In this document: in pieces, positions 1 through 64,000 of the stretch
How the letters are laid out: every line of letters starts with the position of its first letter
Numbering within the stretch: the stretch's first letter is position 1
Sequence record: KJ190157
Direction: 5' to 3' (one strand)
Origin: Escherichia phage vB_EcoS_FFH_1
Length of the DNA stretch: 64,000 bases
The notes under the pieces: generated by a model
Seen by the model: only the letters and a program-made list of their open reading frames with translations
Told to the model about the DNA's origin: nothing
Databases searched by the model: none
Position numbers and translations under genes: made by a program

Positions 1-735
1 TTACGCAACTTTTAATTTCTCGATATATTGTTGCGGGCTGCAACTATATTCTGCGCGTTCTTCCTCGGTCATACTTTCCCAACATAATTGCAGGCGGTCG
101 GCTAGAAACTGATAATCATTATCATCCTCAAGAGATTCATCAATAAAGGTTTCACCTATCAATGTAACCCCAATCGATAGAATATCGTTAACGGCTTGCG
201 CGTCCAGCGTTTTAAATCCGTATGATGCCGCCGCTGATAGCACGCCTTTATGATCATCAATCATTGTAAAATCAGCGTTCGGATATAACTGTTTAAATAA
301 TTCAAAGTAGTAAGATTTATATACAGCGTCTTTACTGTGGTATATTTCGCTAACCTTATCAGCCTCAAAATATTTGTGTAGTGTATCGCGGGAAAACACG
401 CGGATATTACTATCACCACGACCGCGCACTCCTTGTTTACGCAAATAATAATAGTCCGACTTGCTCATCAGTCGAGCGGTGCAAATAATGTTTAGCGTAT
501 TAACATCATTCATACATTGGCGCATATATGTAACAAGCGGCAATAAAGTATCTTGCATTATTAAATCATGTTTGCAGGCTTCATTTTTATACTTATTTAA
601 ATCTAAATTGCCCTCGCTATCAAAGCAAGGCGCTACACGATGGAAAGAGTTAATGATAGTGCCGTCCAGATCCCAAATCATGACGCGGGAAATATGCGGG
701 AAATTACGGGTAATATTCGTTTTAACTTGATTCAT
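1..735 (-). CDS. dmp: 5'-deoxyribonucleotidase (HAD-like), pre-early
   Basis: 244 aa ORF; N-terminal HAD motif I (WDLDGT); position left of A1/A2 as in T5. Confidence 0.75.
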   Translation of the reverse strand: MNQVKTNITRNFPHISRVMIWDLDGTIINSFHRVAPCFDSEGNLDLNKYKNEACKHDLIMQDTLLPLVTYMRQCMNDVNTLNIICTARLMSKSDYYYLRKQGVRGRGDSNIRVFSRDTLHKYFEADKVSEIYHSKDAVYKSYYFELFKQLYPNADFTMIDDHKGVLSAAASYGFKTLDAQAVNDILSIGVTLIGETFIDESLEDDNDYQFLADRLQLCWESMTEEERAEYSCSPQQYIEKLKVA

Positions 736-767
736 TTTGTTACGTTCTCCATTTAAGGGATTAGATT

Positions 768-799
768 AATTCAGCATTGCCCGCTATTTATAAGCGGGC
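768..799 (-). terminator. hairpin terminator candidate
   Basis: TTGCCCGCT...AGCGGGCAA stem with A/T-rich flank. Confidence 0.5.
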
Positions 800-815
800 A
801 ATAATAAATCAACTA

Positions 816-1211
816 TTAAAGACCATAAGCCAACGCATCAGCGATAAAACTAATATCCTCGCCAGATACGCTGGAACGAATCCCCGCGCAGGTGTATACC
901 TTTGCGCTCGCTAGTTGGTCATCAAGGCAAGCGGGGCAAGGAGCGACAACTGCAAAGGCTAGGCCGGATTTTACGGCGTCGATGATAATCGTTTCTTGTT
1001 TCACCGTGTCAACATAAACGCCTTTTGCTTTAATATGGCTGGTTAGTTTGCCCTGCGTATAGGCAAAGGTAGTAACCTGCAAAGCGTCATTGAAATCTAA
1101 CAATTCATCAATAACGTGCCCCGCCTCGACGTGGTAACGCTCACCATTAGAATAAACTAGAACAATAGAAGACTGAGCGCGGTCGAATGGGATACGGTTA
1201 GATTTAGCCAT
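816..1211 (-). CDS. hypothetical protein
   Basis: 131 aa ORF, same strand as neighbours, hairpin terminator downstream. Confidence 0.5.
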   Translation of the reverse strand: MAKSNRIPFDRAQSSIVLVYSNGERYHVEAGHVIDELLDFNDALQVTTFAYTQGKLTSHIKAKGVYVDTVKQETIIIDAVKSGLAFAVVAPCPACLDDQLASAKVYTCAGIRSSVSGEDISFIADALAYGL

Positions 1212-1249
1212 GTTTATAACTCCAGTTAGTTTAATAAAGGGTATTTAAT

Positions 1250-1507
1250 TTACTTGATAATAATCTGCATTTGATACGGCGTTAATTCACCATTTACGGG
1301 TAAATTATTATCGCTTAGCCACTCATAAAAAGCGTCATCATCGTCAAAAGGGACAATATCATTATCACGATAATCGACCGTAATAATCCCATCCGTATTA
1401 GTTTTGGCGGCTAGGATAGGCCCGAAGCTGTAAACTTTATCGGATTCCATTTCATCCGGTGAAATAAATGCTTTTTCGTCTAATGTTTTGGGTAATGTAA
1501 CTTTCAT
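1250..1507 (-). CDS. hypothetical protein
   Basis: 85 aa acidic ORF between A1 and upstream gene. Confidence 0.45.
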   Translation of the reverse strand: MKVTLPKTLDEKAFISPDEMESDKVYSFGPILAAKTNTDGIITVDYRDNDIVPFDDDDAFYEWLSDNNLPVNGELTPYQMQIIIK

Positions 1508-1564
1508 TCTAATTTAGCTCCTATAGTAGCGGCTATATTTCAAGCCGCTAGGGTAATAATTTAA

Positions 1565-3229
1565 TTATGCAAAGAATTTACCGTTTTTAAAGTCAATCAA
1601 AGTGCGCTGACCGTTTGCATAGGTAATTAAATGCGTTTGCGTCCAGCTTGACGCGCCAACGTTGTAACCCATGTCCAGACTACCAGCCACGCCAGCGGTA
1701 TATACGCCACCGTAAATGCTGGCGGTATGGGTATGCCCCGTGTTTAACTTGCCCAATTTCTTAAATTGTTTAGGATTGCCACGGCTGCCGTTAATGCCGT
1801 TGTGACCGTGTACACCACATTCAATGCCTGCAATCTTGAAAGATTGATCAGTGGTTAGGAAAATGGCGTTAAACTCACAACCTGCAACCTTGCGCAAAGC
1901 ATAATCCAGCACGTTAAACGTTTCGTCGTGTTCACCGATTGCCGCGTAAATTGCAGCATTCAGGCGGTGATATAACTCGGCGTTTGCTGGATCGTCTTTA
2001 ATGTTAGCATTTCGATCATCAAGCCAACGGGATAACGCCAGATCGTGGTTTGATTCAACAATGATCGTTTGACTAAAATCACGTTCCATCGATTCCAGCA
2101 CGCGCCCAGTATCGATTAAGTCATCCAGAACTTTATCACGTCCGGCGGCGTACTGTTTTGCTAGGAATACACCGGATGCACGGTTATGATGATTGCGCGA
2201 TGTAAAATCATGCACGTCATGCACAAACTGATATTTTGGTTTAAGAATATCAAGCAAGCTATTTTCGCCATCCCATGACGCAGCGGCGCATTCTTCATCT
2301 AATTTTTCAGCGTGGATGTCGCCATATTGTAAACCTAAAACGTGCCCCGTTGTTTCATAGCATCCGGCAGGAGTAGCGCAAACATTCAGATCATAAAACA
2401 CGCCGCTTTCGTCCATTGTTTCAAGCTGGCGAACAAAAAATTCCCCGTCCTCATCGAACTCAACAATCAGCGCACCGAAATTATGCAGCGCCTCGGCCTT
2501 TTGTCCTGCTTTCTGCTGAATGTAATTTTTGAGCGTTGCCGTTCCGGTTGAATACATGCGGCGCACAATTTCACCTTTTAAAGCTGGCACGCTTTCGGCG
2601 GTGATTTTAGCCGCTCCAATTGCCAGACCTTCCAGATTAAGCGCGGTTGCAGTTTCAGCGAATCCAGAAAGCGGATAATCTGCGGTTGGCAAAACATTAA
2701 TTTCAGCCATGAAAGCAAAACGGCGGTTATTTAAAAACACGTTTTTGCTGCAAATATATTTATCAAATGCGGAATCATATTTGATTCCGTCTGCACCTTC
2801 TCCATTCTGGAAGCCGTTTTTATTATAAATATACTTAGAAACAAGCAAATCAGCGCCGATATATTTAGCAAATTGCTCCAGTGAGGCTAAAAAGTTTTTA
2901 TGCGGGAAAGTATTGTTCTGAATCGATGTAATAATAAAGCGTTTACCTTGTTTTACTTCCCATTGCTCAACCGTGCTAGAAACAATCCCCGCCGCTTCTG
3001 GGCGCTCATCGTTTTTAATGGCTTTTGCTACTTTCGCCGCTTTCGGTTTCGCTGGTTTATTTGCTTCCAGCCAATCACAAATAGCGGTGGAATGTTTTGG
3101 AGTATCGTAAACCGCTTTTGATATATCGTCGCAGACCTCCAGTTTAGTAGCGCGCAGACGTTTACCGTAGAAATTAAAGTCAGCGGCCATTTTCAGGATA
3201 ACGGTTTGTTTTTCTGCGGAAATAATCAT
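1565..3229 (-). CDS. A1: pre-early protein A1-like, calcineurin-like metallophosphoesterase
   Basis: 554 aa; motifs GDIHAE, GHNGINGSRGN, GHTHT typical of Mre11/SbcD-type phosphoesterases; size and position match T5 A1. Confidence 0.7.
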   Translation of the reverse strand: MIISAEKQTVILKMAADFNFYGKRLRATKLEVCDDISKAVYDTPKHSTAICDWLEANKPAKPKAAKVAKAIKNDERPEAAGIVSSTVEQWEVKQGKRFIITSIQNNTFPHKNFLASLEQFAKYIGADLLVSKYIYNKNGFQNGEGADGIKYDSAFDKYICSKNVFLNNRRFAFMAEINVLPTADYPLSGFAETATALNLEGLAIGAAKITAESVPALKGEIVRRMYSTGTATLKNYIQQKAGQKAEALHNFGALIVEFDEDGEFFVRQLETMDESGVFYDLNVCATPAGCYETTGHVLGLQYGDIHAEKLDEECAAASWDGENSLLDILKPKYQFVHDVHDFTSRNHHNRASGVFLAKQYAAGRDKVLDDLIDTGRVLESMERDFSQTIIVESNHDLALSRWLDDRNANIKDDPANAELYHRLNAAIYAAIGEHDETFNVLDYALRKVAGCEFNAIFLTTDQSFKIAGIECGVHGHNGINGSRGNPKQFKKLGKLNTGHTHTASIYGGVYTAGVAGSLDMGYNVGASSWTQTHLITYANGQRTLIDFKNGKFFA

Positions 3230-3319
3230 ATTAATAAAACTCCATTAAAGGGACTAGGTTAATAATGGCAATATTGCCAAATATAACGCCTCGAATAATA
3301 GGCGTTATAATTTGCAACA

Positions 3320-3517
3320 TTAGTTTAAAGGCATAAGGCTAGAACTAACACCACAAGCAACAGCGGCAATAAAACAAATCAGACCTAAACGTTTTGCTAG
3401 TTTAGATTTACGTTTAAAATAATATGAATCTAAATCATTTTGAAAATAAGCGAACAATAACGAGGCCGCCATAATAAACAAGCCTAGAATTAATGATTCA
3501 GTAGGAAAGAAAATCAT
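3320..3517 (-). CDS. small membrane protein
   Basis: 65 aa, two hydrophobic helices. Confidence 0.4.
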   Translation of the reverse strand: MIFFPTESLILGLFIMAASLLFAYFQNDLDSYYFKRKSKLAKRLGLICFIAAVACGVSSSLMPLN

Positions 3518-3607
3518 TTTTAAAACTCCTGATTTAAGGGAAGAAAATAACTATCGCTAAACAGTTATATTATTGCCCCCTCACTAGAAGGGGGCAAGGT
3601 ATAACTA

Positions 3608-4015
3608 TTATTCGCCTGCGGCTTGTTTCACTTCATCGGCAACGCCCAGCAATTGCGCTACCGCATCCAGCGTTTCAAGTTTTGCGCTTTCCAGACTTGC
3701 CAGATCATCAGCGTCTTTGATAATGCCGGAATCAATAGCGTGTTTAGCGATAACGCGCACATAGTGAGCTTTACGCACAGAGCTACCGCCGCCAACTTTA
3801 CGCGGCTTATCGCTTTTTTGATAGGCTTTTGCGCTGGTCAATTTTGACCGAACGGATACTGGAGAAGCCGCGCCCACTGCTTTTGCAATCTCTTTCAGGC
3901 CGTCGCTATTTGCAAAATCTAAACCGTTTTCGTTGATTAACTGCTGGTACATAGAAACAGCTTTCTGAGTGTTTTCTTCATTCCATGCGAATTTTGCGGT
4001 TTTAGCGTTAGTCAT
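3608..4015 (-). CDS. A2: pre-early protein A2-like (putative DNA-binding)
   Basis: 135 aa ORF immediately downstream-left of A1; basic C-terminal half. Confidence 0.55.
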   Translation of the reverse strand: MTNAKTAKFAWNEENTQKAVSMYQQLINENGLDFANSDGLKEIAKAVGAASPVSVRSKLTSAKAYQKSDKPRKVGGGSSVRKAHYVRVIAKHAIDSGIIKDADDLASLESAKLETLDAVAQLLGVADEVKQAAGE

Positions 4016-4116
4016 GATAAAAACTCCTATTAGTTTAATTTAAGGGATTAGATTAACATAATGTTAATCGTTATATACCCCGAACTACTGGGGTATATAA
4101 AGTTAACACTATAAAC

Positions 4117-4368
4117 TTATGCTACAGCTTCCCATTTTTCGTTACGCTGGACAACCTTTACAACGTCGCCGGATTTAACGCGAACGCTAAAAACGGTTTT
4201 ACCGTTGTTACTACGTTCCGTTTCAGCGTATACCGCGTCGATTGTATCAAATGGCATAAGCGCCGCGCCTTTAATGCGTTCGGCCTTTCCGGTTAATTCA
4301 TCCGTTTTAGTAACGAAAGGAATAAAAACGGATTGACCAATTTTAGGCGTGGTAATAACGTTTTGCAT
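4117..4368 (-). CDS. hypothetical protein
   Basis: 83 aa ORF. Confidence 0.45.
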   Translation of the reverse strand: MQNVITTPKIGQSVFIPFVTKTDELTGKAERIKGAALMPFDTIDAVYAETERSNNGKTVFSVRVKSGDVVKVVQRNEKWEAVA

Positions 4369-4404
4369 AGTATAAACTCCAAGTTATTTAGGGGATTGTT
4401 CCGC

Positions 4405-4433
4405 ATTACCTGCTAGAAAGTAGCAGGTAATAA
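4405..4433. terminator. 10-bp perfect hairpin
   Basis: TTACCTGCTA-GAAAG-TAGCAGGTAA. Confidence 0.5.
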
Positions 4434-4564
4434 GTAACAATCCGCTCGCCAATATAATCAATTTAAAGAACTCCACGCAGGCCGCTATATCCCAGTTAGG
4501 GGGCGGGGCACATTATGGTAAGTGCCGACCGTCAAATTTTATCAAGTTATCGCTCTTATCGAAC

Positions 4565-4589
4565 TGGGTACATCTTAAAGCCTATCGGC
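4565..4589. repeat. 25-bp perfect inverted repeat, left arm
   Basis: TGGGTACATCTTAAAGCCTATCGGC; exact reverse complement at 4833-4857. Confidence 0.85.
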
Positions 4590-4596
4590 TAGGGTG

Positions 4597-4800
4597 TCAA
4601 ACAATTTTTTGCAGTTTTTTATGATTTTCTTTTAAGTCAATCATAATATTGCGCCAGATCATTTCCAGACCTTGCTGGCGGCCTTTCTTGTACTGCGTGA
4701 ATCTATATCTTACGGATTGTTGAGCTACTGTCAACAATTTTTTAGTAGTAACATCTAATTTTTTAGCTGGTTTACCAGTGATCAAAAGCGTTTGTTTCAT
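4597..4800 (-). CDS. small basic protein enclosed by 25-bp inverted repeats
   Basis: 67 aa Lys/Arg/Gln-rich ORF; perfect IR arms at 4565-4589 and 4833-4857. Confidence 0.4.
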   Translation of the reverse strand: MKQTLLITGKPAKKLDVTTKKLLTVAQQSVRYRFTQYKKGRQQGLEMIWRNIMIDLKENHKKLQKIV

Positions 4801-4832
4801 ATCGTCGATTCCTTATAATAGATAAGTTTACC

Positions 4833-4857
4833 GCCGATAGGCTTTAAGATGTACCCA
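4833..4857. repeat. 25-bp perfect inverted repeat, right arm
   Basis: GCCGATAGGCTTTAAGATGTACCCA. Confidence 0.85.
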
Positions 4858-5298
4858 ATTTTTAAAGAGCGTGGCGGTAAACTTCCCGCCGTGTAGTTCG
4901 TCATTGCCGCCCTACGTGATAAATAATAGCAAATACCAAAAATGGCGCAACCTTATTTTTGTAAAGAAACGTAAAGACAAGTGCCACCGGACACCGTGCG
5001 GCAATTGCCTAAGTTTAAAGGAAACGGGCGCGAATACCATAAAACCCAGCGGGTTGGCAAGTAATTTTTTCATTTATATTTGCCTTGCCCTACTTGACAA
5101 AACTTAAAAAGCTCGTGGTAGCGATAAACGAGGGTAGGCAATGCAATGGCATGGCTAAAACTTTCATCGCGTTCTAGGGCGTTTTAGGCCGCTTATTTTC
5201 GAATTAACAAATCATTAACAACCGCAAAATTGAAAAATAGTTGGAAAAGGTCTTGACTTTTAAAAATCAAGACCAAATGACTTAATTTAGTAAATAAA

Positions 5299-5817
5299 TT
5301 AATTGACAATTCCAAATTCAGCTTTTTTAGTTTCAAGCCATAATAGTAACTCTTGTAAATCATAACCAGACTTACTAACACGTTTGTTAGTAATAGGATT
5401 CTTAATTTGAGCAGTCAAATAGTCACGCCCGTAACTATCACGGGGGCGAACTTTATTAACGTAAATGTTTCTAGGGATACCATTAGCACGCTTACAGTTT
5501 TCATACTCACTAGGAGTACGATTATAATTATTCTGCGAACTATCAACCGCGCGAAGATTCCAGATGTTATTATTACGTGGGTTACGATCAATATGATCAA
5601 TCATTAGCTCGCTATCTATACCCCCATTCATTATACAAAAGATAATTCTGTGCACTTTGAATTGTCCCATATCTAATAATTCAACTTGCCAATAATTACC
5701 ATTTAAACCACCTGCGACGGCGTGATCTTCCCGCCAACGTAAAAATGATAACGCTGTTTCATCATAATAAAAGTAACTATTAAAAAGATCATAATCTATA
5801 TCTTTATACTTAGGCAT
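5299..5817 (-). CDS. HNH homing endonuclease
   Basis: 172 aa; HNH motif IDHIDRNPRNNNIWNLRAV plus AP2-like C-terminal DNA-binding region. Confidence 0.7.
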   Translation of the reverse strand: MPKYKDIDYDLFNSYFYYDETALSFLRWREDHAVAGGLNGNYWQVELLDMGQFKVHRIIFCIMNGGIDSELMIDHIDRNPRNNNIWNLRAVDSSQNNYNRTPSEYENCKRANGIPRNIYVNKVRPRDSYGRDYLTAQIKNPITNKRVSKSGYDLQELLLWLETKKAEFGIVN

Positions 5818-6007
5818 CTAATTGTTTCCTTATGTTATTAATTTAATCTCTATTATATTATATCAAAATAGTTAGCAAGCGAGCTAATGAGTTTTTCAGG
5901 ATTAGTTAGCAGACTCATAATCACGGTAAAATCCTATTAGCCAACTAACTATATTTTACGATATAATAACTTTATAAATTAGTTAGTGAGAAAAACTATC
6001 ATTTAAG

Positions 6008-6114
6008 TTATCCACAGACTTAATCACAGCACAAAATAATTTGACATGATAGGCGGCGATATAAGGACTTTTACACAGACTTATCCACATGTTATCCTAC
6101 TGTATAAATATACA
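6008..6114. repeat. left arm of large imperfect inverted repeat with two DnaA boxes
   Basis: TTATCCACA at 6008-6016 and 6081-6089; palindrome ACTGTATAAATATACAG at 6098-6114; reverse complement recurs at 8951-9058. Confidence 0.8.
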
Positions 6115-6382
6115 AGGTAAAAAGGTAGTGTTAACAACTGCAATCAATTTTAAGCCGCCTAAAACGCTTTCTAACGAGCTAAATGCGGTGGGGTAATATT
6201 AAAGTAAAGCCTCAATGCGTCGCCCTGGTGGCTTCGCCGTGTTTTGCTCTTTATTACACCGCTGCGCGGTTATCATAAAAATAGGCGCTAGGCAAGGAAA
6301 ATAAAAAGGTAAAATAATATTTGCCCCTAGAAAGAAAATACCTTTATCATTCACTCACCGATTAACGAGGGAGGCCGAACAA

Positions 6383-7393
6383 ATGAGGCTATATAAACCA
6401 GATAACGCAACCGTTTTAAAAGGTGCATTGCGCAACCTGCTGGACGGTGGCAAGTCAACCAGCATTAAACATTTTATTAACAAGGCTGAAACTATTCATC
6501 AAAACTTTTTTGATGATTATGACGCCTATGATATGGATAGTTTTCTACCATTATATAAGCAAGGGGCAACGCTAGTTTTATATAATCGGGATTGCCATAT
6601 CTTTACAGGCAGGGGAGCGGGGCCGGATACCGATTTTATTGTTGCGCAGGGTAATAATATTGTTGCGTATCATAGCAATTCAGGCCGTCAATCATTTAAT
6701 ATAAATAGTTTTGAGCTTATTGGGCTTGATCTGATAAATGGACTTTCTAGCATTGAGGGATTTTTAGATGTTATCTGGAAGTATTTACCCGCTGGATGGC
6801 ATAAGCCGGATAACGACGGATCTCAATATACTGGTATAATGGCTTTTGATGGCGATGGTAATTTTTTGTTACCTTCGAAATTATACCCGTATGTTTATAA
6901 TGATCTGATAGAAGAAGCCGGGTTTTCTTTCTGGAAAGATGAAGATCAGATTATTGACAGCGTAGAAAACCATGCTGTAAATTCTAACACTCAAAGCGTT
7001 AACACTCAAACTACTGAAAACAAAGGAAAAAACACCATGACCAAGATCGCTAATATTGTTGCCGCTAATAAATCCGCTGCTGTAAACGCTGCAAAACTGG
7101 AAGCAGGTAAAATTGCATTGACTCAAATTACGAAAGTAGCGGCTAAAAAAGCACCGTTCATGATCAAAGGCTATATTGATACGCCGATTGGTCGGGTAGT
7201 GATTGCCAACCTGCTGAGTGTAGCGGTTGACCAGTACGCCCCAAGTAACCAAAAGGCGAAAGCGGTGGCAGGTGCAGCTATGGAAGCGGCTATGTTAGAA
7301 ATGGTGCAAAGTTTTAACATCGCTGAGATGATTGATGAAATGGTAAAAGGTATTGATATTTCTACTTTTACCACTAGCACCGAAAGCGAGTAA
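6383..7393 (+). CDS. hypothetical protein
   Basis: 336 aa ORF, RBS GAGGGAGG upstream, terminator at 7422-7447. Confidence 0.6.
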   Translation: MRLYKPDNATVLKGALRNLLDGGKSTSIKHFINKAETIHQNFFDDYDAYDMDSFLPLYKQGATLVLYNRDCHIFTGRGAGPDTDFIVAQGNNIVAYHSNSGRQSFNINSFELIGLDLINGLSSIEGFLDVIWKYLPAGWHKPDNDGSQYTGIMAFDGDGNFLLPSKLYPYVYNDLIEEAGFSFWKDEDQIIDSVENHAVNSNTQSVNTQTTENKGKNTMTKIANIVAANKSAAVNAAKLEAGKIALTQITKVAAKKAPFMIKGYIDTPIGRVVIANLLSVAVDQYAPSNQKAKAVAGAAMEAAMLEMVQSFNIAEMIDEMVKGIDISTFTTSTESE

Positions 7394-7421
7394 TAGCTAA
7401 CCTAATGTAAAGTTTTGTAAA

Positions 7422-7447
7422 GGCCGCCTCTTATGGTGGCCTTTTTT
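7422..7447 (+). terminator. rho-independent terminator
   Basis: GGCCGCC...GGTGGCC followed by TTTTTT. Confidence 0.7.
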
Positions 7448-7510
7448 GTTATAATGCCTTTACACCGTTTGAGGACGGTTGAAAATTTTCCCAAAAATTG
7501 GAGGCTTAAA

Positions 7511-7741
7511 ATGGTTGCTTATTCTTCTGCTAGTCATCTGTTCACCGCTCAAGGCTGGGTATCTAACCGCGTTATTATTCACGAAATGGTGCAAGAATAT
7601 GGCATTGCTAAAACATACACTACCATTCAGGCGCTCTATGATAATGATCAAATCGATCAGCAAACGGCGGGCTTTTTGCTGGATACCCTGAAGGCGGAAC
7701 ATTGTACCAAAAAACAAGCCGCTAAAATTGTTTTAATGTAA
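7511..7741 (+). CDS. hypothetical protein
   Basis: start chosen at ATG after GGAGG RBS (table ORF begins 7433); terminator hairpin 7752-7775. Confidence 0.5.
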   Translation: MVAYSSASHLFTAQGWVSNRVIIHEMVQEYGIAKTYTTIQALYDNDQIDQQTAGFLLDTLKAEHCTKKQAAKIVLM

Positions 7742-7781
7742 GTAATAACGGGGCGTTATTTTCGCCCCGCTAACTAGGAGA

Positions 7782-7937
7782 ATGAAAATGGTTATTTTTC
7801 GAGCTATTTTAGCGGGTATCTTGGGCGCTATTTTATCGTTGTTTGCAATAGCTTTCGGTGTTCACGCGGTTATTATTGGCGCGGGTATCGCTGCATTTTC
7901 TTATCTGCTGGGCTGCATGACTAGTAAAGGAGAATAA
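7782..7937 (+). CDS. small hydrophobic peptide
   Basis: 51 aa, AGGAG RBS, Gly/Ala/Ile-rich single TM. Confidence 0.35.
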   Translation: MKMVIFRAILAGILGAILSLFAIAFGVHAVIIGAGIAAFSYLLGCMTSKGE

Positions 7938-7939
7938 AA

Positions 7940-8152
7940 ATGATCCGCAATGTTTCCCTTGCCCGTTCGAAAGGCTTTAAGCTGGTGGATGTTAACACGT
8001 TCGAGCGTGAAGATTGTAAAATCGAATATGTAGCACGTAATAAGAATGCCTTTCGTGTTACAGAAAAGAAATTTGACAAGCGCGGCAACGTGATCGCTGA
8101 AACGGTTAAACACTTTGCCACCTTTTACGCTGCGTTTCGTGGGGTGTTATAA
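7940..8152 (+). CDS. hypothetical protein
   Basis: 70 aa, RBS AAAGGAG. Confidence 0.5.
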   Translation: MIRNVSLARSKGFKLVDVNTFEREDCKIEYVARNKNAFRVTEKKFDKRGNVIAETVKHFATFYAAFRGVL

Positions 8153-8153
8153 A

Positions 8154-8498
8154 ATGGTTATTTATGAGGGCAACCGCTTTGTTGCTAATTGCCGCCCTGC
8201 ATTGCTAGCAAATTACTTAAATCAGCTTTCACCAGCTTATAAGGGCGTTATTAATATTTATGAAGGCAAGGCGCATTATAAAATCAATGCGGTCGTTGCC
8301 CGTGAACTAGCGTTTCAATTTTTGACCTTTGCATCTTGTGACGTTCAGGTCATGGGTGAAGCGTTAATTGCAGAAAATGAAGATGATTTTATTAATATTT
8401 TTCGCAAGATATGCACCGAGCGCCTGATAATGAAAGGCGCTTATATTCAATCCACTGCGGATAGTATTGAAACAGCGTTTCGAAAGGTGGCGCAATGA
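8154..8498 (+). CDS. hypothetical protein
   Basis: internal ATG of table ORF 8115..8498 chosen to avoid overlap. Confidence 0.45.
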   Translation: MVIYEGNRFVANCRPALLANYLNQLSPAYKGVINIYEGKAHYKINAVVARELAFQFLTFASCDVQVMGEALIAENEDDFINIFRKICTERLIMKGAYIQSTADSIETAFRKVAQ

Positions 8499-8698
8499 GC
8501 AATAAAATTGTTGTAACCAAAATCAGTACAATGGTTGATGTTTTTTACGTGCCCGATACGCCGGAAAACCGGCAAGCGGTCGAGCGTGGCGAGTATGATA
8601 AAGTGATTTATGATCACGATGGTTATTATCAGCATTTGGTCGATTCCTATGGGGAAGAGGAAAAGATCACGCATCAATTACCGGAGGATGGTTTATGA
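8495..8698 (+). CDS. hypothetical protein
   Basis: 67 aa, ATGA overlap with upstream gene. Confidence 0.5.
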   Translation: MSNKIVVTKISTMVDVFYVPDTPENRQAVERGEYDKVIYDHDGYYQHLVDSYGEEEKITHQLPEDGL

Positions 8699-8808
8699 AA
8701 CGATGGTTTAATCACTGGTACAAGCGGTTTTTAGTACGCCGTCGCAAATCTAGACATCAAGATGAGTGGCGGGAGTGGGCAAAGCGTAACGGTTGCCCGC
8801 TACTCTGA
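8695..8808 (+). CDS. small basic peptide
   Basis: 37 aa Trp/Arg-rich, ATGA overlap, terminator follows. Confidence 0.3.
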   Translation: MKRWFNHWYKRFLVRRRKSRHQDEWREWAKRNGCPLL

Positions 8809-8812
8809 AAAC

Positions 8813-8837
8813 GACGGGGATTAGCTCCCCGTTTTTC
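8813..8837 (+). terminator. rho-independent terminator
   Basis: ACGGGGA...TCCCCGT followed by TTTTT. Confidence 0.7.
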
Positions 8838-8950
8838 CATGCCTCCAGTTAAATACCCCCTTGTTTAGTATCCCCACCAAAATTAAACGCGTTAGAATGC
8901 GATCTAGGACGTTTTAGCGGTATATTAGAATTATTCACTACATAGGAATA

Positions 8951-9058
8951 CTGTATATTTATACAGTAGGATAAGCTGTGGATAAGTCTGTTAATAACGC
9001 CTCAAAATGGCTAGGATTCTGTCAAGTCAAATCGTGCTGTTAATAAGTCTGTGGATAA
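8951..9058. repeat. right arm of large imperfect inverted repeat with two DnaA boxes
   Basis: TGTGGATAA at 8978-8986 and 9050-9058; palindrome ACTGTATATTTATACAGT at 8951-8968. Confidence 0.8.
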
Positions 9059-9084
9059 CTTAAATAATAGTGTTTCTCACTTCC

Positions 9085-9240
9085 ATTCTTAAATGCAAAT
9101 CATTATCATTCGCATTTCACTTTCTAAATGAGAATCATTTCACTTCTTGAATAGTTCTCATTTCACTTTTTAAATGCGAATTATTATCATTCTCATTTCG
9201 CTTTTTAAATGAGAATAATTATCATTCGCATTCGCATTCA
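9085..9240. repeat. degenerate direct repeats (TTAAATG[A/C]GAAT...ATCATTC units)
   Basis: about five 25-35 bp units with internal dyad symmetry, read directly. Confidence 0.6.
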
Positions 9241-9242
9241 GG

Positions 9243-9275
9243 CGAGCGGGGGCAATTGCCCCCCGCGCTTTTGTG
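9243..9275 (+). terminator. hairpin/terminator
   Basis: GCGGGGGCAATTGCCCCCCGC followed by TTTTG. Confidence 0.55.
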
Positions 9276-9871
9276 CAAATCCGACATTGCTCCACGGGTG
9301 TTACGTGCGGGCATGTATGTGCGAATCCGACAATTTTTGGTAGTGTGCAAATCCGACCCGAAAAATTTTATAGTGTGCAAATCCGACAATGAATTTTCCC
9401 AAAAACTCCAGCAATCCGATGCTGCGCATCAATCCTGTGGAATTAGCTAGAATATGTGCAAATCCGACATGGGTTTATTTGTGCGAATCCGACAAGATTT
9501 TTGTGACTTTGATTGGAGGGCGTGTGATTGTAGGGGTTTGAGGAGAAGATGAGAGAGTGAGAGAAATTTGAGGGAACTGTGAGAGGGGCGCAGGATTGGT
9601 GCGGAGCACCTGATTTGCGGGGATTTTGGAGGAGATGTGAGATAACTTGGGTTAATTTGAGATAGGTGCAGAAAAAGCGAAATTTTATTAGCAAAATGGG
9701 GCAAAATAGCTTGACAAGTGAAAATTTCTGTGGCTCTAAAAACTCAGGCAATCATGGGCCTTCGGCCCGAAATAATGCTACTATTTTCAGGAGAGTAAGA
9801 GTTCCTAAAAACTTAGGCGTTTGTGCAAATCCGACCATAAATTTCTAGAAATGCAGTGTGCAAATCCGACA
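9272..9871. repeat. eight dispersed direct copies of TGTGC(A/G)AATCCGACA
   Basis: copies at 9272, 9318, 9346, 9374, 9455, 9480, 9822, 9857, all in the same orientation. Confidence 0.85.
9505..9665. repeat. polypurine (GA-rich) tract with strong strand asymmetry
   Basis: about 160 bp almost entirely G/A/T on the plus strand with GAG(A)G reiterations. Confidence 0.6.
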
Positions 9872-10334
9872 GTAATTTCTGGAAATGTGTTTTCAAAAAA
9901 TGTCTTCTAGAAATAACCGCCCTCCCTATAACCGCCCTGTATTAACCGCCTATTGCTGGAGTTTCTAGGAACAATGAAAACCGCCTGAGTTGACTGGAGA
10001 AACAGATTTAAAGTTTAATGTAAACTCTAGAGTTAGTGCTCAACTATTCCTAGAAACTTAGGAGTCTACTAGAAAGTGTTGTGCCATCCTAGCAGATGAG
10101 CGGCAACAGGTGTATCATCTTGAACACAGATATTGCCTTTAAATATTTTTATGTATTTTAAAAGTAAATAGTCCCCCATTTCATGTGAGATTTCCTCGTG
10201 GGGCGCGTGAGTATTACGGAAGACTTAGTAATTAGATCTATACTCGTGCTGTCGCAACGTATAGACGTAATACTAAGTGTAATAATCATCGCCCCTAGAG
10301 TTCAAAACAAGAGTTGTTTTTAATCTATGAGATT

Positions 10335-10364
10335 ATTATAACATGTGCCGCAATGAGTTGTCAA
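10335..10364 (-). promoter_or_regulatory. sigma70 promoter pointing into the repeat region
   Basis: minus strand TTGACA, 18 bp, TATAAT; no ORF immediately downstream. Confidence 0.5.
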
Positions 10365-10381
10365 GAAGATTTTGTTAACGT

Positions 10382-10738
10382 TTATACATCTCCTTCGAGA
10401 TTGGTATTGGGATCGTAAATTTTCTTGGCTCCTGTATTTAATAGGAATCGTTCTGCAAGTTGTGGGTGAATATCAAAGAACTCTGTGCATCCTTCGAATC
10501 CCTTTAAATTACAGCGGTATTTCTTAAAGTAGATATGTGCAGCGGCTTCTAGATCTCTAGGATTATGGGTTTCATAGATCCCATACACGTATAAATCGTC
10601 AAAACCACGATAAACTATCTTATCTAAGTTTAGTGTTTGAATCCTATTATGTGGATTCATACTAATACCGATCTTTGTTCTCTTAGGGATCTTCGTCAGA
10701 TCCCTATTTGCAAGAATATATACTTTATATAGTGACAT
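10382..10738 (-). CDS. hypothetical protein (possible GIY-YIG/T5orf172-like)
   Basis: 118 aa; weak resemblance only. Confidence 0.45.
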   Translation of the reverse strand: MSLYKVYILANRDLTKIPKRTKIGISMNPHNRIQTLNLDKIVYRGFDDLYVYGIYETHNPRDLEAAAHIYFKKYRCNLKGFEGCTEFFDIHPQLAERFLLNTGAKKIYDPNTNLEGDV

Positions 10739-11456
10739 TCTTTCTAGCCTTTAGATAGATTCCTTTAGATGCTAGATAAATATACGTAGCAAGGAATGAA
10801 GATGTAGATCCTGTTTCCTCAAGAGTAATAGATCCTTTTGCATAACGCTTAGTTCTAGGAGCCTGGTTAAGCACAAGTGCAGTGAGACTACCTAATCCTA
10901 GCGCATCCATTAAACGTTTGAAGGAGTCCTTTTCATCGTGGATAGCATATAGAATGTAATCTTCCGCTGTAGTTAGTTCTATATCACGATGATGTGCCAC
11001 TGCAATCCGTGCTACTACAGCTCCAATCGTTCTATAAATATCTTCAAACGTAATGCTAGTTTCAAAAGCTAATGCTGGAAGATGATCGAACTTACATTTC
11101 TTAGGTGGGATAAGAAGTTGCTCAGGATACGCTTCTAACGCTTCTCTAGCGGATGTTTCTCTATACGCTGGGAGAGGTTCATCAATAATAACATGAATAT
11201 AGTTTCCCATGTGACCTTTAGCAGTTGGATCTAAAGACTTGAGAAGTTTATTCATATCAACATAAGAGTAAGCAAGGTCAGCTTTTGCAGCTTTGTTATC
11301 GTACTTAATCTTACCACCTTCCCACCTAGCTGGGAACATCTCACAAACAAACATTACTGCATGTTTCTCTTGAGCAGTTAGATCAGAGAAACAGCGATGA
11401 TCAGCCCCCTTAGCGAGGGCTAGAATATTCTTAAATTTTACTGCCAAATCTTTCAT
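10725..11456 (-). CDS. hypothetical protein
   Basis: 243 aa ORF. Confidence 0.55.
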   Translation of the reverse strand: MKDLAVKFKNILALAKGADHRCFSDLTAQEKHAVMFVCEMFPARWEGGKIKYDNKAAKADLAYSYVDMNKLLKSLDPTAKGHMGNYIHVIIDEPLPAYRETSAREALEAYPEQLLIPPKKCKFDHLPALAFETSITFEDIYRTIGAVVARIAVAHHRDIELTTAEDYILYAIHDEKDSFKRLMDALGLGSLTALVLNQAPRTKRYAKGSITLEETGSTSSFLATYIYLASKGIYLKARKNVTI

Positions 11457-12076
11457 TAATTACCCCTCTTATCTTTATTAAGGGCAGCTCCCAACGCCTC
11501 CATAATAACATCTTCTAAACTTCCATGTTTACTAGGATTATTAAAATGAATAGTACAAACAGAACTCCTAGAAACTCCAGCATCCACAGGTGCTACGCTT
11601 CGCATATCAGATTCAAAAGCTTCTTGGGTATGTTTCAACTGTACAGAAGGGCCGTAATCTTCCCCAAACTTATATGACTTCGTACTACTTACCACACCCC
11701 CACAAGGAACATTGTGCATATCCGACATTAATCTTTTATCGGAGTTATTCAGCATTGAGATTGTCCCTGACTGCCACGGATCTCTAATAGTCACTGGAGT
11801 ACTAGGACGGTTCACCTCGGTCTTCACGAGTTTGTACCCCGCATCGATCAGTGCATTAATCAGGTTATCCGCCGGGATGCGAGCCGTACCAAAAATCTTA
11901 CGAGCATCTTCGAGCTTACCTTCAAGATCTTTACATGCTTTAATACTAGTGTGTGCAAAGGTTAGCTTCATAGATTTGAATTGTACAGTAGCAGTTAAAT
12001 CTTTAAAGCTATAATCCCATGTATTCAGTTCATGATCTGGTACTACTTGAATAGATTGTTGTGCATATAAAGTCAT
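11456..12076 (-). CDS. hypothetical protein
   Basis: 206 aa ORF, ATG/stop abutting neighbour. Confidence 0.55.
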   Translation of the reverse strand: MTLYAQQSIQVVPDHELNTWDYSFKDLTATVQFKSMKLTFAHTSIKACKDLEGKLEDARKIFGTARIPADNLINALIDAGYKLVKTEVNRPSTPVTIRDPWQSGTISMLNNSDKRLMSDMHNVPCGGVVSSTKSYKFGEDYGPSVQLKHTQEAFESDMRSVAPVDAGVSRSSVCTIHFNNPSKHGSLEDVIMEALGAALNKDKRGN

Positions 12077-12261
12077 TATTTATTCTCCAGTTTGTCTAAC
12101 AGTTTATGAGCTGCTAGATTATATTGTTTGAGTTCACGATTAAGGATTTGGTTTTCACACTTTAACTCTAAATTCTTATTATTAAGAATATTACAGATTA
12201 GTAGAAGTGCTAGTATAACTAGCAGGGAACCTACGAGCATTAAAAGAAAAAGAGTTTCCAT
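12076..12261 (-). CDS. small membrane protein
   Basis: 61 aa, N-terminal TM. Confidence 0.45.
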   Translation of the reverse strand: METLFLLMLVGSLLVILALLLICNILNNKNLELKCENQILNRELKQYNLAAHKLLDKLENK

Positions 12262-12494
12262 TATTTAATTCCCATGTAACGTTTGAGATACGTGATGAAG
12301 TCTTCTGTTGTATGTTCTACGCTACCCTGAACCACAAACAACTTTAAAGCCTCACGCTGTAATTTAAGAGCAGCTAACTCACCACGTAATTTTGTTATAT
12401 CTTCCGCTAGTTCTCTAGCTCTGCGCATAATAGCAAATGATACAAATGTTACAATAAATAACATAACTGCTAAAATAATTACTATGATCTCCAT
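12261..12494 (-). CDS. small membrane protein
   Basis: 77 aa, N-terminal TM plus coiled coil. Confidence 0.45.
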   Translation of the reverse strand: MEIIVIILAVMLFIVTFVSFAIMRRARELAEDITKLRGELAALKLQREALKLFVVQGSVEHTTEDFITYLKRYMGIK

Positions 12495-12772
12495 ATTAAC
12501 ATCCAGCTTTTATCATATATTTGGGCATGTTCTACTAATTCATTTATTGATGTAGAATTATCGTAGATACCCTCTAGTAAACGTTTTCTGTCAAATTTAT
12601 CAACCAAATACTCTGCGCCATTTATTACTACCCTATACAGCTCTGGAACTAATGGATGCTTGTTCGGTATTGGGCGACTACCTAAGTCTATTTCATTATA
12701 TCCCCACGTTGTTTTAAATAGTTTATTACTAAGTGCTGCTAATGGATTTGACCATACAATATAGCTACTCAC
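12482..12772 (-). CDS. hypothetical protein
   Basis: 96 aa ORF. Confidence 0.5.
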   Translation of the reverse strand: MSSYIVWSNPLAALSNKLFKTTWGYNEIDLGSRPIPNKHPLVPELYRVVINGAEYLVDKFDRKRLLEGIYDNSTSINELVEHAQIYDKSWMLIWRS

Positions 12773-13313
12773 TATTTATCTCCATTCTTAACTTTGAAAA
12801 CTTATTATACCAAATTATATGATTATCGTCAATTACAAATTTATGGTAACATGCTGGTACGGTATAAGTTCCATAATCCGTGACACGCTGCACAACCTTG
12901 TGTGCACACAGTCGACAACCATGCCCCTCTAAATGAGATCTAGCAGTTTGCCAGTAATAGCCATCGTGATCTGGACAATAAATCTCGACTTGTTGCTGCA
13001 TTGTTTTATAGTTTACACGCTCATACCCAAAGAAAGCTCCATGAGCTGCAACAGCTTTCTTGATAAATATAAGGTTTAGTGCTTCTTGCTGGAAGTCGGG
13101 GTGTAGCTGCTTAATCTTAGTCCTATTAATAGATCCATCCGATTTAATGAACCTATTTATTGGAAAGTTGTTAGCTTCCTCGATTAATAATTCATTTACT
13201 TTCTCTCTCATATTAAATAGTCTCACAGTTAAGGTAGAAACATTCGTAAGCATCCCCAGTAAACTCTTTATCCTGCAGTAAACACTTAGCTTGGTCTTCC
13301 GGTACTCCAGCAT
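12765..13313 (-). CDS. hypothetical protein (Cys/His cluster)
   Basis: 182 aa; CPDHDGYYW...HGCRLCAHK; start uncertain because of overlap with 13213..13491. Confidence 0.45.
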   Translation of the reverse strand: MLEYRKTKLSVYCRIKSLLGMLTNVSTLTVRLFNMREKVNELLIEEANNFPINRFIKSDGSINRTKIKQLHPDFQQEALNLIFIKKAVAAHGAFFGYERVNYKTMQQQVEIYCPDHDGYYWQTARSHLEGHGCRLCAHKVVQRVTDYGTYTVPACYHKFVIDDNHIIWYNKFSKLRMEINSE

Positions 13314-13491
13314 CTAATAATTGTTGTTTACTTGGCTTTTCAGCGAACACTTTTACAAAATACTCACCATCCTGATTATACTCATTTATATCTCTAGTAA
13401 GGACATATACTTGCATTTGAAGTTCCTTGAAACACAAAAGGCCAGAACAATTAAGTCCTGGCCCCTTAAAATTAATGAAGTTGTTTACCAC
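13213..13491 (-). CDS. hypothetical protein
   Basis: 92 aa ORF. Confidence 0.4.
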   Translation of the reverse strand: MVNNFINFKGPGLNCSGLLCFKELQMQVYVLTRDINEYNQDGEYFVKVFAEKPSKQQLLDAGVPEDQAKCLLQDKEFTGDAYECFYLNCETI

Positions 13492-13909
13492 TTCTTAACA
13501 TAGTGGCCGTTTCCATAAGACCTAGCGTAGTATCACGCTTATTGATCTGTTTACCAAGTTCATCAGTACGTTTACTGATGTAAGCATTAATAGCCATATT
13601 CATAGCTGTAGCGAGATCTTCTTTGGTTATCTCTTCATCGTCTAAGGCTAATTTAGCCAAAGAATCAAATGTGCTAGAGAGTCCTATAAGATCTGAGGTT
13701 TCTCCAGCCAGAATAGGATTAATATTATCTACTGTTACTTCTAGCATGGAGTTAACAATATCTTCGCCGTCTATTAGGCCAGATTCAATATTACTCTCCC
13801 ACTCCTTCATCTGCTCCAGCAATGGATTTTTCTTTTCTGTCATGGTAGAGGTTTCCTGTATCTGTGGGTAAGAAGGATGATTGTGTCTTAGGAGGATGTT
13901 GCTTAGCAA
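13472..13909 (-). CDS. hypothetical protein
   Basis: 145 aa acidic ORF. Confidence 0.5.
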   Translation of the reverse strand: MLSNILLRHNHPSYPQIQETSTMTEKKNPLLEQMKEWESNIESGLIDGEDIVNSMLEVTVDNINPILAGETSDLIGLSSTFDSLAKLALDDEEITKEDLATAMNMAINAYISKRTDELGKQINKRDTTLGLMETATMLRSGKQLH

Positions 13910-14252
13910 TCCAGTTAAGAATCAGCACGCGACAAGGAACAATATCAGTATTGTACCAGAAATCATGAACCCATTGACGAGCATCCTCAAACTTACCAAA
14001 TTTATATGCTTTCTTAAACAATTCAAACCCAAAACAATCTGGTGTAAAGTCTACTTCACGATATTGAACTACTTTAGAACCAGTTAGGTCTTGGATCGCT
14101 GCATTAATTTCTGTATGCGAGAATTTTGTTTCGTGAAACTTATTAAAGAATCGGTAGTTGAAGCGTCCGTTCGTTTCGACAAACAACTGGATGAAGAGAT
14201 CGTTAAATTGGTTATCAAACCAGTAATTCTGTATTTGTTGTAATGCTGTCAT
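13791..14252 (-). CDS. hypothetical protein
   Basis: 153 aa ORF. Confidence 0.5.
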   Translation of the reverse strand: MTALQQIQNYWFDNQFNDLFIQLFVETNGRFNYRFFNKFHETKFSHTEINAAIQDLTGSKVVQYREVDFTPDCFGFELFKKAYKFGKFEDARQWVHDFWYNTDIVPCRVLILNWIAKQHPPKTQSSFLPTDTGNLYHDRKEKSIAGADEGVGE

Positions 14253-14449
14253 TTACGAACTCCGTTAATTGCCACGATGATGCCTTCGTACATAAAAGGA
14301 AGTAGTTCAGAAGTGTAGAAGATATTTTCCGTTATTCCTAGATGTCGAAAAAGTATATTAAATAATGTTGTTAGAAACACAATCTGAGGCAGTAATATAA
14401 AATACTCAGTTACAATCTTTGGTGCTTGATAAACAAGACGTTTTATCAT
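14249..14449 (-). CDS. small membrane protein
   Basis: 66 aa. Confidence 0.4.
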   Translation of the reverse strand: MIKRLVYQAPKIVTEYFILLPQIVFLTTLFNILFRHLGITENIFYTSELLPFMYEGIIVAINGVRK

Positions 14450-14548
14450 TGTTTTTAAGTCTCCTTATTACTTTGGCCTGCTCCACAATAATGAAAACTG
14501 CGAGCACTAATAGTGCTATTAGCCCCGCAGTAATTGGTACTAAATCAA

Positions 14549-14926
14549 TCATGGGAGACGCCATACGTAATTAGCTGTCTGTAGAACCTTAGGTGTGTCA
14601 TCATGATACATTACTACAGACTTTGGTGAATAGCTATCAGCTAGCTCTTTACGAATCATCTTACATTCTTCACCAGTATCGATATTTTTAACTATCACTT
14701 TCATATTAAGAGGTGTTAATACAGAAAGCGGTTTCCAGAAGTCCTCAATCTCAATTCCTACCTTTTTCTCGATTACCATGAGGACTTCTAGTGTATCATC
14801 TGGAATACTAATATTATTATTCACAAACTGTAATATCTCATGTAAGGTATTTAATTCATTAAAATTAAGCTTCATCTTTAAGAATATCCTCAACCATATC
14901 ACAGGACTGTTGCAATTCGTCAGCAA
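14549..14926 (-). CDS. hypothetical protein
   Basis: 125 aa. Confidence 0.5.
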   Translation of the reverse strand: MLTNCNSPVIWLRIFLKMKLNFNELNTLHEILQFVNNNISIPDDTLEVLMVIEKKVGIEIEDFWKPLSVLTPLNMKVIVKNIDTGEECKMIRKELADSYSPKSVVMYHDDTPKVLQTANYVWRLP

Positions 14927-15110
14927 TGCGCTTAATATCGGTCTTCGTCACTCTACCGATTAACATCACCAGTAACATAGAAAGTATAATAAGTGGGACT
15001 GGAATAACAAATAAAGCTACCTTAACAACATTCTTTGGCGTCCATGTGTGGTACTTGGTAACCAGTACACCAACCACAATTAGATAAAACGCTAGAATAA
15101 ACATCATCAT
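14865..15110 (-). CDS. membrane protein
   Basis: 81 aa, two TM helices. Confidence 0.45.
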   Translation of the reverse strand: MMMFILAFYLIVVGVLVTKYHTWTPKNVVKVALFVIPVPLIILSMLLVMLIGRVTKTDIKRIADELQQSCDMVEDILKDEA

Positions 15111-15388
15111 TTTTTAATCTCCGTAATTATCTGTGCACGCATTACTTTATTAGGTAATTTTGTATTCCCAGCTATTGCTTCAATATTATTTAGTTTTTCT
15201 TTTAGAATATCTGAGCGTCTCTGTGCTAGTTCAATATCTTGTTCTTGTTCTATTAAGCGGCAGTGAAGTCCACTATTAGTAGTAAGCATACTCTCTATAT
15301 TTTTTCGCATGCTTACAATACCAATAATCCCGCCAATCGCTACTAGTGTCATAAGCACTAGCAATCCAATGAGAATTTCAGTTAACAT
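15107..15388 (-). CDS. membrane protein
   Basis: 93 aa, N-terminal TM. Confidence 0.45.
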   Translation of the reverse strand: MLTEILIGLLVLMTLVAIGGIIGIVSMRKNIESMLTTNSGLHCRLIEQEQDIELAQRRSDILKEKLNNIEAIAGNTKLPNKVMRAQIITEIKK

Positions 15389-15551
15389 TAAATGCCCCTA
15401 CATTTTTCGTTATTTGGCGTTACTTTGCAAATCTCTACGTTTAGCTCATGAAGAGACTTGTCTACTTCAGTTAAGCGTATGTTAAGAGAAACCATATTAT
15501 ATATTAGTATTCCTATAAGGAATGACAGTATTGAAATTGATACTCTTTCCA

Positions 15552-15821
15552 CTATTTCTTACCTTTCAGTTGCTTAACTTCACGCTCAAAAGATGCTGCA
15601 CGACGTTCGGCAGTCGCTTGATGCTCTTTAGCAAAACGTGCTTCCTGTTTTGCAAGGTTGAATGCCATAGCATTCTTATTCAGAGAATCATACATCTTTT
15701 TCATTGCCGGAATAGACATCTTCATGAGCTGACCCTCAAAACCCTGCATGTCGAGGAGAATTGCCAGAACGTTAGCCATTTCATTTTTAGTCATGTTTTC
15801 CATTAGAATTTCCTCTCTCAT
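15552..15821 (-). CDS. hypothetical protein
   Basis: 89 aa; canonical promoter at 15836-15864. Confidence 0.5.
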   Translation of the reverse strand: MREEILMENMTKNEMANVLAILLDMQGFEGQLMKMSIPAMKKMYDSLNKNAMAFNLAKQEARFAKEHQATAERRAASFEREVKQLKGKK

Positions 15822-15835
15822 TAATTTATGAACTT

Positions 15836-15864
15836 ATTATACAGAATTTTAAGGCTTAAAGCAA
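15836..15864 (-). promoter_or_regulatory. T5-type early sigma70 promoter
   Basis: TTGCTT, 17 bp, TATAAT on minus strand. Confidence 0.7.
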
Positions 15865-15881
15865 CTGAATTTTTTAATTAC

Positions 15882-16313
15882 TTACCAATCATTAACAACG
15901 CCGGAGAACTCAGAAGCAAAAACTTTTTCAAATTTCTCTGTAATTTCAGGATGATCTTTGCAGATCAGCTCAATGCATGCTTCTGGAGTCATTCCTTCAT
16001 CTTCAGGATCACCATAGTATTTATCCCAAAGATCATCGGGGATGATGTGCTCCGCCAAATCTTGGAAAGAGATTAGCTGATAACGTTCTGCTTCCTCGGG
16101 GATAAGGATTTCACAAAGATCTTTATCTATATCGCTACGATAATCCGCAATTAATAGGGCATTGCAAGCATGACACTCCCAAACCATCAAGCGTTCAGAA
16201 ATAGGATTAGACTTATCCTGAACGTAAGACTGAAACAGGGTTCGGAAAGTTGCCTTAACTTGTTCAAACTTATCTGCTGCTGCGAAAACTAGAGCTTTAT
16301 CAACTTTGTTCAT
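15882..16313 (-). CDS. hypothetical protein
   Basis: 143 aa; canonical promoter at 16344-16372. Confidence 0.55.
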   Translation of the reverse strand: MNKVDKALVFAAADKFEQVKATFRTLFQSYVQDKSNPISERLMVWECHACNALLIADYRSDIDKDLCEILIPEEAERYQLISFQDLAEHIIPDDLWDKYYGDPEDEGMTPEACIELICKDHPEITEKFEKVFASEFSGVVNDW

Positions 16314-16343
16314 TTTGATTCCTTCTCATCAATTTATAAAGTA

Positions 16344-16372
16344 ATTATACAGAAACTTAAGCATTTTAGCAA
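16344..16372 (-). promoter_or_regulatory. T5-type early sigma70 promoter
   Basis: TTGCTA, 17 bp, TATAAT. Confidence 0.7.
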
Positions 16373-16480
16373 ATAAAACTTTTAGTTAAAATGCCTAATC
16401 CTGTGCCAATAGCAATACAAATGATTATAAGTATTGCTACTGTTTGTATGATTCGTTTAATAATAGCCTCAGCTATATAC

Positions 16481-17071
16481 TTAGACATTTATATCTCCAC
16501 GCAATACGGCAGCTACATCTTCCCCTATTTGTAATACTTCGCCGGTAGTACAATTAACTACTCTATCATAGCTAGTAAACTTACCAGATACAATATCCTC
16601 CAGTGGGATTGGAGTTTTACTCATTTCAAATGAGACATTAATATAACGTGGATCACGTAGAGAAGTAGTATGTACATGCCCGTGAATATTTAGTTTGCCA
16701 CGAAGTTCATTAGGGTGCAAAGGGCAGTGAGATAGCCAAAACTTTTTGCCGCCTCCAGTCTGTTTACCTAGAGCCTGGATATCGTCATAAACTTCCGCTA
16801 AATCCCTGATGCTCAGTCCTTGACGTTCCGCATCATGATTACCCATAATAAGTTGATTAGGGACATTGTGGATAACCGACTTTAATTTGGTTAGACCTTC
16901 ACGACCTACTGCAATATCTCCTAGCAAAATAAGTTTTGTTCGTTTACCAATATGTTTAGACAAAGTATCTAGAATATACTCATCGTGCTCTTTCATGTTC
17001 TTAAACCACGGACGGAAACGTAACGCTCCAGGGTGGTCTAGATGCAAGTCTGACCAGAATTTAACTTTCAT
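16481..17071 (-). CDS. metallophosphoesterase
   Basis: 196 aa; motifs DLHLDH, GDIAVGREG, GNHDAE, HGHVHT. Confidence 0.7.
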   Translation of the reverse strand: MKVKFWSDLHLDHPGALRFRPWFKNMKEHDEYILDTLSKHIGKRTKLILLGDIAVGREGLTKLKSVIHNVPNQLIMGNHDAERQGLSIRDLAEVYDDIQALGKQTGGGKKFWLSHCPLHPNELRGKLNIHGHVHTTSLRDPRYINVSFEMSKTPIPLEDIVSGKFTSYDRVVNCTTGEVLQIGEDVAAVLRGDINV

Positions 17072-17360
17072 TACTCTTTTCCTTATTCTGTATTAAACTA
17101 TCAACCCAAGAGGTTAACACTTTGGTTTTAAACTCCTCGGGAGTCTCTCCTTCCTTAAGATCTACCTCATTAAGGTAGGTAGTAAGCCTTGTTTCTATCT
17201 CTATTTCAGCAGGAGAATTAAAACAAAAATTGACTGCTATTCCAGAATATATTACTCCGGTGTCTCCTTTGACGAAAGCATTAACTAATGCCCTCCAACG
17301 AAGGGCATCAATACGCATTGCTCGTAATTCTTCTTGTACTTCTTTCATTCTATCATTCAT
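17061..17360 (-). CDS. hypothetical protein
   Basis: 99 aa. Confidence 0.5.
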   Translation of the reverse strand: MNDRMKEVQEELRAMRIDALRWRALVNAFVKGDTGVIYSGIAVNFCFNSPAEIEIETRLTTYLNEVDLKEGETPEEFKTKVLTSWVDSLIQNKEKSNES

Positions 17361-18235
17361 TAAAGGATCCTCTGTACACCACAGCTATCTTCTCGAAGCG
17401 TGGTAAATGTTGTGATTTTCCCCGTTTCATCATTAACTTGCGCAACCGTCAACTGCCCGTTGAAAACACCGCCAGTATCTAGGTAAACACGATTCTGGTA
17501 TAAAATAGGGTAAGGTACTCCAGTATGTCCGTGAAACACGAAATCTACTCCATTAACTGGAGGTACTTCTACCATGTATTTCTCTTTAAACCCTGCATAA
17601 CGCTGGAAATATGAGTGTTCTTCACCATTTTTAGATAAGTGAAAACCTATTTCTTGGATTACATCTCGATCCCATAAGTATGGCTCAACATGGTATCCAG
17701 GATGATCATGTGGGTCTTCCTTAGCTGCTTCTACTTGTGCAATAAGGTTATCCCATACTGGGGTTTCTACTTCGTTACCACATTCTTTGTACGTAAAAGG
17801 TACACCACCATGAACAACACCATACTTCTGGCCACGATGTTTAACAGTTAGGAACACTGGCATTTTTTCAGCCATGTCTTCGGCAATATTTTTAATGGTA
17901 TCTGCATCTAGTTCATTCATGGCCCACATACCACCGTTATACATCCAGTTAGCCCAATCTCCCACAATCATAAATTGGTCATGATTACCACGGACACTGA
18001 TAAAGCGTGGATTATACAGGAATTTGGCTAAAACTTGTAGGTTCTGCGTGCCTCGATCAATTAAATCCCCCACGCATACAACGCAGTCTTTCTTGCCGTT
18101 ATAGCCAGCTAATTGTAGTGCATCTTCTAGTAAATCGTTGCATCCATGAATATCACCAACAAAGAATAAGTTAACATCATCCGGTACTACTAGTGTTTTA
18201 TGCACATTAAATTCTTTTTTCATAATTATTCCCAA
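17360..18235 (-). CDS. Ser/Thr protein phosphatase (PPP family)
   Basis: 291 aa; GDIHG, GDLIDRG, GNHDQ motifs. Confidence 0.8.
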   Translation of the reverse strand: MGIIMKKEFNVHKTLVVPDDVNLFFVGDIHGCNDLLEDALQLAGYNGKKDCVVCVGDLIDRGTQNLQVLAKFLYNPRFISVRGNHDQFMIVGDWANWMYNGGMWAMNELDADTIKNIAEDMAEKMPVFLTVKHRGQKYGVVHGGVPFTYKECGNEVETPVWDNLIAQVEAAKEDPHDHPGYHVEPYLWDRDVIQEIGFHLSKNGEEHSYFQRYAGFKEKYMVEVPPVNGVDFVFHGHTGVPYPILYQNRVYLDTGGVFNGQLTVAQVNDETGKITTFTTLREDSCGVQRIL

Positions 18236-18471
18236 ATAACATTTAAAATAGTTGTACCATAATTATTTGATAGTTTGAGAGTATAACCCTCTTTATTGAG
18301 GGCTTTTATAGCTTCATAACTAATTTCGTCACGATTAAGCTGTACAAAAGAACCTCCAATCTCGACAGAAGATACTATCCTCCGCTTAACCCATCTATAC
18401 GTTTTCTTTCGGCTCTTAAGGGACGCGGCTCTATTTATCCTAGCTAAACGTTTTGCTTGTTCCGCTAACAT
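18226..18471 (-). CDS. hypothetical protein
   Basis: 81 aa basic N-terminus. Confidence 0.45.
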   Translation of the reverse strand: MLAEQAKRLARINRAASLKSRKKTYRWVKRRIVSSVEIGGSFVQLNRDEISYEAIKALNKEGYTLKLSNNYGTTILNVIWE

Positions 18472-18475
18472 TTAA

Positions 18476-18910
18476 TTATCTCCAATGGTTAGTATGTTTT
18501 TCAGCCTCTTCATCATTAGGTTCAAATACTACGTGGCAATCTACAGCTTCCCAAAAGGCTTCACGGATTAAGGAGTTTTTAGCTGAAATATCTAACTCTT
18601 CCCACTCTTCTAAAGTCTCTAGGTCTGTATCAACTTCGGTATCACAGCCAACCAAACCCAGAGACACAACAAGAGTAAGACAATCTTCACGTTCTTCGGG
18701 ATAAACCTCAGCATACTCCCAAGCAGCTTCTTCAACATAATATTGTTGTTCCTTTTCTGGAAGTGACTTATACTTTTCTTCTGTAATACCCATCTCAACA
18801 GCGCGAGTACCACAAACTACGTTATTATTAATAATTAGATATGCATAGTTCATTGGAATACCCCTATTTCTTGTAGTGCGTTGATAGCCCCTAGTATGAC
18901 TAGAACCCAT
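18476..18910 (-). CDS. hypothetical protein
   Basis: 144 aa acidic; true start may be the internal MNYAYL. Confidence 0.5.
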   Translation of the reverse strand: MGSSHTRGYQRTTRNRGIPMNYAYLIINNNVVCGTRAVEMGITEEKYKSLPEKEQQYYVEEAAWEYAEVYPEEREDCLTLVVSLGLVGCDTEVDTDLETLEEWEELDISAKNSLIREAFWEAVDCHVVFEPNDEEAEKHTNHWR

Positions 18911-18943
18911 ACGAAGATAGCCTTCCCATCAATTTATATAAGT

Positions 18944-18972
18944 ATTATACCAAAATTTTTAGCAAAAAGCAA
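18944..18972 (-). promoter_or_regulatory. T5-type early sigma70 promoter
   Basis: TTGCTT, 17 bp, TATAAT. Confidence 0.7.
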
Positions 18973-18982
18973 GTAAAATAAA

Positions 18983-19008
18983 AGCCTGATCCGCTAAGAT
19001 CAGGCTTG
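18983..19008 (-). terminator. rho-independent terminator
   Basis: AGCCTGATC...GATCAGGCT, U-rich on minus strand. Confidence 0.65.
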
Positions 19009-19013
19009 GTTTA

Positions 19014-19304
19014 TTAATCCTCTGGATTATCATCCAGGAAATTTTTAATAGCTTCGTGCATAGTTTCTTTACGAAGCTGACGTCCAATCAAAATATGATT
19101 AGCTTCTACTCGACCATTAGGTAAGCGATCCGCTAGAACTACTACAGGAACTTGGCGTACGCCAAATTTCTGCATTAATTCTGTATTATCAGTCTCTTTA
19201 TGGACTTCCAAATTATACTCATTGACTACTTTATCAAATACTGGCTCAAACATTTTGCAAGGATTGCAAGTAGAACCTTTCAATAGATATACTAATTTAC
19301 TCAT
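19014..19304 (-). CDS. thioredoxin/glutaredoxin-like protein
   Basis: 96 aa; CNPC redox motif near N-terminus. Confidence 0.55.
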   Translation of the reverse strand: MSKLVYLLKGSTCNPCKMFEPVFDKVVNEYNLEVHKETDNTELMQKFGVRQVPVVVLADRLPNGRVEANHILIGRQLRKETMHEAIKNFLDDNPED

Positions 19305-19728
19305 AATTATTAATGGCCTCTAAGAAGTTTTTCATAGTTTTTACGGTTGCGGTGCTCAGATCAAGATTTACACCCAAACACTCGGTTAATGCTTCCTGAT
19401 AAGGAGCCTTTAATCTGCCTTCTGGGACTTCTACCTTCTTATATTCTTTATTTTTGACCTTTTTAATCATAGTCTCTAGTACAAGAAGCGGTAATTTAGC
19501 ACCTTCAATATCAGTACCCAAAAGTTCAGTTAAAATTTTATTAAGATCAAGACGAGTTAACTTTTTGCCCTTAGACATAGATGCGCCTACCTTTGTATCA
19601 ATAGATTTTTCCGCTTTCTTTTCGAGCTTTTTGTACTCAGGAGAGTCATGATCACGGAGTGCAATGTTTAGCTCGTAATGTGGTATACGAAAATGTTCCG
19701 CCATTTGAGTGTAGAAACGATCAGACAT
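19297..19728 (-). CDS. hypothetical protein
   Basis: 143 aa. Confidence 0.5.
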   Translation of the reverse strand: MSDRFYTQMAEHFRIPHYELNIALRDHDSPEYKKLEKKAEKSIDTKVGASMSKGKKLTRLDLNKILTELLGTDIEGAKLPLLVLETMIKKVKNKEYKKVEVPEGRLKAPYQEALTECLGVNLDLSTATVKTMKNFLEAINNYE

Positions 19729-19806
19729 AATATATATACCTCTCTTAACTAATTTATGTATATATTATATAATAACTAGGGCTAAAAGTCAACTACTTTT
19801 TTTATC

Positions 19807-20223
19807 TTAATCTACTGCATGTATAAATCTTTTCCTAACTAGATACATAGTTATTGGGTAAATTGAGTACATAAGTATCGGGGAGAAAAGGGTGAAATAC
19901 GCTGTAACTCCCCCAGCTAACATCAAAGGTATTAATGCTAGAGTAAGGGCCATAAGAATCATGCCGAATGAAACAGCCAAAGCTATGGATATAGGATTCT
20001 CTAGTTCCATCCATAACCAACAATATTTCGTATCTCTATGGCAATTGCATTTACAAACGCCGAATGAACCCATAATTATATACTCTAGTCCGTGAATAAC
20101 CTTTATTAATAAGCTATTTCGGGTAGTTAATGCAAGGATAGTAAAGACTATCATTAAAACGAATACTACTAGACTTATTTTCCAGATACCTAGCAGCATC
20201 ATAGTGAATAGTTCTGCAAACAT
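19807..20223 (-). CDS. membrane protein
   Basis: 138 aa, 4 predicted TM helices. Confidence 0.5.
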   Translation of the reverse strand: MFAELFTMMLLGIWKISLVVFVLMIVFTILALTTRNSLLIKVIHGLEYIIMGSFGVCKCNCHRDTKYCWLWMELENPISIALAVSFGMILMALTLALIPLMLAGGVTAYFTLFSPILMYSIYPITMYLVRKRFIHAVD

Positions 20224-20300
20224 GGCTTTCTCCTATCTTCAAAAATTATTAAAGCCCCCTTTGCCTAAAAAGGCGGGAATACCCCCGCCTAAGTTATTAA

Positions 20301-20714
20301 TTAAACTAGTTCGACATGACCGCCATCATAGGTACCACGTTTTATTTCATCGTGATAGTCTCCCGAAGCATTCCAATCAGCACCAAAACGAAGCTTAATG
20401 CCTAGTTCTTTACCAGCTTGTTCAAAAGCCTTTTTAACTGCCCAAAATGCTTCTAAGTCATTCCAATCAATTTTGCCATTAATGTATGGAGCAAAATCAA
20501 GAGCATCCCCAGTAATATGCTTACTTTTACTAGGATCTTTTAAAAATGAAGTACCATTAGCAATATTCTGGGCACTTTGTGCTACTGTACGAATACCCTG
20601 TACGATCGTAAAATCATATGGAGATAATTCTAAAGCTCTACGAGCTACTTTTTGTAGCTCTGGCTTGACGGTAGCTAATTGTTTTTCGCTATTTTTACCA
20701 AATTTAAAACTCAT
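20301..20714 (-). CDS. lys: endolysin, L-alanyl-D-glutamate peptidase (EndoT5-type)
   Basis: 137 aa; sequence matches my recollection of T5 endolysin almost residue for residue; metallopeptidase His/Asp residues (HITGDALDF, GGHVE). Confidence 0.85.
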   Translation of the reverse strand: MSFKFGKNSEKQLATVKPELQKVARRALELSPYDFTIVQGIRTVAQSAQNIANGTSFLKDPSKSKHITGDALDFAPYINGKIDWNDLEAFWAVKKAFEQAGKELGIKLRFGADWNASGDYHDEIKRGTYDGGHVELV

Positions 20715-21367
20715 ATTGATCTACCTAAAGATCTCTGTTGTGGGGAACAGAGCTTTGTTAAATACTCGTTAAATTTCTCAGAATCGGCTGCATCTACAGG
20801 ATTATCTTTCCAAGCAATACCAATATATCCAGCATAGATATTGTTTAGATTGAAATACGGACAAGTGTATATGTAATTAAAAGTAACGTTCTTAAACGCA
20901 GGTATATTTAACCCCATGTATTTATTTACTTTTACACTTAAATCCGATGCGTAGTTAAAGCCGTCTAAGTGACGTCTATATAGCTCAGACGTCTTATTTA
21001 CCGCTTTATCGGCCAAGTCAGCCCTATCTAATTGCGCATTGCTTTCCCATGCAATAATGTTAGAATAATCATTAATGGCATCGGGTTTATACTTGACTAC
21101 AAAAACAGCATCCGCACCCGTTTGGGAAAAAAGCACCATGCTCTTTTCTCTAGCTACGTTAGGAAAATTACTTATCCTTTGAGTTTGAACATCCTGTAGA
21201 ACCGCAGACGTGGAGAAAGTCTTTAAGAATGACATCACCTCACTAGTATTACTAACAAATAAGAAAATAATGACAGCAACTAAGATAGTTAGCAGACGTT
21301 TAAGAAGCGATGCTGGATCTTTCGCTTCTTGGAGCAGTACCGTTAATAATTGTAAGAACTTTTCCAA
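20711..21367 (-). CDS. hol: holin
   Basis: 218 aa, N-terminal TM, immediately upstream of endolysin with start/stop overlap. Confidence 0.6.
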   Translation of the reverse strand: MEKFLQLLTVLLQEAKDPASLLKRLLTILVAVIIFLFVSNTSEVMSFLKTFSTSAVLQDVQTQRISNFPNVAREKSMVLFSQTGADAVFVVKYKPDAINDYSNIIAWESNAQLDRADLADKAVNKTSELYRRHLDGFNYASDLSVKVNKYMGLNIPAFKNVTFNYIYTCPYFNLNNIYAGYIGIAWKDNPVDAADSEKFNEYLTKLCSPQQRSLGRSI

Positions 21368-21490
21368 TTGTAACCTCCTCTAACCAGTACCATTATACTA
21401 ATTTTGGAGGAAAATTACAATGTGTTTTTAAAGATCACTTCTGGAGCATAAAATTTTGTCGTTGTCAAGAAGAATTTTAGATAAAAGAAA

Positions 21491-21515
21491 AGCCAGGGTC
21501 GTTAAACCCTGGCTT
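21491..21515 (-). terminator. rho-independent terminator after ClpP-like gene
   Basis: AGCCAGGG...CCCTGGCT. Confidence 0.65.
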
Positions 21516-21523
21516 AAAATTAC

Positions 21524-22120
21524 TTACTCTTCATTATGCTCCTCGGATTGAGGTAACTGGGCTTTATTATATTGCTCAGATCGATATTTTGCCAAGATTT
21601 CAATACGCTTATGGATTTCTTTGCTATCTAGGTAGATATTTTTGTTGTCTTTTACCATCTCGTCGATTTCGTCTATTGAGAAGAACGGATAGTAGACATC
21701 TAGCATCATATCTTCTACGAACTTGTTGTAAGATTCATAGGCTTTCTTAATTTCTTGACCCTTCTCACAGAATCCGCCAGAGAACGTGTGTCCCATTAGC
21801 GTAGCATGTGGATGTACTACCCATCCATGACAGGATAGGAAAATTGTGCAGTAAGCAGAAGCACTAGGACCAATCAGGTGTCCTATAACTGTTCCACGGC
21901 AATTAGCAATTAAGTTAGATAACTGTGCAGCAGTATCAACATAACCACCCGGACCATTAATCATCAGATTAATTTCGTCGTCCTCATTTGCCTGCATAAG
22001 TACCATTGATAAATCACGGTATTCATCCGGCGGGCCTAACTCTTCATCAAAGAAAAAGGTATACTCGTTAGATTGGCGAATGGAGTGAAACAGATTAGTC
22101 TTTTCTTTTTTATTAGCCAT
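21524..22120 (-). CDS. ClpP-like protease
   Basis: 198 aa; GPSASAYC serine motif and His region resembling ClpP. Confidence 0.65.
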   Translation of the reverse strand: MANKKEKTNLFHSIRQSNEYTFFFDEELGPPDEYRDLSMVLMQANEDDEINLMINGPGGYVDTAAQLSNLIANCRGTVIGHLIGPSASAYCTIFLSCHGWVVHPHATLMGHTFSGGFCEKGQEIKKAYESYNKFVEDMMLDVYYPFFSIDEIDEMVKDNKNIYLDSKEIHKRIEILAKYRSEQYNKAQLPQSEEHNEE

Positions 22121-22132
22121 AGCGATCCTTGA

Positions 22133-22885
22133 TTATCCAACTAGTGGTTCTAGCTCTAAGTCACAGAAGTTATAAACTTCTAGTTTAAGGTTATTGATAC
22201 CATCGAATTTATTAACTAATTCGTGAGTAATATATTTTGCAGGAATACCACTTTCAGATGGATGATCTGATTTAATAGTGAACTTCTGCTCAGCGGGTAC
22301 TACATTTACTATCAAAGAATCCATATCTAAATGGTTTGTTTCTCTGAGTAACTCTCCTTCATTGGGGAATCTAACATCTGTTATTATGGCGACATCTGGG
22401 TCGTCTTTAGCGATGGATTGCTCCAGAATTATGAGCCAAATGCGTTCATGCACCAGCTGCCTTCCTAGCTCTGTCCCTACGAGCTGTAACATTTTTCTCG
22501 GAGAAATAAATAAACTATAAAGTCCGTCTTCTTTATTCTCTGAGATAAGTTGTTGAGGATTAAGATATTTTTCCTCAAAAATAGGCCAAACGTACGAGAA
22601 GTCTTCAAACTTATCGATACCGTACTTAAACCACACATCTCTGGCTCGCTCCAGTTGAGATTGTGTGACCGTAAACCATTGGTCAATCTCTTTTCCCCTG
22701 CGCTCTCCTAAAAACTCTGGAGTTACACCGAGGATTACGGATGCAAGTTCATAAACGGGCTTAGCAAAACTATAACGACGGGATAAACACGTTGGATACG
22801 TGTCATTACACCAATCGATAATTAATTTTGCAACGGTATCTTTTCCCGAACCAGCTTCACCATGTAAACCGACTAATACTGACAT
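22133..22885 (-). CDS. dnk: deoxynucleoside monophosphate kinase
   Basis: 250 aa; P-loop GEAGSGKDT. Confidence 0.7.
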   Translation of the reverse strand: MSVLVGLHGEAGSGKDTVAKLIIDWCNDTYPTCLSRRYSFAKPVYELASVILGVTPEFLGERRGKEIDQWFTVTQSQLERARDVWFKYGIDKFEDFSYVWPIFEEKYLNPQQLISENKEDGLYSLFISPRKMLQLVGTELGRQLVHERIWLIILEQSIAKDDPDVAIITDVRFPNEGELLRETNHLDMDSLIVNVVPAEQKFTIKSDHPSESGIPAKYITHELVNKFDGINNLKLEVYNFCDLELEPLVG

Positions 22886-23238
22886 TAATCTTTCCTATTG
22901 TTAATTGGTGGATAGTAAACTAAGCAACGTTTTTCTTGTAAATCTTGGCGATAGAAGCAAACCATACCAGTCAGTCGTGAAATGTAAGAGTAAACTGCTT
23001 CCTCACATTTTGCTTTTGCATTCCAATCTTTATATGGTACAACAACTACTACGCCATCTTCTCCATTTGTAGCTAATTTCTTTTCAAACTTAAAGTCAAA
23101 GCTACAAGGTTGAAGTTCTTTAGGCCAGTCTACATGAGCTTGCTTTAACTCATGAGATGGCTCTGGTTTTATTTCTTCTGCACAGCCTGTGATTGTGATT
23201 GTGGCTGCGAGCAGTACTCCAAGTTTCCAGTTAAACAC
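22885..23238 (-). CDS. lipoprotein (o-spanin candidate)
   Basis: 117 aa; signal peptide with lipobox ITGC; starts inside the 3' end of the upstream TM/coiled-coil gene. Confidence 0.45.
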   Translation of the reverse strand: MFNWKLGVLLAATITITGCAEEIKPEPSHELKQAHVDWPKELQPCSFDFKFEKKLATNGEDGVVVVVPYKDWNAKAKCEEAVYSYISRLTGMVCFYRQDLQEKRCLVYYPPINNRKD

Positions 23239-23618
23239 GCTAATCTTTCCTCGAACTCTTTATTCTGCTTTTTAGCAATTAATGTAACCAATCCAGGCTT
23301 TGCAGCGATAACATCTTGGCGACTAAGAGCTTTATCTAGCTGCTTAATCTTTTTGTCTAGATCTGCTTGAGATACATTATTCAGTGTAAAATATTGATTC
23401 ATTCGAGTCTCCCGAAGTTCGCTCTCAGCTTTCACCTTATTAAGGGAAGTCTCTAGAGAAGAAATCTTTTTAGTAGCTACCGCAAGATCTCCCGCTAAAG
23501 TCTCCACTTTATCTACTAAGTGATAAGTACCGAATCCGATGCCTATCGCTAGACCTGCTCCCAGGATATACCACTTACCGTGCCATATTCCTGAAAGAAG
23601 TTTTTGTATCAAATCCAT
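23169..23618 (-). CDS. TM plus coiled-coil protein (i-spanin candidate)
   Basis: 149 aa; N-terminal TM, long coiled coil. Confidence 0.45.
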   Translation of the reverse strand: MDLIQKLLSGIWHGKWYILGAGLAIGIGFGTYHLVDKVETLAGDLAVATKKISSLETSLNKVKAESELRETRMNQYFTLNNVSQADLDKKIKQLDKALSRQDVIAAKPGLVTLIAKKQNKEFEERLACLTGNLEYCSQPQSQSQAVQKK

Positions 23619-24273
23619 GTGCTGCTAACCTGTCTTTATCTGATACTTTAATCATATCAGGCTCACCAGTTCCTAGTACACCGAAGATATACTGTTCGAG
23701 AACTTGGTGTAAACGGTATAAGTTACTTTCAATTTCCTGCCACGGAATACCTGACTGATGGAAACGAATGTTAGTCTGAATCACGAAGTTACGAACATCA
23801 TCGTTATCGTTCTTTTTAATACCTTTCACATATGCAATCGGTACACGCAGTTCGGATAAGATACGTTCTGCTTTAGGTTTTGCTTCAGCGAGCAGATCAC
23901 GCATTGTTTCACGAACATCTCCACGACTCTTATCCATTAAGTAAGAGCGAGCATGTAATCCCATCTCTTCCATTTTATCAAACATAGTGTCGAGATTAAA
24001 CGTTTTGAAGCTAAATGCTGGATGCCAGCAGTACAGCTCGTGTAACCAGTAAACTTCACCTGCAACAAACAGTGGGTTTACAAAGTATTCGAAGTCGCCA
24101 CGGAAAGATAGTGAACCATCCCGAAATACTTGGCGAGTATGCACAATGTTCTTTTCTGCATCATCAGTTACCTTAACCAGTAGCTCTTCAGTTTTACGCT
24201 CCCAAACACGATCGGGGTCGAACAAACTGTTCTGCAAATCATACACATCGGCGAACTTAGAAATAATCCTCAT
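23575..24273 (-). CDS. hypothetical protein
   Basis: 232 aa; canonical promoter at 24305-24333. Confidence 0.55.
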   Translation of the reverse strand: MRIISKFADVYDLQNSLFDPDRVWERKTEELLVKVTDDAEKNIVHTRQVFRDGSLSFRGDFEYFVNPLFVAGEVYWLHELYCWHPAFSFKTFNLDTMFDKMEEMGLHARSYLMDKSRGDVRETMRDLLAEAKPKAERILSELRVPIAYVKGIKKNDNDDVRNFVIQTNIRFHQSGIPWQEIESNLYRLHQVLEQYIFGVLGTGEPDMIKVSDKDRLAAHGFDTKTSFRNMAR

Positions 24274-24304
24274 ATTTAATCCTCTTGCCTCAATCTATAA
24301 ACAT

Positions 24305-24333
24305 ATTATACAAAAGTTTGGGCATCTAAGCAA
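24305..24333 (-). promoter_or_regulatory. T5-type early sigma70 promoter
   Basis: TTGCTT, 17 bp, TATAAT. Confidence 0.7.
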
Positions 24334-24427
24334 CTAAAATTTTATTATAAAAATAGCCCAGTCGCAAAAGTGCGTGCTGGGCTTTGTCATTATTTGCTTT
24401 TGCTAGTAAGTTGACTTAGTGTCAATC

Positions 24428-24808
24428 TTATGTAATATTAGTTTCTCTAGCTTTGCGTAGTACCCCTGCATTTCTCCATAACTTAATATCGTCTACTGTT
24501 TCTTTATAAGGAGCTATGGTAAAACCTAGTGGGCCAGCACTAAATAACCCTAAGAATCCTATTGCACGCATATAGAACAAGCATTCTTCGCCTGTCATTT
24601 CTTCAACTGCTTTTCTTTGTTTTTCGTTTTCAAACTCGTGCTCCTTGTTATCTATACGAAGGTGTTTAATGAACCATTCAGCAGAATATTCATCTAAGTG
24701 TCTAAGTATAGCTACTGCATACCCAGCGCCAATTAAAAACCAAGTGGTAACAAGAATTAGTATTATAGTCATATAATCTCCAGTTAAGGTCAGCGACCAA
24801 CTCACCAC
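24428..24808 (-). CDS. membrane protein
   Basis: 126 aa. Confidence 0.5.
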   Translation of the reverse strand: MVSWSLTLTGDYMTIILILVTTWFLIGAGYAVAILRHLDEYSAEWFIKHLRIDNKEHEFENEKQRKAVEEMTGEECLFYMRAIGFLGLFSAGPLGFTIAPYKETVDDIKLWRNAGVLRKARETNIT

Positions 24809-24882
24809 TTACCGCACTAAGGGGCACGACTCCCTTATCCGTAACAGTTGCAGGTGACGCAACTCGGTCCTACGCGAGTTCT

Positions 24883-25167
24883 TTAGGTATTCTGCATTTC
24901 AGCTTTAAATTTTTTCATATTACGAGTCTTTCTATAAAAGAAAAACACAGATGTTGGGCCTAGAAGAATATCCACAATAAATATCATAGATCTAGCACAT
25001 CTGAGTAATGTTTTATCATCAAGAGGAGGCAGATCTAACGGTCGAGTTTTATGTATAACGTATAATATTACATCTTTATTCTTAGAAATATACAGATCAT
25101 CAACCAAGCTGTAAATAGCTACTATAGATCCAATGACGAACCAAAGAGCAAATGGAGAGATAATCAT
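24883..25167 (-). CDS. membrane protein
   Basis: 94 aa. Confidence 0.45.
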   Translation of the reverse strand: MIISPFALWFVIGSIVAIYSLVDDLYISKNKDVILYVIHKTRPLDLPPLDDKTLLRCARSMIFIVDILLGPTSVFFFYRKTRNMKKFKAEMQNT

Positions 25168-25460
25168 TTCAGATCCTTTTCATTAATTAGAATATTAGTA
25201 AACAGTGGAATAACCCCTAGACTCATAGCAGGTCCAAACGTATTCATAGCTACCCACAGCTGCATAGTGATCATCCCATCTTTAATCTCTGGATCTTTAT
25301 ATTCTTCGATACGTTTTTTGGCAAAGGCAACTACATCTGGATTATTTTTATTTTCCTGAATATAGTCATGCCAAAACTGGGTATTCTCACTACGTAGGAA
25401 TGTTAAAACATCCTTAGTTGCTGGAATCTGCACTGTGCTATTGATGTTTAGCTTTTTCAC
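25164..25460 (-). CDS. hypothetical protein
   Basis: 98 aa. Confidence 0.5.
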   Translation of the reverse strand: MKKLNINSTVQIPATKDVLTFLRSENTQFWHDYIQENKNNPDVVAFAKKRIEEYKDPEIKDGMITMQLWVAMNTFGPAMSLGVIPLFTNILINEKDLK

Positions 25461-25857
25461 GCTCTTCTCTCCGACGTTTGCATTCTTTCATCATATGAGC
25501 TGCTACAACTTCATGGTAGTAGTCATTAATGTTACCTTCTGGCAAGAAATGCTTAATAGTCTCTAGCTGACAAATAACTCGATGAAGATGGTTATTTGGT
25601 AGACACAATTTTATACCTGCAACAAATCCAGAGAAGCCTGGAACACTGAACATGGGTTGGGCTTCCACTCTACCTTCAGAGTTGATATTAAGATCAATTG
25701 AGATACCCATTTTCATGCTATAAAGCTGGCAATATTCTCCATTACCAGATCTTGACCAAACAGTGAAATCCTCATCAATTTGATCTTGGATTTCTGTAAT
25801 TGCAAATTTAATTCTAGGGTCTAAATTATTCATCTTCACCTTCAAAGTCGCAATCAT
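25438..25857 (-). CDS. hypothetical protein
   Basis: 139 aa. Confidence 0.5.
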   Translation of the reverse strand: MIATLKVKMNNLDPRIKFAITEIQDQIDEDFTVWSRSGNGEYCQLYSMKMGISIDLNINSEGRVEAQPMFSVPGFSGFVAGIKLCLPNNHLHRVICQLETIKHFLPEGNINDYYHEVVAAHMMKECKRRREEREKAKHQ

Positions 25858-26131
25858 AACGACAAGTAAAAGAACTGGAGCTATTAGTACGTTGAGTGGT
25901 TATTTCACCGCGTTTGCTAAGAGTAACGGCTGGAGTAGAGAAGTTTTTATTAGTATATATTTCTACTTTACCATTACGTTCCTTAACATCACGAACTTTA
26001 CCATACTCGGTAATAATGCCGTTCTGTTGGACTTTAACATTACCATTTTTCATAGAAACTTTGGTAGATGCCAGAGAACCGAAACTAACTGTGGAGATCA
26101 TCAGTGCAATAATAAACTTATTCATCTTCAT
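25826..26131 (-). CDS. secreted small protein
   Basis: start moved to MKMNKF after GGAGG RBS (table ORF 25826..26212); signal peptide. Confidence 0.45.
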   Translation of the reverse strand: MKMNKFIIALMISTVSFGSLASTKVSMKNGNVKVQQNGIITEYGKVRDVKERNGKVEIYTNKNFSTPAVTLSKRGEITTQRTNSSSSFTCRYDCDFEGEDE

Positions 26132-26399
26132 CCTCCCCACTACAATCACGACATACATCATAATCGTTGAAAGAACGTTCGTGAGCTTCACACCACCAAG
26201 AACAAGAATCACAGAGAAACATTTCGGTTTTCTCTAGTGCTTGACCTAAAAGATCATCAGCTTCCTCAGCAGTAATCTTCAATCCGCACACATCTGCCAC
26301 ACGTTCTTTAATTAAACGACCTGCTTCGTGATAAGACATACAGGTTCCCACAACATCATGTTCAAGAACATGAACAGCACAGTCTAGACGAGTTTTCAT
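26118..26399 (-). CDS. Cys-rich hypothetical protein
   Basis: 93 aa; CDSCSWWC...CRDCSGEDEDE; promoter at 26430-26458. Confidence 0.5.
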   Translation of the reverse strand: MKTRLDCAVHVLEHDVVGTCMSYHEAGRLIKERVADVCGLKITAEEADDLLGQALEKTEMFLCDSCSWWCEAHERSFNDYDVCRDCSGEDEDE

Positions 26400-26429
26400 T
26401 TCAAACCTCTCTCATCAATTTATAAATAT

Positions 26430-26458
26430 ATTATAGCAAGAAAATAGAGGTTTAGCAA
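26430..26458 (-). promoter_or_regulatory. T5-type early sigma70 promoter
   Basis: TTGCTA, 17 bp, TATAAT. Confidence 0.7.
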
Positions 26459-26475
26459 ATGAATTATTTCAGAAT

Positions 26476-26823
26476 TTAGTCATAGCACCACCATAACCCA
26501 CGCTTACGCATGTCATGATCGCGATTATAATCATAATTTTCTGGATCTTTCATCACGCGGTGGAGTTCTTGACGATTCCCTTGACGAACCATTTTATTAG
26601 AATGCCACTTAACATTCTTACTAATAGAATTCCAGTTATAACCATCCTTTTTCTCATTACGAATGGTTGCTTCCTTCATTTCCTGTTCTACATCATCCCA
26701 GGATTTAGCATAAATAACACGAATCCAGTAGCCATTTTCTTTGATGAAAGAATATTCTTGAGAGAATTGTTCTTTAGACTTCCACCACTGATCACCAGAT
26801 TGTTTACGATAAGTACGGCTCAT
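26476..26823 (-). CDS. hypothetical protein
   Basis: 115 aa, Trp/Lys-rich. Confidence 0.5.
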   Translation of the reverse strand: MSRTYRKQSGDQWWKSKEQFSQEYSFIKENGYWIRVIYAKSWDDVEQEMKEATIRNEKKDGYNWNSISKNVKWHSNKMVRQGNRQELHRVMKDPENYDYNRDHDMRKRGLWWCYD

Positions 26824-26944
26824 ATTACCTCCATTAAGTCTTTTAAATTAACCTAATGTGGATGAATTTTGTTATACATATATTATGTACCTTTATACAG
26901 AAAAACCCCAGACTACTTATTCAATAGCTGGGGTTTGTTATTAA

Positions 26945-27259
26945 TTACAGATCGGGGCGTTCATCTTCGAAACAGCCTGAGCTAATTCCTTCTCCGAATC
27001 CTACAAAGCCATCAAATTCATCATTTGAGATGCCCATAATCATTGCTTCCATTTTCCTAATCTCCGAAATTTTCATGCCTGCTTTACTATTCTTATAATA
27101 TTTGCGAGGGTTCCCGCACATCCAACAAGAACAGATGCAAGGAGTAGTAGTGATAATACCTAACCGCTTAGGGCTTTCTTCATGTGGGAAGACTGTCCAA
27201 TACTTCTTGCGGTTGTTCTTCACACGTTGCCGGTGATGGCGTCTTAATGCTCGATCCAC
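26945..27259 (-). CDS. hypothetical protein
   Basis: 104 aa; basic N-terminus, Cys cluster. Confidence 0.5.
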   Translation of the reverse strand: MDRALRRHHRQRVKNNRKKYWTVFPHEESPKRLGIITTTPCICSCWMCGNPRKYYKNSKAGMKISEIRKMEAMIMGISNDEFDGFVGFGEGISSGCFEDERPDL

Positions 27260-27340
27260 ACATTTCTCCTAAAACTTGGGAGATAAACGGAGTTTGCTCG
27301 ACTACCTTGCGTAGCTGGGAGAAATCGTATCCAAACCCCA

Positions 27341-27709
27341 TTACATCGCCTGAGTAAATGTACGACTAATAACGTCGTTCTGTTGTTCACGAGTCAGTGC
27401 ATTAAATCGAACAGCGTAGCCAGAGACACGGATGGTCAACTGAGGATATTTTTCAGGATGTTTCTGCGCATCCAAAAGCTGATCACGGCTTAACACATTG
27501 ACATTTAGGTGCTGACCACCTTCGATTTGAGGGGCGACTTCCACCTTAACTTCACGGAAGGCTTCGGGATCGAATTGTGGTGTGATACCTTCTAGATCTT
27601 CAACTAGAACTTTCTGTTTAAGTTCACCATTGTCGGAGTATAGCTGAATAATCTGATTTTCATGAACAAGGTTAATTACGCCAGACTTAAGATTTTGATA
27701 TGCTTTCAT
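27341..27709 (-). CDS. grcA: autonomous glycyl-radical cofactor (GrcA/YfiD-like)
   Basis: 122 aa; C-terminal [10 protein letters not shown]...[20 protein letters not shown] is near-identical to the E. coli GrcA glycyl-radical domain as I recall it. Confidence 0.75.
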
Positions 27710-27751
27710 TAGATCTCCCTGATGTTAGAATTTGGCTCAGCTCTTTATTGT

Positions 27752-27946
27752 CTATAGTTTACCACGATATACAGAAACTGTCTTACCAGTTTGGTTCATA
27801 ACGTATGCTACTTCATCTTCTTTTAAGAAGATTGCTTGATCTATTCCAGAAATAGCTATGCTTTTATTTCTGGGATTAAACCCTACGCTTTTACCAACAT
27901 GAATCTGCTCACCACCATCAGTGGACATTATTTTAACTGTTAACAT
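27752..27946 (-). CDS. hypothetical protein
   Basis: 64 aa. Confidence 0.45.
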   Translation of the reverse strand: MLTVKIMSTDGGEQIHVGKSVGFNPRNKSIAISGIDQAIFLKEDEVAYVMNQTGKTVSVYRGKL

Positions 27947-27983
27947 AATTGCTCCTATATTTAGCTATCTCTAGCTCTTTTAA

Positions 27984-28059
27984 TGGTAGTTAGTAGTGGA
28001 TTTGAACCACTGTAGTCGCTCCGTATGAAGGAGGTGCATAACCACTCTGCCAACTAACT
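27984..28059 (-). tRNA. tRNA-Met(CAU) (or Ile2/fMet)
   Basis: hand-traced cloverleaf; T-arm AGTGG-ATTTGAA-CCACT; anticodon loop on plus strand GTATGAA; CCA encoded. Confidence 0.65.
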
Positions 28060-28155
28060 GTTATGTTTTACTAGACTAAGTAAGTATTCTTTATACTCTT
28101 TAGACCAATTAGCTTTTTTAAACTTTCCTGGACGCATAGTCTTAATTCCTAGATT

Positions 28156-28232
28156 TGGTACTCCGGGAGGGATTTAAACCCCCGATCTCTCGGTTATCAG
28201 CCGAGTGCTTTAGATCGCTAAGCTACCGAAGT
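28156..28232 (-). tRNA. tRNA-Ile(GAU)
   Basis: perfect anticodon stem CTCGG/CCGAG, loop TTATCAG. Confidence 0.7.
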
Positions 28233-28247
28233 ATTAGAATATTTACA

Positions 28248-28538
28248 TCATACACTGTCTAAGTAAGAAGTATAATGGAATTTAGCTTCTCCAGTCTTAT
28301 CTACTTCTACCTCAGTTCGTGGTACTTGACGAACCACACCATGAATCATCTTATAGCGAATGCCTTTAGCTGGTTCATGATCTTTTGGGAATACTTGTTT
28401 AACCGTTACTACTTTATATCCTTCACGCGGTGTTAACACTACTACTTGATCACCTTCTTTGATTTTCCAAGAAGATGGAAATTCATAGGTATATCTTTGA
28501 CCACCAGTTTGGAATACTACAGAAAGATAACGTTTCAT
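28248..28538 (-). CDS. hypothetical protein
   Basis: 96 aa; promoter at 28569-28597. Confidence 0.5.
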   Translation of the reverse strand: MKRYLSVVFQTGGQRYTYEFPSSWKIKEGDQVVVLTPREGYKVVTVKQVFPKDHEPAKGIRYKMIHGVVRQVPRTEVEVDKTGEAKFHYTSYLDSV

Positions 28539-28568
28539 TTGGTTTCCCTCTCATTAATTTATATAGAT

Positions 28569-28597
28569 ATTATAACAAGAAATAAGAGAGAAGGCAA
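28569..28597 (-). promoter_or_regulatory. T5-type early sigma70 promoter
   Basis: TTGCCT, 17 bp, TATAAT. Confidence 0.65.
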
Positions 28598-28602
28598 ATG
28601 AA

Positions 28603-28677
28603 TTTTTAAATTTGGTGCTCCCACCAGGAATCGAACCCGGTTCAGATGCTTACAAGGCAACTGCATCGCCAGCAATG
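28603..28677 (-). tRNA. tRNA-Thr(UGU)
   Basis: T-loop AATCGAA, D-stem GCAT/ATGC, loop TTACAAG; one anticodon-stem mismatch. Confidence 0.55.
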
Positions 28678-28854
28678 CTTTAGGAGCGATGATCCCGTTA
28701 TTTCAACGGGATTTCTTTTTCAATAACAGGAGACTTATCAGTCATAACTGTCATTGCCATTTGTTGTAGAAATTCAAAGGTGAAGGCTACACGTTCTTCA
28801 CCAATCTCTACTTCTACACGTTTCTTTTGTTTATCGATCTTGACTTTTAGGTTG

Positions 28855-29076
28855 TCAGCCATCTTCGGGTTCTCGTTGCTGCGCTACTTCTAGCCAGTCT
28901 GGTAGAAGAAACTTTGTACGAAATTCTTCGTAAGTTTCTTTGGGATAAAAGCTAAAACCTCCTTTCTCATCATTCAGGATAACAGAACCGTCAGTTTGTT
29001 CGTATGCTCGGTATGTTTCCCCAATAACAATAACTCGTTTATCAGTACTTTTATTACGAAACTCAAAAACGTGCAT
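28855..29076 (-). CDS. hypothetical protein
   Basis: 73 aa between tRNA genes. Confidence 0.4.
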   Translation of the reverse strand: MHVFEFRNKSTDKRVIVIGETYRAYEQTDGSVILNDEKGGFSFYPKETYEEFRTKFLLPDWLEVAQQREPEDG

Positions 29077-29092
29077 AATGTTCCCTTAAAGT

Positions 29093-29168
29093 TGGAGCGG
29101 CTAGAGGGAATCGAACCCTACTCAGCGAGGCTTGGAAGGCCTGCGACACAACCCGTGTGCTTAACCGC
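29093..29168 (-). tRNA. tRNA-Gly(UCC)
   Basis: T-loop AATCGAA; anticodon loop TTGGAAG. Confidence 0.6.
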
Positions 29169-29176
29169 TTATTGTT

Positions 29177-29254
29177 TGGCAGGGGATATTGGATTTGAAC
29201 CAATGATCTCGACTTCAAAGGCCGAAGCTTTAGACCAGGCTAAGCTAATCCCCA
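29177..29254 (-). tRNA. tRNA-Gln(UUG)
   Basis: perfect T-arm ATTGG-ATTTGAA-CCAAT; loop TTCAAAG. Confidence 0.6.
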
Positions 29255-29260
29255 ACTGTT

Positions 29261-29336
29261 TGGCAGAAGGTAGTGGGTTCGAACCACTGATCGGGGTTTC
29301 AGAGACCCCAGCCTTAACCGACTTGGCTAACCTTCT
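29261..29336 (-). tRNA. tRNA-Gln(CUG)
   Basis: perfect T-arm and anticodon stem GGGGT/ACCCC; loop TTCAGAG. Confidence 0.7.
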
Positions 29337-29520
29337 TCTTAATACTTTTTGGATCTTCTAAACGTTTGCCTTCATGATCTACTCGAATAACTCCGCACCC
29401 TTCGCAAACCACAACTACACCATAACCTTCTTTGACCTCAGCTTCTGTAATCAAACCAGAAAGATCACCAGTATCTCTGCCCCACATATCAATGGAGCAT
29501 TGTTTGCAGAAATCAGCCAT
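29314..29520 (-). CDS. small zinc-ribbon-like protein
   Basis: 68 aa; CKQC...CEGC. Confidence 0.45.
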   Translation of the reverse strand: MADFCKQCSIDMWGRDTGDLSGLITEAEVKEGYGVVVVCEGCGVIRVDHEGKRLEDPKSIKKKVSQVG

Positions 29521-29545
29521 ATTTTATTTCCTATTTAAGTTAATT

Positions 29546-29622
29546 TGGGGTGGCTAGTGGAATTCGAATCCACATAGGCCTGATTCACAATCAGGATCAT
29601 TAACCAATTATGATATAGCCAC
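29546..29622 (-). tRNA. tRNA-His(GUG)
   Basis: perfect T-arm and anticodon stem CCTGA/TCAGG; loop TTCACAA. Confidence 0.7.
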
Positions 29623-29862
29623 AATTGAAAACTCGCAGGGTTAGCGAAACCTTCCTCAATTAGCATGTTCTAGAATACTAATCAAGTTATCTCCTATTGC
29701 ACGCAGCTCAAGACGAGTACGAATTTTCAATTGTGGTGGCTCTCAGAAACTCTTCTACTCTAGCCTTAGCAGCTTACTCCCGAACGCATGTCGGGGAAGT
29801 CTTACTAAGCGCATCAAATAGCACCGTTACACTTTGAGCCATTGATATATCAAGAAGTAGAA

Positions 29863-29993
29863 GGACTTGAACCTTCACGAGATAGACCATTTATCTCAGC
29901 CGCTTTATGAGGTATATTGCAGAGAGTGGATGTTCCCTATAAACCTTTTAGGCAGCCCCGTCTACCGATTCCGGCATACTTCAAGATTTGGAG
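29863..29993 (-). ncRNA. tRNA-like stable RNA candidate (~130 nt)
   Basis: perfect T-arm GAAGG-ACTTGAA-CCTTC at 29870-29886 and 6-bp acceptor pairing 29863-29869 with 29987-29993, but 100-nt interior with no canonical anticodon arm. Confidence 0.35.
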
Positions 29994-29998
29994 GTAGG

Positions 29999-30093
29999 TA
30001 AGGGGATCGAACCCTTACACCGTATCACTACGATCAACCGATTTCAAGTCGGAGTCCAGCGCCAGCCATTGGATTGACCTACCGTATAAATTG
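29999..30093 (-). tRNA. tRNA-Ser(UGA), class II
   Basis: 95 nt with long variable arm; T-arm AAGGG-GATCGAA-CCCTT; loop TTTCAAG. Confidence 0.6.
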
Positions 30094-30105
30094 TTTGGCG
30101 GAAGA

Positions 30106-30196
30106 GGAGAGATTTGAACTCTCAAGCCGTTTTACCAGTCAGCCACTTTCCAAGCGGTTTTCGTCGCCAATTCGATTTGCTCTTCCAATAATAAGA
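30106..30196 (-). tRNA. class II tRNA, probably Ser(GGA)
   Basis: 91 nt; perfect T-arm and 7-bp acceptor; anticodon arm only resolved with mismatches (loop TTTCCAA). Confidence 0.4.
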
Positions 30197-30233
30197 TGAT
30201 GCCTCTATCACACCAGGCAGTTACGCCTCGCTG

Positions 30234-30300
30234 GGATTCGAACCCATTAAAACAGCTCAACCGAGATAGTAGATTTAATTTACTCTGACCATCAAATTTG
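30234..30300 (-). ncRNA. tRNA-like fragment (T-arm only)
   Basis: T-loop GGGATTCGAACCC present but no acceptor partner or anticodon arm found. Confidence 0.25.
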
Positions 30301-30308
30301 GTGCGTGA

Positions 30309-30385
30309 CAAGGGATTCGAACCCTCAAAACCCGACTTCTAAGGACGGTATGTATGCCAATTCCATCAATCACGCGTATTTGGTG
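30309..30385 (-). tRNA. tRNA with UAG anticodon (Leu by anticodon), class I shape
   Basis: 77 nt, short variable region; loop TTCTAAG; discriminator A. Confidence 0.45.
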
Positions 30386-30390
30386 GAGGA

Positions 30391-30469
30391 TAACGAATTC
30401 GAATCGTTCTGATGTCCTCGGTGCAAGCGAGGTGTCCACCCCTAGCAGACCCATCCCCCAAATTCTTTA
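30391..30469 (-). tRNA. tRNA-Ala(UGC)
   Basis: perfect anticodon stem CCTCG/CGAGG, loop GTGCAAG; G3-U70 wobble in acceptor stem. Confidence 0.7.
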
Positions 30470-30571
30470 GTTTACTAAGGCTATTAGCTCGGCGTAACTA
30501 CAGCACCTTCGCTTCGAGCTAATACCTTAGTGAACTATGATGAGGATTTCTCCCCATCAATTTATATAAAT

Positions 30572-30600
30572 ATTATAACAAGAAATTAAGCATTAAGCAA
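30572..30600 (-). promoter_or_regulatory. T5-type promoter driving tRNA block 30469-29999
   Basis: TTGCTT, 17 bp, TATAAT; tRNAs immediately downstream. Confidence 0.7.
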
Positions 30601-30952
30601 GTACATTTTTGCAGATTTCTTGTAGTTCCTTTACATCACGAACGTAAAGGTAGTCTGAACTTCCAGAGTGCATACTTTGCATAAACACACCCTCATCTGG
30701 CGCAGTATCCTTCAAAGTAATTCCTAACCAAAAAGCGGCAAAACGAGGTGTTACCTCACCTTGACTTGCCTTGAATACATCGGCTTCTGTGATCTCCTGA
30801 CCAGTAGAAAGTCCCATATACGGTACGTTCAGATCGATATCTTTGTAGAATTCAGCTAGGTCTTGTTCGAAGTCCCAACCTTTAGAGATAGCGAACTCTA
30901 TTGTTACATGACCGAAATAACCTTGAATCTTGTTTGATAGTTGCATTTGCAA
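30593..30952 (-). CDS. hypothetical protein
   Basis: 119 aa. Confidence 0.5.
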   Translation of the reverse strand: MQMQLSNKIQGYFGHVTIEFAISKGWDFEQDLAEFYKDIDLNVPYMGLSTGQEITEADVFKASQGEVTPRFAAFWLGITLKDTAPDEGVFMQSMHSGSSDYLYVRDVKELQEICKNVLA

Positions 30953-30961
30953 TTCCTTATT

Positions 30962-31035
30962 TTGAGTTAATTGGTACTCGGTGATAGAATCGAACTATCA
31001 CAACCGCCGTGTAAAGACGGGGTTCTCCCATTAAA
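30962..31035 (-). tRNA. tRNA-Val(UAC)
   Basis: perfect T-arm GATAG-AATCGAA-CTATC; loop GTGTAAA. Confidence 0.6.
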
Positions 31036-31178
31036 CTAACCGAGCAAAAGATTTGCTACTAAAAATGCTTCGAACAGAAATTCACAAAATCCCGCTAAAA
31101 ACATACCTATTGTAAAATCGGCAGAAAATACATAGGAATCTTTTATTTTCTGCTTCATTAAGTAAAACCAGATAGTCA

Positions 31179-31496
31179 TTAAAATCTCTCCATTCTAAAG
31201 CCAATGAAGTAAGGTGCATTACACGGAACATGCTTAAGATCTTTAAGAGTAATTTTACGTCCTAAGCGTCGTTCCATACAAGTGAAACATAGAACAATAT
31301 CTTTGGGCTGCCCTTTTCTTATCTGATCCCAGACCCAATCTTCAACCATACACATTTCATGGTATTGTTCACAGTCTCGACAATAATGACACTGATGTTC
31401 TGGTACTTTTTGATTTTTAATACACAGTTCAGTAAAGCGTTTTCCGGCTCTGCCAGACATTTCTGATATTGTTTCTAGAACTTTGTTAATATTCAT
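31179..31496 (-). CDS. Cys-rich hypothetical protein
   Basis: 105 aa; HQCHYCRDCEQYHEMC...CFTCMERR. Confidence 0.5.
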   Translation of the reverse strand: MNINKVLETISEMSGRAGKRFTELCIKNQKVPEHQCHYCRDCEQYHEMCMVEDWVWDQIRKGQPKDIVLCFTCMERRLGRKITLKDLKHVPCNAPYFIGFRMERF

Positions 31497-31513
31497 AACA
31501 AATTCCTTTAAAT

Positions 31514-31592
31514 TGGTAGATCGCCTGGGACTCGAACCCAGAACCTTCCGATTAAAAGTCGGATGCTACTAAACCTATTGAGCTAGCGACCT
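31514..31592 (-). tRNA. tRNA-Lys(UUU)
   Basis: perfect T-arm and anticodon stem TCCGA/TCGGA; loop TTAAAAG. Confidence 0.7.
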
Positions 31593-31781
31593 ATTAGTAG
31601 CCATTATATACTTCTTTAATAGAATGGACTTTTAAGTAAGGATGATTAATCCCAAACTCCGCCATTACTTCTTTTTCATCTTTTCCATAATGTGCAAGTA
31701 AGGATCTTGAGGTATTATTACCTAAACGTTTGTCATTTACTACTAATCGAAATACTTTCATTTCGAAATCCTCTATTAAAA

Positions 31782-31859
31782 TGGAAGCGGGTGCAGGAAT
31801 CGAACCTACCTCTTTCTAGCTTATGAGACTAGCGATCTCTACCAGAGATCTAACCCGCA
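31782..31859 (-). tRNA. tRNA-Met(CAU) (or Ile2)
   Basis: loop TTATGAG; mismatch at acceptor pair 1-72. Confidence 0.55.
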
Positions 31860-31865
31860 ATTGTT

Positions 31866-31941
31866 TGGTCAGTGCGGCAGGACTCGAACCTGCGACCCGA
31901 AGCATCCAAGGCTCCCACGCTACCAACTGCGCTACGCACTG
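31866..31941 (-). tRNA. tRNA-Pro(UGG)
   Basis: perfect T-arm GCAGG-ACTCGAA-CCTGC and acceptor; loop ATCCAAG. Confidence 0.65.
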
Positions 31942-31950
31942 TTAATTCTT

Positions 31951-32148
31951 TTATTGTGGGGGGATATTAATAATTCGTCCATCTACACAATAAACGGTAC
32001 TAGGGATTGTACTGTATATGTAGAAATTCTTTATATTACTCTCTCCGCCACAGAAATTTTTAGCAAATTCATACTCTTTATTAATGGTTGAGTCAAGTTT
32101 AAAACAACCAGTAAGTAGGAATACAGATAGCAATAAAACTTTCTTCAT
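31951..32148 (-). CDS. small lipoprotein
   Basis: 65 aa; lipobox LLTGC; promoter at 32181-32209. Confidence 0.5.
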   Translation of the reverse strand: MKKVLLLSVFLLTGCFKLDSTINKEYEFAKNFCGGESNIKNFYIYSTIPSTVYCVDGRIINIPPQ

Positions 32149-32180
32149 TTTGCTTTCCTTCTCTTCACTTTATAAAATAT

Positions 32181-32209
32181 ATTATACAGAGAATTAAGTA
32201 AAATAGCAA
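32181..32209 (-). promoter_or_regulatory. T5-type early sigma70 promoter
   Basis: TTGCTA, 17 bp, TATAAT. Confidence 0.7.
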
Positions 32210-32358
32210 ATGAATTTTTAATAAATTTACTTATTGTGTAGGCCACCTGGAGGCTATGAACCCCACGGCTGACAAAGAAGTTTGCGAGACTTCTCTTAAA
32301 AGCCAGAATAGACCCGCCGATCTATCGGAACCTACATAATAAGTAAACTTTATAGTGT

Positions 32359-32479
32359 CATTCTAGACAGGACTCGAACCTGTTATCACTTGTGCGGACT
32401 TACGAGAACCATTCTTTCACTCGAATCGAACGAGCTTCTGCCCTAGCCAAGCTGGTTTCCCCATCAACCACGCTAGAAT
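32359..32479 (-). ncRNA. tRNA-like stable RNA candidate (~120 nt)
   Basis: perfect T-arm ACAGG-ACTCGAA-CCTGT at 32367-32383 and perfect 7-bp acceptor pairing 32360-32366 with 32473-32479; long interior. Confidence 0.35.
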
Positions 32480-32601
32480 GTTTGATTGTTTTCAGTGCAA
32501 GAGTCCGAGTCTTGGACACGACCGCTTCGCAAGTACATAGGCAGCTTATCATGAGTCAGCACTTCCGAATTGCTAGCCCCGTGTTCTGCACTGAAATTTT
32601 A

Positions 32602-32949
32602 TTAGTTTAACCGTAAAGTATTATCTACTTCACCATTAATTGTTCGGCATTCCTCTGGGATTGCCGGTGTAGCCTTGTATTCCCACCACTCAGCACCATC
32701 ATATTCCCCACGTTCTAGCCAAGTTCCATCGGCAAACCATACATTACCATAAAGTAATTGTCCACCGTATCCAGAATCATATTCAAAGTCTAGGTTATTA
32801 AGAAACCCCTCAATGTCTTCTTCTGTATAATCTAAAGGTAATACCCAGACTTTTTTGTCCCCATAATACCCAAATTCTATTTTAATACACTTAACTTTAG
32901 AATTGGTATTTTTTAAGGCGAGTAACAGCTCTTCTTTAGCATTACGCAT
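32602..32949 (-). CDS. hypothetical protein
   Basis: 115 aa. Confidence 0.5.
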   Translation of the reverse strand: MRNAKEELLLALKNTNSKVKCIKIEFGYYGDKKVWVLPLDYTEEDIEGFLNNLDFEYDSGYGGQLLYGNVWFADGTWLERGEYDGAEWWEYKATPAIPEECRTINGEVDNTLRLN

Positions 32950-32974
32950 AGTATATTCTCATACTGAATTAAGT

Positions 32975-33051
32975 TGGCGCGACCGATGGGATTTGAACCC
33001 ACATTCTCTCCCGTGACAGGGGAGTACCATTACCAAGCCAGCCCCGGTCGC
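32975..33051 (-). tRNA. tRNA-Asp(GUC)
   Basis: perfect anticodon stem CTCCC/GGGAG, loop GTGACAG; perfect acceptor. Confidence 0.75.
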
Positions 33052-33060
33052 ATAATTCAT

Positions 33061-33246
33061 TTACTCAGCTTTGAGTTTTTCAATAGCTGCATTAAGTTCT
33101 TTAAGAAACTCTTTTCGTACATTAAGACGATTGAGACTTACTAGTATATCGTGTTTAAGTTCTTCGATGTATTTCTTTTCAACTTCAATATTGTTGATAG
33201 TGCTATCACGATGAACTTCTAGCTGCGCAATTACATTCTTGGACAT
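33061..33246 (-). CDS. hypothetical coiled-coil protein
   Basis: 61 aa. Confidence 0.4.
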   Translation of the reverse strand: MSKNVIAQLEVHRDSTINNIEVEKKYIEELKHDILVSLNRLNVRKEFLKELNAAIEKLKAE

Positions 33247-33348
33247 GCTTGTTTCCTCAGTTATTAATGAAAATGGTATCTGTGGCTGAATTCGATGTCA
33301 GCAATGATAGCTGGTTGGCTACCGGTTTACTTAACTCTACACAGAATT

Positions 33349-33431
33349 TGGCGGGCCGTGTAGGATTCGAACCTACGTTGTCTTTCGACATGGATTAACA
33401 GTCCACCGCCAAACCGCTTGGCTAACGACCC
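33349..33431 (-). tRNA. tRNA-Asn(GUU) with extended variable region
   Basis: perfect T-arm GTAGG-ATTCGAA-CCTAC; D-stem GCCA/TGGC; loop TTAACAG; 13-nt variable region. Confidence 0.55.
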
Positions 33432-33583
33432 TAAATTTATATTGCTGACTAGGATTTTCACCTAGACGGAGTTAGCACCGTAGCGTGTAGCGGCATACCT
33501 CTCCAAACCGTGCCTCATCTTTCAATTACGGAGACAGTGTTCCTACGCGTGCCTGAATTGATTCAACAATTCTTCCAGCAAAT

Positions 33584-33659
33584 TGGACGACCGCATGAGA
33601 TTTGAACTCACATAAAAAGGATTTGCAATCCTTCGCCTAAGCCCTTCAGCCAACGGTCG
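33584..33659 (-). tRNA. tRNA-Cys(GCA)
   Basis: perfect anticodon stem AAGGA/TCCTT, loop TTTGCAA. Confidence 0.7.
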
Positions 33660-33707
33660 GTTTATCTTGTTCTGTCATGTTGCTTCTCCAGTTCAATTTA
33701 TGTAATT

Positions 33708-33736
33708 ATTATACAGAACTTTTGGAAACTAAGCAA
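33708..33736 (-). promoter_or_regulatory. T5-type promoter driving tRNA block 33659-32975
   Basis: TTGCTT, 17 bp, TATAAT. Confidence 0.7.
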
Positions 33737-34016
33737 CTACATTTTTTAAGAATTTGATGCCTTTCTTTTTCTTCTTATATTTCCACGTTAATGGATTCTG
33801 TCGATTATGAACGCTTGAGATCTTTGTCTCGTCAAAGTTCTTCAATATCATGTAATCACAGGATAATTGTTCTAGTAGAATGTGATCACCGTCAAAAGCG
33901 TATACATAAGGCTGTTGACTAACACGATAATGATAGACTTTGTTAATTCTACGTTTCAGCGACTTATCAGCGCAGTAAATAAAGAAGTTTTCAGGATGCA
34001 TCAGCAGCTCCTTCAA
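33729..34016 (-). CDS. hypothetical protein
   Basis: 95 aa. Confidence 0.45.
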   Translation of the reverse strand: MKELLMHPENFFIYCADKSLKRRINKVYHYRVSQQPYVYAFDGDHILLEQLSCDYMILKNFDETKISSVHNRQNPLTWKYKKKKKGIKFLKNVVA

Positions 34017-34099
34017 TTTGGTGCACCCTGTTCGTATCGAACGAACCTCTCAAGCTCTTCAGGCAAGCGCTAATCCATCTCAGCTAAAGGTGCAAATTT

Positions 34100-34176
34100 T
34101 GGCAAACCTACTAGGACTCGAACCTAGACCGTACGGTTTTGGAGACCGACATGCTGTCCAGTAACACTCTAGGAAT
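34100..34176 (-). tRNA. tRNA-Trp(CCA)
   Basis: perfect T-arm CTAGG-ACTCGAA-CCTAG; loop TTTGGAG; two acceptor mismatches. Confidence 0.55.
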
Positions 34177-34184
34177 GCAGAAAT

Positions 34185-34261
34185 TGGCGTCCTGTGCGGG
34201 GATCGAACCCGCAAATCCTACCTTGAAAGGGTAGTGACTTTACCAGTTTGTCTAACAGGAC
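34185..34261 (-). tRNA. tRNA-Glu(UUC)
   Basis: perfect T-arm, anticodon stem CTACC/GGTAG and acceptor; loop TTGAAAG. Confidence 0.75.
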
Positions 34262-34268
34262 TTAAATT

Positions 34269-34359
34269 TGGTGTTGGATGATGGAGTCGAACCACCCGAG
34301 ACCCTTCCGAGTCGGCAGATTTACAGTCTGCTTCGCTACCTCTACGATACTAATCCAAC
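34269..34359 (-). tRNA. tRNA-Tyr(GUA), class II
   Basis: 91 nt with long variable arm; perfect anticodon stem GCAGA/TCTGC, loop TTTACAG. Confidence 0.7.
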
Positions 34360-34489
34360 ATATTTAGAAGTATTCAAAAATTCTCATTTAAACACTTTTA
34401 AATATGTTTTCAAATTAGGTAACTATTATACCAAGTTTTAAGGCACTGAGCAAGTCAAATTTTAAAGAACTTGCTCAGTGCTATATTAG

Positions 34490-34765
34490 TTAGTCGAACT
34501 TAGGAGTGACAGTTAAGGAGAACGGAAGTTCGAAAACTTCTTCACCCTCATTACTAACGGTAACTACACGACCTTTAAGTTCAGACATTAAAATATCAAT
34601 ATCAGCTTTTGCATCTGGAGCCATGCCAGCTTCAATACATTTAGCTTTAACCTCCGGTAGAAGATCTACGTTATAGAGATAGAGCCACTCAATCTCACCT
34701 TCCCAGTCTTCCCAGGATTTGCAGATTGCACTTTCAATACCAGTTGCTGCAACACGATTTTGCAT
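34490..34765 (-). CDS. hypothetical protein
   Basis: 91 aa; promoter 34785-34814. Confidence 0.5.
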   Translation of the reverse strand: MQNRVAATGIESAICKSWEDWEGEIEWLYLYNVDLLPEVKAKCIEAGMAPDAKADIDILMSELKGRVVTVSNEGEEVFELPFSLTVTPKFD

Positions 34766-34784
34766 TCGTTAACTCCTTCATCAA

Positions 34785-34814
34785 TTTATACAACTATTAT
34801 ATCAGAAATTTAAA
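34785..34814 (-). promoter_or_regulatory. T5-type early sigma70 promoter
   Basis: TTGCCT, 18 bp, TATAAT. Confidence 0.6.
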
Positions 34815-34855
34815 GCAAAAGGCAAGTACATTTTTAAAAATTCTGTTTGGAGGAG

Positions 34856-35062
34856 CTAAACTCCAGATTCTTCAGCTAAGTCTAGGCTAATAAGAGTTAT
34901 AGCCATAATTGCTGCACCGTGTTCTTTTTCTCCGGTGTTTTTAGCAGAGTCTATAATAGTCTTAATCTGTTCGTAATAGCCTTTTACTTCTTGTTCAATA
35001 CCTGCCTCGGCTATCATGCCTTTAGTCATGATTCGTTGCATAGTAATTTCACGGTTAGCCAT
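34856..35062 (-). CDS. hypothetical protein
   Basis: 68 aa. Confidence 0.4.
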   Translation of the reverse strand: MANREITMQRIMTKGMIAEAGIEQEVKGYYEQIKTIIDSAKNTGEKEHGAAIMAITLISLDLAEESGV

Positions 35063-35238
35063 GATGTTTCTCCAGCTTCATTTTTAATAGTTTACAAATG
35101 AAATCAACGTCTTCATCTGTACCTAGATCTCTATCTTCAAGAGTTGCCTTGAAGTTTTTAGTCAATTCCATGAGGATAACTTCTCTAGAACGACGTGTTG
35201 GCGGAGGTGGATGTCTATACATCTTATTTCCTTAGTTT

Positions 35239-35315
35239 GGTAGGGGTGGTGGGATTCGAACCCACAAAACCTGAATTTTAAGTCCAGTACCTATGCCAAT
35301 TCGATTACACCCCCG
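35239..35315 (-). tRNA. tRNA with UAA anticodon (Leu by anticodon), class I shape
   Basis: 77 nt; perfect T-arm GTGGG-ATTCGAA-CCCAC; loop TTTTAAG; discriminator A. Confidence 0.5.
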
Positions 35316-35321
35316 TGTAGT

Positions 35322-35510
35322 TTAGTCAATTACTTTTGAGGCTTCAAGGTAGTCGATATAGTGTATGTTTTCTACCGTAATCATATAATCTGCCACTTTA
35401 TCCATAGCTTGGGCTTCAGAGGTAGCTCTGGCTAACCTATATCCTTTTTTATATTCATCCGGGTATTCTCTATCTTGGATAAACACAACATAAACTATAT
35501 ATAGATCCAT
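35322..35510 (-). CDS. hypothetical protein
   Basis: 62 aa. Confidence 0.4.
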   Translation of the reverse strand: MDLYIVYVVFIQDREYPDEYKKGYRLARATSEAQAMDKVADYMITVENIHYIDYLEASKVID

Positions 35511-35529
35511 TTGTGACCTCTATTTAATT

Positions 35530-35607
35530 TGGTGGCTCCCCGAGGATTCGAACCTACGTACCTTCCGGTTATGAGCCGGGTGCTCATACCATATGAGCTT
35601 GAGAACC
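35530..35607 (-). tRNA. tRNA-Met(CAU), possibly initiator
   Basis: loop TTATGAG; three consecutive G-C pairs at base of anticodon stem; weak T-stem. Confidence 0.5.
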
Positions 35608-35613
35608 AGAATT

Positions 35614-35702
35614 TGGCGGAAGAAGCGGGAATCGAACCCACAAGGCTATATTTCAAACCGACAGATTAGCAATCTGCTGCAATACCGTTATGCTATTCTT
35701 CC
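35614..35702 (-). tRNA. tRNA-Ser(GCU), class II
   Basis: 89 nt; perfect acceptor; anticodon stem GCAGA/TCTGC; loop TTAGCAA. Confidence 0.6.
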
Positions 35703-35717
35703 GAATTTATAAGATAT

Positions 35718-35746
35718 ATTATATTAGAAATTTAGCTTCATAGCAA
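35718..35746 (-). promoter_or_regulatory. T5-type promoter driving tRNA block 35702-35239
   Basis: TTGCTA, 17 bp, TATAAT. Confidence 0.7.
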
Positions 35747-36242
35747 GAAAATTTTTCAAGTTTTCGGTAGACATCTCATCCACATCTACGGGAGAAACAA
35801 AGCCGTTTAATTTTCTAGCAAATTTTTCACCCGCAGGATCATTGTCCCCAACAGCTACCAATTTAAAAGGTAGTAATTTCAGTTGCTTTAATAACGCTTT
35901 TCCTGGAGAAGAACCCAACATTGCTAGGGCTGGATAACCAGCATTATGTAACGCAACTGCCTTAAATACAGATTCAGCAATCAATACTACTTTTTCATCT
36001 CCATTGAGAGTTTCTAGTCCCCATACACACTGGGTAGTAGAATAAGTAAAGTATTTAGCTTCAAAGGGGCACTTACCATGACCTTTTGGAGCAGAAGGAT
36101 TATAAGTTTGATAGCCCCTCAACATCCCGGAGAAGTCATACAACGGGACTGTTAGCCATCCTTCCGGACTTAACCAGCAATGATATTTATCTGTATCAAA
36201 TCCTCTAGATAAGAGGTGCTGTGTTAGCTCATCAACATTCAT
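35724..36242 (-). CDS. Toprim-domain protein
   Basis: start set at MNVDEL after AAGAGGA RBS; conserved Glu (LIAESVFKA) and VAVGDNDPAGEK (DxD) Toprim signature. Confidence 0.55.
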   Translation of the reverse strand: MNVDELTQHLLSRGFDTDKYHCWLSPEGWLTVPLYDFSGMLRGYQTYNPSAPKGHGKCPFEAKYFTYSTTQCVWGLETLNGDEKVVLIAESVFKAVALHNAGYPALAMLGSSPGKALLKQLKLLPFKLVAVGDNDPAGEKFARKLNGFVSPVDVDEMSTENLKNFLAMKLNF

Positions 36243-36272
36243 ATTTGGTTCCTCTTTCAAATTTATAGATAT

Positions 36273-36301
36273 ATTATACAGAGAATTTAGCATTCAAGCA
36301 A
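36273..36301 (-). promoter_or_regulatory. T5-type early sigma70 promoter
   Basis: TTGCTT, 17 bp, TATAAT. Confidence 0.7.
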
Positions 36302-36417
36302 TCAAATTTTTTAACTTTTTAGAGGAAAATCATAGGGCACTTAAGGATAGCAGATAAGTGGTGAGGACCAAAATTTGTGACCCCACTAAAAATCCTGGGG
36401 CAATTTTTAAAGACCCC

Positions 36418-36446
36418 TTGACATTTTCGCTGGGGTAGTGTAAAGT
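36418..36446 (+). promoter_or_regulatory. candidate sigma70 promoter for the plus-strand Gly/Gln/Cys module
   Basis: TTGACA, 17 bp, TAAAGT (weak -10). Confidence 0.4.
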
Positions 36447-36508
36447 ATATGTTATGGATGAGTGATCAAATAGACACACATTTTCTATATACTAGGAGGT
36501 GTCAAAAA

Positions 36509-37492
36509 ATGACAGAAGAAGTAACTAAGAGTCCTGAGACCGTCGCTAGCGTTGCAGCAGAATTGCACCGTCACGAGGAATCAGATAAGAAAAAGTGGGA
36601 GAAGGTCAGAGCCTACGAAGAAAAACATCGTGAACACGATGATAAAGAAGATGATGATGAACATTGTCATAAATATGGAAAACATAAAATGCAAGAACCA
36701 GTAAACGTATTCACTAGTGGCTTCCCTGGCCTACTGGGTGGTTATCCAGCAAACGCAAGTGCTTTCGGTGGTGAAGGTATGGGACTATTCGGAGCTATCC
36801 TAATCGGTGCTCTATTAACAGGCGGATTCGGTGGTTTCGGTGGATTCGGCGGACGTGGTGTAGTTGGTGAAGGTACCGCAGTTGATGCAGTACTTCAGAA
36901 CCAAGATACCGCTAGTATTCTAGCAGCTATTAACACTACTCGTACAGAAGCTAACCAGGGTACTGGAGCTGTTTTAAGCGCAGTTAACAATGGTTTTAGC
37001 CAGACATCCCAAAACCAGAGCCGTGATACTCAGTCTGTACTGACTACGATCTATGGTACAGGTGCTAATCTGTCTAATCAGATCTGTCAGGAAACTCGCA
37101 ACGTTATTCAGGGTCAGTTCGATCTTTCTCGCCAGATTGATCAATCTTTCGCAGCTAATCAGATAGCTCGTGCACAAGATAAGTTTGATTCTGCACAGAT
37201 CGCTTTCCAGCAGACTTTACAAACTAATAACCAGTTTGCCGCTGTTCAGGCTCAGATGTGTGCTAATCAGAACTCTCTGGAACGTCAGATCGCTGAATGT
37301 TGCTGTGAACTTCAGACTGCGATCGCTGGTGTAACTACTGCGCGTATCCAGGATGAGTTAGATGCATGTCGTCTACGTGAAGCAATCGCTGCGGGTAACG
37401 GTGCTAACGGTCAGGTAATTAATCAAATCGCTGTAAGTCTTGGTGCTATAACTCAGACTCTGGCTGGTCTGCAGGCTAAACTGCCGGCTTAA
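36509..37492 (+). CDS. Gly-rich/Gln-Asn-rich protein of unknown function
   Basis: start at ATG after AGGAGG RBS; charged His/Asp/Lys N-terminus, glycine-zipper hydrophobic segment (GGFGGFGGFGG), Q/N/S/T-rich C-terminus with CCC; E. coli-like codon usage. Confidence 0.6.
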   Translation: MTEEVTKSPETVASVAAELHRHEESDKKKWEKVRAYEEKHREHDDKEDDDEHCHKYGKHKMQEPVNVFTSGFPGLLGGYPANASAFGGEGMGLFGAILIGALLTGGFGGFGGFGGRGVVGEGTAVDAVLQNQDTASILAAINTTRTEANQGTGAVLSAVNNGFSQTSQNQSRDTQSVLTTIYGTGANLSNQICQETRNVIQGQFDLSRQIDQSFAANQIARAQDKFDSAQIAFQQTLQTNNQFAAVQAQMCANQNSLERQIAECCCELQTAIAGVTTARIQDELDACRLREAIAAGNGANGQVINQIAVSLGAITQTLAGLQAKLPA

Positions 37493-37513
37493 TATTAAGG
37501 GGAGGAGCCCATT

Positions 37514-37930
37514 ATGAGTAAATATGGTTTTGTAAATAACGGACTTAATCAAAGTATGGGCTCCCAGCAGCCCCTGCCTGGTCTGGATAACCCCTACTTA
37601 CAACAATTGCAACAGCGTTTAGCAGAAGCGCAACAGATGCAGCAACAACTCCAGCAAAACCCTGGAAGTGTGAGTCCTATGCAAATGATGCAGCAAATGA
37701 GCGGGCAGTCGCAAATGCCTCAACAAATGCAGCAACAGGTGCCTCAGCAGCAAGTTCAGCAACAAACCCAACAACCGCAGGTTTCTGCGGAAGGACAGGC
37801 AGTACTAGCCCTTTTCGAAGACTTCGCAAAGACAGAGGATGGGAAACAGCTTGTATCACTTATGGGTAAGTTTAATAGCTTCTGCCAAAGCCAAGTTGCA
37901 AAAGCTCAAAATGGTGGTAATAACTCCTAA
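37514..37930 (+). CDS. Gln-rich low-complexity protein
   Basis: 138 aa; strong RBS GGGGAGGAG; poly-Q/M tracts. Confidence 0.55.
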   Translation: MSKYGFVNNGLNQSMGSQQPLPGLDNPYLQQLQQRLAEAQQMQQQLQQNPGSVSPMQMMQQMSGQSQMPQQMQQQVPQQQVQQQTQQPQVSAEGQAVLALFEDFAKTEDGKQLVSLMGKFNSFCQSQVAKAQNGGNNS

Positions 37931-37939
37931 GGAGAAATT

Positions 37940-38134
37940 ATGTGTTGCAGAAAACCTGTTTCGTGCTGCCCAATGCCTGTAGCACGTTGTTGCTCTCCAG
38001 CAATGTTTACACAAATACCGGCGTTCAATCCCTTTGCCTTTAAGCCTACTCTTATCCTGCCCCCTAGAGTAGATTTTCAGTCAAGATTGGCCTCCCGTAT
38101 GGGTGGTTGCTGTACACCGAGAGTGTGGTTCTGA
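37940..38134 (+). CDS. small Cys-rich protein
   Basis: 64 aa; paired cysteines (MCC...SCCP...RCCSP...GGCCTP); RBS AAGGAGA; terminator follows. Confidence 0.5.
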   Translation: MCCRKPVSCCPMPVARCCSPAMFTQIPAFNPFAFKPTLILPPRVDFQSRLASRMGGCCTPRVWF

Positions 38135-38148
38135 AGAACCAAACAATA

Positions 38149-38182
38149 AAGCCCCTAGTCGAAAGACTTAGGGGCTTTTCTG
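38149..38182 (+). terminator. terminator ending the plus-strand module
   Basis: AGCCCCTA...TAGGGGCT followed by TTTT; A-rich on the other side. Confidence 0.7.
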
Positions 38183-38192
38183 TATTTAAGAT

Positions 38193-38230
38193 AAAAGAAA
38201 AGCCCTGCGCTCTCCAGGGAACGCAGGGCT
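38193..38230 (-). terminator. terminator after SPFH gene
   Basis: perfect 9-bp stem AGCCCTGCG/CGCAGGGCT, U-rich on minus strand. Confidence 0.7.
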
Positions 38231-38254
38231 TACTTCAGATGTTACATGCGGATA

Positions 38255-39202
38255 TTATTTATTACGCATATCCATGATCATTTGACCATCGTAGCCAGTA
38301 CCTACCACAGTCTGTGGTACACCACCTTGATATTTCTGAGCACGAATCATTTCGACTTCCAGTTGTTTCCAACGAATCATCTCAGGAGTAATGGTACGTT
38401 GCAGTGCGGCGTTAGCTTCAGCTTCTTTCTTAGCTGCGTACAGTTTAGCATCTGCGTCACGTTCATTAGCGATAGCTTGGTTGTTGCGAGCTTCACGATC
38501 TGCTTCTGCTTGTTTAACTTTTTGCTGTGCTTCCTGTTCAACACGAGCTAATTCAGCTTTAGCAGCATTAACCTGTTCTTCACGAACTTTGGTATTCTGT
38601 ACCTGTTCCATGATTACCGGTGGCAAAGTAATATCCTGAAGGAATACCTGCTTAACTGTGTAACCATATGGGCGTGCATACTCTTCAACTTCCTGTTGAA
38701 TTGCAGTTTGCAATTGAGCCTGAATTTTAGCATCAAACAAATCTTGTGCTTTAGGTACAGACTTACCAAACTCACGAATAGTAGACAGTAATTTTTCAGT
38801 TACATATTTGTCTAACGCTTGATCCTGAGTACCTGCGTTAATACGGTTAATTGGTGCCTTAGAACCATCAAACTGCAACATAACAGTCAGGTCAACAGTG
38901 GATTTAAACTTATCCTGGCTAGGAACCTGAAGTTTATCTAATTTTACAGCAATATCTTTTGTACTAAAAGTGTCGAAAGATGCAAATGGGTTTACAAGAT
39001 GGAAACCTGGTAATACTGGGTTAGGATCTACTTTACCCAGAAATGTTTGGGTTTTAACCGTACCATCAGAAACAATAGTATATGAATTAAAGGCTAGAAT
39101 CAAGCCTGCTAAACCAACTACAGCACCAATACCCCAACGTTTAATAGTACGAATTACTTTCTGCTCAGAAGTCAGTTCTTTCATATTTTTAGTATTAAAC
39201 AT
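38255..39202 (-). CDS. SPFH/band-7 (HflC/stomatin-like) membrane protein
   Basis: 315 aa; N-terminal TM, SPFH-like core, Ala/Glu/Gln-rich coiled-coil C-terminus. Confidence 0.65.
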   Translation of the reverse strand: MFNTKNMKELTSEQKVIRTIKRWGIGAVVGLAGLILAFNSYTIVSDGTVKTQTFLGKVDPNPVLPGFHLVNPFASFDTFSTKDIAVKLDKLQVPSQDKFKSTVDLTVMLQFDGSKAPINRINAGTQDQALDKYVTEKLLSTIREFGKSVPKAQDLFDAKIQAQLQTAIQQEVEEYARPYGYTVKQVFLQDITLPPVIMEQVQNTKVREEQVNAAKAELARVEQEAQQKVKQAEADREARNNQAIANERDADAKLYAAKKEAEANAALQRTITPEMIRWKQLEVEMIRAQKYQGGVPQTVVGTGYDGQMIMDMRNK

Positions 39203-39236
39203 ATATTTCCTTTGTTTTAGTTACAGTTAATAAAAT

Positions 39237-39311
39237 TGGCCGAGGTGACAGGATTCGAACCTGCATAAAGGAATTTAGAAGACTCCTGCCTCTCCCTTAG
39301 ACTACACCCCG
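39237..39311 (-). tRNA. tRNA-Arg(UCU)
   Basis: T-arm ACAGG-ATTCGAA-CCTGC; loop TTAGAAG; isolated just upstream of the SPFH gene. Confidence 0.6.
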
Positions 39312-39812
39312 TTTAAATATTTTTAAGAACTCTCGTAAAAACTCTTAAAAATACAGACGATACCGGGAGAGTCATAAGTCTCACTCATTAAGTATTTCAA
39401 GACAAAATACAGTAACGTCTATTATTTTCCAGTTTAAGTCAGGGTGACTTAGTGGTTATGTCCTGCGGTATATTGAGGACTCGGTTAGGCTTGGGGTCAT
39501 GACTTCCCGCCTTTTGCTGCTACTCAACAGGAGTTATCGCGAATTACCTGTGCTATTGTGCACCATTAGTGACATCTCTCATGTCAGCATTTCCCACTTT
39601 GTGGATAGCTTGAAAAACTACTCCGATATGGAGAAAAACTTCACTATCCTAGAATACCTTCTAAAGTTCTTCTTTAGCCTGGACATAGTTAAAGCGTAAT
39701 AAAACTATTCAGCAGACTGGTTGGTTAGTCTGGAACCAACTACCGCGTGGTTTAGGCAGTGCGCAACTAACCTCGGAAGCTTTTACGTTAAAAGCATCAG
39801 TTATCCAGTTCT

Positions 39813-39884
39813 TACCGACCGTAGGATTCGAACCTACATCTTCCACCAGTTACGGCTTGATAATACCAATTATACTAGGACGGC
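39813..39884 (-). ncRNA. tRNA-like element, identity unresolved
   Basis: perfect T-arm GTAGG-ATTCGAA-CCTAC and partial acceptor pairing, no convincing anticodon arm. Confidence 0.3.
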
Positions 39885-40122
39885 AGTGTTACTACATAAG
39901 TGATTTCCACACCCCACTATTTATAAATTAGAGAAGAGTTTAGGGGAGAGGTTTCAGACGCCTCATTTTACACGTTCTAGCCACTAACCGGGATTGCCGC
40001 CCCCTGTGTACTAGTTTTACAACTAACCCACCGACTCTATTCAACGAATCTTAGTGCTCGACGCATCTTACATTAAGACAAGTTCAGCGTAATCGGCTCG
40101 CTGTTCTCTAATTTATGAATAT

Positions 40123-40151
40123 ATTATACAGAATTTATAAGCATTTAGCAA
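40123..40151 (-). promoter_or_regulatory. T5-type early sigma70 promoter
   Basis: TTGCTA, 17 bp, TATAAT; points towards the tRNA-like element, tRNA-Arg and the SPFH gene. Confidence 0.7.
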
Positions 40152-40159
40152 ATAAATTT

Positions 40160-40603
40160 TTAATTAAATTCGCCAGCAATCTGAGCAGCAGTACCACCAT
40201 CGTAACGCCCAGGAAATTCTTCCTTAATCGCTTTCATCAGCATACCTTTTGTAATTCCAGGGTTTAGCTTAACTAATTCTGCAAAGTATTTACGAATCTC
40301 AGTATCAGATAACTGAGGAGGCAGATACTCCTGCAACCACTTATTTAGAATGTATTCATACTGAGCGGACTGCAAGCTATAACTATCAAGATCTTGACCA
40401 TGAAGTTTAGCTTTCATCTGGTTAATGCTTTTTAGTTGAGCTTTGAGATAAGACACAAATTGTTCAGAAGTGATGAAATCTTTATCAATACGCTGAAGAT
40501 CCCCGATTATGGTCTGATAGCTTTTAGCGACTTCTTTATCAGAACCATTAAACTTAGAATCCTGCAAAGCTCTACGCAAAACATCTAAAATATTCTCTTC
40601 CAT
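40160..40603 (-). CDS. GatB/YqeY-like domain protein
   Basis: 147 aa; overall resemblance to YqeY family, recalled not searched. Confidence 0.45.
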   Translation of the reverse strand: MEENILDVLRRALQDSKFNGSDKEVAKSYQTIIGDLQRIDKDFITSEQFVSYLKAQLKSINQMKAKLHGQDLDSYSLQSAQYEYILNKWLQEYLPPQLSDTEIRKYFAELVKLNPGITKGMLMKAIKEEFPGRYDGGTAAQIAGEFN

Positions 40604-40804
40604 TATTTCATTCCTAACGCTTGGTTAAAAGATTGTTCTGTCATAACTGCTGAGACTTTGGCGAAATCAAACTTTTTAGGGTTCGTAGTGATTTCAGCAA
40701 CGTTAGAAGTTTTAACAGTTTTCGTAGTACGAATACCGCGAGTGTTAACACCAATAATTACAACTGATTTCATATTTCGCTTCCTCTCATTAATTTATGG
40801 AAGT

Positions 40805-40833
40805 ATTATACGGAAATTTAAGTATTTAAGCAA
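40805..40833 (-). promoter_or_regulatory. T5-type early sigma70 promoter
   Basis: TTGCTT, 17 bp, TATAAT. Confidence 0.7.
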
Positions 40834-40841
40834 GTAAATTT

Positions 40842-41309
40842 TTAAGTTTTAGTGACAACAGGTTTATAAAACGTATGTCCCTTAATCTTAGTTGTTTTCT
40901 TAAACTTCTTTGTCCAGTAAGGTTTATCTTTACCACTATGGAAGTATAGTGCTCCATATGTAGGATCTTGTGGTAAATCAACGTAGTATATCACTCTAGC
41001 TAAATTCTTAGCGGTTTGCCAAGCCTCATCAGTTTTATCAACTTTTGGTCTCTTAGATACCCAAGAGAACTGGTTAGACTGATATACTACTTTACAGTAG
41101 GAATCTGGGAATTTACCGGAGTTTACACGGTTCTTAGTAACATGTGCAATCGCCGTCATTCCCTTTATGCCCTCACCACGACTTTCGAAATAGATATTTT
41201 TAGCAATGCAATCTATTTCTTTTGCATCGTGCGATGCCTGACTACTAAAGCTGAAGGTAAGGGCAGCTACTAAAAGCAAAGCTGCCTTCATTCTTTTTAC
41301 TCCTGCCAA
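40842..41309 (-). CDS. secreted cell-wall hydrolase (SleB-like)
   Basis: 155 aa; signal peptide; conserved NIYFESRGE...HVTKNRV region. Confidence 0.5.
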   Translation of the reverse strand: MAGVKRMKAALLLVAALTFSFSSQASHDAKEIDCIAKNIYFESRGEGIKGMTAIAHVTKNRVNSGKFPDSYCKVVYQSNQFSWVSKRPKVDKTDEAWQTAKNLARVIYYVDLPQDPTYGALYFHSGKDKPYWTKKFKKTTKIKGHTFYKPVVTKT

Positions 41310-41614
41310 TCATATTCAACACGATTGGGATTTTCTTTATACCCTAAGTCAAGCAAATCATTACGCATAGTTTGCTTAGCTACGGGATTCGAGGTTACTA
41401 GTACCACTTTCTTTGGTCTCTGCCCAAACTCTAAGAGTAAACGAAGAATTTGATAACCTTCCATACCATCTACAGCCAAGTCATTATCCATATAAACGAA
41501 GTGGCCTGTGGTATCAGTTTTATTCAGAAACTTTACAGCGGCTTCTGGGGTTCGAATGATAATGTCCATTCCGTGAAGATTACGCACATCATCAATCAAA
41601 ATATGAAAAGTCAT
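41297..41614 (-). CDS. hypothetical protein
   Basis: 105 aa; promoter 41645-41673. Confidence 0.5.
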   Translation of the reverse strand: MTFHILIDDVRNLHGMDIIIRTPEAAVKFLNKTDTTGHFVYMDNDLAVDGMEGYQILRLLLEFGQRPKKVVLVTSNPVAKQTMRNDLLDLGYKENPNRVEYDWQE

Positions 41615-41644
41615 AATAGCCTCGTTTCATCAATTTAAAAATAT

Positions 41645-41673
41645 ATTATACATATAATGTAGTAGATTAGCAA
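41645..41673 (-). promoter_or_regulatory. T5-type early sigma70 promoter
   Basis: TTGCTA, 17 bp, TATAAT. Confidence 0.7.
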
Positions 41674-42056
41674 ATACATTTTTAAATTGTGAAACTAGTA
41701 AACCGATAAACAGCCTAGAGGCGCCACAGGCCATATCTTATGAGCCATGTACCTTTGATCTAGGGTTTGAATCATCAACGAATACTTTGCATCTTTTAGC
41801 TTTAGAAGTTTAGAAGTTTGAGTTCTTTAAACTTTTCAGCTTTCATACTTAAATGTTGATCTTTGAAGTTGTGTCGATAATATCAACGACGCTTTGTTCT
41901 TACGTGTCAGCTTAAAAGGCTGGTGTAATAAACATAATCTCCAATAGATTATACTTTATAGTATGGTCAGCGGTCTTATTTAACCTCGTATTTCAACCGC
42001 TGCTGCGAGGTAAGATGCTTGGGCTTTCGTCTACCGATTTACTAGCTTTTAAATTA

Positions 42057-42695
42057 TTACTCTACTTCAATGAGGGTAGAGGCGTTAGACTCGGACAGAA
42101 CAAAGTCAACATTTGTTGCAAAGTCCTGGTATTCCTCGTCATGCTGCTTAATCAGCTTCTCCAGTTCCAGCGGATCAATCAAGAATGGAGTATTCTTGAG
42201 TTCCAGCAGGTTGAGCTGCATTTTAACTTCATCTTCGGAAGTTTTCTTATCGCGGGTAGCCATACTATCCTGCAAACGCTCATATTTAGCATCAAACTGT
42301 GCTTTCTGCGTATTAAACTTAACCGTAGCGGCATGGAACTGCTTACGCATGTTAGCCAGCAATTGGGCTTTAAGTTCCATAGAACGCTTAGCTTCAATTG
42401 CTTCCGCAACAGTCATCTTACGAGAGCCAATCTCAACGATTGTTTCCGCATTGCTTTTAATCAGAGCAGCTTTGATACGATCACGCTGGGACATCATATC
42501 CAGCAGAGACTGGAAATCAGTCTTAATACGAGTAGACAGATCAGCTACTTCGATTGCAGCGCCAACTACAACCTGGTTTTTATCCTTACCTTCACCAACA
42601 GCGATCAGAAGCTGTTGTTCAGTAGCTTTACGGATTTTAGCTTCCAGAGATTTGATAGTTGCCAGAGCGCGAGTTTTAGAGATACGAGTAGTCAT
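42057..42695 (-). CDS. coiled-coil protein
   Basis: 212 aa; strand consistent with neighbours and promoter; overlapping plus-strand ORFs treated as shadows. Confidence 0.55.
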   Translation of the reverse strand: MTTRISKTRALATIKSLEAKIRKATEQQLLIAVGEGKDKNQVVVGAAIEVADLSTRIKTDFQSLLDMMSQRDRIKAALIKSNAETIVEIGSRKMTVAEAIEAKRSMELKAQLLANMRKQFHAATVKFNTQKAQFDAKYERLQDSMATRDKKTSEDEVKMQLNLLELKNTPFLIDPLELEKLIKQHDEEYQDFATNVDFVLSESNASTLIEVE

Positions 42696-42748
42696 TATTT
42701 GCTTCCTTATATGAAGTTTGAGATTTGAATTTGTTTAAATTTGGTCTA

Positions 42749-42931
42749 TTACAGACCAATTGCCAGCAGAGTGCGCAGAACAGTATCGTTACTGTTATCA
42801 ATTTTAGGATTAGCACGATTTAGCAGATCAAAGATTTTCTGGATACCTGATTGACGTTCAGCCATACGACGGATACCCAGATTACGAGTAGCTTTCTTAC
42901 CATTTTTACGAACATTTTTAGATACTGGCAT
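42749..42931 (-). CDS. small basic protein
   Basis: 60 aa; promoter 42972-43000. Confidence 0.45.
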   Translation of the reverse strand: MPVSKNVRKNGKKATRNLGIRRMAERQSGIQKIFDLLNRANPKIDNSNDTVLRTLLAIGL

Positions 42932-42971
42932 ATTTGTTTTCCTCTTATTGTTTTCTCAAATTTATGAATAT

Positions 42972-43000
42972 ATTATACAGAATTTTGGGGCCGGAAGCAA
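42972..43000 (-). promoter_or_regulatory. T5-type early sigma70 promoter
   Basis: TTGCTT, 17 bp, TATAAT. Confidence 0.7.
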
Positions 43001-43001
43001 A

Positions 43002-43703
43002 TCAAATTTTCATTTTTTCGATCATAGCTGCAACACAATAGCTTTCAACTAAGGCATCAAATGCAGGATCATGCTTAACCGGATAGATCCCATAACGAAT
43101 AGTGTCCATCTTCTCCATTTTAGCTATTGCCCAGCTAATACCTTCGGTCTCTAGAGCCTTATAACTGTATCCAGCTTGCATCCAGAGATTACGAAGAGAT
43201 CGAACATTGCCCAAATTCCAGAATTTCCACGGAACTACCTCTTCATTGGTTCCAGCATGGAACGTATTTGCAGAGTAGATAGTCATATCAAACTCTGGGC
43301 CATTGCCATAGTACAAAGCATTGTCGCCTAGAGCCAATTCCATAATATTTTGAGCCATAGAGAAGGCAGCATAGTTAGAGCCAAGTTTATTAGTGCAATG
43401 ATGTTTACCATTTTGGAAGGCAATCAGTTTTGGATTACGTTCCTTCATAGCTTCCATAATGTGGATAGCAGACGGGCTATTTTTAGCTTGATCCATCCAG
43501 AATGCTAGAGTAGATGCTGTAACTTTAGCACCAGAATTAAACTGATCTTGCACATCCAAAGTAACAAATACTAGATCAGGGTCTTTATCAATTCCATGCA
43601 TAGCCACAAAAGCGAAAGAAGGCATTGCGATATGAGTAGTACCACAATCTCCTGGAGTTCCTAGAGATTCAATATCTAGCATACCAAATGGTTTTACTTT
43701 CAT
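43002..43703 (-). CDS. DEDDh-type 3'-5' exonuclease
   Basis: 233 aa; Exo I motif MLDIESLG, Exo III motif HDPAFDA. Confidence 0.6.
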   Translation of the reverse strand: MKVKPFGMLDIESLGTPGDCGTTHIAMPSFAFVAMHGIDKDPDLVFVTLDVQDQFNSGAKVTASTLAFWMDQAKNSPSAIHIMEAMKERNPKLIAFQNGKHHCTNKLGSNYAAFSMAQNIMELALGDNALYYGNGPEFDMTIYSANTFHAGTNEEVVPWKFWNLGNVRSLRNLWMQAGYSYKALETEGISWAIAKMEKMDTIRYGIYPVKHDPAFDALVESYCVAAMIEKMKI

Positions 43704-43731
43704 AACTTATCCTTTATTGTGTAGAAAACTA

Positions 43732-43968
43732 TTAAAGAGCTGTCTCTTTAATAGACTCCCACTTCTTGGGGTCTTTAAAACCAGGAAGCATATCCTCACT
43801 GACATCCCAGTTCTCTTCCATAGAGAAGTCGGGCCATTCATTCCAGCTACCTTCCAGCTCTTCATAACAGGTATCCATTACCTCATGACTAGAAAGTCGT
43901 GTATAATCCCTAGCTGACTTATGGGTGCTAGCACGGTTAAAATCATTCTTTGCTACAAAATTACGCAT
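43732..43968 (-). CDS. hypothetical protein
   Basis: 78 aa. Confidence 0.45.
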   Translation of the reverse strand: MRNFVAKNDFNRASTHKSARDYTRLSSHEVMDTCYEELEGSWNEWPDFSMEENWDVSEDMLPGFKDPKKWESIKETAL

Positions 43969-44009
43969 AGTTTCTCCAAATAAGAGGGGCTTTCGCCCCC
44001 TGATTTAAA

Positions 44010-44225
44010 TCACTTGCCCAGCAGTTTAAGGATATTTTCCATAATAGTTTGGGCAGACTTTTCACTCTTGTTAGTTTCAGCCAACTTTAAAGCGAGTTCT
44101 TCCTGCTGTTTCTGAATATCAGCTGCGATTTTTTGATCAGCCTCAATACGAGCTTGAAGCTCATCAGTGATAGTGGTAAAGGAAGCAACGATTTCAGTAA
44201 CAGAACGTGGTTTCTTAGAGAACAT
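44010..44225 (-). CDS. hypothetical coiled-coil protein
   Basis: 71 aa. Confidence 0.45.
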   Translation of the reverse strand: MFSKKPRSVTEIVASFTTITDELQARIEADQKIAADIQKQQEELALKLAETNKSEKSAQTIMENILKLLGK

Positions 44226-44289
44226 AAAAAATATCCTTGATTAGTTAGAGAATTAGTCGATTGTAGGGGCTTTCGCCCCTACTTATCTA

Positions 44290-44805
44290 TTACTTCGCTT
44301 TACGCTTACGAACTGGTTTAGCAGATTTACGAGCAGAATCACCCGTGAACTTAATGCCTACACCGTAACACAGAGCACGAACATTATCTTTACTATACTC
44401 TACGCCAAAGATATTTGGCTTAACAGAACCAAACTGTCCACGAGTATCACGCAATACATCTGCTGTTGGTTTACGCTTCTGGTTAACTGCTTTCTCGTAA
44501 TCTTTCATGGCCATGCCATTACGAGGGAACAATTCTGCTCCAGCATTGAAACTCAGTGCTACTGGAACAGATTTGTGACCATAACCCTGTACATAGGTCA
44601 CAAGGCGGGCTACAGAACGAGTGGCATTCTTAGCCTTCGGCTTTTGACGAATCGGAGCCGGATTATTCAGTGCTTGAGCAGCCTGAGCATCAGTAGGGTG
44701 CTTGCGCAGGTGGCGTTCCAGACGAGCTTTGCGGTTAGCCTCAGTCTGCGGGAAAGTTTTAACTGTAGTAGCTGCTTGAGTTTTTGCGTTTTTCTGCTTA
44801 GCCAT
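44290..44805 (-). CDS. basic protein (possible nucleic-acid binding)
   Basis: 171 aa Lys/Arg-rich; promoter 44844-44872. Confidence 0.5.
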   Translation of the reverse strand: MAKQKNAKTQAATTVKTFPQTEANRKARLERHLRKHPTDAQAAQALNNPAPIRQKPKAKNATRSVARLVTYVQGYGHKSVPVALSFNAGAELFPRNGMAMKDYEKAVNQKRKPTADVLRDTRGQFGSVKPNIFGVEYSKDNVRALCYGVGIKFTGDSARKSAKPVRKRKAK

Positions 44806-44843
44806 TATTTGTTTTCCTTTTTGTTTATCAATTTATGAAGTAT

Positions 44844-44872
44844 ATTATACAAGAATTTGAAGCGTTTAGCAA
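44844..44872 (-). promoter_or_regulatory. T5-type early sigma70 promoter
   Basis: TTGCTA, 17 bp, TATAAT. Confidence 0.7.
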
Positions 44873-44888
44873 ATGAATTTTTTAAAAA

Positions 44889-45167
44889 TTATCTACCAAC
44901 CATCTTGGCTTGTTCTGCATCGGAAACATATTGATACGCTCCTTTATTATACGCTGGAGCAGTACACATTTTCTTACGCTCAATCTCTTCTTGAGCTTTT
45001 CTTTCGCGTTCAGCTAATTCTTCATCCAGATAAACTAAACGTTGTTCTGGAGGAGGTGGAAGACGTGTTTCTGGCTCACCAATATTAGCCTTTCTTATTT
45101 GACGAGGTGATTGTGCACGTTTTCTCAACGGTTTAAATCCTAATGAATTTGAGTTATAAATTCGCAT
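44889..45167 (-). CDS. hypothetical protein
   Basis: 92 aa; promoter 45195-45223. Confidence 0.45.
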   Translation of the reverse strand: MRIYNSNSLGFKPLRKRAQSPRQIRKANIGEPETRLPPPPEQRLVYLDEELAERERKAQEEIERKKMCTAPAYNKGAYQYVSDAEQAKMVGR

Positions 45168-45194
45168 AAAGCCCTCCTCACTTTCAATACGAAT

Positions 45195-45223
45195 ATTATA
45201 CTAAATTAGAGGGCTTTAAGCAA
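45195..45223 (-). promoter_or_regulatory. T5-type early sigma70 promoter
   Basis: TTGCTT, 17 bp, TATAAT. Confidence 0.7.
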
Positions 45224-45243
45224 GAAGATTTTTAATTTATTTA

Positions 45244-45732
45244 TCACATCTCGGCAAGTTCTTGCTCAGTAATAACTGTGTTACACAATGCATCTACAGC
45301 TTCATTACCACTAATACCAGAATGTCCTTTAACCTTAATAAAGGTAGGATTAGTATTATGAAAGTTGATATACTGCTGTGTTAATTTAAATGCTTCCTGC
45401 CAAAGTTCTAGATTAAGAGGAACTTCACCATCTGCTTTCTTCCAGCCTTTCCTTTGCCAAGAAAACATCCAACTTTCCATACCATTTTTGCAATAAGCAG
45501 AGTCAGTATAGATAGCAATTGGTCTATTATCTTTTTTAACAGACCAACGTAGAGCTTCTACAATAGCTGTGAGTTCCATCTCATTATTTGTAGTTTTAGG
45601 ATTATAACCAGATTTAGAACCTAAACGATCGTCGTTATCATCATAGACAATAAAACCCCAAGCACCTGGACCTGGGTTAGACTTACAAGCACCATCTGTG
45701 TAAATGTGGAAAACCGACATTATACCTCCCAA
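45244..45732 (-). CDS. rnhA: ribonuclease H
   Basis: 162 aa; YTDGACKSNPGPGAWG N-terminus and DSAY motif typical of RNase HI. Confidence 0.85.
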   Translation of the reverse strand: MGGIMSVFHIYTDGACKSNPGPGAWGFIVYDDNDDRLGSKSGYNPKTTNNEMELTAIVEALRWSVKKDNRPIAIYTDSAYCKNGMESWMFSWQRKGWKKADGEVPLNLELWQEAFKLTQQYINFHNTNPTFIKVKGHSGISGNEAVDALCNTVITEQELAEM

Positions 45733-46001
45733 CTAATTTTAAGACCCATGTCTACAAAGGCGGCTTCTCGGTAGTATTGTGAGAGATGATACCCCTTATC
45801 CGATAAGGTTTTTAGTACCGATTTAGCTGCTCCTGGCATTTCTCTAGGATTATATAGCCACCTAGCGTAAGGATTATCTCGAATAATTACTTCTGTATTT
45901 CCAGACTTAGCAGCTTCTACAATCTTTTCTTCTATAAACTTTAGAAATGCGGGTACTTCTGTTAATCCTGCAAGTTCTTGGGCTTCTTTGGCTGAAATCA
46001 T
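45720..46001 (-). CDS. hypothetical protein
   Basis: 93 aa; promoter 46027-46055. Confidence 0.5.
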   Translation of the reverse strand: MISAKEAQELAGLTEVPAFLKFIEEKIVEAAKSGNTEVIIRDNPYARWLYNPREMPGAAKSVLKTLSDKGYHLSQYYREAAFVDMGLKISWEV

Positions 46002-46026
46002 TGTATACCTCCAATTTATAAAATAT

Positions 46027-46055
46027 ATTATATTTAAATTTCACTAAATAAGCAA
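46027..46055 (-). promoter_or_regulatory. T5-type early sigma70 promoter
   Basis: TTGCTT, 17 bp, TATAAT. Confidence 0.7.
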
Positions 46056-46096
46056 ATGAAATTTAAATATAATAGCCCCCGAAAGGGCTATTTGAG

Positions 46097-46936
46097 TTAA
46101 GAAGACATCTTAGCTTTAAGAGCTGGGTGAGGATCGTACCCCTCTAAATGGAATGACCAAGCTGCCGTATTATTTTCTAGTAAGTCGTAAAGATCTACAA
46201 ACTCTGGCATTACTAGAGTTGGTAAAGGACGAGGTTTACGTTTTACCTGTTCTTCTACCTGTTCCATGTGGTCATTATAGATATGAGTATCACCGCCACT
46301 AAAGATAAGATAACGAGGTTTTAATCCTGTCAGTTTTGCTAATATATGCGTTAATAAAGCATAACTAGCAATATTGAAAGGTAAACCGAGGAAACAATCC
46401 ACAGAGCGTTGTGTCCATTTAAGATCTAGGTATCCATCGTTACTTACATAGCACTGGAAGCCGTAGTGACAGGGTGGTAATGCCATTTTATCAAGTTCAG
46501 CTACGTTCCATGCAGAAACTAGATGTCTGCGGCCATGAGGATTATTCTTGAGTCCTTCAATAAGTTCTAGAATCTGATCTCGCCCACCAAAGTTGCGCCA
46601 CTGTTTACCATATACTGGTCCTAGATTACCCTTATCATACCCCATACTTATAGCTTGGTCTTCATAATTTGGAGTCCAGATGGTCCACTGTCCTTCGTCA
46701 CGACCAAATGTGAATACACGTAGATCATGGAGATTTGTGGAACCAGACAAGAACCATAAGAGTTCTCCTACTACGGATTTCCAAGCTAGACGTTTGGTAG
46801 TTACAGCCGGGAACCCTTCACGTAGGTCGAACTTAGCATAGGAATCAAAAATTGAAACTGTGCCTGTTCCTGTACGGTCATTACGGGGTTCACCTAGTAA
46901 AATTACATCTGTCAAAATTTTTAAGTATTGTTGCAT
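46097..46936 (-). CDS. thyA: thymidylate synthase
   Basis: 279 aa; active-site LPPCHYGFQCYV and other ThyA blocks. Confidence 0.9.
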   Translation of the reverse strand: MQQYLKILTDVILLGEPRNDRTGTGTVSIFDSYAKFDLREGFPAVTTKRLAWKSVVGELLWFLSGSTNLHDLRVFTFGRDEGQWTIWTPNYEDQAISMGYDKGNLGPVYGKQWRNFGGRDQILELIEGLKNNPHGRRHLVSAWNVAELDKMALPPCHYGFQCYVSNDGYLDLKWTQRSVDCFLGLPFNIASYALLTHILAKLTGLKPRYLIFSGGDTHIYNDHMEQVEEQVKRKPRPLPTLVMPEFVDLYDLLENNTAAWSFHLEGYDPHPALKAKMSS

Positions 46937-47469
46937 TAATAAGTAACCAATTCCTGTACAAATCGCAGGCTGTTATCACTGTTTGCGCCAACTGCATAGA
47001 CTAATCGAGTGGATTCATAGTTATAATCCAGTATCATACTATCTAGGTGTATATCTGCCTCTAGCTTCTGTTCGCTAAAGATTGTAGATACAAAAGCACT
47101 TTCAATATGCCCATGTTGGTACATTTCTAGAAGAAGATTAGCTCCACCTAGAACTACTGTTTGCTGATCTTTTAGAAAAGTAGGTAATGTATCACCTATC
47201 ATTGATATGGGAGTGTAAATATCATGTGTAATATCATCTGGCAGTGGACGATCAGCACGAATAAATAGGTCAGAAGCTCCAATCATACGTTCCCTAACGG
47301 CGTATGGAAGAGCTAAATAAGTACCAGCACCAATGATGATGTTATCTGGATTCAACACGTCCAGTTGAGAATAGAAAGCATTCAGTTCTTCTTTGAAAGA
47401 GCCCCAAGGGAGCTTACCTCGGAGGCCGAACTCCCCATTCGGCCCAACTGCGTACATTGCTGTAATCAT
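46936..47469 (-). CDS. frd: dihydrofolate reductase
   Basis: 177 aa; DHFR-like N-terminus; start/stop coupled with thyA and nrdB. Confidence 0.75.
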   Translation of the reverse strand: MITAMYAVGPNGEFGLRGKLPWGSFKEELNAFYSQLDVLNPDNIIIGAGTYLALPYAVRERMIGASDLFIRADRPLPDDITHDIYTPISMIGDTLPTFLKDQQTVVLGGANLLLEMYQHGHIESAFVSTIFSEQKLEADIHLDSMILDYNYESTRLVYAVGANSDNSLRFVQELVTY

Positions 47470-48611
47470 AAGAAATCTCCAAATTCATTACCCAGATCTT
47501 TCAGAGTATCAGTAGAGGTCTCAGTTACCTGACCTACACGGTAGGCTGCACCAATCTGGATTTCTTGTGGAGCAGGCTGTAGAGAAGTAGTATCCAACCA
47601 GTTCATAATCCACGGAATAGGGTTTTTAGTGATTACTGGTAAGTGACTAGGCCATTCTACACCAATGTGCATAAATGCATTACGCCCTACAAAGTACAAG
47701 TATTCTTCTAGAAGTTCTGCATTCAAACCAATCAGACTACGACCTTTGAAAATGAAATGACCCCATTCAATTTCAGTTTTCAGAGTTTTCAGGAGCTGTG
47801 CTGGTGCTTTAGCCACTGCTTCGTCTACCAGATCTTTGTCAAACTGCTGGAACATAATCTGGATGATTGCTTTGGACATCTGAGTGTGCAGAGCTTCATC
47901 TTTAGCGATTAATTGCAGATTTTTAGCAATACCTTGCAGAATATCGTTCTCTGCTAATGCAAAGGTACATGCAAAGGATGCGTAGAACTGCATTGCTTCC
48001 AGACCGTAGATTGCAAAATAAGCATCTAACAGTTTAGCCTGAGTTTCACGCTTAACTTCAGGGAACTCCGTTTCTGGGTATGTATTGTCACCACGATGAT
48101 CACGTACTGCGATGAAATACTGACCTAACTGGTACAGTTCATCGAATAGTTCAACAGAATCAGCGATGCGTGCGAATGCTTCTTGGTTTTTGGTTACAGA
48201 ATCAATAAATTCTGCTGGATCAGTTAGCACATTACGAATAATATTGCTATAAGCACGACTGTGCAGATCTTCGAAGTAGCTCCACTGCTTGAGCATACCT
48301 TCCAATTCTGGACGACTTACAAGCGGCATAATAGCTGCTTCAGGAGCACGACTGATGAAGGAATCTGTTTGAGTCTGCCATGCTAAGTTCAGGAGTGTAA
48401 TTTCCTGAATTTCTCGTGGGAGATTAGGCCATTGTTTCTTATCTGCTTCCAGACTGATTTCAGTTTCAGTCCAAAATTGAGAGCGTTGCAGAAGTGCCAG
48501 ACGTTCTAGTTCTGGATGTGCTACACGTACATAATCTGCGATACCTAGAGAATCTCCCAGGAAAAGGTCAGCGTTAGTATGATCCCAATTCAGGTTTAGT
48601 AAAGTAGTCAT
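47466..48611 (-). CDS. nrdB: ribonucleotide reductase class Ia beta subunit
   Basis: 381 aa; di-iron ligand motifs and C-terminal acidic tail typical of NrdB. Confidence 0.9.
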   Translation of the reverse strand: MTTLLNLNWDHTNADLFLGDSLGIADYVRVAHPELERLALLQRSQFWTETEISLEADKKQWPNLPREIQEITLLNLAWQTQTDSFISRAPEAAIMPLVSRPELEGMLKQWSYFEDLHSRAYSNIIRNVLTDPAEFIDSVTKNQEAFARIADSVELFDELYQLGQYFIAVRDHRGDNTYPETEFPEVKRETQAKLLDAYFAIYGLEAMQFYASFACTFALAENDILQGIAKNLQLIAKDEALHTQMSKAIIQIMFQQFDKDLVDEAVAKAPAQLLKTLKTEIEWGHFIFKGRSLIGLNAELLEEYLYFVGRNAFMHIGVEWPSHLPVITKNPIPWIMNWLDTTSLQPAPQEIQIGAAYRVGQVTETSTDTLKDLGNEFGDFL

Positions 48612-48642
48612 TGATTTTCCTCTTTCTCACTATTTCAGGAAT

Positions 48643-48671
48643 ATTATAGCAAATCTGGTAGCGATTAGCAA
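48643..48671 (-). promoter_or_regulatory. T5-type promoter upstream of nrdB
   Basis: TTGCTA, 17 bp, TATAAT. Confidence 0.7.
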
Positions 48672-48677
48672 ATAAAA

Positions 48678-49160
48678 TTATAAACTATCAAGCTCCAATA
48701 GTTTAGCATCGCGCCATTCTATAGCATCCTCTAATTCTTTGAATGTTTTAGTATGTTTTACACCTTTTCTAGCAATCTGGACTTGGTAAGATCCGCTTGC
48801 TTTTTGGTGTATATTTTTAATACCTAACTTATTGTCTTTGTGCGCTCCGACATTCTTTCCATTGTTAAATCTATCAGATGCTAATAAATTAATTGCTCTA
48901 TTATCATGACGTATTCTGTTGTCATGGTCTACTTCTTTTGGAATGTATCCATGGGTGATATAGAATGCTAAGATATGTGCATAGTATTTTTTACCCCTTA
49001 CTTGCATTACTATGTATCCTGAACATTTTTCTAGAGAACCTGCTTCTTTGTCAGCAAACTTAGTATTAAAGGATTTATCTTCTCTAGGTCTGTGGGTAAA
49101 GATTCCGGTTTCTGGATTATAGTCAAATAACTCAGCTATTTCTTTGTATTTTTCTTCCAT
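48678..49160 (-). CDS. HNH homing endonuclease
   Basis: 160 aa; HNH motif VDHDNRIRHDNRAINL; inserted between nrdB and nrdA. Confidence 0.75.
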   Translation of the reverse strand: MEEKYKEIAELFDYNPETGIFTHRPREDKSFNTKFADKEAGSLEKCSGYIVMQVRGKKYYAHILAFYITHGYIPKEVDHDNRIRHDNRAINLLASDRFNNGKNVGAHKDNKLGIKNIHQKASGSYQVQIARKGVKHTKTFKELEDAIEWRDAKLLELDSL

Positions 49161-49189
49161 AATCTAAAATTACAGCCGTTATAGGCCTA

Positions 49190-49212
49190 ATAAAAGGGGC
49201 TTTCGCCCCCTT
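49190..49212 (-). terminator. hairpin terminator between nrdA and HNH gene
   Basis: GGGGCTTTCGCCCC flanked by A/T runs. Confidence 0.55.
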
Positions 49213-49217
49213 ATTTA

Positions 49218-51551
49218 TTATAATTGGCAACCACCTGATGCGCATCCAGCAGCAGCTTCCTCTCCTGCACCTCCACCGTTTGCGGTGTTGAAGTTAGCAT
49301 AATAGAAAGTTTTCCACCCGTACTTAACAGCAGTCATGAAATCACGAACTACTACTGGGCCAGGAATAATTTCATTCTCAAACTTGGTGTAGTCGTAGTA
49401 CATATTAGTACTGATAGACTGGCTGAAGAATTTCTGCATAGTTGCTACCCATTTGATCCACTCGATACGATCTACATCATAAGCCAATTTATAGCTCATT
49501 AACGTTTCCCAATCGGTTGCACCTGGAGCAATTGCAATTACTTTATTTACTGCACTACCCTTGATAGATACAATCTTACGTGGTGGTTCGATAGAGTTAG
49601 TAACACCTAACAGAACAGAAGAACTTTCTCCCGGCATCTGAGCAGTCAGAACAGAGTTACGCATACCATATTTCAGAATATCTGCACGTAGAGACTCCCA
49701 ATCCATTTCTAGACCTATGGATACCAGTTCATCAACAGTTTTCTTGTACGTGTCGATTACCAAAATTCCCTTAGATGGTTTAGTACGATCAAACCACTCA
49801 CATGCACCCTGTTCTTTAGCTAGGCGTACAGAGGCTTTATGCAGGAAGTAAGACAGTTTTTCAGCCTCACGGTGAATCCAGTTACGTGCTTCAATACCTT
49901 CATAAGCCAGACCTTCTGCGGCCATTGCACCTGCTGCGTTCATTAGGCCAATACCAACATTACGACGTTTCTTAGCCGTATATTCCATAGTTGGGAACGG
50001 ATAATCCTGAATTTCGATAATTGTATCAATGAATTTCAGAAGGATGTAGCAAGTTTTTTCCCACTCAGCCAGAGATTCCATGCGTCCAAGTACAACACCA
50101 CCTAAGTTACACAGAGATACTTCACCAATATCCTCCGGCTTCATTTGATCAAGCTGCTCTTTTGTCTTATACAGCTCTGTGATATGATGGAACGGGCGTG
50201 TAGGCTGAGTAATCTCAACACAAAGGTTTGTCATACGGATCGGATCAAGGAAATTACCATGACGATTAGACTCCCCAATGTGATGAGCATACATACGTCC
50301 TGTTTCCATTCGGATACGTAGCCAAGTATCTAGGATTTCTTTTGCAGAGACTTTAGGAGCTGCTGGAACTGTTTTTCCTTTGTGGTCGATCTTTGTAAGA
50401 GATGCCACACGTTTCTCCGCTGCCACATAGATTTCTTCAAATTTAGCCTCGTCATCACTATAAAACGCTTCATGAACTTCTGGAGCATAGAAGTATGACA
50501 TTAGCGTAATATCTTCATTTTTCAGATAACGTTTTAACAAAAGATTGTTGAAGCTCAGAGAATAATCCATCTTATCGATTTTATTCTCATCTGTAGCACG
50601 TTGTTGCTTAACCTGCATCAATTGAATGATTTCAGGGTCAAAGTATGGATAAGACACTGTAGCAGAACCACCACGAGTTTGCTGAGTATTGGCCTTTACT
50701 GAGCGGTCAATGTGTCGATAATATGGCAGTTTTCCGGAATGCGGGAATGCCCCATTTCGCACCGGATCAGCAATTGATCTGCTCTCAAGATGATACCCGA
50801 TTCCCGCTCTGGCTGCGACCATTTTGAAGACGATGTGCTCGGCGGTGTCGATTGAATCCAACGTGTCAGTGGAATCCACGAGGCAGCAACTAGCAAATCC
50901 ACGGTCACTAGAGCGCAGACCAACCAGTGGCGGCGTAGGAACGTTGATTTTGTGGAGCGACATTGCGTTGTAGAGGTCGATTGCATCTAGAATTGTCCAG
51001 TTAGGTTGAGATAACATCGCCATTGCCATACCCATGTAGGCAAACTGCGGGGTTTCATAAATTTCACCAGTGGCTATGTTACGACGGGAATACTTATCAA
51101 AGAACTGCTTCAGCCCACCACTAGTAAAAAGACGGTCACGATCATGGTCGATAACCTGATTCAGAGCTTCAAATTGCTCATCGGTAATCCATGCACTCAT
51201 GTCTTCCCATGCACCTACGCTAACCATGTGGTCATGGAAGAAACGTAGAGAAGGTGGTTCGAAGGAGTCATAAAGGCGCTTACGCATTTGCGCAAGACGT
51301 AATTCCTTTGCTGGCACATCGTATGCTGGGTTATCTTTGATAAGACTTTCAGCAGCTTTAATTAATGCGTCCATCAGAGTGTCGGAATCTACAACCCCTT
51401 TAGGTAGAGTTTTTTGAGCAGCCATAGTAATGGCTGACCAACTTACATCAACTGTTTTGCAACCATACTCTGCCCAACCATTGAGTTTTTCAGGAGCAAA
51501 GTCTTCTACAGTACCGTCACGTTTAATTACTTTTTCAATGCGATGGCTCAT
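49218..51551 (-). CDS. nrdA: ribonucleotide reductase class Ia alpha subunit
   Basis: start set at MSHRIEKVIKRDG (ATP-cone) after AGGAAAG RBS, table ORF extends to 51656; C-terminal Cys pair. Confidence 0.9.
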   Translation of the reverse strand: MSHRIEKVIKRDGTVEDFAPEKLNGWAEYGCKTVDVSWSAITMAAQKTLPKGVVDSDTLMDALIKAAESLIKDNPAYDVPAKELRLAQMRKRLYDSFEPPSLRFFHDHMVSVGAWEDMSAWITDEQFEALNQVIDHDRDRLFTSGGLKQFFDKYSRRNIATGEIYETPQFAYMGMAMAMLSQPNWTILDAIDLYNAMSLHKINVPTPPLVGLRSSDRGFASCCLVDSTDTLDSIDTAEHIVFKMVAARAGIGYHLESRSIADPVRNGAFPHSGKLPYYRHIDRSVKANTQQTRGGSATVSYPYFDPEIIQLMQVKQQRATDENKIDKMDYSLSFNNLLLKRYLKNEDITLMSYFYAPEVHEAFYSDDEAKFEEIYVAAEKRVASLTKIDHKGKTVPAAPKVSAKEILDTWLRIRMETGRMYAHHIGESNRHGNFLDPIRMTNLCVEITQPTRPFHHITELYKTKEQLDQMKPEDIGEVSLCNLGGVVLGRMESLAEWEKTCYILLKFIDTIIEIQDYPFPTMEYTAKKRRNVGIGLMNAAGAMAAEGLAYEGIEARNWIHREAEKLSYFLHKASVRLAKEQGACEWFDRTKPSKGILVIDTYKKTVDELVSIGLEMDWESLRADILKYGMRNSVLTAQMPGESSSVLLGVTNSIEPPRKIVSIKGSAVNKVIAIAPGATDWETLMSYKLAYDVDRIEWIKWVATMQKFFSQSISTNMYYDYTKFENEIIPGPVVVRDFMTAVKYGWKTFYYANFNTANGGGAGEEAAAGCASGGCQL

Positions 51552-51692
51552 TTGGCTTTCCTTTTTATAGTTATCAGGATTTAAGGAATATTCTACTTTA
51601 TTATCGGTCATTAGGCAAATAAAATTTTCTGATAGAAAAGGCCCGAGTATTTTCATACCCAGGCCTGTATATTACCAGTCTAGCTTTTTAGC

Positions 51693-51983
51693 TTATTCAA
51701 TTACTTTAGCTCTAGCTACTTCTTTTAATAGAATATCTATAGAGGTGCTCAGCTCATTATAATTGAATGGTTTATTTGGATTTGAGGTTACAATTTTCCA
51801 CGCTAGGGTTGTCTTAGGACTTTCTTCCCCTTCCTTACGTGTAATCATATTAGCAGCACTCAGTGAAGTACGATGTATTTTAGTTTTACGGCTCAGATGA
51901 ACGACGTTTCCCATATTACACCTTCCCCATGTCTTTAAAAATGTCATAGAATGCTTTAGACTCAACAGAACGAACGTTATCAA
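51693..51983 (-). CDS. hypothetical protein
   Basis: 96 aa; overlaps phoH 3' end in another frame. Confidence 0.3.
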   Translation of the reverse strand: MITFVLLSLKHSMTFLKTWGRCNMGNVVHLSRKTKIHRTSLSAANMITRKEGEESPKTTLAWKIVTSNPNKPFNYNELSTSIDILLKEVARAKVIE

Positions 51984-52677
51984 TCAATTCGATCATTGAG
52001 AAGGGGGCATTTTCGTATTTCTCATAGACTTCCATAAGGAGTGCTAGACCTGAGTCACCTTTAATGTCTTTCTGAGCTATATCTCCGCAGATAATTAAAC
52101 GGCAGTCTTGTCCTACACGGGTTAGGAGACAAATCATTGCCTCAACGGAAATATTCTGAGCTTCATCGACAATTACATAGGAGTTGTTGAAAGTTCTGCC
52201 ACGAGCATGTTCGATAGCCAAAAATTTAATTTTCTGACGTTCGACATATCCTTTATATGCATGATCGCCGATGGCCCATTTCATACCATCAGCTATTGGC
52301 TCCAACCAAGGCTCTAGCTTTTCCGCTAGATCACCAGGAAGCATACCAAGAGACTTACCTAGAGGTTCATTAGGACGTACGAGAATCACTTGCTCAATAT
52401 CTGAGTGAATGTCTACTAGTTCCTGAGCTGCAAGAACGGACGGAATAAAGGTTTTACCAGTACCTGGCTCACCGATACCCACAGTCACTGTGTTGTTCTT
52501 GATCATATTGATATATGATTTTTGCTCGCGGTTTTTACCTACTAGGGATTTAGCAACTGGGTTAGCGTAATCATTAGAAAAATCAGCCTGAATTACGTTA
52601 TTCTCATATTTGTTGCCACGCTTTCTTGAACCATTGCGGTTCTCTCTTTTTTGACGTGCTTTTCCCATAAATAACAC
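51916..52677 (-). CDS. phoH: PhoH-like ATPase
   Basis: 253 aa; Walker A GEPGTGKT and PhoH blocks. Confidence 0.85.
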   Translation of the reverse strand: MLFMGKARQKRENRNGSRKRGNKYENNVIQADFSNDYANPVAKSLVGKNREQKSYINMIKNNTVTVGIGEPGTGKTFIPSVLAAQELVDIHSDIEQVILVRPNEPLGKSLGMLPGDLAEKLEPWLEPIADGMKWAIGDHAYKGYVERQKIKFLAIEHARGRTFNNSYVIVDEAQNISVEAMICLLTRVGQDCRLIICGDIAQKDIKGDSGLALLMEVYEKYENAPFSMIELIDNVRSVESKAFYDIFKDMGKV

Positions 52678-52744
52678 TCCTATAGTGTACTTCGCTTCTA
52701 ACAGAGGATCAACAAAGAGATCTTGTTTATCAACTTACAAATAT

Positions 52745-52773
52745 ATTATAACAAGGTTTACAGCAAAAAGCAA
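52745..52773 (-). promoter_or_regulatory. T5-type promoter upstream of phoH (divergent region)
   Basis: TTGCTT, 17 bp, TATAAT. Confidence 0.7.
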
Positions 52774-52965
52774 GTATAATTTTAAATAAACCTATGATAT
52801 TGCTTTTAAGTAAAAAATTTACTTGCTTTTAACGTGAGATGTACGATACTAGATAATCATTTTATATCGCGTGCACGAGTGCGTGATTATACAATTTTTA
52901 ATAGAGGTTGGCAAATAAAATTTTTTGACTCAGATCATGTTACAGAACTTTATAGTAAAATATTA

Positions 52966-52994
52966 TTGACATCCGCCCTCGAATGAGTTATAAT
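52966..52994 (+). promoter_or_regulatory. sigma70 promoter upstream of nrdD
   Basis: TTGACA, 17 bp, TATAAT. Confidence 0.75.
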
Positions 52995-53023
52995 AGTAGT
53001 CTTAGTTAGAGAAGGAGGGTGTA

Positions 53024-54898
53024 ATGAATCGTAATGAAGAACTAAAATATAAAGAAATGCAGGCGTTAATTAGAAACTGCAAAGAGATTATCGAAGGGTC
53101 AGCAGATGAAGAGCTGCTGTTTAATAATGCTAATAAACCCTCAGAACGTTTCCCTACACAAAGGGATATGCTTGCAGGTGAATTGAGTAAGTATCTAATT
53201 CTAGAAGAAATGCCTATCCAGATTCGAAATGCTCATATGATTGGGGATATTCATTTCCACGATGCTGATTATGCTGCATTAGGCATGACTAACTGTTGTC
53301 TGGTAGCTTTGGAAGATATGTTGAAGAATGGTATGAAGGTTGGTAATGCTGAAATTAGCACTCCAAACTCTATCACTACTGCGGCGGCTATTACTGCTCA
53401 GATTATCACTCAGGTTAGCTCCCATCAGTATGGCGGTACTTCTGTAGATCGCCTTGATGAAGTATTAGCCCCTTATGTTCGTAAATCCTATGACAAAAAT
53501 CATGCGTTTGCAAAACGTTGGACTAAGGATGAAGCCAAAGCATCAGTAATGGCTACGGAGATGACTGAAAAAGAAGTCTATGACGCTTGTCAGGGTTTAG
53601 AATATGAAATCAATACCATGTTCAACTCTAATGGTCAGAGTCCATTTATTACCTTTGGTTTTGGTCTAGGAACTTCCTGGGAAGCACGTCTAGTACAGAA
53701 AGCAGTACTGAAAGTACGCATGGATGGTTTAGGTATCAATAAACGTACAGCTATCTTCCCGAAACTGGTATTTGTACTTCGCGATGGCGTAAATATGAAA
53801 CCAGGAGATGTTAATTATGACATCAAGAAGTTAGCTATGAAATGTACTGCTGAACGTATGTATCCAGATTATATCAGCTATGACAAGGTTGTAGAAGTTA
53901 CTGGAGACTATAAAGTTTCTATGGGCTGCCGTTCATTCCTAGCTGCTGCAGAAGATGGTGAAACTGCTGGCCGTAATAACTTAGGTGTTGTTTCTGTAAA
54001 CTTGCCTAGAATTGCTATCGAAGCTGAAGGAAATATTGATCTATTCTTTGATTTGCTTGAGCTACGTGTGGATACAGCGTTAAAAGCATTGGAGTGGAGA
54101 GTTGATCGCTTAAAATACATCCAAGCTAAAGCTGCACCCATCCTCTATATGTCAGGAGCCTTTGGGTTACGCTTGGAGCCTGATGAATATGTATTCGATC
54201 ATTTCTATAACCGTGCTTCTGTATCTCTAGGGTATATTGGTTGCCATGAAATGCTACAGTTCATGTTCGGCAAAGATGTAGACACAATGTCAGAGACCTG
54301 CATCAAGTTTGTTCAGCGTGTATTGCAGTACATGCGAGATAGAGTCGATCAGAAGAAGGAAGAGACTAAGTTAGGTTATAGCCTGTATGCTACACCGTCA
54401 GAGTCCCTATGTGATAGGTTTTGCCGTTTAGACCGTGAATATTTCCCAGAGCATGAAGATATTCTGTCTAAAGGATACTACACTAACTCGCACCACCTTG
54501 ATGTAGAGCGTAAAGTTGCTCCTAACGTGAAATTTGATTATGAATCTAACTTTACGCCTATTGCTTCTGGTGGGTGCATTTCCTATGTAGAACTACCGGA
54601 TATGAAACGATTCCCAGATGCACTGGAATGGGTTATTAATTATGCTGCTAGTAAGGTTCATTACTTCGGTATTAATACCCCAGTGGATTCTTGTGGTAAA
54701 TGTGGATTCTTAGGTGAAACAATAGCATCCGAAGATGGATTCAAGTGCCCTATCTGTGGTAATCATGACCCCGAAACTCTTGAAGTAACTCGTCGAGTTT
54801 GTGGGTATCTTGGAAATCCAGGTGCTCGTCCGTTTAACCCAGGAAAACAACATGAGGTTATGGGCAGGGTGAAACATCAGGATATTCGAGCTAAGTAA
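53024..54898 (+). CDS. nrdD: anaerobic ribonucleoside-triphosphate reductase
   Basis: 624 aa; C-terminal Cys cluster and glycyl-radical motif RVCGYLG; TTGACA/TATAAT promoter and GAAGGAGGG RBS upstream. Confidence 0.9.
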   Translation: MNRNEELKYKEMQALIRNCKEIIEGSADEELLFNNANKPSERFPTQRDMLAGELSKYLILEEMPIQIRNAHMIGDIHFHDADYAALGMTNCCLVALEDMLKNGMKVGNAEISTPNSITTAAAITAQIITQVSSHQYGGTSVDRLDEVLAPYVRKSYDKNHAFAKRWTKDEAKASVMATEMTEKEVYDACQGLEYEINTMFNSNGQSPFITFGFGLGTSWEARLVQKAVLKVRMDGLGINKRTAIFPKLVFVLRDGVNMKPGDVNYDIKKLAMKCTAERMYPDYISYDKVVEVTGDYKVSMGCRSFLAAAEDGETAGRNNLGVVSVNLPRIAIEAEGNIDLFFDLLELRVDTALKALEWRVDRLKYIQAKAAPILYMSGAFGLRLEPDEYVFDHFYNRASVSLGYIGCHEMLQFMFGKDVDTMSETCIKFVQRVLQYMRDRVDQKKEETKLGYSLYATPSESLCDRFCRLDREYFPEHEDILSKGYYTNSHHLDVERKVAPNVKFDYESNFTPIASGGCISYVELPDMKRFPDALEWVINYAASKVHYFGINTPVDSCGKCGFLGETIASEDGFKCPICGNHDPETLEVTRRVCGYLGNPGARPFNPGKQHEVMGRVKHQDIRAK

Positions 54899-54904
54899 GC
54901 TAAT

Positions 54905-54938
54905 CAGCCGGGTTGCTAGTCGACCTGGCTTTTATTTT
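54905..54938 (+). terminator. rho-independent terminator after nrdD
   Basis: imperfect hairpin GCCGGG...CCTGGC followed by TTTTATTTT. Confidence 0.6.
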
Positions 54939-54940
54939 AT

Positions 54941-54969
54941 TTGCTTTCAGCCAAAAATTTATATATAAT
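54941..54969 (+). promoter_or_regulatory. T5-type sigma70 promoter
   Basis: TTGCTT, 17 bp, TATAAT. Confidence 0.7.
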
Positions 54970-54998
54970 AGATTTATAAATTTGAGGAGGTAGGAATT

Positions 54999-55379
54999 AT
55001 GACTTTAAAACCGTATATAGTGGAGTCTACGTGTGGCAGTTTCCACCTGGGTGTGGATGATATTGCTGAGGCTGTCTTTGCTGCCACAGGTGATTACTCT
55101 CATATAGGGGGTGCTGGGTACCCCACCGTTATTGGCGATTGGGTGGAAACAAATCTAGATGTGTCGCCTTATAACCCGTATTGCTTGTTTGATGAAGACA
55201 GAGATGAGGTAAAGTGTAATCTTGAATTTGTGTATAATAGAGTATTAAAAGTATACCAACGTAGTCCCGAGGGGTACGGAGATATTACTTGTAGTATTAA
55301 ACAGTATCTTAAAGATGTATACTCTAGTTTTTCTGACGAAGGCCTAGAAACAGTTGCAGTGGAGTTTAATAATGACTAA
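54999..55379 (+). CDS. hypothetical protein
   Basis: 126 aa; own promoter 54941-54969. Confidence 0.5.
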   Translation: MTLKPYIVESTCGSFHLGVDDIAEAVFAATGDYSHIGGAGYPTVIGDWVETNLDVSPYNPYCLFDEDRDEVKCNLEFVYNRVLKVYQRSPEGYGDITCSIKQYLKDVYSSFSDEGLETVAVEFNND

Positions 55380-55578
55380 GAATGTGAAACACCTTAAATA
55401 TCGCTTAATCTATAACGGACGTATGGAAACAGAAGATCTGGCCCAATTAGCTATTAATTCTAATGAGGTTATGGTGCGTGCGCTAGCAATTGAAAAGTTG
55501 CGTGCTTCTTATGAAAATCGTGTTATGGAACTAGAGGAGAAACTGTATGGACTTCTTGAATCAGAGTCTAAAAAGTAA
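55354..55578 (+). CDS. hypothetical protein
   Basis: 74 aa; start may be internal MTKNVKH. Confidence 0.45.
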   Translation: MQWSLIMTKNVKHLKYRLIYNGRMETEDLAQLAINSNEVMVRALAIEKLRASYENRVMELEEKLYGLLESESKK

Positions 55579-55741
55579 TCCAGAAAACATGCTTATTGAG
55601 CAATGGAACTTTGGTTATAATGCCGGTATAGCTACTTGTATTGCTAGATTGGATATGCTTATTAAGCAAGAAAAGGTACGCCCGGAGGAAGCAATTTTAC
55701 TCCGAAATATTATCGAAGGATTTAAGCAAGGAATCGTATAG
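55547..55741 (+). CDS. hypothetical protein
   Basis: 64 aa. Confidence 0.45.
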   Translation: MDFLNQSLKSNPENMLIEQWNFGYNAGIATCIARLDMLIKQEKVRPEEAILLRNIIEGFKQGIV

Positions 55742-56565
55742 TGCGTAGACTAATTATTATTAGCGGTGCGGGTTTGAGTGTTGAAAGTGGTGTACGAGCT
55801 TTTCGTACTGATACTGCTAGTGGTAAAGCATTGTGGGATGATTATAATCTAGAAGAAGTATGTAATATTCATGCCTTTCGTGGTAATTTTTATCATAAAA
55901 CCCATATGTTTTACAACAAGCGACGTGAAGAGTTAGAAACTGTTGAACCTAACCTTGCGCATCTTCGTATTGGTGAGTGGTATAAGAAATATCCGGGTCA
56001 AGTAGTAAATTTGACTACTAACATTGATGACCTTATTGAGCGTGCTGGTGTTCCACATAATGATATTCTCCACATTCATGGATACTTAAAGGAGGTTGTT
56101 GTAGCTGATAGCTACAATAGTAGTAATAAACGAATTATTGATGTTGGGTATAACTCTATTGACCCAGAGGATTATAAATGGGTTAAACCTAACGTTATCT
56201 TCTTTGGTGAGCATGCTCCAGCATATACAGAAATGTACAATGTTTTTGATGGTATTACCAGTCAAGATATGATCATTGTGGTTGGTTGCTCTAACCAAGT
56301 AATTAACTTCTACTGGGAATTATTTCCTGTTCTTAATTTGACTGCTGCCAAATTAATGGTAGTTAACTACTACGATAGTGCCCTAGCGGCAGAACCAGGC
56401 TATCAAGGTATGACTCGTAGTGAGATGTACCAGTTGGAAGATCGTGGTATTCCTTACTGGAGTAAAGGTGCGGTAGATGCTTTTAGTGACCCTGATTTTA
56501 TTGCTCGTGTGGAAGCCCATTTAGAGGGTAGACCTTACGTGCCAGGGAAACAAATATGTCCATAA
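55741..56565 (+). CDS. Sir2-like (sirtuin family) protein
   Basis: 274 aa, probable GTG start; N-terminal GAGLSVESGVRAFR matches the sirtuin NAD-binding signature. Confidence 0.65.
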   Translation: MRRLIIISGAGLSVESGVRAFRTDTASGKALWDDYNLEEVCNIHAFRGNFYHKTHMFYNKRREELETVEPNLAHLRIGEWYKKYPGQVVNLTTNIDDLIERAGVPHNDILHIHGYLKEVVVADSYNSSNKRIIDVGYNSIDPEDYKWVKPNVIFFGEHAPAYTEMYNVFDGITSQDMIIVVGCSNQVINFYWELFPVLNLTAAKLMVVNYYDSALAAEPGYQGMTRSEMYQLEDRGIPYWSKGAVDAFSDPDFIARVEAHLEGRPYVPGKQICP

Positions 56566-56738
56566 TTAAATCTGTGTATACACACCCTGATGATATATTT
56601 GTATGGGCGGACGGTAGTTGGTGCTATCGCTGTGAACTGTGGGAAATGGACTATAAATCCGATGACTATGGTGTCATATATGTTGATACGGCTGAGTATG
56701 ATACGTTCTTAGAAAGGAACAAAAATGGAAATAAGTAA
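56556..56738 (+). CDS. hypothetical protein
   Basis: 60 aa. Confidence 0.4.
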   Translation: MSIIKSVYTHPDDIFVWADGSWCYRCELWEMDYKSDDYGVIYVDTAEYDTFLERNKNGNK

Positions 56739-57231
56739 TACTCCAATTATTTTTCTAGACATTGATGGGGTGCTCAATTCGAGCATCTCCCACCATCATG
56801 CACCTGATGATGAAAAGATTTTCTTTGGAAGTGACTGGGTTTTCAAACCGCTTCTCAAGGCTTTTCAGGACTTTATTCGTCCTTCTCCGATAATGATTGT
56901 TGGGGTATCCTCATGGTTCTCTGTCAGGAATGAGATGGAGAACGTTCAGATTATGACCGGATTAGGTCTTATCGATCGTTTTCTTGGTACAACGGATTTT
57001 ACTGGTGGTGGGCTATCTAGGGGTAATTCTGTTCTTCGCTTCGTTGAAAAGCATAAGCTCAAACATTGGTGTGTACTGGATGACGCTGGTGCTATGATGT
57101 ATCAGTATCCAACGGTTATAGTCAATGGTAGAACTGGAATAAATCTTCAAGATTTAAAAGCTGTTAGCTATATGCTAGAATTTAGCCCAGATCTTGAAAT
57201 GTGTAAATCCTTACAACAATTTAAGGTGTAA
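56725..57231 (+). CDS. HAD-superfamily hydrolase-like protein
   Basis: 168 aa; HAD motif I IIFLDIDGVLN. Confidence 0.55.
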   Translation: MEISNTPIIFLDIDGVLNSSISHHHAPDDEKIFFGSDWVFKPLLKAFQDFIRPSPIMIVGVSSWFSVRNEMENVQIMTGLGLIDRFLGTTDFTGGGLSRGNSVLRFVEKHKLKHWCVLDDAGAMMYQYPTVIVNGRTGINLQDLKAVSYMLEFSPDLEMCKSLQQFKV

Positions 57232-57233
57232 AT

Positions 57234-57662
57234 ATGTTCAATAATGTATTCTCTAAAGAAGCTAACCCAATTTTGGTTAACTTTTGGCGTACTCTCCCAG
57301 CTAGCCTGTATAATGAGGCTATTAACTCTTTGAAAATATGGTGTGAGAATAACGAAATCTCCTTTGCTTTTAAAGATGATATTGATGAGGCTCCCTGTAT
57401 TGTTTTAATTGTGCAGGTAGAGGAGGGTCTTGAAGAGATTGTGGGCTGGAAAGAGTTAGACGAAATGGGCTTAGTTTTTGCGTTAAATTATAAACTGTTT
57501 ATGCCTGCTAAGCATCGCCTTGTTGTTAACTATAAAACTAGTGAATCTCCTGGTTTTCAGGTTAATGAACGTTATGGTTGGTCTTACTCACCGGAAGAAG
57601 TAAATGAGGGGATTCAGAAACTTCGACGTTTCGGGTATATGATCCCGGGTTTAACTGCTTAA
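57234..57662 (+). CDS. hypothetical protein, paralog A
   Basis: 142 aa; shares blocks with downstream gene. Confidence 0.5.
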   Translation: MFNNVFSKEANPILVNFWRTLPASLYNEAINSLKIWCENNEISFAFKDDIDEAPCIVLIVQVEEGLEEIVGWKELDEMGLVFALNYKLFMPAKHRLVVNYKTSESPGFQVNERYGWSYSPEEVNEGIQKLRRFGYMIPGLTA

Positions 57663-57671
57663 GGAGGCAGG

Positions 57672-58064
57672 ATGGAACAAGTATATTGGCGTCAGATTGA
57701 CCCTAGTTTGGTGAAACGTGCGGAGAAGCTGCTACAACGTTGGTTGGGGGTAAGGCAAGCCTCCTTCTCTTTTCCGGAGCAGCAAACGGATGATCCATGC
57801 ATTGGCGTTTTCCTGTCTGGATATGCCGGGGAATGGGAGATGGATTGGAATGAATTGTCCGCTATGGGTTTAATTGTTGCCCTAAATTTCTCTTTGTTCC
57901 ATCCACGTGGTTTGGCCATATGTCGTGTGCCTGATGACGGTTGTTCGCCCCATCTTTTACAGGTGGAAGATGATATTTGGGAGTACACTCCAGATATTCT
58001 CAAAGAAGCTAAAGAACAATTAAACCGTGTTGGGATTTATGTTCCAGGCCTAAATGATGAATGA
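57672..58064 (+). CDS. hypothetical protein, paralog B
   Basis: 130 aa; RBS AAGGAGG; terminator at 58091-58118. Confidence 0.5.
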   Translation: MEQVYWRQIDPSLVKRAEKLLQRWLGVRQASFSFPEQQTDDPCIGVFLSGYAGEWEMDWNELSAMGLIVALNFSLFHPRGLAICRVPDDGCSPHLLQVEDDIWEYTPDILKEAKEQLNRVGIYVPGLNDE

Positions 58065-58090
58065 TTTTTACTAGCTGAACTCTGATTACC

Positions 58091-58118
58091 GAGTCAAAAT
58101 GACTCGGTTTTATCCGTA
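58091..58118 (+). terminator. rho-independent terminator
   Basis: CCGAGTCA-AAA-TGACTCGG followed by TTTTAT. Confidence 0.7.
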
Positions 58119-58155
58119 CTCAAGACCAATGATAGCACCATCCGGAAAATTTTAC

Positions 58156-58184
58156 TTGCAGGATGCCCAAAATCTTGATATAAT
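58156..58184 (+). promoter_or_regulatory. sigma70 promoter with ~490-nt leader before the 929-aa NTPase gene
   Basis: TTGCAG, 17 bp, TATAAT. Confidence 0.6.
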
Positions 58185-58676
58185 ATTTATATTGAGAGAC
58201 ATTAGTAAAAATTGATTTTGCTAATTTTTCTTGTTTACAATCCGCGATACGGAACAGTTAGGCTGCCCCATTAAGGGTTGTTTTAACTATTACTAGTGTT
58301 TATATTGCATTAGTTAATCTTCAATTAAGTGATCTGTGTACCCTGAATTCGGAAAGGTAAATCCAAACCGTGCATATTTAGCTCGTTATATAGGCAGAGC
58401 TTTATATGGGGGTGCGAACGAAAAGAGCAGCGAATGGCGGCACGTACAGTAGTCACCTACCAATAGGATAGTGAGGACAAATAGAATCGGCTTAGCGGCC
58501 AATGACCTAGGTTCTATTCTGTATATGAGCGAAGAGAGCACAGCACTGAGATATGATAACTTATTCATATTGTTTGATGATAATTGATGTTTACGTAAAT
58601 AGTAGTAATAGTTGTTCTATTCTTTCTGAATAGTCCTAAAGAAAAGATTTCTATTAATCAACACAGGAGTATTGTT

Positions 58677-61466
58677 GTGTTTTCTATCCTCCAAGGTCAC
58701 GCCGGTTTTTCTCGTGATTTAGCAACAGGTATTTGGCGAGAAATCAAAGCGGAAGATTATACCTTTGCCAAACGATTCTCGAAAGAGCATCCAGAAGGTA
58801 AACCAGCTTCTATGCCCTTCAAATTTGATGTAATAGAAGAGCACGACCCACAAAGCCTTGCCGAAATGTTACCACTTATGAGACGTTTAACGTCTGACCC
58901 TCATATCGTTGCGGTACGAGGTCGATGTCTTGCACCTAAAAATAATGTGCGACGTAAGAAAGGTAACTTTAATGTATCCAACCCTAGCAATATTATTGCT
59001 ATGGACGTGGATGGTATCCTAGATACCGGTGGGTATGACAAGTTTAATCTTGTAGGTATGGCTCGCCACATTATTAAGATGTTGAATAGTATTAGTGAGG
59101 ATATGTTTCCTCTTGATGCAGGGTTTATTGCTCATGCATCGTCTTCGGCTGGCCTAAAACCAGGTATCCGAATGCACTTAATGCTAGAATCTAACGTCAA
59201 GGTAACTCAAGGTCAGTTAAAGTTCTTATTTACGTCTATCAATGATAGTAGTAAGCAAAAATTCGGTTTTGATATTGCCGACTTAGCTTATTACTCATCT
59301 GTCCAGCTTCACTATTTTGCCGACCCTTTATTTAGCGATGGTATTGTTGATCCGTTTAAAGCGGAGAGTAAGCCACGTCTGGTATATGTTAAAGGTTCGA
59401 AGGTAAATTTGCCCAATAATCTGGTTGACTATGAAACAACTAGAGGGGAATTTAAGGAAGAGTTTTATTCTTTACTTGATCAAATTAAAGGCAAAAAGAT
59501 TGCTTCTGATAAAGTAGAAGAAACCATCAGCGAATTGGAAGAAGCCGAGGATGGGGTGTACTTGCGTATTATCCCCAAACTCTACCATAGAGCATTAGAG
59601 GATGGTGTTGATTTCGCATGGCTAGAACGCGAGATTAAACCCGCTTTATCTGAATATATTGCAACTAAAGATAACAGTCGTAATATTCAAGATTACTTTA
59701 ATAACGGTCGTAAGCAGGCTCTCAAAGCGTTTGTTAATAATTCTAAACGTGAGATCCCATTAAATCTGAAGGGTGTTCCACTCAAGAAATTAGAAGTGGA
59801 TTCTCCACCAGAAGTTCCGTACCTGAAGATTAACATTGTGCCTCCAAAAGGCCATATAACATTTGTTAAGGCAAGTCTTGGTACTGGTAAGACTACGGCA
59901 GTAACTAAATGGCTGGACGCAGGTGTTCTTCCTGGCAACTTTTTAGCAGTTACAAATACTAGAGCACTGGTATCTTCAAACGCTAAGAAATTTAGCGCAG
60001 GACAATATGATAAGTCTGTAGATATGCTCAACTTTAAACGTGGAGCTATTGATCGTATGTCTACAACTATCCACTCTTTGCATAAGTTCAAAAGTTTTAT
60101 TGGTCAAATAGATACCATTTTTATTGATGAATGTGATGCTGTAATGAATGATCTATTATTCGCACCTGTTGTTAAGCAACGTCGCGAATGTATTCAAGTT
60201 CTACGTGACATCCTCATGACAGCTAAAACTGTAATTCTATCAGATGGTGATATTAGTGCCGAAACTATTGAAGCATATGGTTCTCTAATTGATTTTGATA
60301 AACCAGTAGCATTTTATAATCATCACCGTAAGATGCTGTCAAAAGCTCATGCTTATGAGTTCCCGGATGAATCCAGTATTTGGGTTGCACTTCAGACCTC
60401 TCTAGAGATGGGTGAGAAATCTATCCTAGTATCTGATTGTGGGCCGGATGAACTGAATGAGAAGGGCATGGCATTGCGTCGTAATACGGGTGCGCTAGTT
60501 AAGGAAATCCACTCAAACTCCACTTCAGATGTGGATATTAGACGTATTCTGGATTATACGACTAATGAGTTAATTGATCAACAAATTGACTGCTTATTAT
60601 GTAGTCCATCCGTAACGAGTGGCGTTGATTTCAACTATTTTGATAACGTATTTGTTATTACTAGAACTAGTAATCAAGCGCCAAACATGCGTTTCCAAGC
60701 AATTAGGCGCGACCGTGGTGCTCAGAATATCTATTATTTTATTGATAAATCTACGAGTGGATTCTCCGCAGGTTCTGAACAATATAATATTGATGAGGGT
60801 TGGCTGGAGTTAGCACAGCAATTATACGCACGTCGCAGAGAGCTAGAATCTAGGAACTATACTAGTACTTTACGTTATTACTTGCTTGATCAGGGTGCAA
60901 CTATTGATATTTTCAGTGAAAGTTGGGGAACTATTGAAGGTGCTGGTAAAGAGTACACAGAAGAGCGAATTAAAGCTATTCTACATTCAACTCCTGATTA
61001 TTGTGCTCCACGTCATGCGGATGCGTATGAAGCTAAACTACTTCTTGTCCGCTATTATCATCTTGAGTCTATTAAAGATGTAACAGTTGAGCATGTTGAA
61101 CAATATATCAAAGATAAACCGAATGATCGAGCTGCATTCTTCCATAAGATGCACGAGATGTTCTGGGAAGATATTAAGAAGTGTTCAAATGTGACCATTA
61201 AACCATTCATAGAGGCTCTGAAAGGTAAGAAGAAAGACTTCTTCCTTAAAACAGGTCAGAGTGCTAACCCAAAATATGCTAGAATGTATCTTGGTATGAT
61301 GGGTATTGGTAAGGATATGAACACTGAAAATATTGTAGACTGGTACAGAACCTATTGTAAAATCGAGTGTATGCCAATCCCATATAAGTTTATGACTGAT
61401 GAGGAGAAACATATGCATGATGAAGCAATGGCAGAGCTAGGTGCTAGAAATGACAGTGAAGAATAA
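58677..61466 (+). CDS. large NTPase/helicase-like protein (possible replication origin-binding protein)
   Basis: 929 aa, probable GTG start after AGGAG; Walker A SLGTGKTTAV and Walker B IFIDECDAV. Confidence 0.55.
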   Translation: MFSILQGHAGFSRDLATGIWREIKAEDYTFAKRFSKEHPEGKPASMPFKFDVIEEHDPQSLAEMLPLMRRLTSDPHIVAVRGRCLAPKNNVRRKKGNFNVSNPSNIIAMDVDGILDTGGYDKFNLVGMARHIIKMLNSISEDMFPLDAGFIAHASSSAGLKPGIRMHLMLESNVKVTQGQLKFLFTSINDSSKQKFGFDIADLAYYSSVQLHYFADPLFSDGIVDPFKAESKPRLVYVKGSKVNLPNNLVDYETTRGEFKEEFYSLLDQIKGKKIASDKVEETISELEEAEDGVYLRIIPKLYHRALEDGVDFAWLEREIKPALSEYIATKDNSRNIQDYFNNGRKQALKAFVNNSKREIPLNLKGVPLKKLEVDSPPEVPYLKINIVPPKGHITFVKASLGTGKTTAVTKWLDAGVLPGNFLAVTNTRALVSSNAKKFSAGQYDKSVDMLNFKRGAIDRMSTTIHSLHKFKSFIGQIDTIFIDECDAVMNDLLFAPVVKQRRECIQVLRDILMTAKTVILSDGDISAETIEAYGSLIDFDKPVAFYNHHRKMLSKAHAYEFPDESSIWVALQTSLEMGEKSILVSDCGPDELNEKGMALRRNTGALVKEIHSNSTSDVDIRRILDYTTNELIDQQIDCLLCSPSVTSGVDFNYFDNVFVITRTSNQAPNMRFQAIRRDRGAQNIYYFIDKSTSGFSAGSEQYNIDEGWLELAQQLYARRRELESRNYTSTLRYYLLDQGATIDIFSESWGTIEGAGKEYTEERIKAILHSTPDYCAPRHADAYEAKLLLVRYYHLESIKDVTVEHVEQYIKDKPNDRAAFFHKMHEMFWEDIKKCSNVTIKPFIEALKGKKKDFFLKTGQSANPKYARMYLGMMGIGKDMNTENIVDWYRTYCKIECMPIPYKFMTDEEKHMHDEAMAELGARNDSEE

Positions 61467-61683
61467 AAAATGGGAAACAAGGAAGTTCCCAGTAAAAGAA
61501 CGTAAAGTTCCTGTTTATGATACTTCGGAAAAGCTATGTAGGGTGGTACCGCATAGATTAGCTGGTATCCCTAACATATCCGAATGGTTACTTAAACAAC
61601 GGAAAACAAACGTGTCTCTTCGCATCGGCTTTGAGTTAGATAAAGTCTATGCTGAACTTGCTTCTTTGCTCAAGGAATCGTAA
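61441..61683 (+). CDS. hypothetical protein
   Basis: 80 aa. Confidence 0.4.
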   Translation: MLEMTVKNKKWETRKFPVKERKVPVYDTSEKLCRVVPHRLAGIPNISEWLLKQRKTNVSLRIGFELDKVYAELASLLKES

Positions 61684-61691
61684 AAATTTAT

Positions 61692-61720
61692 TTGCATAGT
61701 TCAAAAAATTTCTGTATAAT
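61692..61720 (+). promoter_or_regulatory. T5-type sigma70 promoter
   Basis: TTGCAT, 17 bp, TATAAT. Confidence 0.7.
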
Positions 61721-61751
61721 AGATTCATAAATTTGAGAGAGGAGTTTAAAT

Positions 61752-62456
61752 ATGGCTGGTTCTCGCAGAAAGAAACATATCCATGAAATCCCGGATGAAG
61801 TCTTTAAAAAAGTTATAGAGCATCTGGAGAACGGTGGTACTAAGAAAGCAGCATGTGAAATGCTTGGCGTATCATCCAACCCAACTATGGAAAGGATGAT
61901 AGAAGAGTGGCAAGATCGCCAAATTCAAGTTGCCGAGATGAAGAAAAAGAAACGTGGCACACTCATTGAAGGCATTGAGTTGGCCAACGTTATTGAACAG
62001 TATCTATCTGGCGATTCTTTTGAAGAGATTGCCGATCGTAATTACCGCTCTGTAGCAATGGTTAAATCTGTTCTGGAACGCTATGGTGCTCTGCTTCGTT
62101 TGAACGATATTGTAGATCCATTGAATCCACCAATTATTCCTGATGATGCTGTAGCAGAAGAATTTGAGGTAGGTGAGCTTGTTTGGGTTCCTGGATACCA
62201 GTGTATCGGTGAAATCAAAAAAGCAATGGATACCCCTGTTGGTTGTTACCGTGTATGGCTTCTATCAGAAGGCAAACAACAGAACGTTCATTATATGAAT
62301 TATGAGTTGGCTTCTGTTAAACATCTGGAAAAGCTAGGGGTTGATGTAAAATCTCTAGGGTATAAGTGGACTCGTGAAGAAGTTATTACGTTGATTAACG
62401 AAGCTGTTAAGGCTGCCTTGAAACTTGATAAAGAAAAAGGAAAACGCCGTGAGTAG
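61752..62456 (+). CDS. putative HTH DNA-binding protein
   Basis: 234 aa; N-terminal helix-turn-helix-like segment (GGTKKAACEMLGVS); promoter 61692-61720. Confidence 0.5.
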   Translation: MAGSRRKKHIHEIPDEVFKKVIEHLENGGTKKAACEMLGVSSNPTMERMIEEWQDRQIQVAEMKKKKRGTLIEGIELANVIEQYLSGDSFEEIADRNYRSVAMVKSVLERYGALLRLNDIVDPLNPPIIPDDAVAEEFEVGELVWVPGYQCIGEIKKAMDTPVGCYRVWLLSEGKQQNVHYMNYELASVKHLEKLGVDVKSLGYKWTREEVITLINEAVKAALKLDKEKGKRRE

Positions 62457-62700
62457 ACTAACTGATTTACTTAAAGATGGGGAAATAAAAACACTATATC
62501 GTAGAAGCTGGGATAACGATAATAACGGCTTAGTGTTACTAACTTTAGATGCTGACTCGGATGTAGCTACTCAGCATACCTGGGTAGCCGGTAACTATCC
62601 ATATAGCGAGGTTGTTTCATTAACAGTATGCGAAGCTATTGCAGATGATTGGGAGGTTGCCAGCATCGAGGATATGCTCGCTGTTGGCCTGGTGGAGTAA
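62425..62700 (+). CDS. hypothetical protein
   Basis: 91 aa; true start possibly GTG near 62449. Confidence 0.4.
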   Translation: MIKKKENAVSRLTDLLKDGEIKTLYRRSWDNDNNGLVLLTLDADSDVATQHTWVAGNYPYSEVVSLTVCEAIADDWEVASIEDMLAVGLVE

Positions 62701-62717
62701 CTACTTAAAAATTTCAG

Positions 62718-62746
62718 TTGCTTAATCCTACAATTCTTGATATAAT
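62718..62746 (+). promoter_or_regulatory. T5-type sigma70 promoter
   Basis: TTGCTT, 17 bp, TATAAT. Confidence 0.7.
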
Positions 62747-62803
62747 ATTCTCATAGTTTGAAAGAACTATTCTGTTTAATTCTTAATTAAGGAAATATAA
62801 AAT

Positions 62804-63214
62804 ATGACTACTCCAACTCAGTGGACTGATGAACTGTTCGAAAAAATGTCTTCCGAATACGTTGCTCGTATGGAGCAATTCCCAGAGGATGAACGTCCGG
62901 GTGTTAGCATGGAAATTGTTAGCGAAATTGCCCAGGAAAACGGTGTAACTCCGAACGGTTTTCGTATGAAGCTGACTAAAGCAGGTTTGTATATTAAGAA
63001 AGCTGCTGGTTCTACTTCTAAATCTAGCGCATCTACTGGAGAAAAAGCTTCTGGTGGTTCTCGTACCTCCAAAGCTCAAGCCCATGCCGACCTTCGCGCA
63101 GCATTCTCTGACGCTGGCTTAGCACCAGATTTTCTGGATGATGCAATTATCGACAAACTGACCGGTAAAGCGGCTGCTCATCTGGCAGAAGCAATCCGAG
63201 CTATCACTAAGTAA
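62804..63214 (+). CDS. hypothetical protein
   Basis: 136 aa; promoter 62718-62746. Confidence 0.55.
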   Translation: MTTPTQWTDELFEKMSSEYVARMEQFPEDERPGVSMEIVSEIAQENGVTPNGFRMKLTKAGLYIKKAAGSTSKSSASTGEKASGGSRTSKAQAHADLRAAFSDAGLAPDFLDDAIIDKLTGKAAAHLAEAIRAITK

Positions 63215-63250
63215 TTTTTAGATAAATCCACCAACAAAAGGAACACAGTT

Positions 63251-63547
63251 ATGACCAAAGCTGAAATTATCGCACAATGTGAAAAATTTGGTGAGTTTTA
63301 TCTTCATTACGAGAAACTTCGTCAGAAAGGAACCACGTACCTTCAGGGTACGATGGAATTTGATCCAGCCCAAGATAAATATCTGGCTGAGCGTATTAAA
63401 CGTGAACGTATTCGTAAAGCGAAAGATGATGAGATCCTTGTCTTCTCTCGTACTAATGATAGCTTCCGTTTTATTCCTGTTGAGAAAGTCCGTCGTGTGA
63501 CTAGCCTCCAATCAGAGTTAGATCGTGCTTCTCCAGTAGGCCGATAA
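63251..63547 (+). CDS. hypothetical protein
   Basis: 98 aa; terminator 63555-63582. Confidence 0.5.
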   Translation: MTKAEIIAQCEKFGEFYLHYEKLRQKGTTYLQGTMEFDPAQDKYLAERIKRERIRKAKDDEILVFSRTNDSFRFIPVEKVRRVTSLQSELDRASPVGR

Positions 63548-63554
63548 GAAACCA

Positions 63555-63582
63555 ATTAGCCCCTATATGGGGCTTTTTGTGT
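63555..63582 (+). terminator. rho-independent terminator
   Basis: AGCCCC-TATAT-GGGGCT followed by TTTTTG. Confidence 0.7.
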
Positions 63583-63597
63583 ATTTGGGATATGTAA

Positions 63598-63906
63598 ATG
63601 AGCGAACAGGTAAATCAAAACTATGAAGGACACGTTGATGACCAGTCCATCATACTTTGGGAGAAGGAGGGGGAACAAGTAAGATTAACAGTATCGGAAT
63701 TTCGTGGGAATCTATACATGGGTATTCGTTACTGGCTTCTTGATATTAATGATGAATGGTTTCCAACGAAATCTGGCTTCTCTTTTCCTTACACCCTAGA
63801 AACAACATCACAGCTTTTCTACGCGTTTACACAGATTCTTAGTGAATCTGAGGTTTTACATGAGGTACAGAAACGAGCTGAAGAACTCAAAGCCAAGAAT
63901 GCCTAG
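63598..63906 (+). CDS. hypothetical protein
   Basis: 102 aa. Confidence 0.5.
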   Translation: MSEQVNQNYEGHVDDQSIILWEKEGEQVRLTVSEFRGNLYMGIRYWLLDINDEWFPTKSGFSFPYTLETTSQLFYAFTQILSESEVLHEVQKRAEELKAKNA

Positions 63907-63933
63907 TTCTTGGCTTTTTCTTTATAAATGTAT

Positions 63934-63962
63934 TTGCTTTCAACTCAGTTTTGTTATATAAT
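63934..63962 (+). promoter_or_regulatory. T5-type sigma70 promoter (gene truncated at window end)
   Basis: TTGCTT, 17 bp, TATAAT; ATG at 63994. Confidence 0.65.
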
Positions 63963-64000
63963 ATTTATATAAATTGATGAGAGATACAAATAAATGACTA

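What the first reader, a model, noticed from the sequence alone, without database searches (positions are those of the whole stretch)
27984..35702. tRNA cluster with non-canonical members: class-I-shaped Leu-anticodon tRNAs, Asn tRNA with a 13-nt variable region, three CAU tRNAs
Manual cloverleaf tracing finds about 24 minus-strand tRNAs here. Two tRNAs carrying Leu anticodons (UAG at 30309-30385, UAA at 35239-35315) have short variable regions and A73, whereas bacterial tRNA-Leu is class II. The GUU (Asn) tRNA at 33349-33431 carries a 13-nt variable region that can form a small hairpin, one base away from a Tyr GUA anticodon. Three tRNAs have CAU anticodons (Met, initiator or lysidine-Ile). 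These may affect which synthetase charges them and could represent decoding reprogramming by the phage.
Basis: partly seen in the sequence, partly recalled or inferred. Interest (0 to 1): 0.5.

Follow-up and report, generated by a model that had tools for sequence, protein, structure and literature searches.

The report
T5-type phage tRNA cluster, odd-shaped members
This is the well-known transfer-RNA gene cluster of a T5-like phage: its two leucine tRNAs really lack the usual long extra arm and its asparagine tRNA really has a small extra hairpin, but both keep the marks the host charging enzymes read, so they are unusual-looking ordinary tRNAs, not a rewiring of the genetic code.

Summary
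The window is a Tequintavirus (T5-like) genome. Positions 27984-35702 are its minus-strand tRNA cluster: 21 tRNAs by ARAGORN, one more by Rfam, and three by homology or relaxed search.

Both Leu-anticodon tRNAs are 77 nt with a 5-nt variable loop and A73. The true coordinates are UAG 30299-30375 and UAA 35238-35314. The Asn tRNA (33349-33431) has a 13-nt variable region that folds as GUC-GAAA-GAC.

The "decoding reprogramming" reading is not supported.
- **Leu:** both tRNAs keep the E. coli LeuRS identity set (A73, A15:U48, G18G19, A20a, a 3-bp D stem with G13·A22). LeuRS does not need the long arm. The UAG gene is 100% identical to BF23 tRNAL1, which is annotated as giving an effective amber suppressor.
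- **Asn:** the tRNA keeps GUU plus G73.
- **CAU tRNAs:** the three match BF23's curated Met, fMet and Ile2 genes.

Neither shape is unique. Short-arm Leu tRNAs occur in at least six phage groups, in 120 or more IMG/VR contigs with heavy covariation, and in Actinomycetota chromosomes. Ser and Tyr tRNAs always keep long arms. Long-arm Asn tRNAs recur in T5-like and T4-like phages with compensatory changes.

Verdict: real but ordinary, and essentially already annotated. It is a little-described exception to a textbook rule.

The parts
27984..35702 (-). tRNA gene cluster of a T5-like phage (about 25 tRNA genes, small ORFs, and stable tRNA-like RNAs)
   Evidence: ARAGORN; Rfam; 92-94% coverage at 95-98% identity to Tequintavirus genomes; feature-by-feature map onto the curated BF23 tRNA-region record
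30299..30375 (-). tRNA-Leu(UAG), 77 nt, class-I-shaped. Variable loop GUUUU, A73, A15:U48, D loop AAUUGGCAU, 3-bp D stem with G13·A22, U·U mismatch in the anticodon stem, A37
   Evidence: 100% identical to BF23 tRNAL1, whose record notes that a CUA anticodon gives an effective amber suppressor
35238..35314 (-). tRNA-Leu(UAA), 77 nt, class-I-shaped. Variable loop GUUUU, A73, A15:U48, the same D arm as the UAG species, G1·U72
   Evidence: at least 99% identical in 291 phage records
33349..33431 (-). tRNA-Asn(GUU), 83 nt, with a 13-nt variable region forming a 3-bp hairpin capped by GAAA; G73
   Evidence: homologues with compensatory changes in the hairpin
27984..28059 (-). elongator tRNA-Met(CAU)
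   Evidence: ARAGORN; 100% identical to BF23 tRNAM
31782..31859 (-). initiator tRNA-fMet(CAU): U1·U72 mismatch, A11:U24
   Evidence: ARAGORN; 100% identical to BF23 tRNAfM, annotated as the initiator
35530..35607 (-). tRNA-Ile2(CAU), presumed lysidine-modified
   Evidence: Rfam (40.3 bits); relaxed ARAGORN; 97.4% identical to BF23 tRNAI2
30096..30186 (-). tRNA-Ser(GGA), class II; missed by both ARAGORN and Rfam
   Evidence: 100% identical to BF23 tRNAS2
29093..29168 (-). tRNA-Gly(UCC), atypical; missed at default thresholds
   Evidence: 100% identical to BF23 tRNAG1; relaxed ARAGORN
29989..30085 (-). tRNA-Ser(UGA) variant with U73 and an irregular D arm
   Evidence: relaxed ARAGORN; partial match to BF23 tRNAS1; 5' end set by eye

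Best explanation
The region is the standard early-gene tRNA cluster of a T5-like phage. The host machinery transcribes and processes its tRNAs, and host synthetases charge them.

The two Leu-anticodon tRNAs are genuine leucine tRNAs that have lost the long variable arm. E. coli LeuRS reads the discriminator A73 and the tRNA elbow and core (the A15:U48 Levitt pair, G18G19, A20a). It reads neither the anticodon nor the long arm. So a class-I-shaped molecule that keeps those elements is still a LeuRS substrate. These tRNAs read UUA/UUG and CUA (plus wobble partners). UUA and CUA are the Leu codons this AT-rich phage uses heavily.

The Asn tRNA is charged by AsnRS through GUU and G73. Its extra 3-bp GNRA-capped hairpin is a conserved, tolerated or selected addition that does not change identity.

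The three CAU tRNAs divide the usual three jobs: elongator Met, initiator fMet, and Ile2 after lysidine modification.

Shown here: the structures, the presence of the identity elements, conservation and covariation, sequence identity to curated BF23 genes, and codon usage. Inferred: the actual charging specificity, the modifications, and the reason for the arm loss and gain.
For: - Phage identity: Tequintavirus, 95-98% identity.
- Structures: ARAGORN and Rfam agree on class-I geometry for both Leu tRNAs and on a 13-nt variable region for Asn.
- Leu identity: the segment comparison with E. coli leuW and leuZ shows the same 3-bp D stem, the same G13·A22, and an AAUUGG(Y)A D loop. It also shows A26, a variable region ending in U48, and A73. 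This matches the identity set summarised in PMC9976931, which also reports that tRNALeu variants lacking the long arm stay active.
- Specificity of the signature: the combined Leu core signature is found in 9 of 1464 non-Leu phage tRNAs. Among the cultured-phage, window and E. coli loci it occurs only in Leu-anticodon tRNAs.
- Function in vivo: BF23 tRNAL1 is identical to the window gene and is annotated as yielding an effective amber suppressor.
- Selection: 122 distinct phage tRNAs of the same length pair canonically at 98% of stem positions, against 60% in shuffles, with 3-6 standard pair types at every stem position except 54:62.
- Distribution: short-arm Leu tRNAs occur in Tequintavirus, Seunavirus, Avunavirus, Felixounavirus, Vibrio Demerecviridae and Lahexavirus. 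They occur in 120 or more IMG/VR contigs and in bacterial genomes. Phage Ser (125/125) and Tyr (48/48) tRNAs keep long arms.
- Asn: GUU plus G73 in all long-arm homologues but two (a viral contig with U73 and a bacterial locus with C73). The hairpin stems covary: GUC/GAC, GUUC/GGAC, AUCC/GGAU, GUCA/UGAC.
- Codon use in window ORFs: UUA is 24.7% and CUA 17.5% of Leu codons.
- CAU tRNAs: 100%, 100% and 97.4% identical to BF23 tRNAM, tRNAfM and tRNAI2.
Against: - No aminoacylation or tRNA-seq data for these exact molecules were available here, so charging is inferred from identity elements.
- The BF23 suppressor note does not say which amino acid is inserted.
- Single-sequence MFE folding does not return the cloverleaf for either Leu tRNA. 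The cloverleaf lies 3.8-3.9 kcal/mol above the MFE. The same is true of E. coli leuW.
- The Leu(UAG) tRNA has a U·U mismatch in its anticodon stem and A37 where host Leu(NAG) tRNAs have G37. Decoding properties could therefore differ somewhat.
- A14, A15, G18G19 and A20a in the IMG/VR set are partly fixed by the search pattern. Only U48, A73, the D-stem geometry and the stem covariation are independent of it.
- No reason for the Asn hairpin was established.
Confidence: 0.85

Rival explanations
1. The unusual variable regions are adaptations against host tRNA-targeting defences. Losing the arm in Leu and gaining a hairpin in Asn would let the phage copies escape nucleases, or other effectors, that recognise the host versions. 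Identity is unchanged, so translation continues when host tRNAs are destroyed. This would add to the best explanation, not replace it.
For: - T5-family tRNAs are documented to counter tRNA-targeting systems: retron Eco7 and tRNA-Tyr, as cited in PMC10644984, and the PARIS defence system (PMC11464382, listed).
- Phage tRNAs show anticodon-loop changes relative to the host (PMC10264068; PMC12482277).
- The window Leu(UAG) loop differs from leuW at positions 32, 37 and 38.
- Arm remodelling recurs in unrelated phage groups.
Against: - I found no nuclease shown to use the Leu long arm, or the Asn variable loop, as a recognition element.
- Short-arm Leu tRNAs also sit as single-copy chromosomal genes in Actinomycetota. 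The shape therefore does not need a phage-defence rationale.
- T5/BF23 carry an ordinary 78-nt Asn at the same position.
- Simple neutral loss of a dispensable arm explains the Leu pattern.
Confidence: 0.12
2. Decoding reprogramming. The odd shapes would redirect charging: Leu-anticodon tRNAs charged with another amino acid, or the GUU tRNA charged by TyrRS. The phage would then recode UUA/CUA or AAY codons.
For: - The shapes depart from the class expected for their anticodons.
- The Asn variable region is 13 nt long.
Against: - Both Leu tRNAs have the full LeuRS identity set, and the Asn tRNA has G73 rather than the A73 seen in 46 of 48 phage Tyr tRNAs.
- Synthetases other than LeuRS, SerRS and AlaRS read their own anticodons. 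G3:U70 (AlaRS) and a long arm (SerRS) are both absent.
- GUU plus G73 is conserved in all long-arm Asn homologues but two.
- The phage uses UUA and CUA at 42% of Leu codons in ordinary conserved proteins, so recoding would be proteome-wide.
Confidence: 0.02
3. The odd members are decaying pseudo-tRNAs or tRNA-like RNAs with no role in translation, like the stable RNAs of unknown function in the same cluster.
For: - The cluster does contain tRNA-like RNAs of unknown function: rna1, rna2 and rna3.
- Some degenerate tRNA-like sequences exist, such as 39813-39884 with a 6-nt anticodon loop and a chimeric Asn gene in phage Kenya-K38.
- MFE folds of the Leu tRNAs are not cloverleaves.
Against: - Sequence identity is at least 99% across hundreds of phage genomes.
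- Covariation is strong in all four stems, and CCA is encoded.
- The BF23 suppressor annotation shows function on the ribosome.
- These are the only Leu tRNAs the phage carries, and they serve its most over-used Leu codons.
Confidence: 0.02

Closest known systems
tRNA gene region of phages T5 and BF23 (curated record NC_042564.1, Ksenzenko laboratory annotation)
   Same: Gene order and content match. Leu(UAG), Met, fMet, His, Asp, Ile1, Gly1 and Ser2 are 100% identical; Ile2 is 97.4% and Ser3 98.9%. The stable RNAs rna1, rna2, rna3, rnaI, rnaIII and rnaIV are all present.
   Different: - The window carries an 83-nt long-variable Asn allele in place of the ordinary 78-nt Asn of T5/BF23.
- It carries Leu(UAA), which the BF23 record lacks. 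T5 strains have it.
- It has divergent Tyr, Lys and Ser1 alleles.
E. coli tRNA-Leu (leuW UAG, leuZ UAA), canonical class II
   Same: A73, A15:U48, G18G19 in an AAUUGG/AAUCGG D loop with A20a, a 3-bp D stem with G13·A22, A26, and the same anticodons.
   Different: - The host tRNAs have a 13-15-nt variable arm with a 4-5-bp stem; the phage tRNAs have 5 unpaired nucleotides.
- The phage Leu(UAG) loop is CUUAGAA (A37); the host loop is UUUAGGU (G37).
Engineered E. coli tRNALeu variants lacking the long variable arm and/or the anticodon arm (summarised in PMC9976931)
   Same: A tRNALeu without the long arm remains a LeuRS substrate as long as A73 and the D/T-loop tertiary interactions are kept. The phage tRNAs look like natural counterparts of these constructs.
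   Different: Those are laboratory constructs assayed in vitro. The phage tRNAs are natural, full-length and conserved, and they must also work on the ribosome.
Animal mitochondrial tRNA-Leu(UUR)
   Same: A natural leucine tRNA with a short variable region whose identity rests mainly on A73 and A14 (PMC9976931).
   Different: It is charged by a mitochondrial LeuRS, has a floppy and degenerate structure, and has a different evolutionary origin.
Short-arm tRNA-Leu genes in other phages and in bacteria
   Same: The same length class (73-76 nt without CCA), A73 in about 95%, A15:U48 in 97%, and the same D-arm geometry. They occur in Felixounavirus, Vequintavirinae, Vibrio and Aeromonas phages, IMG/VR contigs, Actinomycetota chromosomes and tRNA arrays.
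   Different: Stem sequences and anticodons differ (all six Leu anticodons occur). The actinobacterial copies lack an encoded CCA and sit singly beside housekeeping genes.

Membership tests
E. coli-type leucine tRNA (LeuRS substrate) | Discriminator A73 | tested here: met
   Both tRNAs have A73.
E. coli-type leucine tRNA (LeuRS substrate) | Trans Levitt pair A15:U48 | tested here: met
   A at position 15 and U as the last variable-loop base in both. The same is seen in 97% of 158 phage short-arm Leu tRNAs.
E. coli-type leucine tRNA (LeuRS substrate) | G18G19 and A20a in the D loop; 3-bp D stem with a non-Watson-Crick 13:22 pair | tested here: met
   The D arm is GAAUUGGCAUA in both phage tRNAs, against AAAUUGGUAGA and GAAUCGGUAGA in leuW and leuZ. 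The 13:22 pair is non-canonical in 115 of 122 relatives.
E. coli-type leucine tRNA (LeuRS substrate) | Leu anticodon (NAG or YAA) | tested here: met
   UAG and UAA.
E. coli-type leucine tRNA (LeuRS substrate) | Actual charging with leucine by LeuRS | not testable with these tools
   Only indirect evidence. The BF23 record notes that tRNAL1 with a CUA anticodon is an effective amber suppressor. T5 is listed as encoding a tRNA-Leu in PMC4810235.
Class II (long-variable-arm) tRNA | Variable arm of 10 nt or more that forms a stem-loop | tested here: not met
   For both Leu tRNAs the variable loop is 5 nt, GUUUU. The 77-nt total length excludes a long arm.
Class II (long-variable-arm) tRNA | Variable arm of 10 nt or more that forms a stem-loop (Asn tRNA) | tested here: met
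   13 nt forming a GUC-GAAA-GAC hairpin in the MFE and centroid fold. Compensatory changes occur in homologues. At 3 bp, the arm is shorter than in Ser tRNAs.
Asparagine tRNA (AsnRS substrate) | Anticodon G34 U35 U36 plus discriminator G73 | tested here: met
   GUU and G73. The anticodon arm GGACUGUUAAUCC is shared by the long-arm relatives in PR1, S113, PM2 and Marfa. The identity rule is from PMC9976931.
Tyrosine tRNA (TyrRS substrate), considered for the GUU tRNA | Anticodon GUA and discriminator A73 | tested here: not met
   The anticodon is GUU and the discriminator is G73. Of 48 phage Tyr tRNAs, 46 have A73. A separate Tyr tRNA is present at 34269-34359.
Bacterial initiator tRNA-fMet (31782-31859) | Unpaired 1:72, A11:U24, three consecutive G:C pairs in the anticodon stem | tested here: inconclusive
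   The U1·U72 mismatch and A11:U24 are present, but only G30:C40 of the three G:C pairs. It is 100% identical to the gene that BF23 annotates as the initiator.
tRNA-Ile2 (lysidine-dependent, 35530-35607) | CAU anticodon converted to k2C34 by TilS and charged by IleRS | not testable with these tools
   The assignment rests on 97.4% identity to BF23 tRNAI2. Sequence alone cannot separate Met from Ile2 with certainty.

The most novel reading that the evidence does not exclude
Variable-arm remodelling is a general phage counter-defence strategy. Phages would delete the long arm from Leu tRNAs, and add hairpins to Asn and occasionally other tRNAs. Their copies would keep host synthetase identity but no longer be recognised by host or competitor tRNA-targeting nucleases or modification enzymes that read the elbow and variable region. 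On this reading, the T5-family Leu and Asn genes are immunity-evasion alleles as well as codon supplements.
Probability: 0.1. Interest if true: 0.65.

Novelty: already known. Interest (0 to 1): 0.3.

Why it matters
For this window the result is mainly a clarification. Nothing here suggests genetic-code reprogramming, and the genes are the long-studied T5/BF23 tRNA set.

The comparative by-product has modest value. Natural tRNA sets follow the synthetase identity rules worked out in vitro. The long arm is lost often in Leu, whose synthetase ignores it. It is never lost in Ser or Tyr, whose synthetases use it.

The textbook statement that bacterial-type tRNA-Leu is always class II has many exceptions in phages and in Actinomycetota. 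This matters for tRNA annotation pipelines and isotype classifiers. It also matters for anyone designing orthogonal or minimal Leu tRNAs.

Tried and rejected
- **Class II refolding.** I checked whether the Leu tRNAs could be refolded as class II. This is impossible at 77 nt, and ARAGORN, Infernal and RNAfold give no long arm.
- **MFE folding as a test of the cloverleaf.** It was uninformative. The cloverleaf is about 4 kcal/mol above the MFE for both Leu tRNAs, but E. coli leuW behaves the same way.
- **Literature.** Eight full-text searches looked for any description of short-arm phage tRNA-Leu or long-arm tRNA-Asn. I also read seven candidate papers. None discusses the variable arms. The 1980s T5 sequencing papers are not in the library, so prior description cannot be excluded.
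- **A nuclease with a long-arm preference.** The bacterial Schlafen paper and the Retron-Kva2 preprint report anticodon-loop or anticodon-arm cleavage and give no evidence for long-arm recognition.
- **Asn derived from Tyr.** I considered that the GUU tRNA is a Tyr tRNA with a mutated anticodon. The arm lengths are similar, but G73 and the anticodon arm conserved among its long-arm relatives argue for Asn identity. Descent could not be resolved.
- **Census limits.** The fraction of short-arm Leu tRNAs is conditional on an AAUUGG-type D loop and a GGTTCRANTCC T arm in the search pattern. It is not a true census.

Full report
**What the window is**

Megablast of 27984-35702 against 50,697 phage records gives 620 matching records. 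The best cover 92-94% of the query at 95-98% identity, and all are T5-like phages (Tequintavirus, Demerecviridae) such as NBEco001 and vB_EcoS_HdH2. The region is therefore the early-gene tRNA cluster that has been studied in T5 and BF23 since the 1970s.

**Checking the observation**

ARAGORN finds 22 tRNAs in the window. All are on the minus strand, and 21 lie inside 27984-35702. The Rfam tRNA model finds 23. It adds a CAU tRNA at 35533-35607 and a weak hit at 39813-39884, but it does not report the Ala tRNA at 30381-30459.

- The two Leu-anticodon tRNAs are at 30299-30375 (UAG) and 35238-35314 (UAA).
- Each is 77 nt including an encoded CCA. Each has a 5-nt variable loop (GUUUU) and A73.
- The Asn tRNA is exactly at 33349-33431. 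It is 83 nt, with G73 and a 13-nt variable region.
- RNAfold gives the Asn tRNA a textbook cloverleaf plus a fifth hairpin, GUC-GAAA-GAC, as both the MFE and the centroid structure.
- There are three CAU tRNAs: 27984-28059, 31782-31859 and 35530-35607.

Relaxed ARAGORN adds Gly(UCC) at 29093-29168 and a Ser(UGA) variant near 29989-30085. Homology to BF23 adds Ser(GGA) at 30096-30186.

**What the curated relatives say**

The BF23 tRNA-region record NC_042564.1 carries detailed annotation from the laboratory that sequenced it. I mapped its features onto the window with blastn.

| Window coordinates | BF23 feature | Identity |
|---|---|---|
| 30299-30375 | tRNAL1 (Leu UAG) | 100% |
| 27984-28059 | tRNAM (elongator Met) | 100% |
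| 31782-31859 | tRNAfM (annotated initiator) | 100% |
| 35530-35607 | tRNAI2 (Ile, CAU) | 97.4% |

- The tRNAL1 note reads [quoted passage not shown]. The short-arm molecule therefore works on the E. coli ribosome, and its charging does not depend on its anticodon.
- The three CAU genes are the usual Met, fMet and Ile2 trio.
- The stable RNAs that the record annotates as tRNA-like (rna1, rna2, rna3) or as of unknown function (rnaI, rnaIII, rnaIV) are also present.
- BF23, and by its note T5, has an ordinary 78-nt Asn tRNA at the position where the window has the 83-nt allele.

**Why the short-arm tRNAs are leucine tRNAs**

The identity review PMC9976931 states that in E. coli A73 is crucial for leucine identity, while the anticodon and the long variable arm are not. 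It lists the A15:U48 trans-Levitt pair, G18G19 and A20a as essential. [quoted passage not shown]

I fetched E. coli K-12 leuW and leuZ and compared them with the phage tRNAs segment by segment. The phage tRNAs have:

- the same 3-bp D stem with G13·A22;
- the same D-loop layout (GAAUUGGCAUA, against AAAUUGGUAGA in leuW and GAAUCGGUAGA in leuZ);
- A26, a variable region ending in U48, and A73.

In effect they are host-type Leu tRNAs with the arm hairpin removed.

I then scored a combined signature: 3-bp D stem, 10-11-nt D-loop region, A14A15, G18G19 in register, U48 and A73. It occurs in 9 of 1464 non-Leu phage tRNAs. Among the cultured-phage, window and E. coli loci examined, only Leu-anticodon tRNAs carry it, including leuW, leuZ and both window genes.

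Elimination points the same way. The other synthetases that ignore the anticodon need G3:U70 (AlaRS) or a long arm (SerRS), and both are absent here.

**The shape is common, not unique**

ARAGORN was run on loci from blastn hits. It finds Leu tRNAs with 4-7-nt variable loops and A73 in these groups:

- Tequintavirus (window, HdH2, BF23);
- Seunavirus (Cronobacter phage EspYZU15 and Salmonella phage R7);
- Avunavirus;
- Felixounavirus, with three per genome (UAG, CAA, UAA);
- Vibrio Demerecviridae (JSF12, PG07);
- Aeromonas Lahexavirus.

Some of these genomes also carry a class II Leu tRNA, as do a T4-like phage (PM2) and the jumbo phage 201phi2-1.

A pattern scan of IMG/VR for class-I-length Leu-type tRNAs hit its 120-locus limit. 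Those loci hold 158 distinct short-arm Leu tRNAs covering all six Leu anticodons. A73 occurs in 151 of them and A15:U48 in 153.

For 122 distinct sequences of identical length, 98% of stem positions form standard pairs, against 60% after shuffling. Every stem position except 54:62 shows 3-6 standard pair types. These are therefore selected, functional tRNAs.

It returned 96 new loci, and the other 24 were loci already found with the short-gap pattern (locus numbering). Among loci matching this D-loop and T-arm pattern, roughly one in five carries the short-arm form.

In the same loci every Ser (125/125) and Tyr (48/48) tRNA keeps a long arm. This fits the known use of the arm by SerRS and TyrRS, and its irrelevance to LeuRS.

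The same pattern also hit its limit in bacterial genomes, giving 160 short-arm Leu tRNAs in 120 loci.

- In 82 loci the short-arm Leu is the only tRNA. Most of these are a roughly 74-nt tRNA-Leu(UAA) without encoded CCA in Nocardia, Mycobacterium, Gordonia, Rhodococcus, Arthrobacter, Rothia and Bifidobacterium.
- In Rhodococcus and Dietzia the gene lies just downstream of a Ppx/GppA phosphatase gene, and in Nocardia within a few kilobases of one. This indicates a native, vertically inherited gene.
- Other loci are tRNA arrays, for example in cyanobacteria.

The premise that bacterial tRNA-Leu is class II is therefore a rule with many exceptions.

**The Asn tRNA**

Blastn finds the 83-nt allele at 90% identity or more in 283 phage records. 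More distant full-length relatives occur in:

- Providencia phage PR1 (85 nt);
- Salmonella phage S113 (86 nt);
- the T4-like Pectobacterium phage PM2 (85 nt);
- many Klebsiella and Enterobacter T4-like phages (85 nt);
- Klebsiella phage Marfa (83 nt).

The variable hairpin is conserved as a structure with compensatory changes:

| Phage | Hairpin |
|---|---|
| window | GUC-GAAA-GAC |
| PR1 | GUUC-GAAA-GGAC |
| S113 | AUCC-GCAA-GGAU |
| PM2 | GUCA-GAAA-UGAC |

An Avunavirus has a 19-nt arm, and about nine IMG/VR contigs have other hairpins. All but two of the 16 keep GUU plus G73; the exceptions are a viral contig with U73 and a bacterial locus with C73. GUU plus G73 is the asparagine identity set. 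Phage Tyr tRNAs have A73 in 46 of 48 cases, and the window has its own Tyr tRNA at 34269-34359.

The GUU tRNA is therefore an Asn tRNA with an extra small arm. Why the arm is kept is unknown.

**Function**

In 22 window ORFs of 200 codons or more, UUA makes up 24.7% and CUA 17.5% of Leu codons. From general knowledge, these two codons are minor in E. coli, and each is served by a single-copy host gene (leuZ, leuW). The two phage Leu tRNAs cover exactly these codons, which fits the classical codon-supplement role.

Recent work also assigns T5-family tRNAs a role in surviving tRNA-targeting defences (papers located). The Leu(UAG) anticodon loop differs from leuW at positions 32, 37 and 38. An independent study reports the same for a Felix-like phage.

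Whether the variable-arm changes contribute to such escape is untested. I rate it about 10% likely and record it as the most novel reading that is still open.

**Caveats**

- No charging data exist for these exact molecules.
- The suppressor note does not name the inserted amino acid.
- Single-sequence MFE folding does not recover the cloverleaf for the Leu tRNAs, although it fails for leuW too.
- Several D-loop positions in the metagenomic set are fixed by the search pattern.
- I found no paper describing these shapes, but the original T5 sequencing literature is outside the searchable library.

**Verdict**

The genes are known and annotated. The reprogramming interpretation is not supported. 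The oddities are instances of a widespread, rule-consistent and little-discussed plasticity of the tRNA variable arm.

Noticed in passing
L017 151-233 (Salmonella phage Kenya-K38): The Asn gene is a chimera. Its 5' two-thirds come from the 83-nt long-arm allele and its 3' end from the T5/BF23 78-nt allele, joined in the shared T loop. The acceptor stem no longer pairs, so it looks like a recombination-generated pseudo-tRNA.
   Followed up: partly
window 31782-31859 (-): The tRNA annotated as initiator fMet has a U1·U72 mismatch and A11:U24. It has only one (G30:C40) of the three consecutive G:C pairs that normally mark bacterial initiators, and U73 in place of A73.
   Followed up: partly
window 30299-30375 (-): Leu(UAG) has A37 where host Leu(NAG) tRNAs have G37, the m1G37 site. 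It also has a U·U mismatch in the anticodon stem. A37 occurs in 46 of 82 short-arm and 26 of 83 long-arm phage Leu(NAG) tRNAs.
   Followed up: partly
window 29093-29168, 29989-30085, 30096-30186, 35530-35607 (-): Four tRNA genes are missed by default ARAGORN: Gly UCC, a Ser UGA variant with U73, Ser GGA, and Ile2 CAU. Rfam misses three of the four. Their stems are irregular. Ser GGA is not found even at relaxed thresholds, yet it is identical to BF23 tRNAS2.
   Followed up: partly
window 29624-29985, 32235-32480, 33274-33346 (-): These are homologues of the BF23 stable RNAs rnaIII, rnaI, rna1, rnaIV, rna2 and rna3, annotated there as tRNA-like or of unknown function. rna3 directly follows the Asn tRNA.
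   Followed up: no
window 39813-39884 (-): Rfam reports a tRNA hit (35.5 bits) that ARAGORN calls only at relaxed settings. It has a 6-nt anticodon loop and no assignable anticodon, so it is a degenerate tRNA-like element outside the main cluster.
   Followed up: partly
L234-L313 (bacterial genome loci), e.g. L243 1818-1894, L276 2294-2368, L253 4324-4398: A single-copy, class-I-shaped tRNA-Leu(UAA) of about 74 nt with no encoded CCA occurs in many Actinomycetota (Nocardia, Mycobacterium, Rhodococcus, Gordonia, Arthrobacter, Rothia, Bifidobacterium). In Rhodococcus and Dietzia it lies just downstream of a Ppx/GppA phosphatase gene, and in Nocardia a few kilobases from one. It looks like a native chromosomal gene.
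   Followed up: partly
IMG/VR loci L018-L233: ARAGORN also calls tRNAs with long variable regions (more than 7 nt) for Ile (12) and Pro (6), and a few of 10-16 nt for Lys, Gln and Thr. The PM2 Tyr tRNA has only 8 variable nucleotides. These calls were not inspected individually.
   Followed up: no
window 28590-28620, 30585-30625, 32195-32240, 33715-33760, 34430-34480, 34800-34850 (-): Near-identical promoter-like sequences (…TTGC…N17…TATAAT) recur before the small ORFs that lie between the tRNA groups. They match the positions of promoters P11-P15 annotated in the BF23 record.
   Followed up: no

What the first reader, a model, noticed from the sequence alone, without database searches (positions are those of the whole stretch)
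29630..29993. Long tRNA-like RNA candidates embedded in the tRNA cluster
At 29863-29993 and 32359-32479 a perfect T-arm and a 6-7 bp acceptor-stem pairing are present, but the paired ends are 120-130 nt apart and no canonical anticodon arm fits. This is the architecture expected for RNase P/tRNase-processed stable RNAs that co-reside with phage tRNAs. A further T-arm-only fragment lies at 30234-30300, and a 9-bp inverted repeat (TTCAGTGCA at 32491-32499, TGCACTGAA at 32586-32594) closes a roughly 100-nt structured segment at 32491-32594.
Basis: seen in the sequence. Interest (0 to 1): 0.55.

Follow-up and report, generated by a model that had tools for sequence, protein, structure and literature searches.

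The report
Known T5 tRNA-like stable RNAs
These are the tRNA-shaped but non-decoding small RNAs (RNA1, RNA2 and neighbours) that phage T5 and its relatives are already recorded as encoding in their tRNA gene cluster; their folds are real and conserved, but their function is still unknown.

Summary
The window is a T5-like phage (Tequintavirus). Its tRNA cluster lies on the minus strand. They are the homologues of features already annotated in the T5 and BF23 GenBank records: rna1 (window 29841-29985) and rna2 (32356-32480), both 'tRNA-like stable RNA with unknown functions'. The rest of the flagged interval holds RNAI (29734-29840) and RNAIII (29624-29729), also annotated stable RNAs.

Comparative analysis strongly supports both folds. 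RNA1: 25 distinct sequences, 95.8% of cells paired, 13 pairs changed on both sides. RNA2: 14 sequences, 98.4% paired, 18 of 27 pairs. No shuffle out of 500 matched either.

RNA1 is a class II tRNA-Leu body and RNA2 a tRNA-Arg-like body. In each, a 40-48 nt structured domain sits directly after the 5' strand of the anticodon stem, so neither can decode. Loop sequences are invariant while stems covary.

The 'T-arm-only fragment' (30188-30298) and the 9-bp-stem segment (32488-32597) are further structured RNAs. Neither is annotated in the T5 or BF23 records I read (the first is absent from T5).

Function is unknown, and RNA1 is dispensable in the laboratory. Verdict: observation confirmed, interpretation supported, already known.

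The parts
29853..29983 (-). RNA1 tRNA-like core. Its parts are: acceptor strands 29982-29977 and 29859-29854; D arm 29974-29958; anticodon-stem strands 29956-29952 and 29903-29899; extension 29951-29904; variable arm 29897-29879; T arm 29876-29860.
   Evidence: 85.5% identical to T5 rna1. Cloverleaf by MFE fold. Covariation in 25 distinct sequences: 95.8% paired, 13 double-change pairs, 0/500 shuffles.
29926..29933 (-). Apical loop ACAUCCAC of the RNA1 extension. Seven of its 8 positions are invariant, on a 5-bp stem that covaries.
   Evidence: The stem pairs take the types UA/AU/GC and AU/GC/CG, while the loop is fixed.
29885..29891 (-). Variable-arm loop AAUGGUC of RNA1, invariant at 7 of 7 positions. 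The motif AAUGGU recurs in the RNA2 insertion.
29841..29852 (-). RNA1 3' trailer (UGAUAUAUCAAU) up to the first base of RNAI. No CCA is encoded. The T5 annotation counts this stretch as part of the 144-nt rna1.
29734..29840 (-). RNAI: a 107-nt stable RNA with a GGCUC/GAGCC terminal stem followed by an encoded RCCA 3' end.
   Evidence: 91.6% identical to T5 rnaI. z -2.5. 8 covarying pairs, with the RCCA end kept in nearly all lineages.
29624..29729 (-). RNAIII: a 106-nt stable RNA closed by an 11-12 bp terminal stem. Its 3' end abuts the 5' end of tRNA-His.
   Evidence: 99% identical to T5 rnaIII. z -2.9. 95-100% conserved, so covariation is uninformative.
32356..32480 (-). RNA2 tRNA-like RNA. 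Its parts are: acceptor 32480-32473 and 32366-32359; D arm 32470-32453; anticodon-stem strands 32452-32448 and 32392-32388; 48-nt insertion 32447-32400; invariant remnant GUCCGCA 32399-32393; T arm 32383-32367.
   Evidence: 96% identical to T5 rna2. Cloverleaf fold. 98.4% paired, 18 of 27 pairs changed on both sides, 0/500 shuffles.
32419..32435 (-). Second, internal T-arm-like hairpin inside the RNA2 insertion (GCUCG-UUCGAUU-CGAGU).
   Evidence: Present in all 10 lineage variants examined. The stem switches to UACGG/CCGUA (4 of 5 pairs changed on both sides) while the loop stays UUCRAUU, with one UUCGACU variant.
32235..32337 (-). RNAIV: a 103-nt stable RNA with a four-way-junction fold, immediately downstream of RNA2.
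   Evidence: 98% identical to T5 rnaIV. z -3.0. Consensus fold with 3 covarying pairs.
32488..32597 (-). It has no annotation in the T5 or BF23 records.
   Evidence: z -2.15. 97-100% conserved and found only in the close T5 relatives among the fetched loci. It lies between the T5.067 homologue and rna2. No U-run follows the stem, so it is not an intrinsic terminator.
30188..30298 (-). Its T-arm-like hairpin is at 30246-30232.
   Evidence: Homologues occur in Pectobacterium phage DU_PP_V and Erwinia phage KEY. The hairpin shows compensatory changes (UGGG/CCCA, CGGG/CCCG, CAGG/CCUG), and 5 pairs covary. It is absent from T5, where the hegC HNH gene occupies the spot.

Best explanation
The two long candidates are the T5-family RNA1 and RNA2. 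They are non-decoding RNAs derived from tRNAs and encoded inside the phage's early tRNA transcription units.

Shown here:
- They are homologous and syntenic to the annotated T5 and BF23 stable RNAs.
- Each folds as a full cloverleaf whose stems covary.
- RNA1 is built on a class II tRNA-Leu body, with a Leu-type D arm and a long variable arm. RNA2 is built on a tRNA-Arg-like body.
- In both, the 7-nt anticodon loop is displaced by a 40-48 nt structured domain inserted directly after the 5' strand of the anticodon stem (tRNA positions 31/32).
- The loops of these domains are invariant while their stems covary, so the insertion belongs to the selected, mature RNA.

Inferred:
- The acceptor stem, T arm and D/T elbow are intact. 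The host tRNA machinery (RNase P at the 5' end, exonucleases or RNase BN at the 3' end, with RNase P cleavage at the next RNA defining trailers) therefore probably excises them from the polycistronic transcript and leaves them as stable species.
- With an extended anticodon arm they cannot enter the ribosomal decoding site. They probably act as tRNA-shaped scaffolds that present fixed loops (ACAUCCAC and AAUGGUC in RNA1; an extra T loop, AAUGGU and UCCGCA in RNA2) to a partner that normally handles tRNA. A decoy or sponge for a host tRNA-binding factor is the most likely role.
- That role is accessory, because T5 lacking RNA1, RNAI and RNAIII grows in laboratory E. coli.
For: Identity: BLAST of the T5 features onto the window gives rna1 85.5%, rna2 96%, rnaI 91.6%, rnaIII 99% and rnaIV 98% identity, in the same order. 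The T5 and BF23 records call them (tRNA-like) stable RNAs.

Fold: RNA1 covariation is, and RNA2.

Ancestry: the best non-self hits of the RNA1 covariance model are class II tRNA-Leu(UAG) genes at 31-38 bits. Deleting 40 nt from T5-type RNA1 gives ARAGORN tRNA-Leu(taa). The two top non-self hits of the RNA2 model, and 3 of the top 9, are tRNA-Arg. Deleting 48 nt gives tRNA-Arg(ccg) in both the window and the Erwinia KEY versions.

Selection on the insert: the apical loop is invariant at 7 of 8 positions and the V loop at 7 of 7, while the apical and acceptor stems vary with compensation. The internal T-arm hairpin of RNA2 is kept through 4 double changes.

Breadth: RNA1 occurs in 491 phage records and RNA2 in 464. 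These include Klebsiella, Enterobacter and Pectobacterium phages for both RNAs, and also Erwinia phage KEY for RNA2.

Not coding: only ORFs under 50 aa lie inside RNA1 or the RNA2 minus strand. A 72-aa plus-strand GTG ORF (32392-32610) overlaps RNA2 and was not examined further.

Dispensability: T5 deletion 29191-32442 is viable (PMC11464382).
Against: - No expression or end-mapping data were available here. Stability and processing rest on the depositors' annotation and on inference from structure.
- No binding partner or target was found. The invariant loops have no complement in this window above chance and none in E. coli rRNA above shuffles.
- RNA1 encodes no CCA and has a U1-U72 mismatch, so its 3' maturation is uncertain.
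- RNA2 encodes NCCA in three lineages, which hints at a role closer to that of a real tRNA.
- Of the three T5-123 deletion fragments tested, the paper reports partial rescue of PARIS only for the one carrying tRNA-Pro, fMet, Lys and Val. That gives no support for RNA1 acting against that particular defence.
Confidence: 0.8

Rival explanations
1. They are interrupted but functional tRNA genes. RNA1 would be tRNA-Leu(UAA) and RNA2 tRNA-Arg(CCG), each carrying a short intron at position 31/32 that is removed to give a decoding tRNA.
For:
- In silico removal of the inserts gives clean tRNA-Leu(taa) and tRNA-Arg(ccg) cloverleaves.
- T5-type RNA1 keeps CUUAAAA next to the 3' strand of the stem.
- RNA2 keeps an invariant N-UCCGCA there and encodes NCCA in the Klebsiella, Enterobacter and Erwinia phages.
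- T5 has no other tRNA-Leu(UAA) or tRNA-Arg(CCG).
- Both inserts sit at the same site.
Against: - The inserts are 40-48 nt, far below group I intron size, and Rfam finds no intron or ribozyme there.
- To my knowledge, no splicing route for such inserts is known in E. coli or T5.
- The anticodon-loop remnant of RNA1 has decayed in most lineages: UCAUAAA in this window, CGAAAAC in Epseptimavirus and UCGACGG in the Pectobacterium phage.
- The remnant of RNA2 has C at position 37 and is predicted to pair with GGG.
- The inserts carry their own covarying stems and invariant loops.
- The annotated sizes of 144 and 125 nt are the unspliced sizes.
Confidence: 0.07
2. They are decaying tRNA pseudogenes with no function of their own. 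They persist as harmless by-products, or only as RNase P 'punctuation' that separates neighbouring tRNAs and small mRNAs.
For: They are dispensable in the laboratory. The T5 tRNA region is mosaic, with frequent HNH-endonuclease insertions and module swaps: the T5 hegC, tRNA-Ser2, tRNA-Leu1 and tRNA-Ala queries gave no BLAST match in the window. RNA1 has lost its anticodon loop and its CCA.
Against: A pseudogene would not keep 7 of 8 and 7 of 7 invariant loop positions, nor compensatory changes inside the inserted domain, across phages of Escherichia, Salmonella, Klebsiella, Enterobacter and Pectobacterium. RNA2 is also kept in Erwinia phage KEY. Punctuation would need only the acceptor and T-arm module.
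Confidence: 0.11
3. The conservation reflects something other than a free RNA: small protein-coding genes, as annotated in several public records, or cis-acting transcription signals.
For: Several GenBank records place 'hypothetical protein' CDS over RNA1 or RNA2. The terminator scan flags the RNA1 T arm.
Against: Most chance ORFs in these regions are 25-50 aa, mostly with TTG or GTG starts; one 72-aa plus-strand GTG ORF (32392-32610) overlaps RNA2. The substitution pattern is paired-stem compensation, not codon-like. The 'terminator' is simply the T arm followed by the acceptor strand. The curated T5 and BF23 records call them RNAs.
Confidence: 0.02

Closest known systems
Phage T5 / BF23 RNA1 and RNA2 (misc_RNA rna1 and rna2 in AY543070, AY692264 and AJ604530), with RNAI, RNAIII and RNAIV
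   Same: Same loci, same order and same strand, at 85.5-99% identity. The depositors describe them as tRNA-like or stable RNAs with unknown functions.
   Different: Nothing essential. The window's RNA1 belongs to a sequence type that differs from T5 by compensatory changes in the acceptor, anticodon and apical stems, and it has lost the CUUAAAA remnant.
Phage T4 RNAC (species 1) and RNAD (species 2)
   Same: They are small stable RNAs encoded at the end of the T4 tRNA cluster with unknown biological roles (PMC3014915; PMC9697503). RNAC also carries a canonical T arm near its 3' end.
   Different: There is no detectable homology. The RNA1 covariance model has no match in the T4 tRNA region, and the RNA2 model matches only over T4's tRNA-Ser and tRNA-Leu/Gln genes. 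The architectures differ.
Class II tRNA-Leu and tRNA-Arg (Rfam RF00005)
   Same: They share the acceptor, D arm, T arm and elbow nucleotides: U8, A14, G18 and G19 for RNA1, and the T loop UUCRAGU in most sequences. RNA1 also has a long variable arm. tRNA-Leu and tRNA-Arg genes are the best non-self hits of the two models.
   Different: There is no 7-nt anticodon loop; a structured domain of 47 nt (RNA1) or 55 nt (RNA2) sits between the anticodon-stem strands. Both score below Rfam tRNA detection even at E = 10. No CCA is encoded in the window copies.
Other tRNA mimics: the tmRNA tRNA-like domain, bacterial Y-RNA-like YrlA, and viral 3' tRNA-like structures
   Same: The concept is the same: a tRNA-shaped module reused for a non-decoding purpose (my own knowledge of these families).
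   Different: ARAGORN finds no tmRNA. Rfam gives no hit to any such family at E up to 10. Here the RNA ends form the acceptor stem as in a true tRNA. It is not circularly permuted as YrlA is, and it has no mRNA-like domain.

Membership tests
T5/BF23 RNA1 (rna1) | Sequence homology to the annotated rna1 | tested here: met
   85.5% identity over 145 nt to AY543070 rna1. The RNA1 model scores 131-165 bits for all lineage copies.
T5/BF23 RNA1 (rna1) | Synteny: tRNA-Ser(UGA), then RNA1, RNAI, RNAIII and tRNA-His on one strand | tested here: met
T5/BF23 RNA1 and RNA2 | Accumulates as a discrete stable RNA in infected cells | not testable with these tools
   Only the depositors' note 'stable RNA' is available. 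No RNA-seq data could be reached.
T5/BF23 RNA2 (rna2) | Sequence homology and position upstream of RNAIV and promoter P13a | tested here: met
   96% identity over 125 nt. RNAIV is 98% identical and P13a 90.7% identical, immediately downstream.
Canonical tRNA (Rfam RF00005) | Cloverleaf with acceptor, D and T arms and conserved elbow nucleotides | tested here: met
Canonical tRNA (Rfam RF00005) | A 5-bp anticodon stem closed by a 7-nt loop with U33 and an anticodon | tested here: not met
   48 nt (RNA1) and 55 nt (RNA2) lie between the two strands of the anticodon stem.
Canonical tRNA (Rfam RF00005) | Score at or above the family gathering threshold (29 bits) | tested here: not met
   No RF00005 match over 29853-29983 or 32356-32480, even at E up to 10. 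Default ARAGORN is silent.
Canonical tRNA (Rfam RF00005) | 3'-terminal CCA | tested here: inconclusive
   It is not encoded in the window: RNA1 ends ...CUUCU-UGAU and RNA2 ends ...GAAUG-ACA. RNA2 encodes GCCA, ACCA or UCCA in the Enterobacter, Erwinia and Klebsiella phages. Post-transcriptional addition cannot be tested.
Intron-containing tRNA (group I or bulge-helix-bulge type) | A recognisable intron core | tested here: not met
   The inserts are 40-48 nt, and no intron or ribozyme family was matched in Rfam. The bulge-helix-bulge motif was not specifically modelled.
Intron-containing tRNA (group I or bulge-helix-bulge type) | A functional anticodon loop conserved across homologues once the insert is removed | tested here: inconclusive
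   Not met for RNA1, where CUUAAAA survives only in the T5/BF23/Enterobacter type. For RNA2, N-UCCGCA is invariant but has C37 and is predicted to be paired.
T4 RNAC/RNAD | Sequence or structure homology | tested here: not met
   In the T4 tRNA-cluster locus the RNA1 model has no match, and the RNA2 model matches only over T4's tRNA-Ser and tRNA-Leu/Gln genes.
tmRNA / Y-RNA-like tRNA mimics | Match to the family model | tested here: not met
   ARAGORN finds no tmRNA. Rfam gives no hit at E up to 10.

The most novel reading that the evidence does not exclude
RNA1 and RNA2 are active tRNA-scaffold decoys or adapters. Each keeps the parts of a tRNA that host enzymes recognise, and replaces the anticodon loop with a domain whose invariant loops capture a tRNA-directed host factor. 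That factor could be a tRNA-cleaving or tRNA-modifying defence enzyme, a synthetase or a processing enzyme. If so, they would extend the T5 tRNA cluster's known anti-defence role from replacement tRNAs to RNA inhibitors.

A less likely variant is that the shared insertion point (31/32) marks a new kind of short tRNA insert that is removed or remodelled under some conditions.
Probability: 0.2. Interest if true: 0.75.

Novelty: already known. Interest (0 to 1): 0.3.

Why it matters
These RNAs have carried the label 'unknown functions' in the T5 and BF23 records for decades, as have T4 RNAC and RNAD. That label now sits beside recent evidence that T5's real tRNAs defeat tRNA-cleaving immune systems: PARIS, and the Eco7 retron toxin PtuAB (PMC11464382).

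This analysis adds several things:
- folds backed by covariation;
- a tRNA-Leu ancestry for RNA1 and a tRNA-Arg-like ancestry for RNA2;
- a shared insertion site;
- a short list of invariant loops to mutate.

It also exposes an annotation problem. The loci occur in about 460-490 public phage genomes. There they are mostly unannotated, or covered by hypothetical CDS, or mis-called as tRNA-Phe, tRNA-Leu or tRNA-Arg. No Rfam family matches them.

Tried and rejected
- **Rfam scans.** Gathering threshold and E up to 10 gave only canonical tRNAs and weak tRNA-Sec-model hits on the class II tRNA-Ser genes. Nothing matched RNA1, RNA2, RNAI, RNAIII or RNAIV.
- **Targets for the RNA1 apical loop in the window.** The only exact complement is the locus itself, and near matches are at chance level.
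- **Shared AAAUGGU motif elsewhere in the window.** Occurrences are at chance level.
- **Loop complementarity to E. coli 16S, 23S and 5S rRNA.** Duplex energies are no better than shuffled probes.
- **Bacterial or archaeal copies of RNA1.** None in 185,579 species genomes.
- **More distant homologues.** The RNA1 model found nothing in 35 metagenomic phage loci that encode a relative of the neighbouring small protein, nor in the 16-kb Erwinia KEY locus, nor in T4. IMG/VR and the metagenome scan added only the same lineages.
- **Homology to T4 RNAC/RNAD.** Rejected.
- **Literature.** The full-text library holds nothing on the function of the T5 stable RNAs.
- **Anticorrelation test.** I asked whether keeping CUUAAAA in RNA1 goes with lacking a separate tRNA-Leu(UAA). 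This fails, because Enterobacter phage KKP_3711 has both.
- **Inner helices of the RNA2 insertion beyond the T-arm hairpin.** They could not be settled. MAFFT puts the lineages one base out of register, and the alternative pairings are not consistently supported.

Full report
**What the window is.** A 1.1-kb query around the finding matches 470 phage records, the best at 97.8% identity. All are T5-like phages of Escherichia, Salmonella, Klebsiella and related hosts. ARAGORN and Rfam find 22-23 tRNA genes, all on the minus strand, between 27984 and 39884. Relaxed ARAGORN adds tRNA-Gly(UCC), two class II tRNA-Ser genes and a second tRNA(CAU). So the finding has to be read on the minus strand.

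**The observation.** On that strand, 29983-29853 has these parts:
- a 6-bp acceptor pairing (GAAGUA/UACUUC);
- a D arm;
- a 5-bp anticodon stem whose two strands are 48 nt apart;
- a 6-bp variable arm;
- a perfect T arm.

The interval 32480-32356 has an 8-bp acceptor, a 5-bp D stem, an anticodon stem whose strands are 55 nt apart, and a perfect T arm.

Neither is called by default ARAGORN, by Rfam at gathering score, or by Rfam at E up to 10. ARAGORN calls RNA1 only when introns are allowed, as 'tRNA-Phe(aaa)' with a 41-nt insert.

**These loci are already annotated in T5 and BF23.** The curated T5 record AY543070 lists the following, in this order on this strand:
- tRNA-Ser1;
- a small ORF;
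- rna1 (144 nt, 'tRNA-like stable RNA with unknown functions');
- rnaI (107 nt);
- rnaIII (106 nt);
- tRNA-His.

Further upstream it lists rna2 (125 nt, tRNA-like), then rnaIV (103 nt), then promoter P13a. It also lists rna2H, rna3 and rnaX. The BF23 tRNA-region record says the same.

BLAST of each T5 feature onto the window gives these positions:

| T5 feature | Window position | Identity |
|---|---|---|
| rnaIII | 29624-29729 | 99% |
| rnaI | 29734-29840 | 91.6% |
| rna1 | 29841-29985 | 85.5% |
| rnaIV | 32235-32337 | 98% |
| rna2 | 32356-32480 | 96% |
| rna3 | 33274-33346 | 100% |

The flagged interval 29630-29993 thus holds three consecutive RNAs: RNA1, RNAI and RNAIII. The second candidate is RNA2.

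**The RNA1 fold.** I collected RNA1 from IMG/VR, GenBank phages and metagenomes. Twenty-five distinct sequences were aligned. They come from Tequintavirus, Epseptimavirus, Klebsiella, Enterobacter, Citrobacter and Pectobacterium phages.

On the cloverleaf with an extended anticodon arm:
- 95.8% of cells form standard pairs;
- 13 pairs show changes on both sides;
- the covariation score is 0.252 against 0.107 for shuffles (0/500 as high);
- sliding the partners by 1-3 columns drops pairing to 42-51%.

Covariation occurs in the acceptor stem, the anticodon stem, the base helix of the extension, its apical helix and the variable arm. A 3-bp stretch of the MFE fold (UAU/AUA) is not supported. It is paired in only some lineages, with 14 of 25 sequences unpaired at two of its positions.

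Conservation runs opposite to what a decaying sequence would show:
- the apical loop ACAUCCAC is invariant at 7 of 8 positions;
- the variable-arm loop AAUGGUC is invariant at 7 of 7;
- the D and T arms are almost invariant;
- the stems vary.

**RNA1 ancestry.** Positions 8-26 (UGCCGGAAUCGGUAGACGG) are close to T5's own class II tRNA-Leu. From memory, they are also close to E. coli tRNA-Leu. The covariance model of RNA1 scores its true homologues at 131-165 bits. Next come class II tRNA-Leu(UAG) genes at 31-38 bits, ahead of other tRNA types apart from one tRNA-Ser(GCU) gene at 34.5 bits.

In the T5, BF23 and Enterobacter type, the 7 nt before the 3' strand of the anticodon stem read CUUAAAA. 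Deleting the preceding 40 nt gives a sequence that ARAGORN calls tRNA-Leu(taa). In this window and in the other lineages the remnant has decayed. Decoding is therefore not what is being kept. RNA1 encodes no CCA and has a conserved U-U at positions 1-72.

**The RNA2 fold and ancestry.** Homologues occur in 464 phage records. These include Klebsiella, Enterobacter, Pectobacterium DU_PP_V and Erwinia KEY.

On 14 distinct sequences:
- 98.4% of cells pair;
- 18 of 27 pairs change on both sides (0/500 shuffles as high; slid controls 31-46% paired);
- all eight acceptor pairs covary.

The insertion contains a second T-arm-like hairpin. It is present in every lineage, with loop UUCRAUU (one UUCGACU variant) and a stem that switches from GCUCG/CGAGU to UACGG/CCGUA. 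The insertion also contains the motif AAUGGU, which is shared with the RNA1 variable loop, and an invariant UCCGCA next to the 3' strand of the anticodon stem.

Deleting 48 nt gives ARAGORN tRNA-Arg(ccg) for both the window and the Erwinia KEY copies. The two best non-self hits of the RNA2 model, and three of the top nine, are tRNA-Arg genes.

The 3' end is GCCA, ACCA or UCCA in the Enterobacter, Erwinia and Klebsiella phages. It is GACA in T5-like phages, including this window.

**Both insertions sit at the same place.** In both RNAs the extra domain lies directly after the 5' strand of the anticodon stem. I have no explanation for this coincidence.

**The other items.**
- *RNAI.* It has a GGCUC/GAGCC terminal stem followed by RCCA in nearly all lineages, and 8 covarying pairs. 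Its central domain is replaced in some lineages.
- *RNAIII.* It is closed by an 11-12 bp stem that ends two bases before tRNA-His. It is too conserved for covariation to be informative.
- *RNAIV.* It folds as a four-way junction.
- *The 'T-arm-only fragment'.* It is a conserved element of about 110 nt (30188-30298). Homologues in Pectobacterium and Erwinia phages show compensatory changes in the T-arm-like hairpin. It is absent from T5, where the HNH gene hegC lies, and it is unannotated in BF23.
- *The 9-bp inverted repeat.* It closes a 110-nt fold (z -2.15) between the T5.067 homologue and RNA2. It is conserved only among the close T5 relatives and is annotated in neither the T5 nor the BF23 record. 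No U-run follows it.

**How it most likely works.**

*Shown:* homology to the annotated stable RNAs; folds under selection; tRNA ancestry; loss of a decodable anticodon loop; invariant loops.

*Inferred from general knowledge of tRNA maturation:* the intact acceptor, T arm and elbow make both RNAs substrates for RNase P and the 3' trimming enzymes. These would excise them from the early polycistronic tRNA transcripts. The tRNA-like tertiary fold would make them stable.

*Inferred further, with low confidence:* they act as tRNA-shaped scaffolds that present fixed loops to a partner that handles tRNA.

The role is accessory. T5 mutant 123 lacks 29191-32442, which removes RNA1, RNAI, RNAIII and RNA2H, and it is viable. 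The paper reports that only the tRNA-Pro/fMet/Lys/Val fragment of that deletion partially restored growth on PARIS (PMC11464382).

**Rivals.**
- *Spliced tRNAs.* This is attractive because of the clean in-silico tRNAs and the CCA ends of some RNA2 copies. It lacks a mechanism, is contradicted by the decay of the RNA1 remnant, and does not explain selection on the inserts.
- *Pseudogenes or RNase P punctuation.* This does not explain the invariant loops or the compensated stems inside the inserts.
- *Coding or cis-regulatory readings.* Most chance ORFs here are under 50 aa. One 72-aa plus-strand ORF overlaps RNA2 and was not examined further. The substitution pattern is that of paired stems.

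**Comparison with known systems.** The loci are members of the T5/BF23 RNA1 and RNA2 families. The nearest analogues are T4 RNAC and RNAD. These are also encoded in a phage tRNA cluster and also have unknown roles, but they are not homologous. The T5 RNAs are not tRNAs by Rfam or ARAGORN criteria. They are also not tmRNA or Y-RNA-like mimics.

**Verdict.** The finding is a rediscovery of known stable RNAs whose function has never been worked out. Novelty is low. The remaining interest lies in the unknown function, the shared insertion site, and two structured elements that neither the T5 nor the BF23 record annotates.

Noticed in passing
window 30188-30298 (-); L086 10803-10908; L094 5378-5483: This is a conserved structured RNA of about 110 nt containing a T-arm-like hairpin. 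It is unannotated in BF23 and absent from T5, where hegC sits. It is conserved with compensatory changes in Pectobacterium DU_PP_V and Erwinia KEY; in KEY it lies under the annotated CDS key_099.
   Followed up: partly
window 32488-32597 (-): This is a 110-nt structured segment closed by a 9-10 bp stem, immediately upstream of RNA2. It is 97-100% conserved in the close T5 relatives only and is not annotated in the T5 or BF23 records. It may be a released 5' leader or a further stable RNA.
   Followed up: partly
window 30460-30545 (-): A long, nearly perfect hairpin (z -4.5) lies between promoter P13b and tRNA-Ala. It occupies the place of T5 rna2H, but only the last 41 nt are shared with it.
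   Followed up: no
window 30299-30375 (-) and 35238-35314 (-): The tRNAs with anticodons UAG and UAA are only 77 nt long and have no long variable arm. Bacterial tRNA-Leu is class II, and T5's own tRNA-Leu1 is 85 nt. Which amino acid these tRNAs accept is an open question.
   Followed up: no
window 29093-29168, 29989-30083, 30096-30186, 35530-35607 (-); 39813-39884 (-): Default ARAGORN misses tRNA-Gly(UCC), tRNA-Ser(UGA), tRNA-Ser(GGA) and a tRNA(CAU). All four appear with relaxed settings and match T5 annotations. Rfam calls one more tRNA at 39813-39884.
   Followed up: partly
window 33274-33346 (-): RNA3 is 100% identical to T5 rna3. It is a 73-nt tRNA-like RNA ending in ACCA. It has a 6-bp 'anticodon' stem with a 6-nt loop, an 8-nt T-like loop and no D stem.
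   Followed up: no
window 29990-30520 compared with L002 (T5): The module carrying tRNA-Ser(GGA), tRNA(UAG) and tRNA-Ala has no BLAST match to the T5 versions of these genes. tRNA-Ser(UGA) matches only partly (43 nt at 84%). The HNH endonuclease genes hegC and hegD of T5 are absent, so the tRNA cluster is mosaic.
   Followed up: no
public records: OK272477 (JLBYU43), OK272480 (JLBYU40), PP579741 (KKP_3711, L091 251-320): Automatic annotation calls RNA1 'tRNA-Phe' or 'tRNA-Leu', and calls the 5' part of RNA2 'tRNA-Arg(ccg)'. Many other records place hypothetical CDS over these RNAs.
   Followed up: partly
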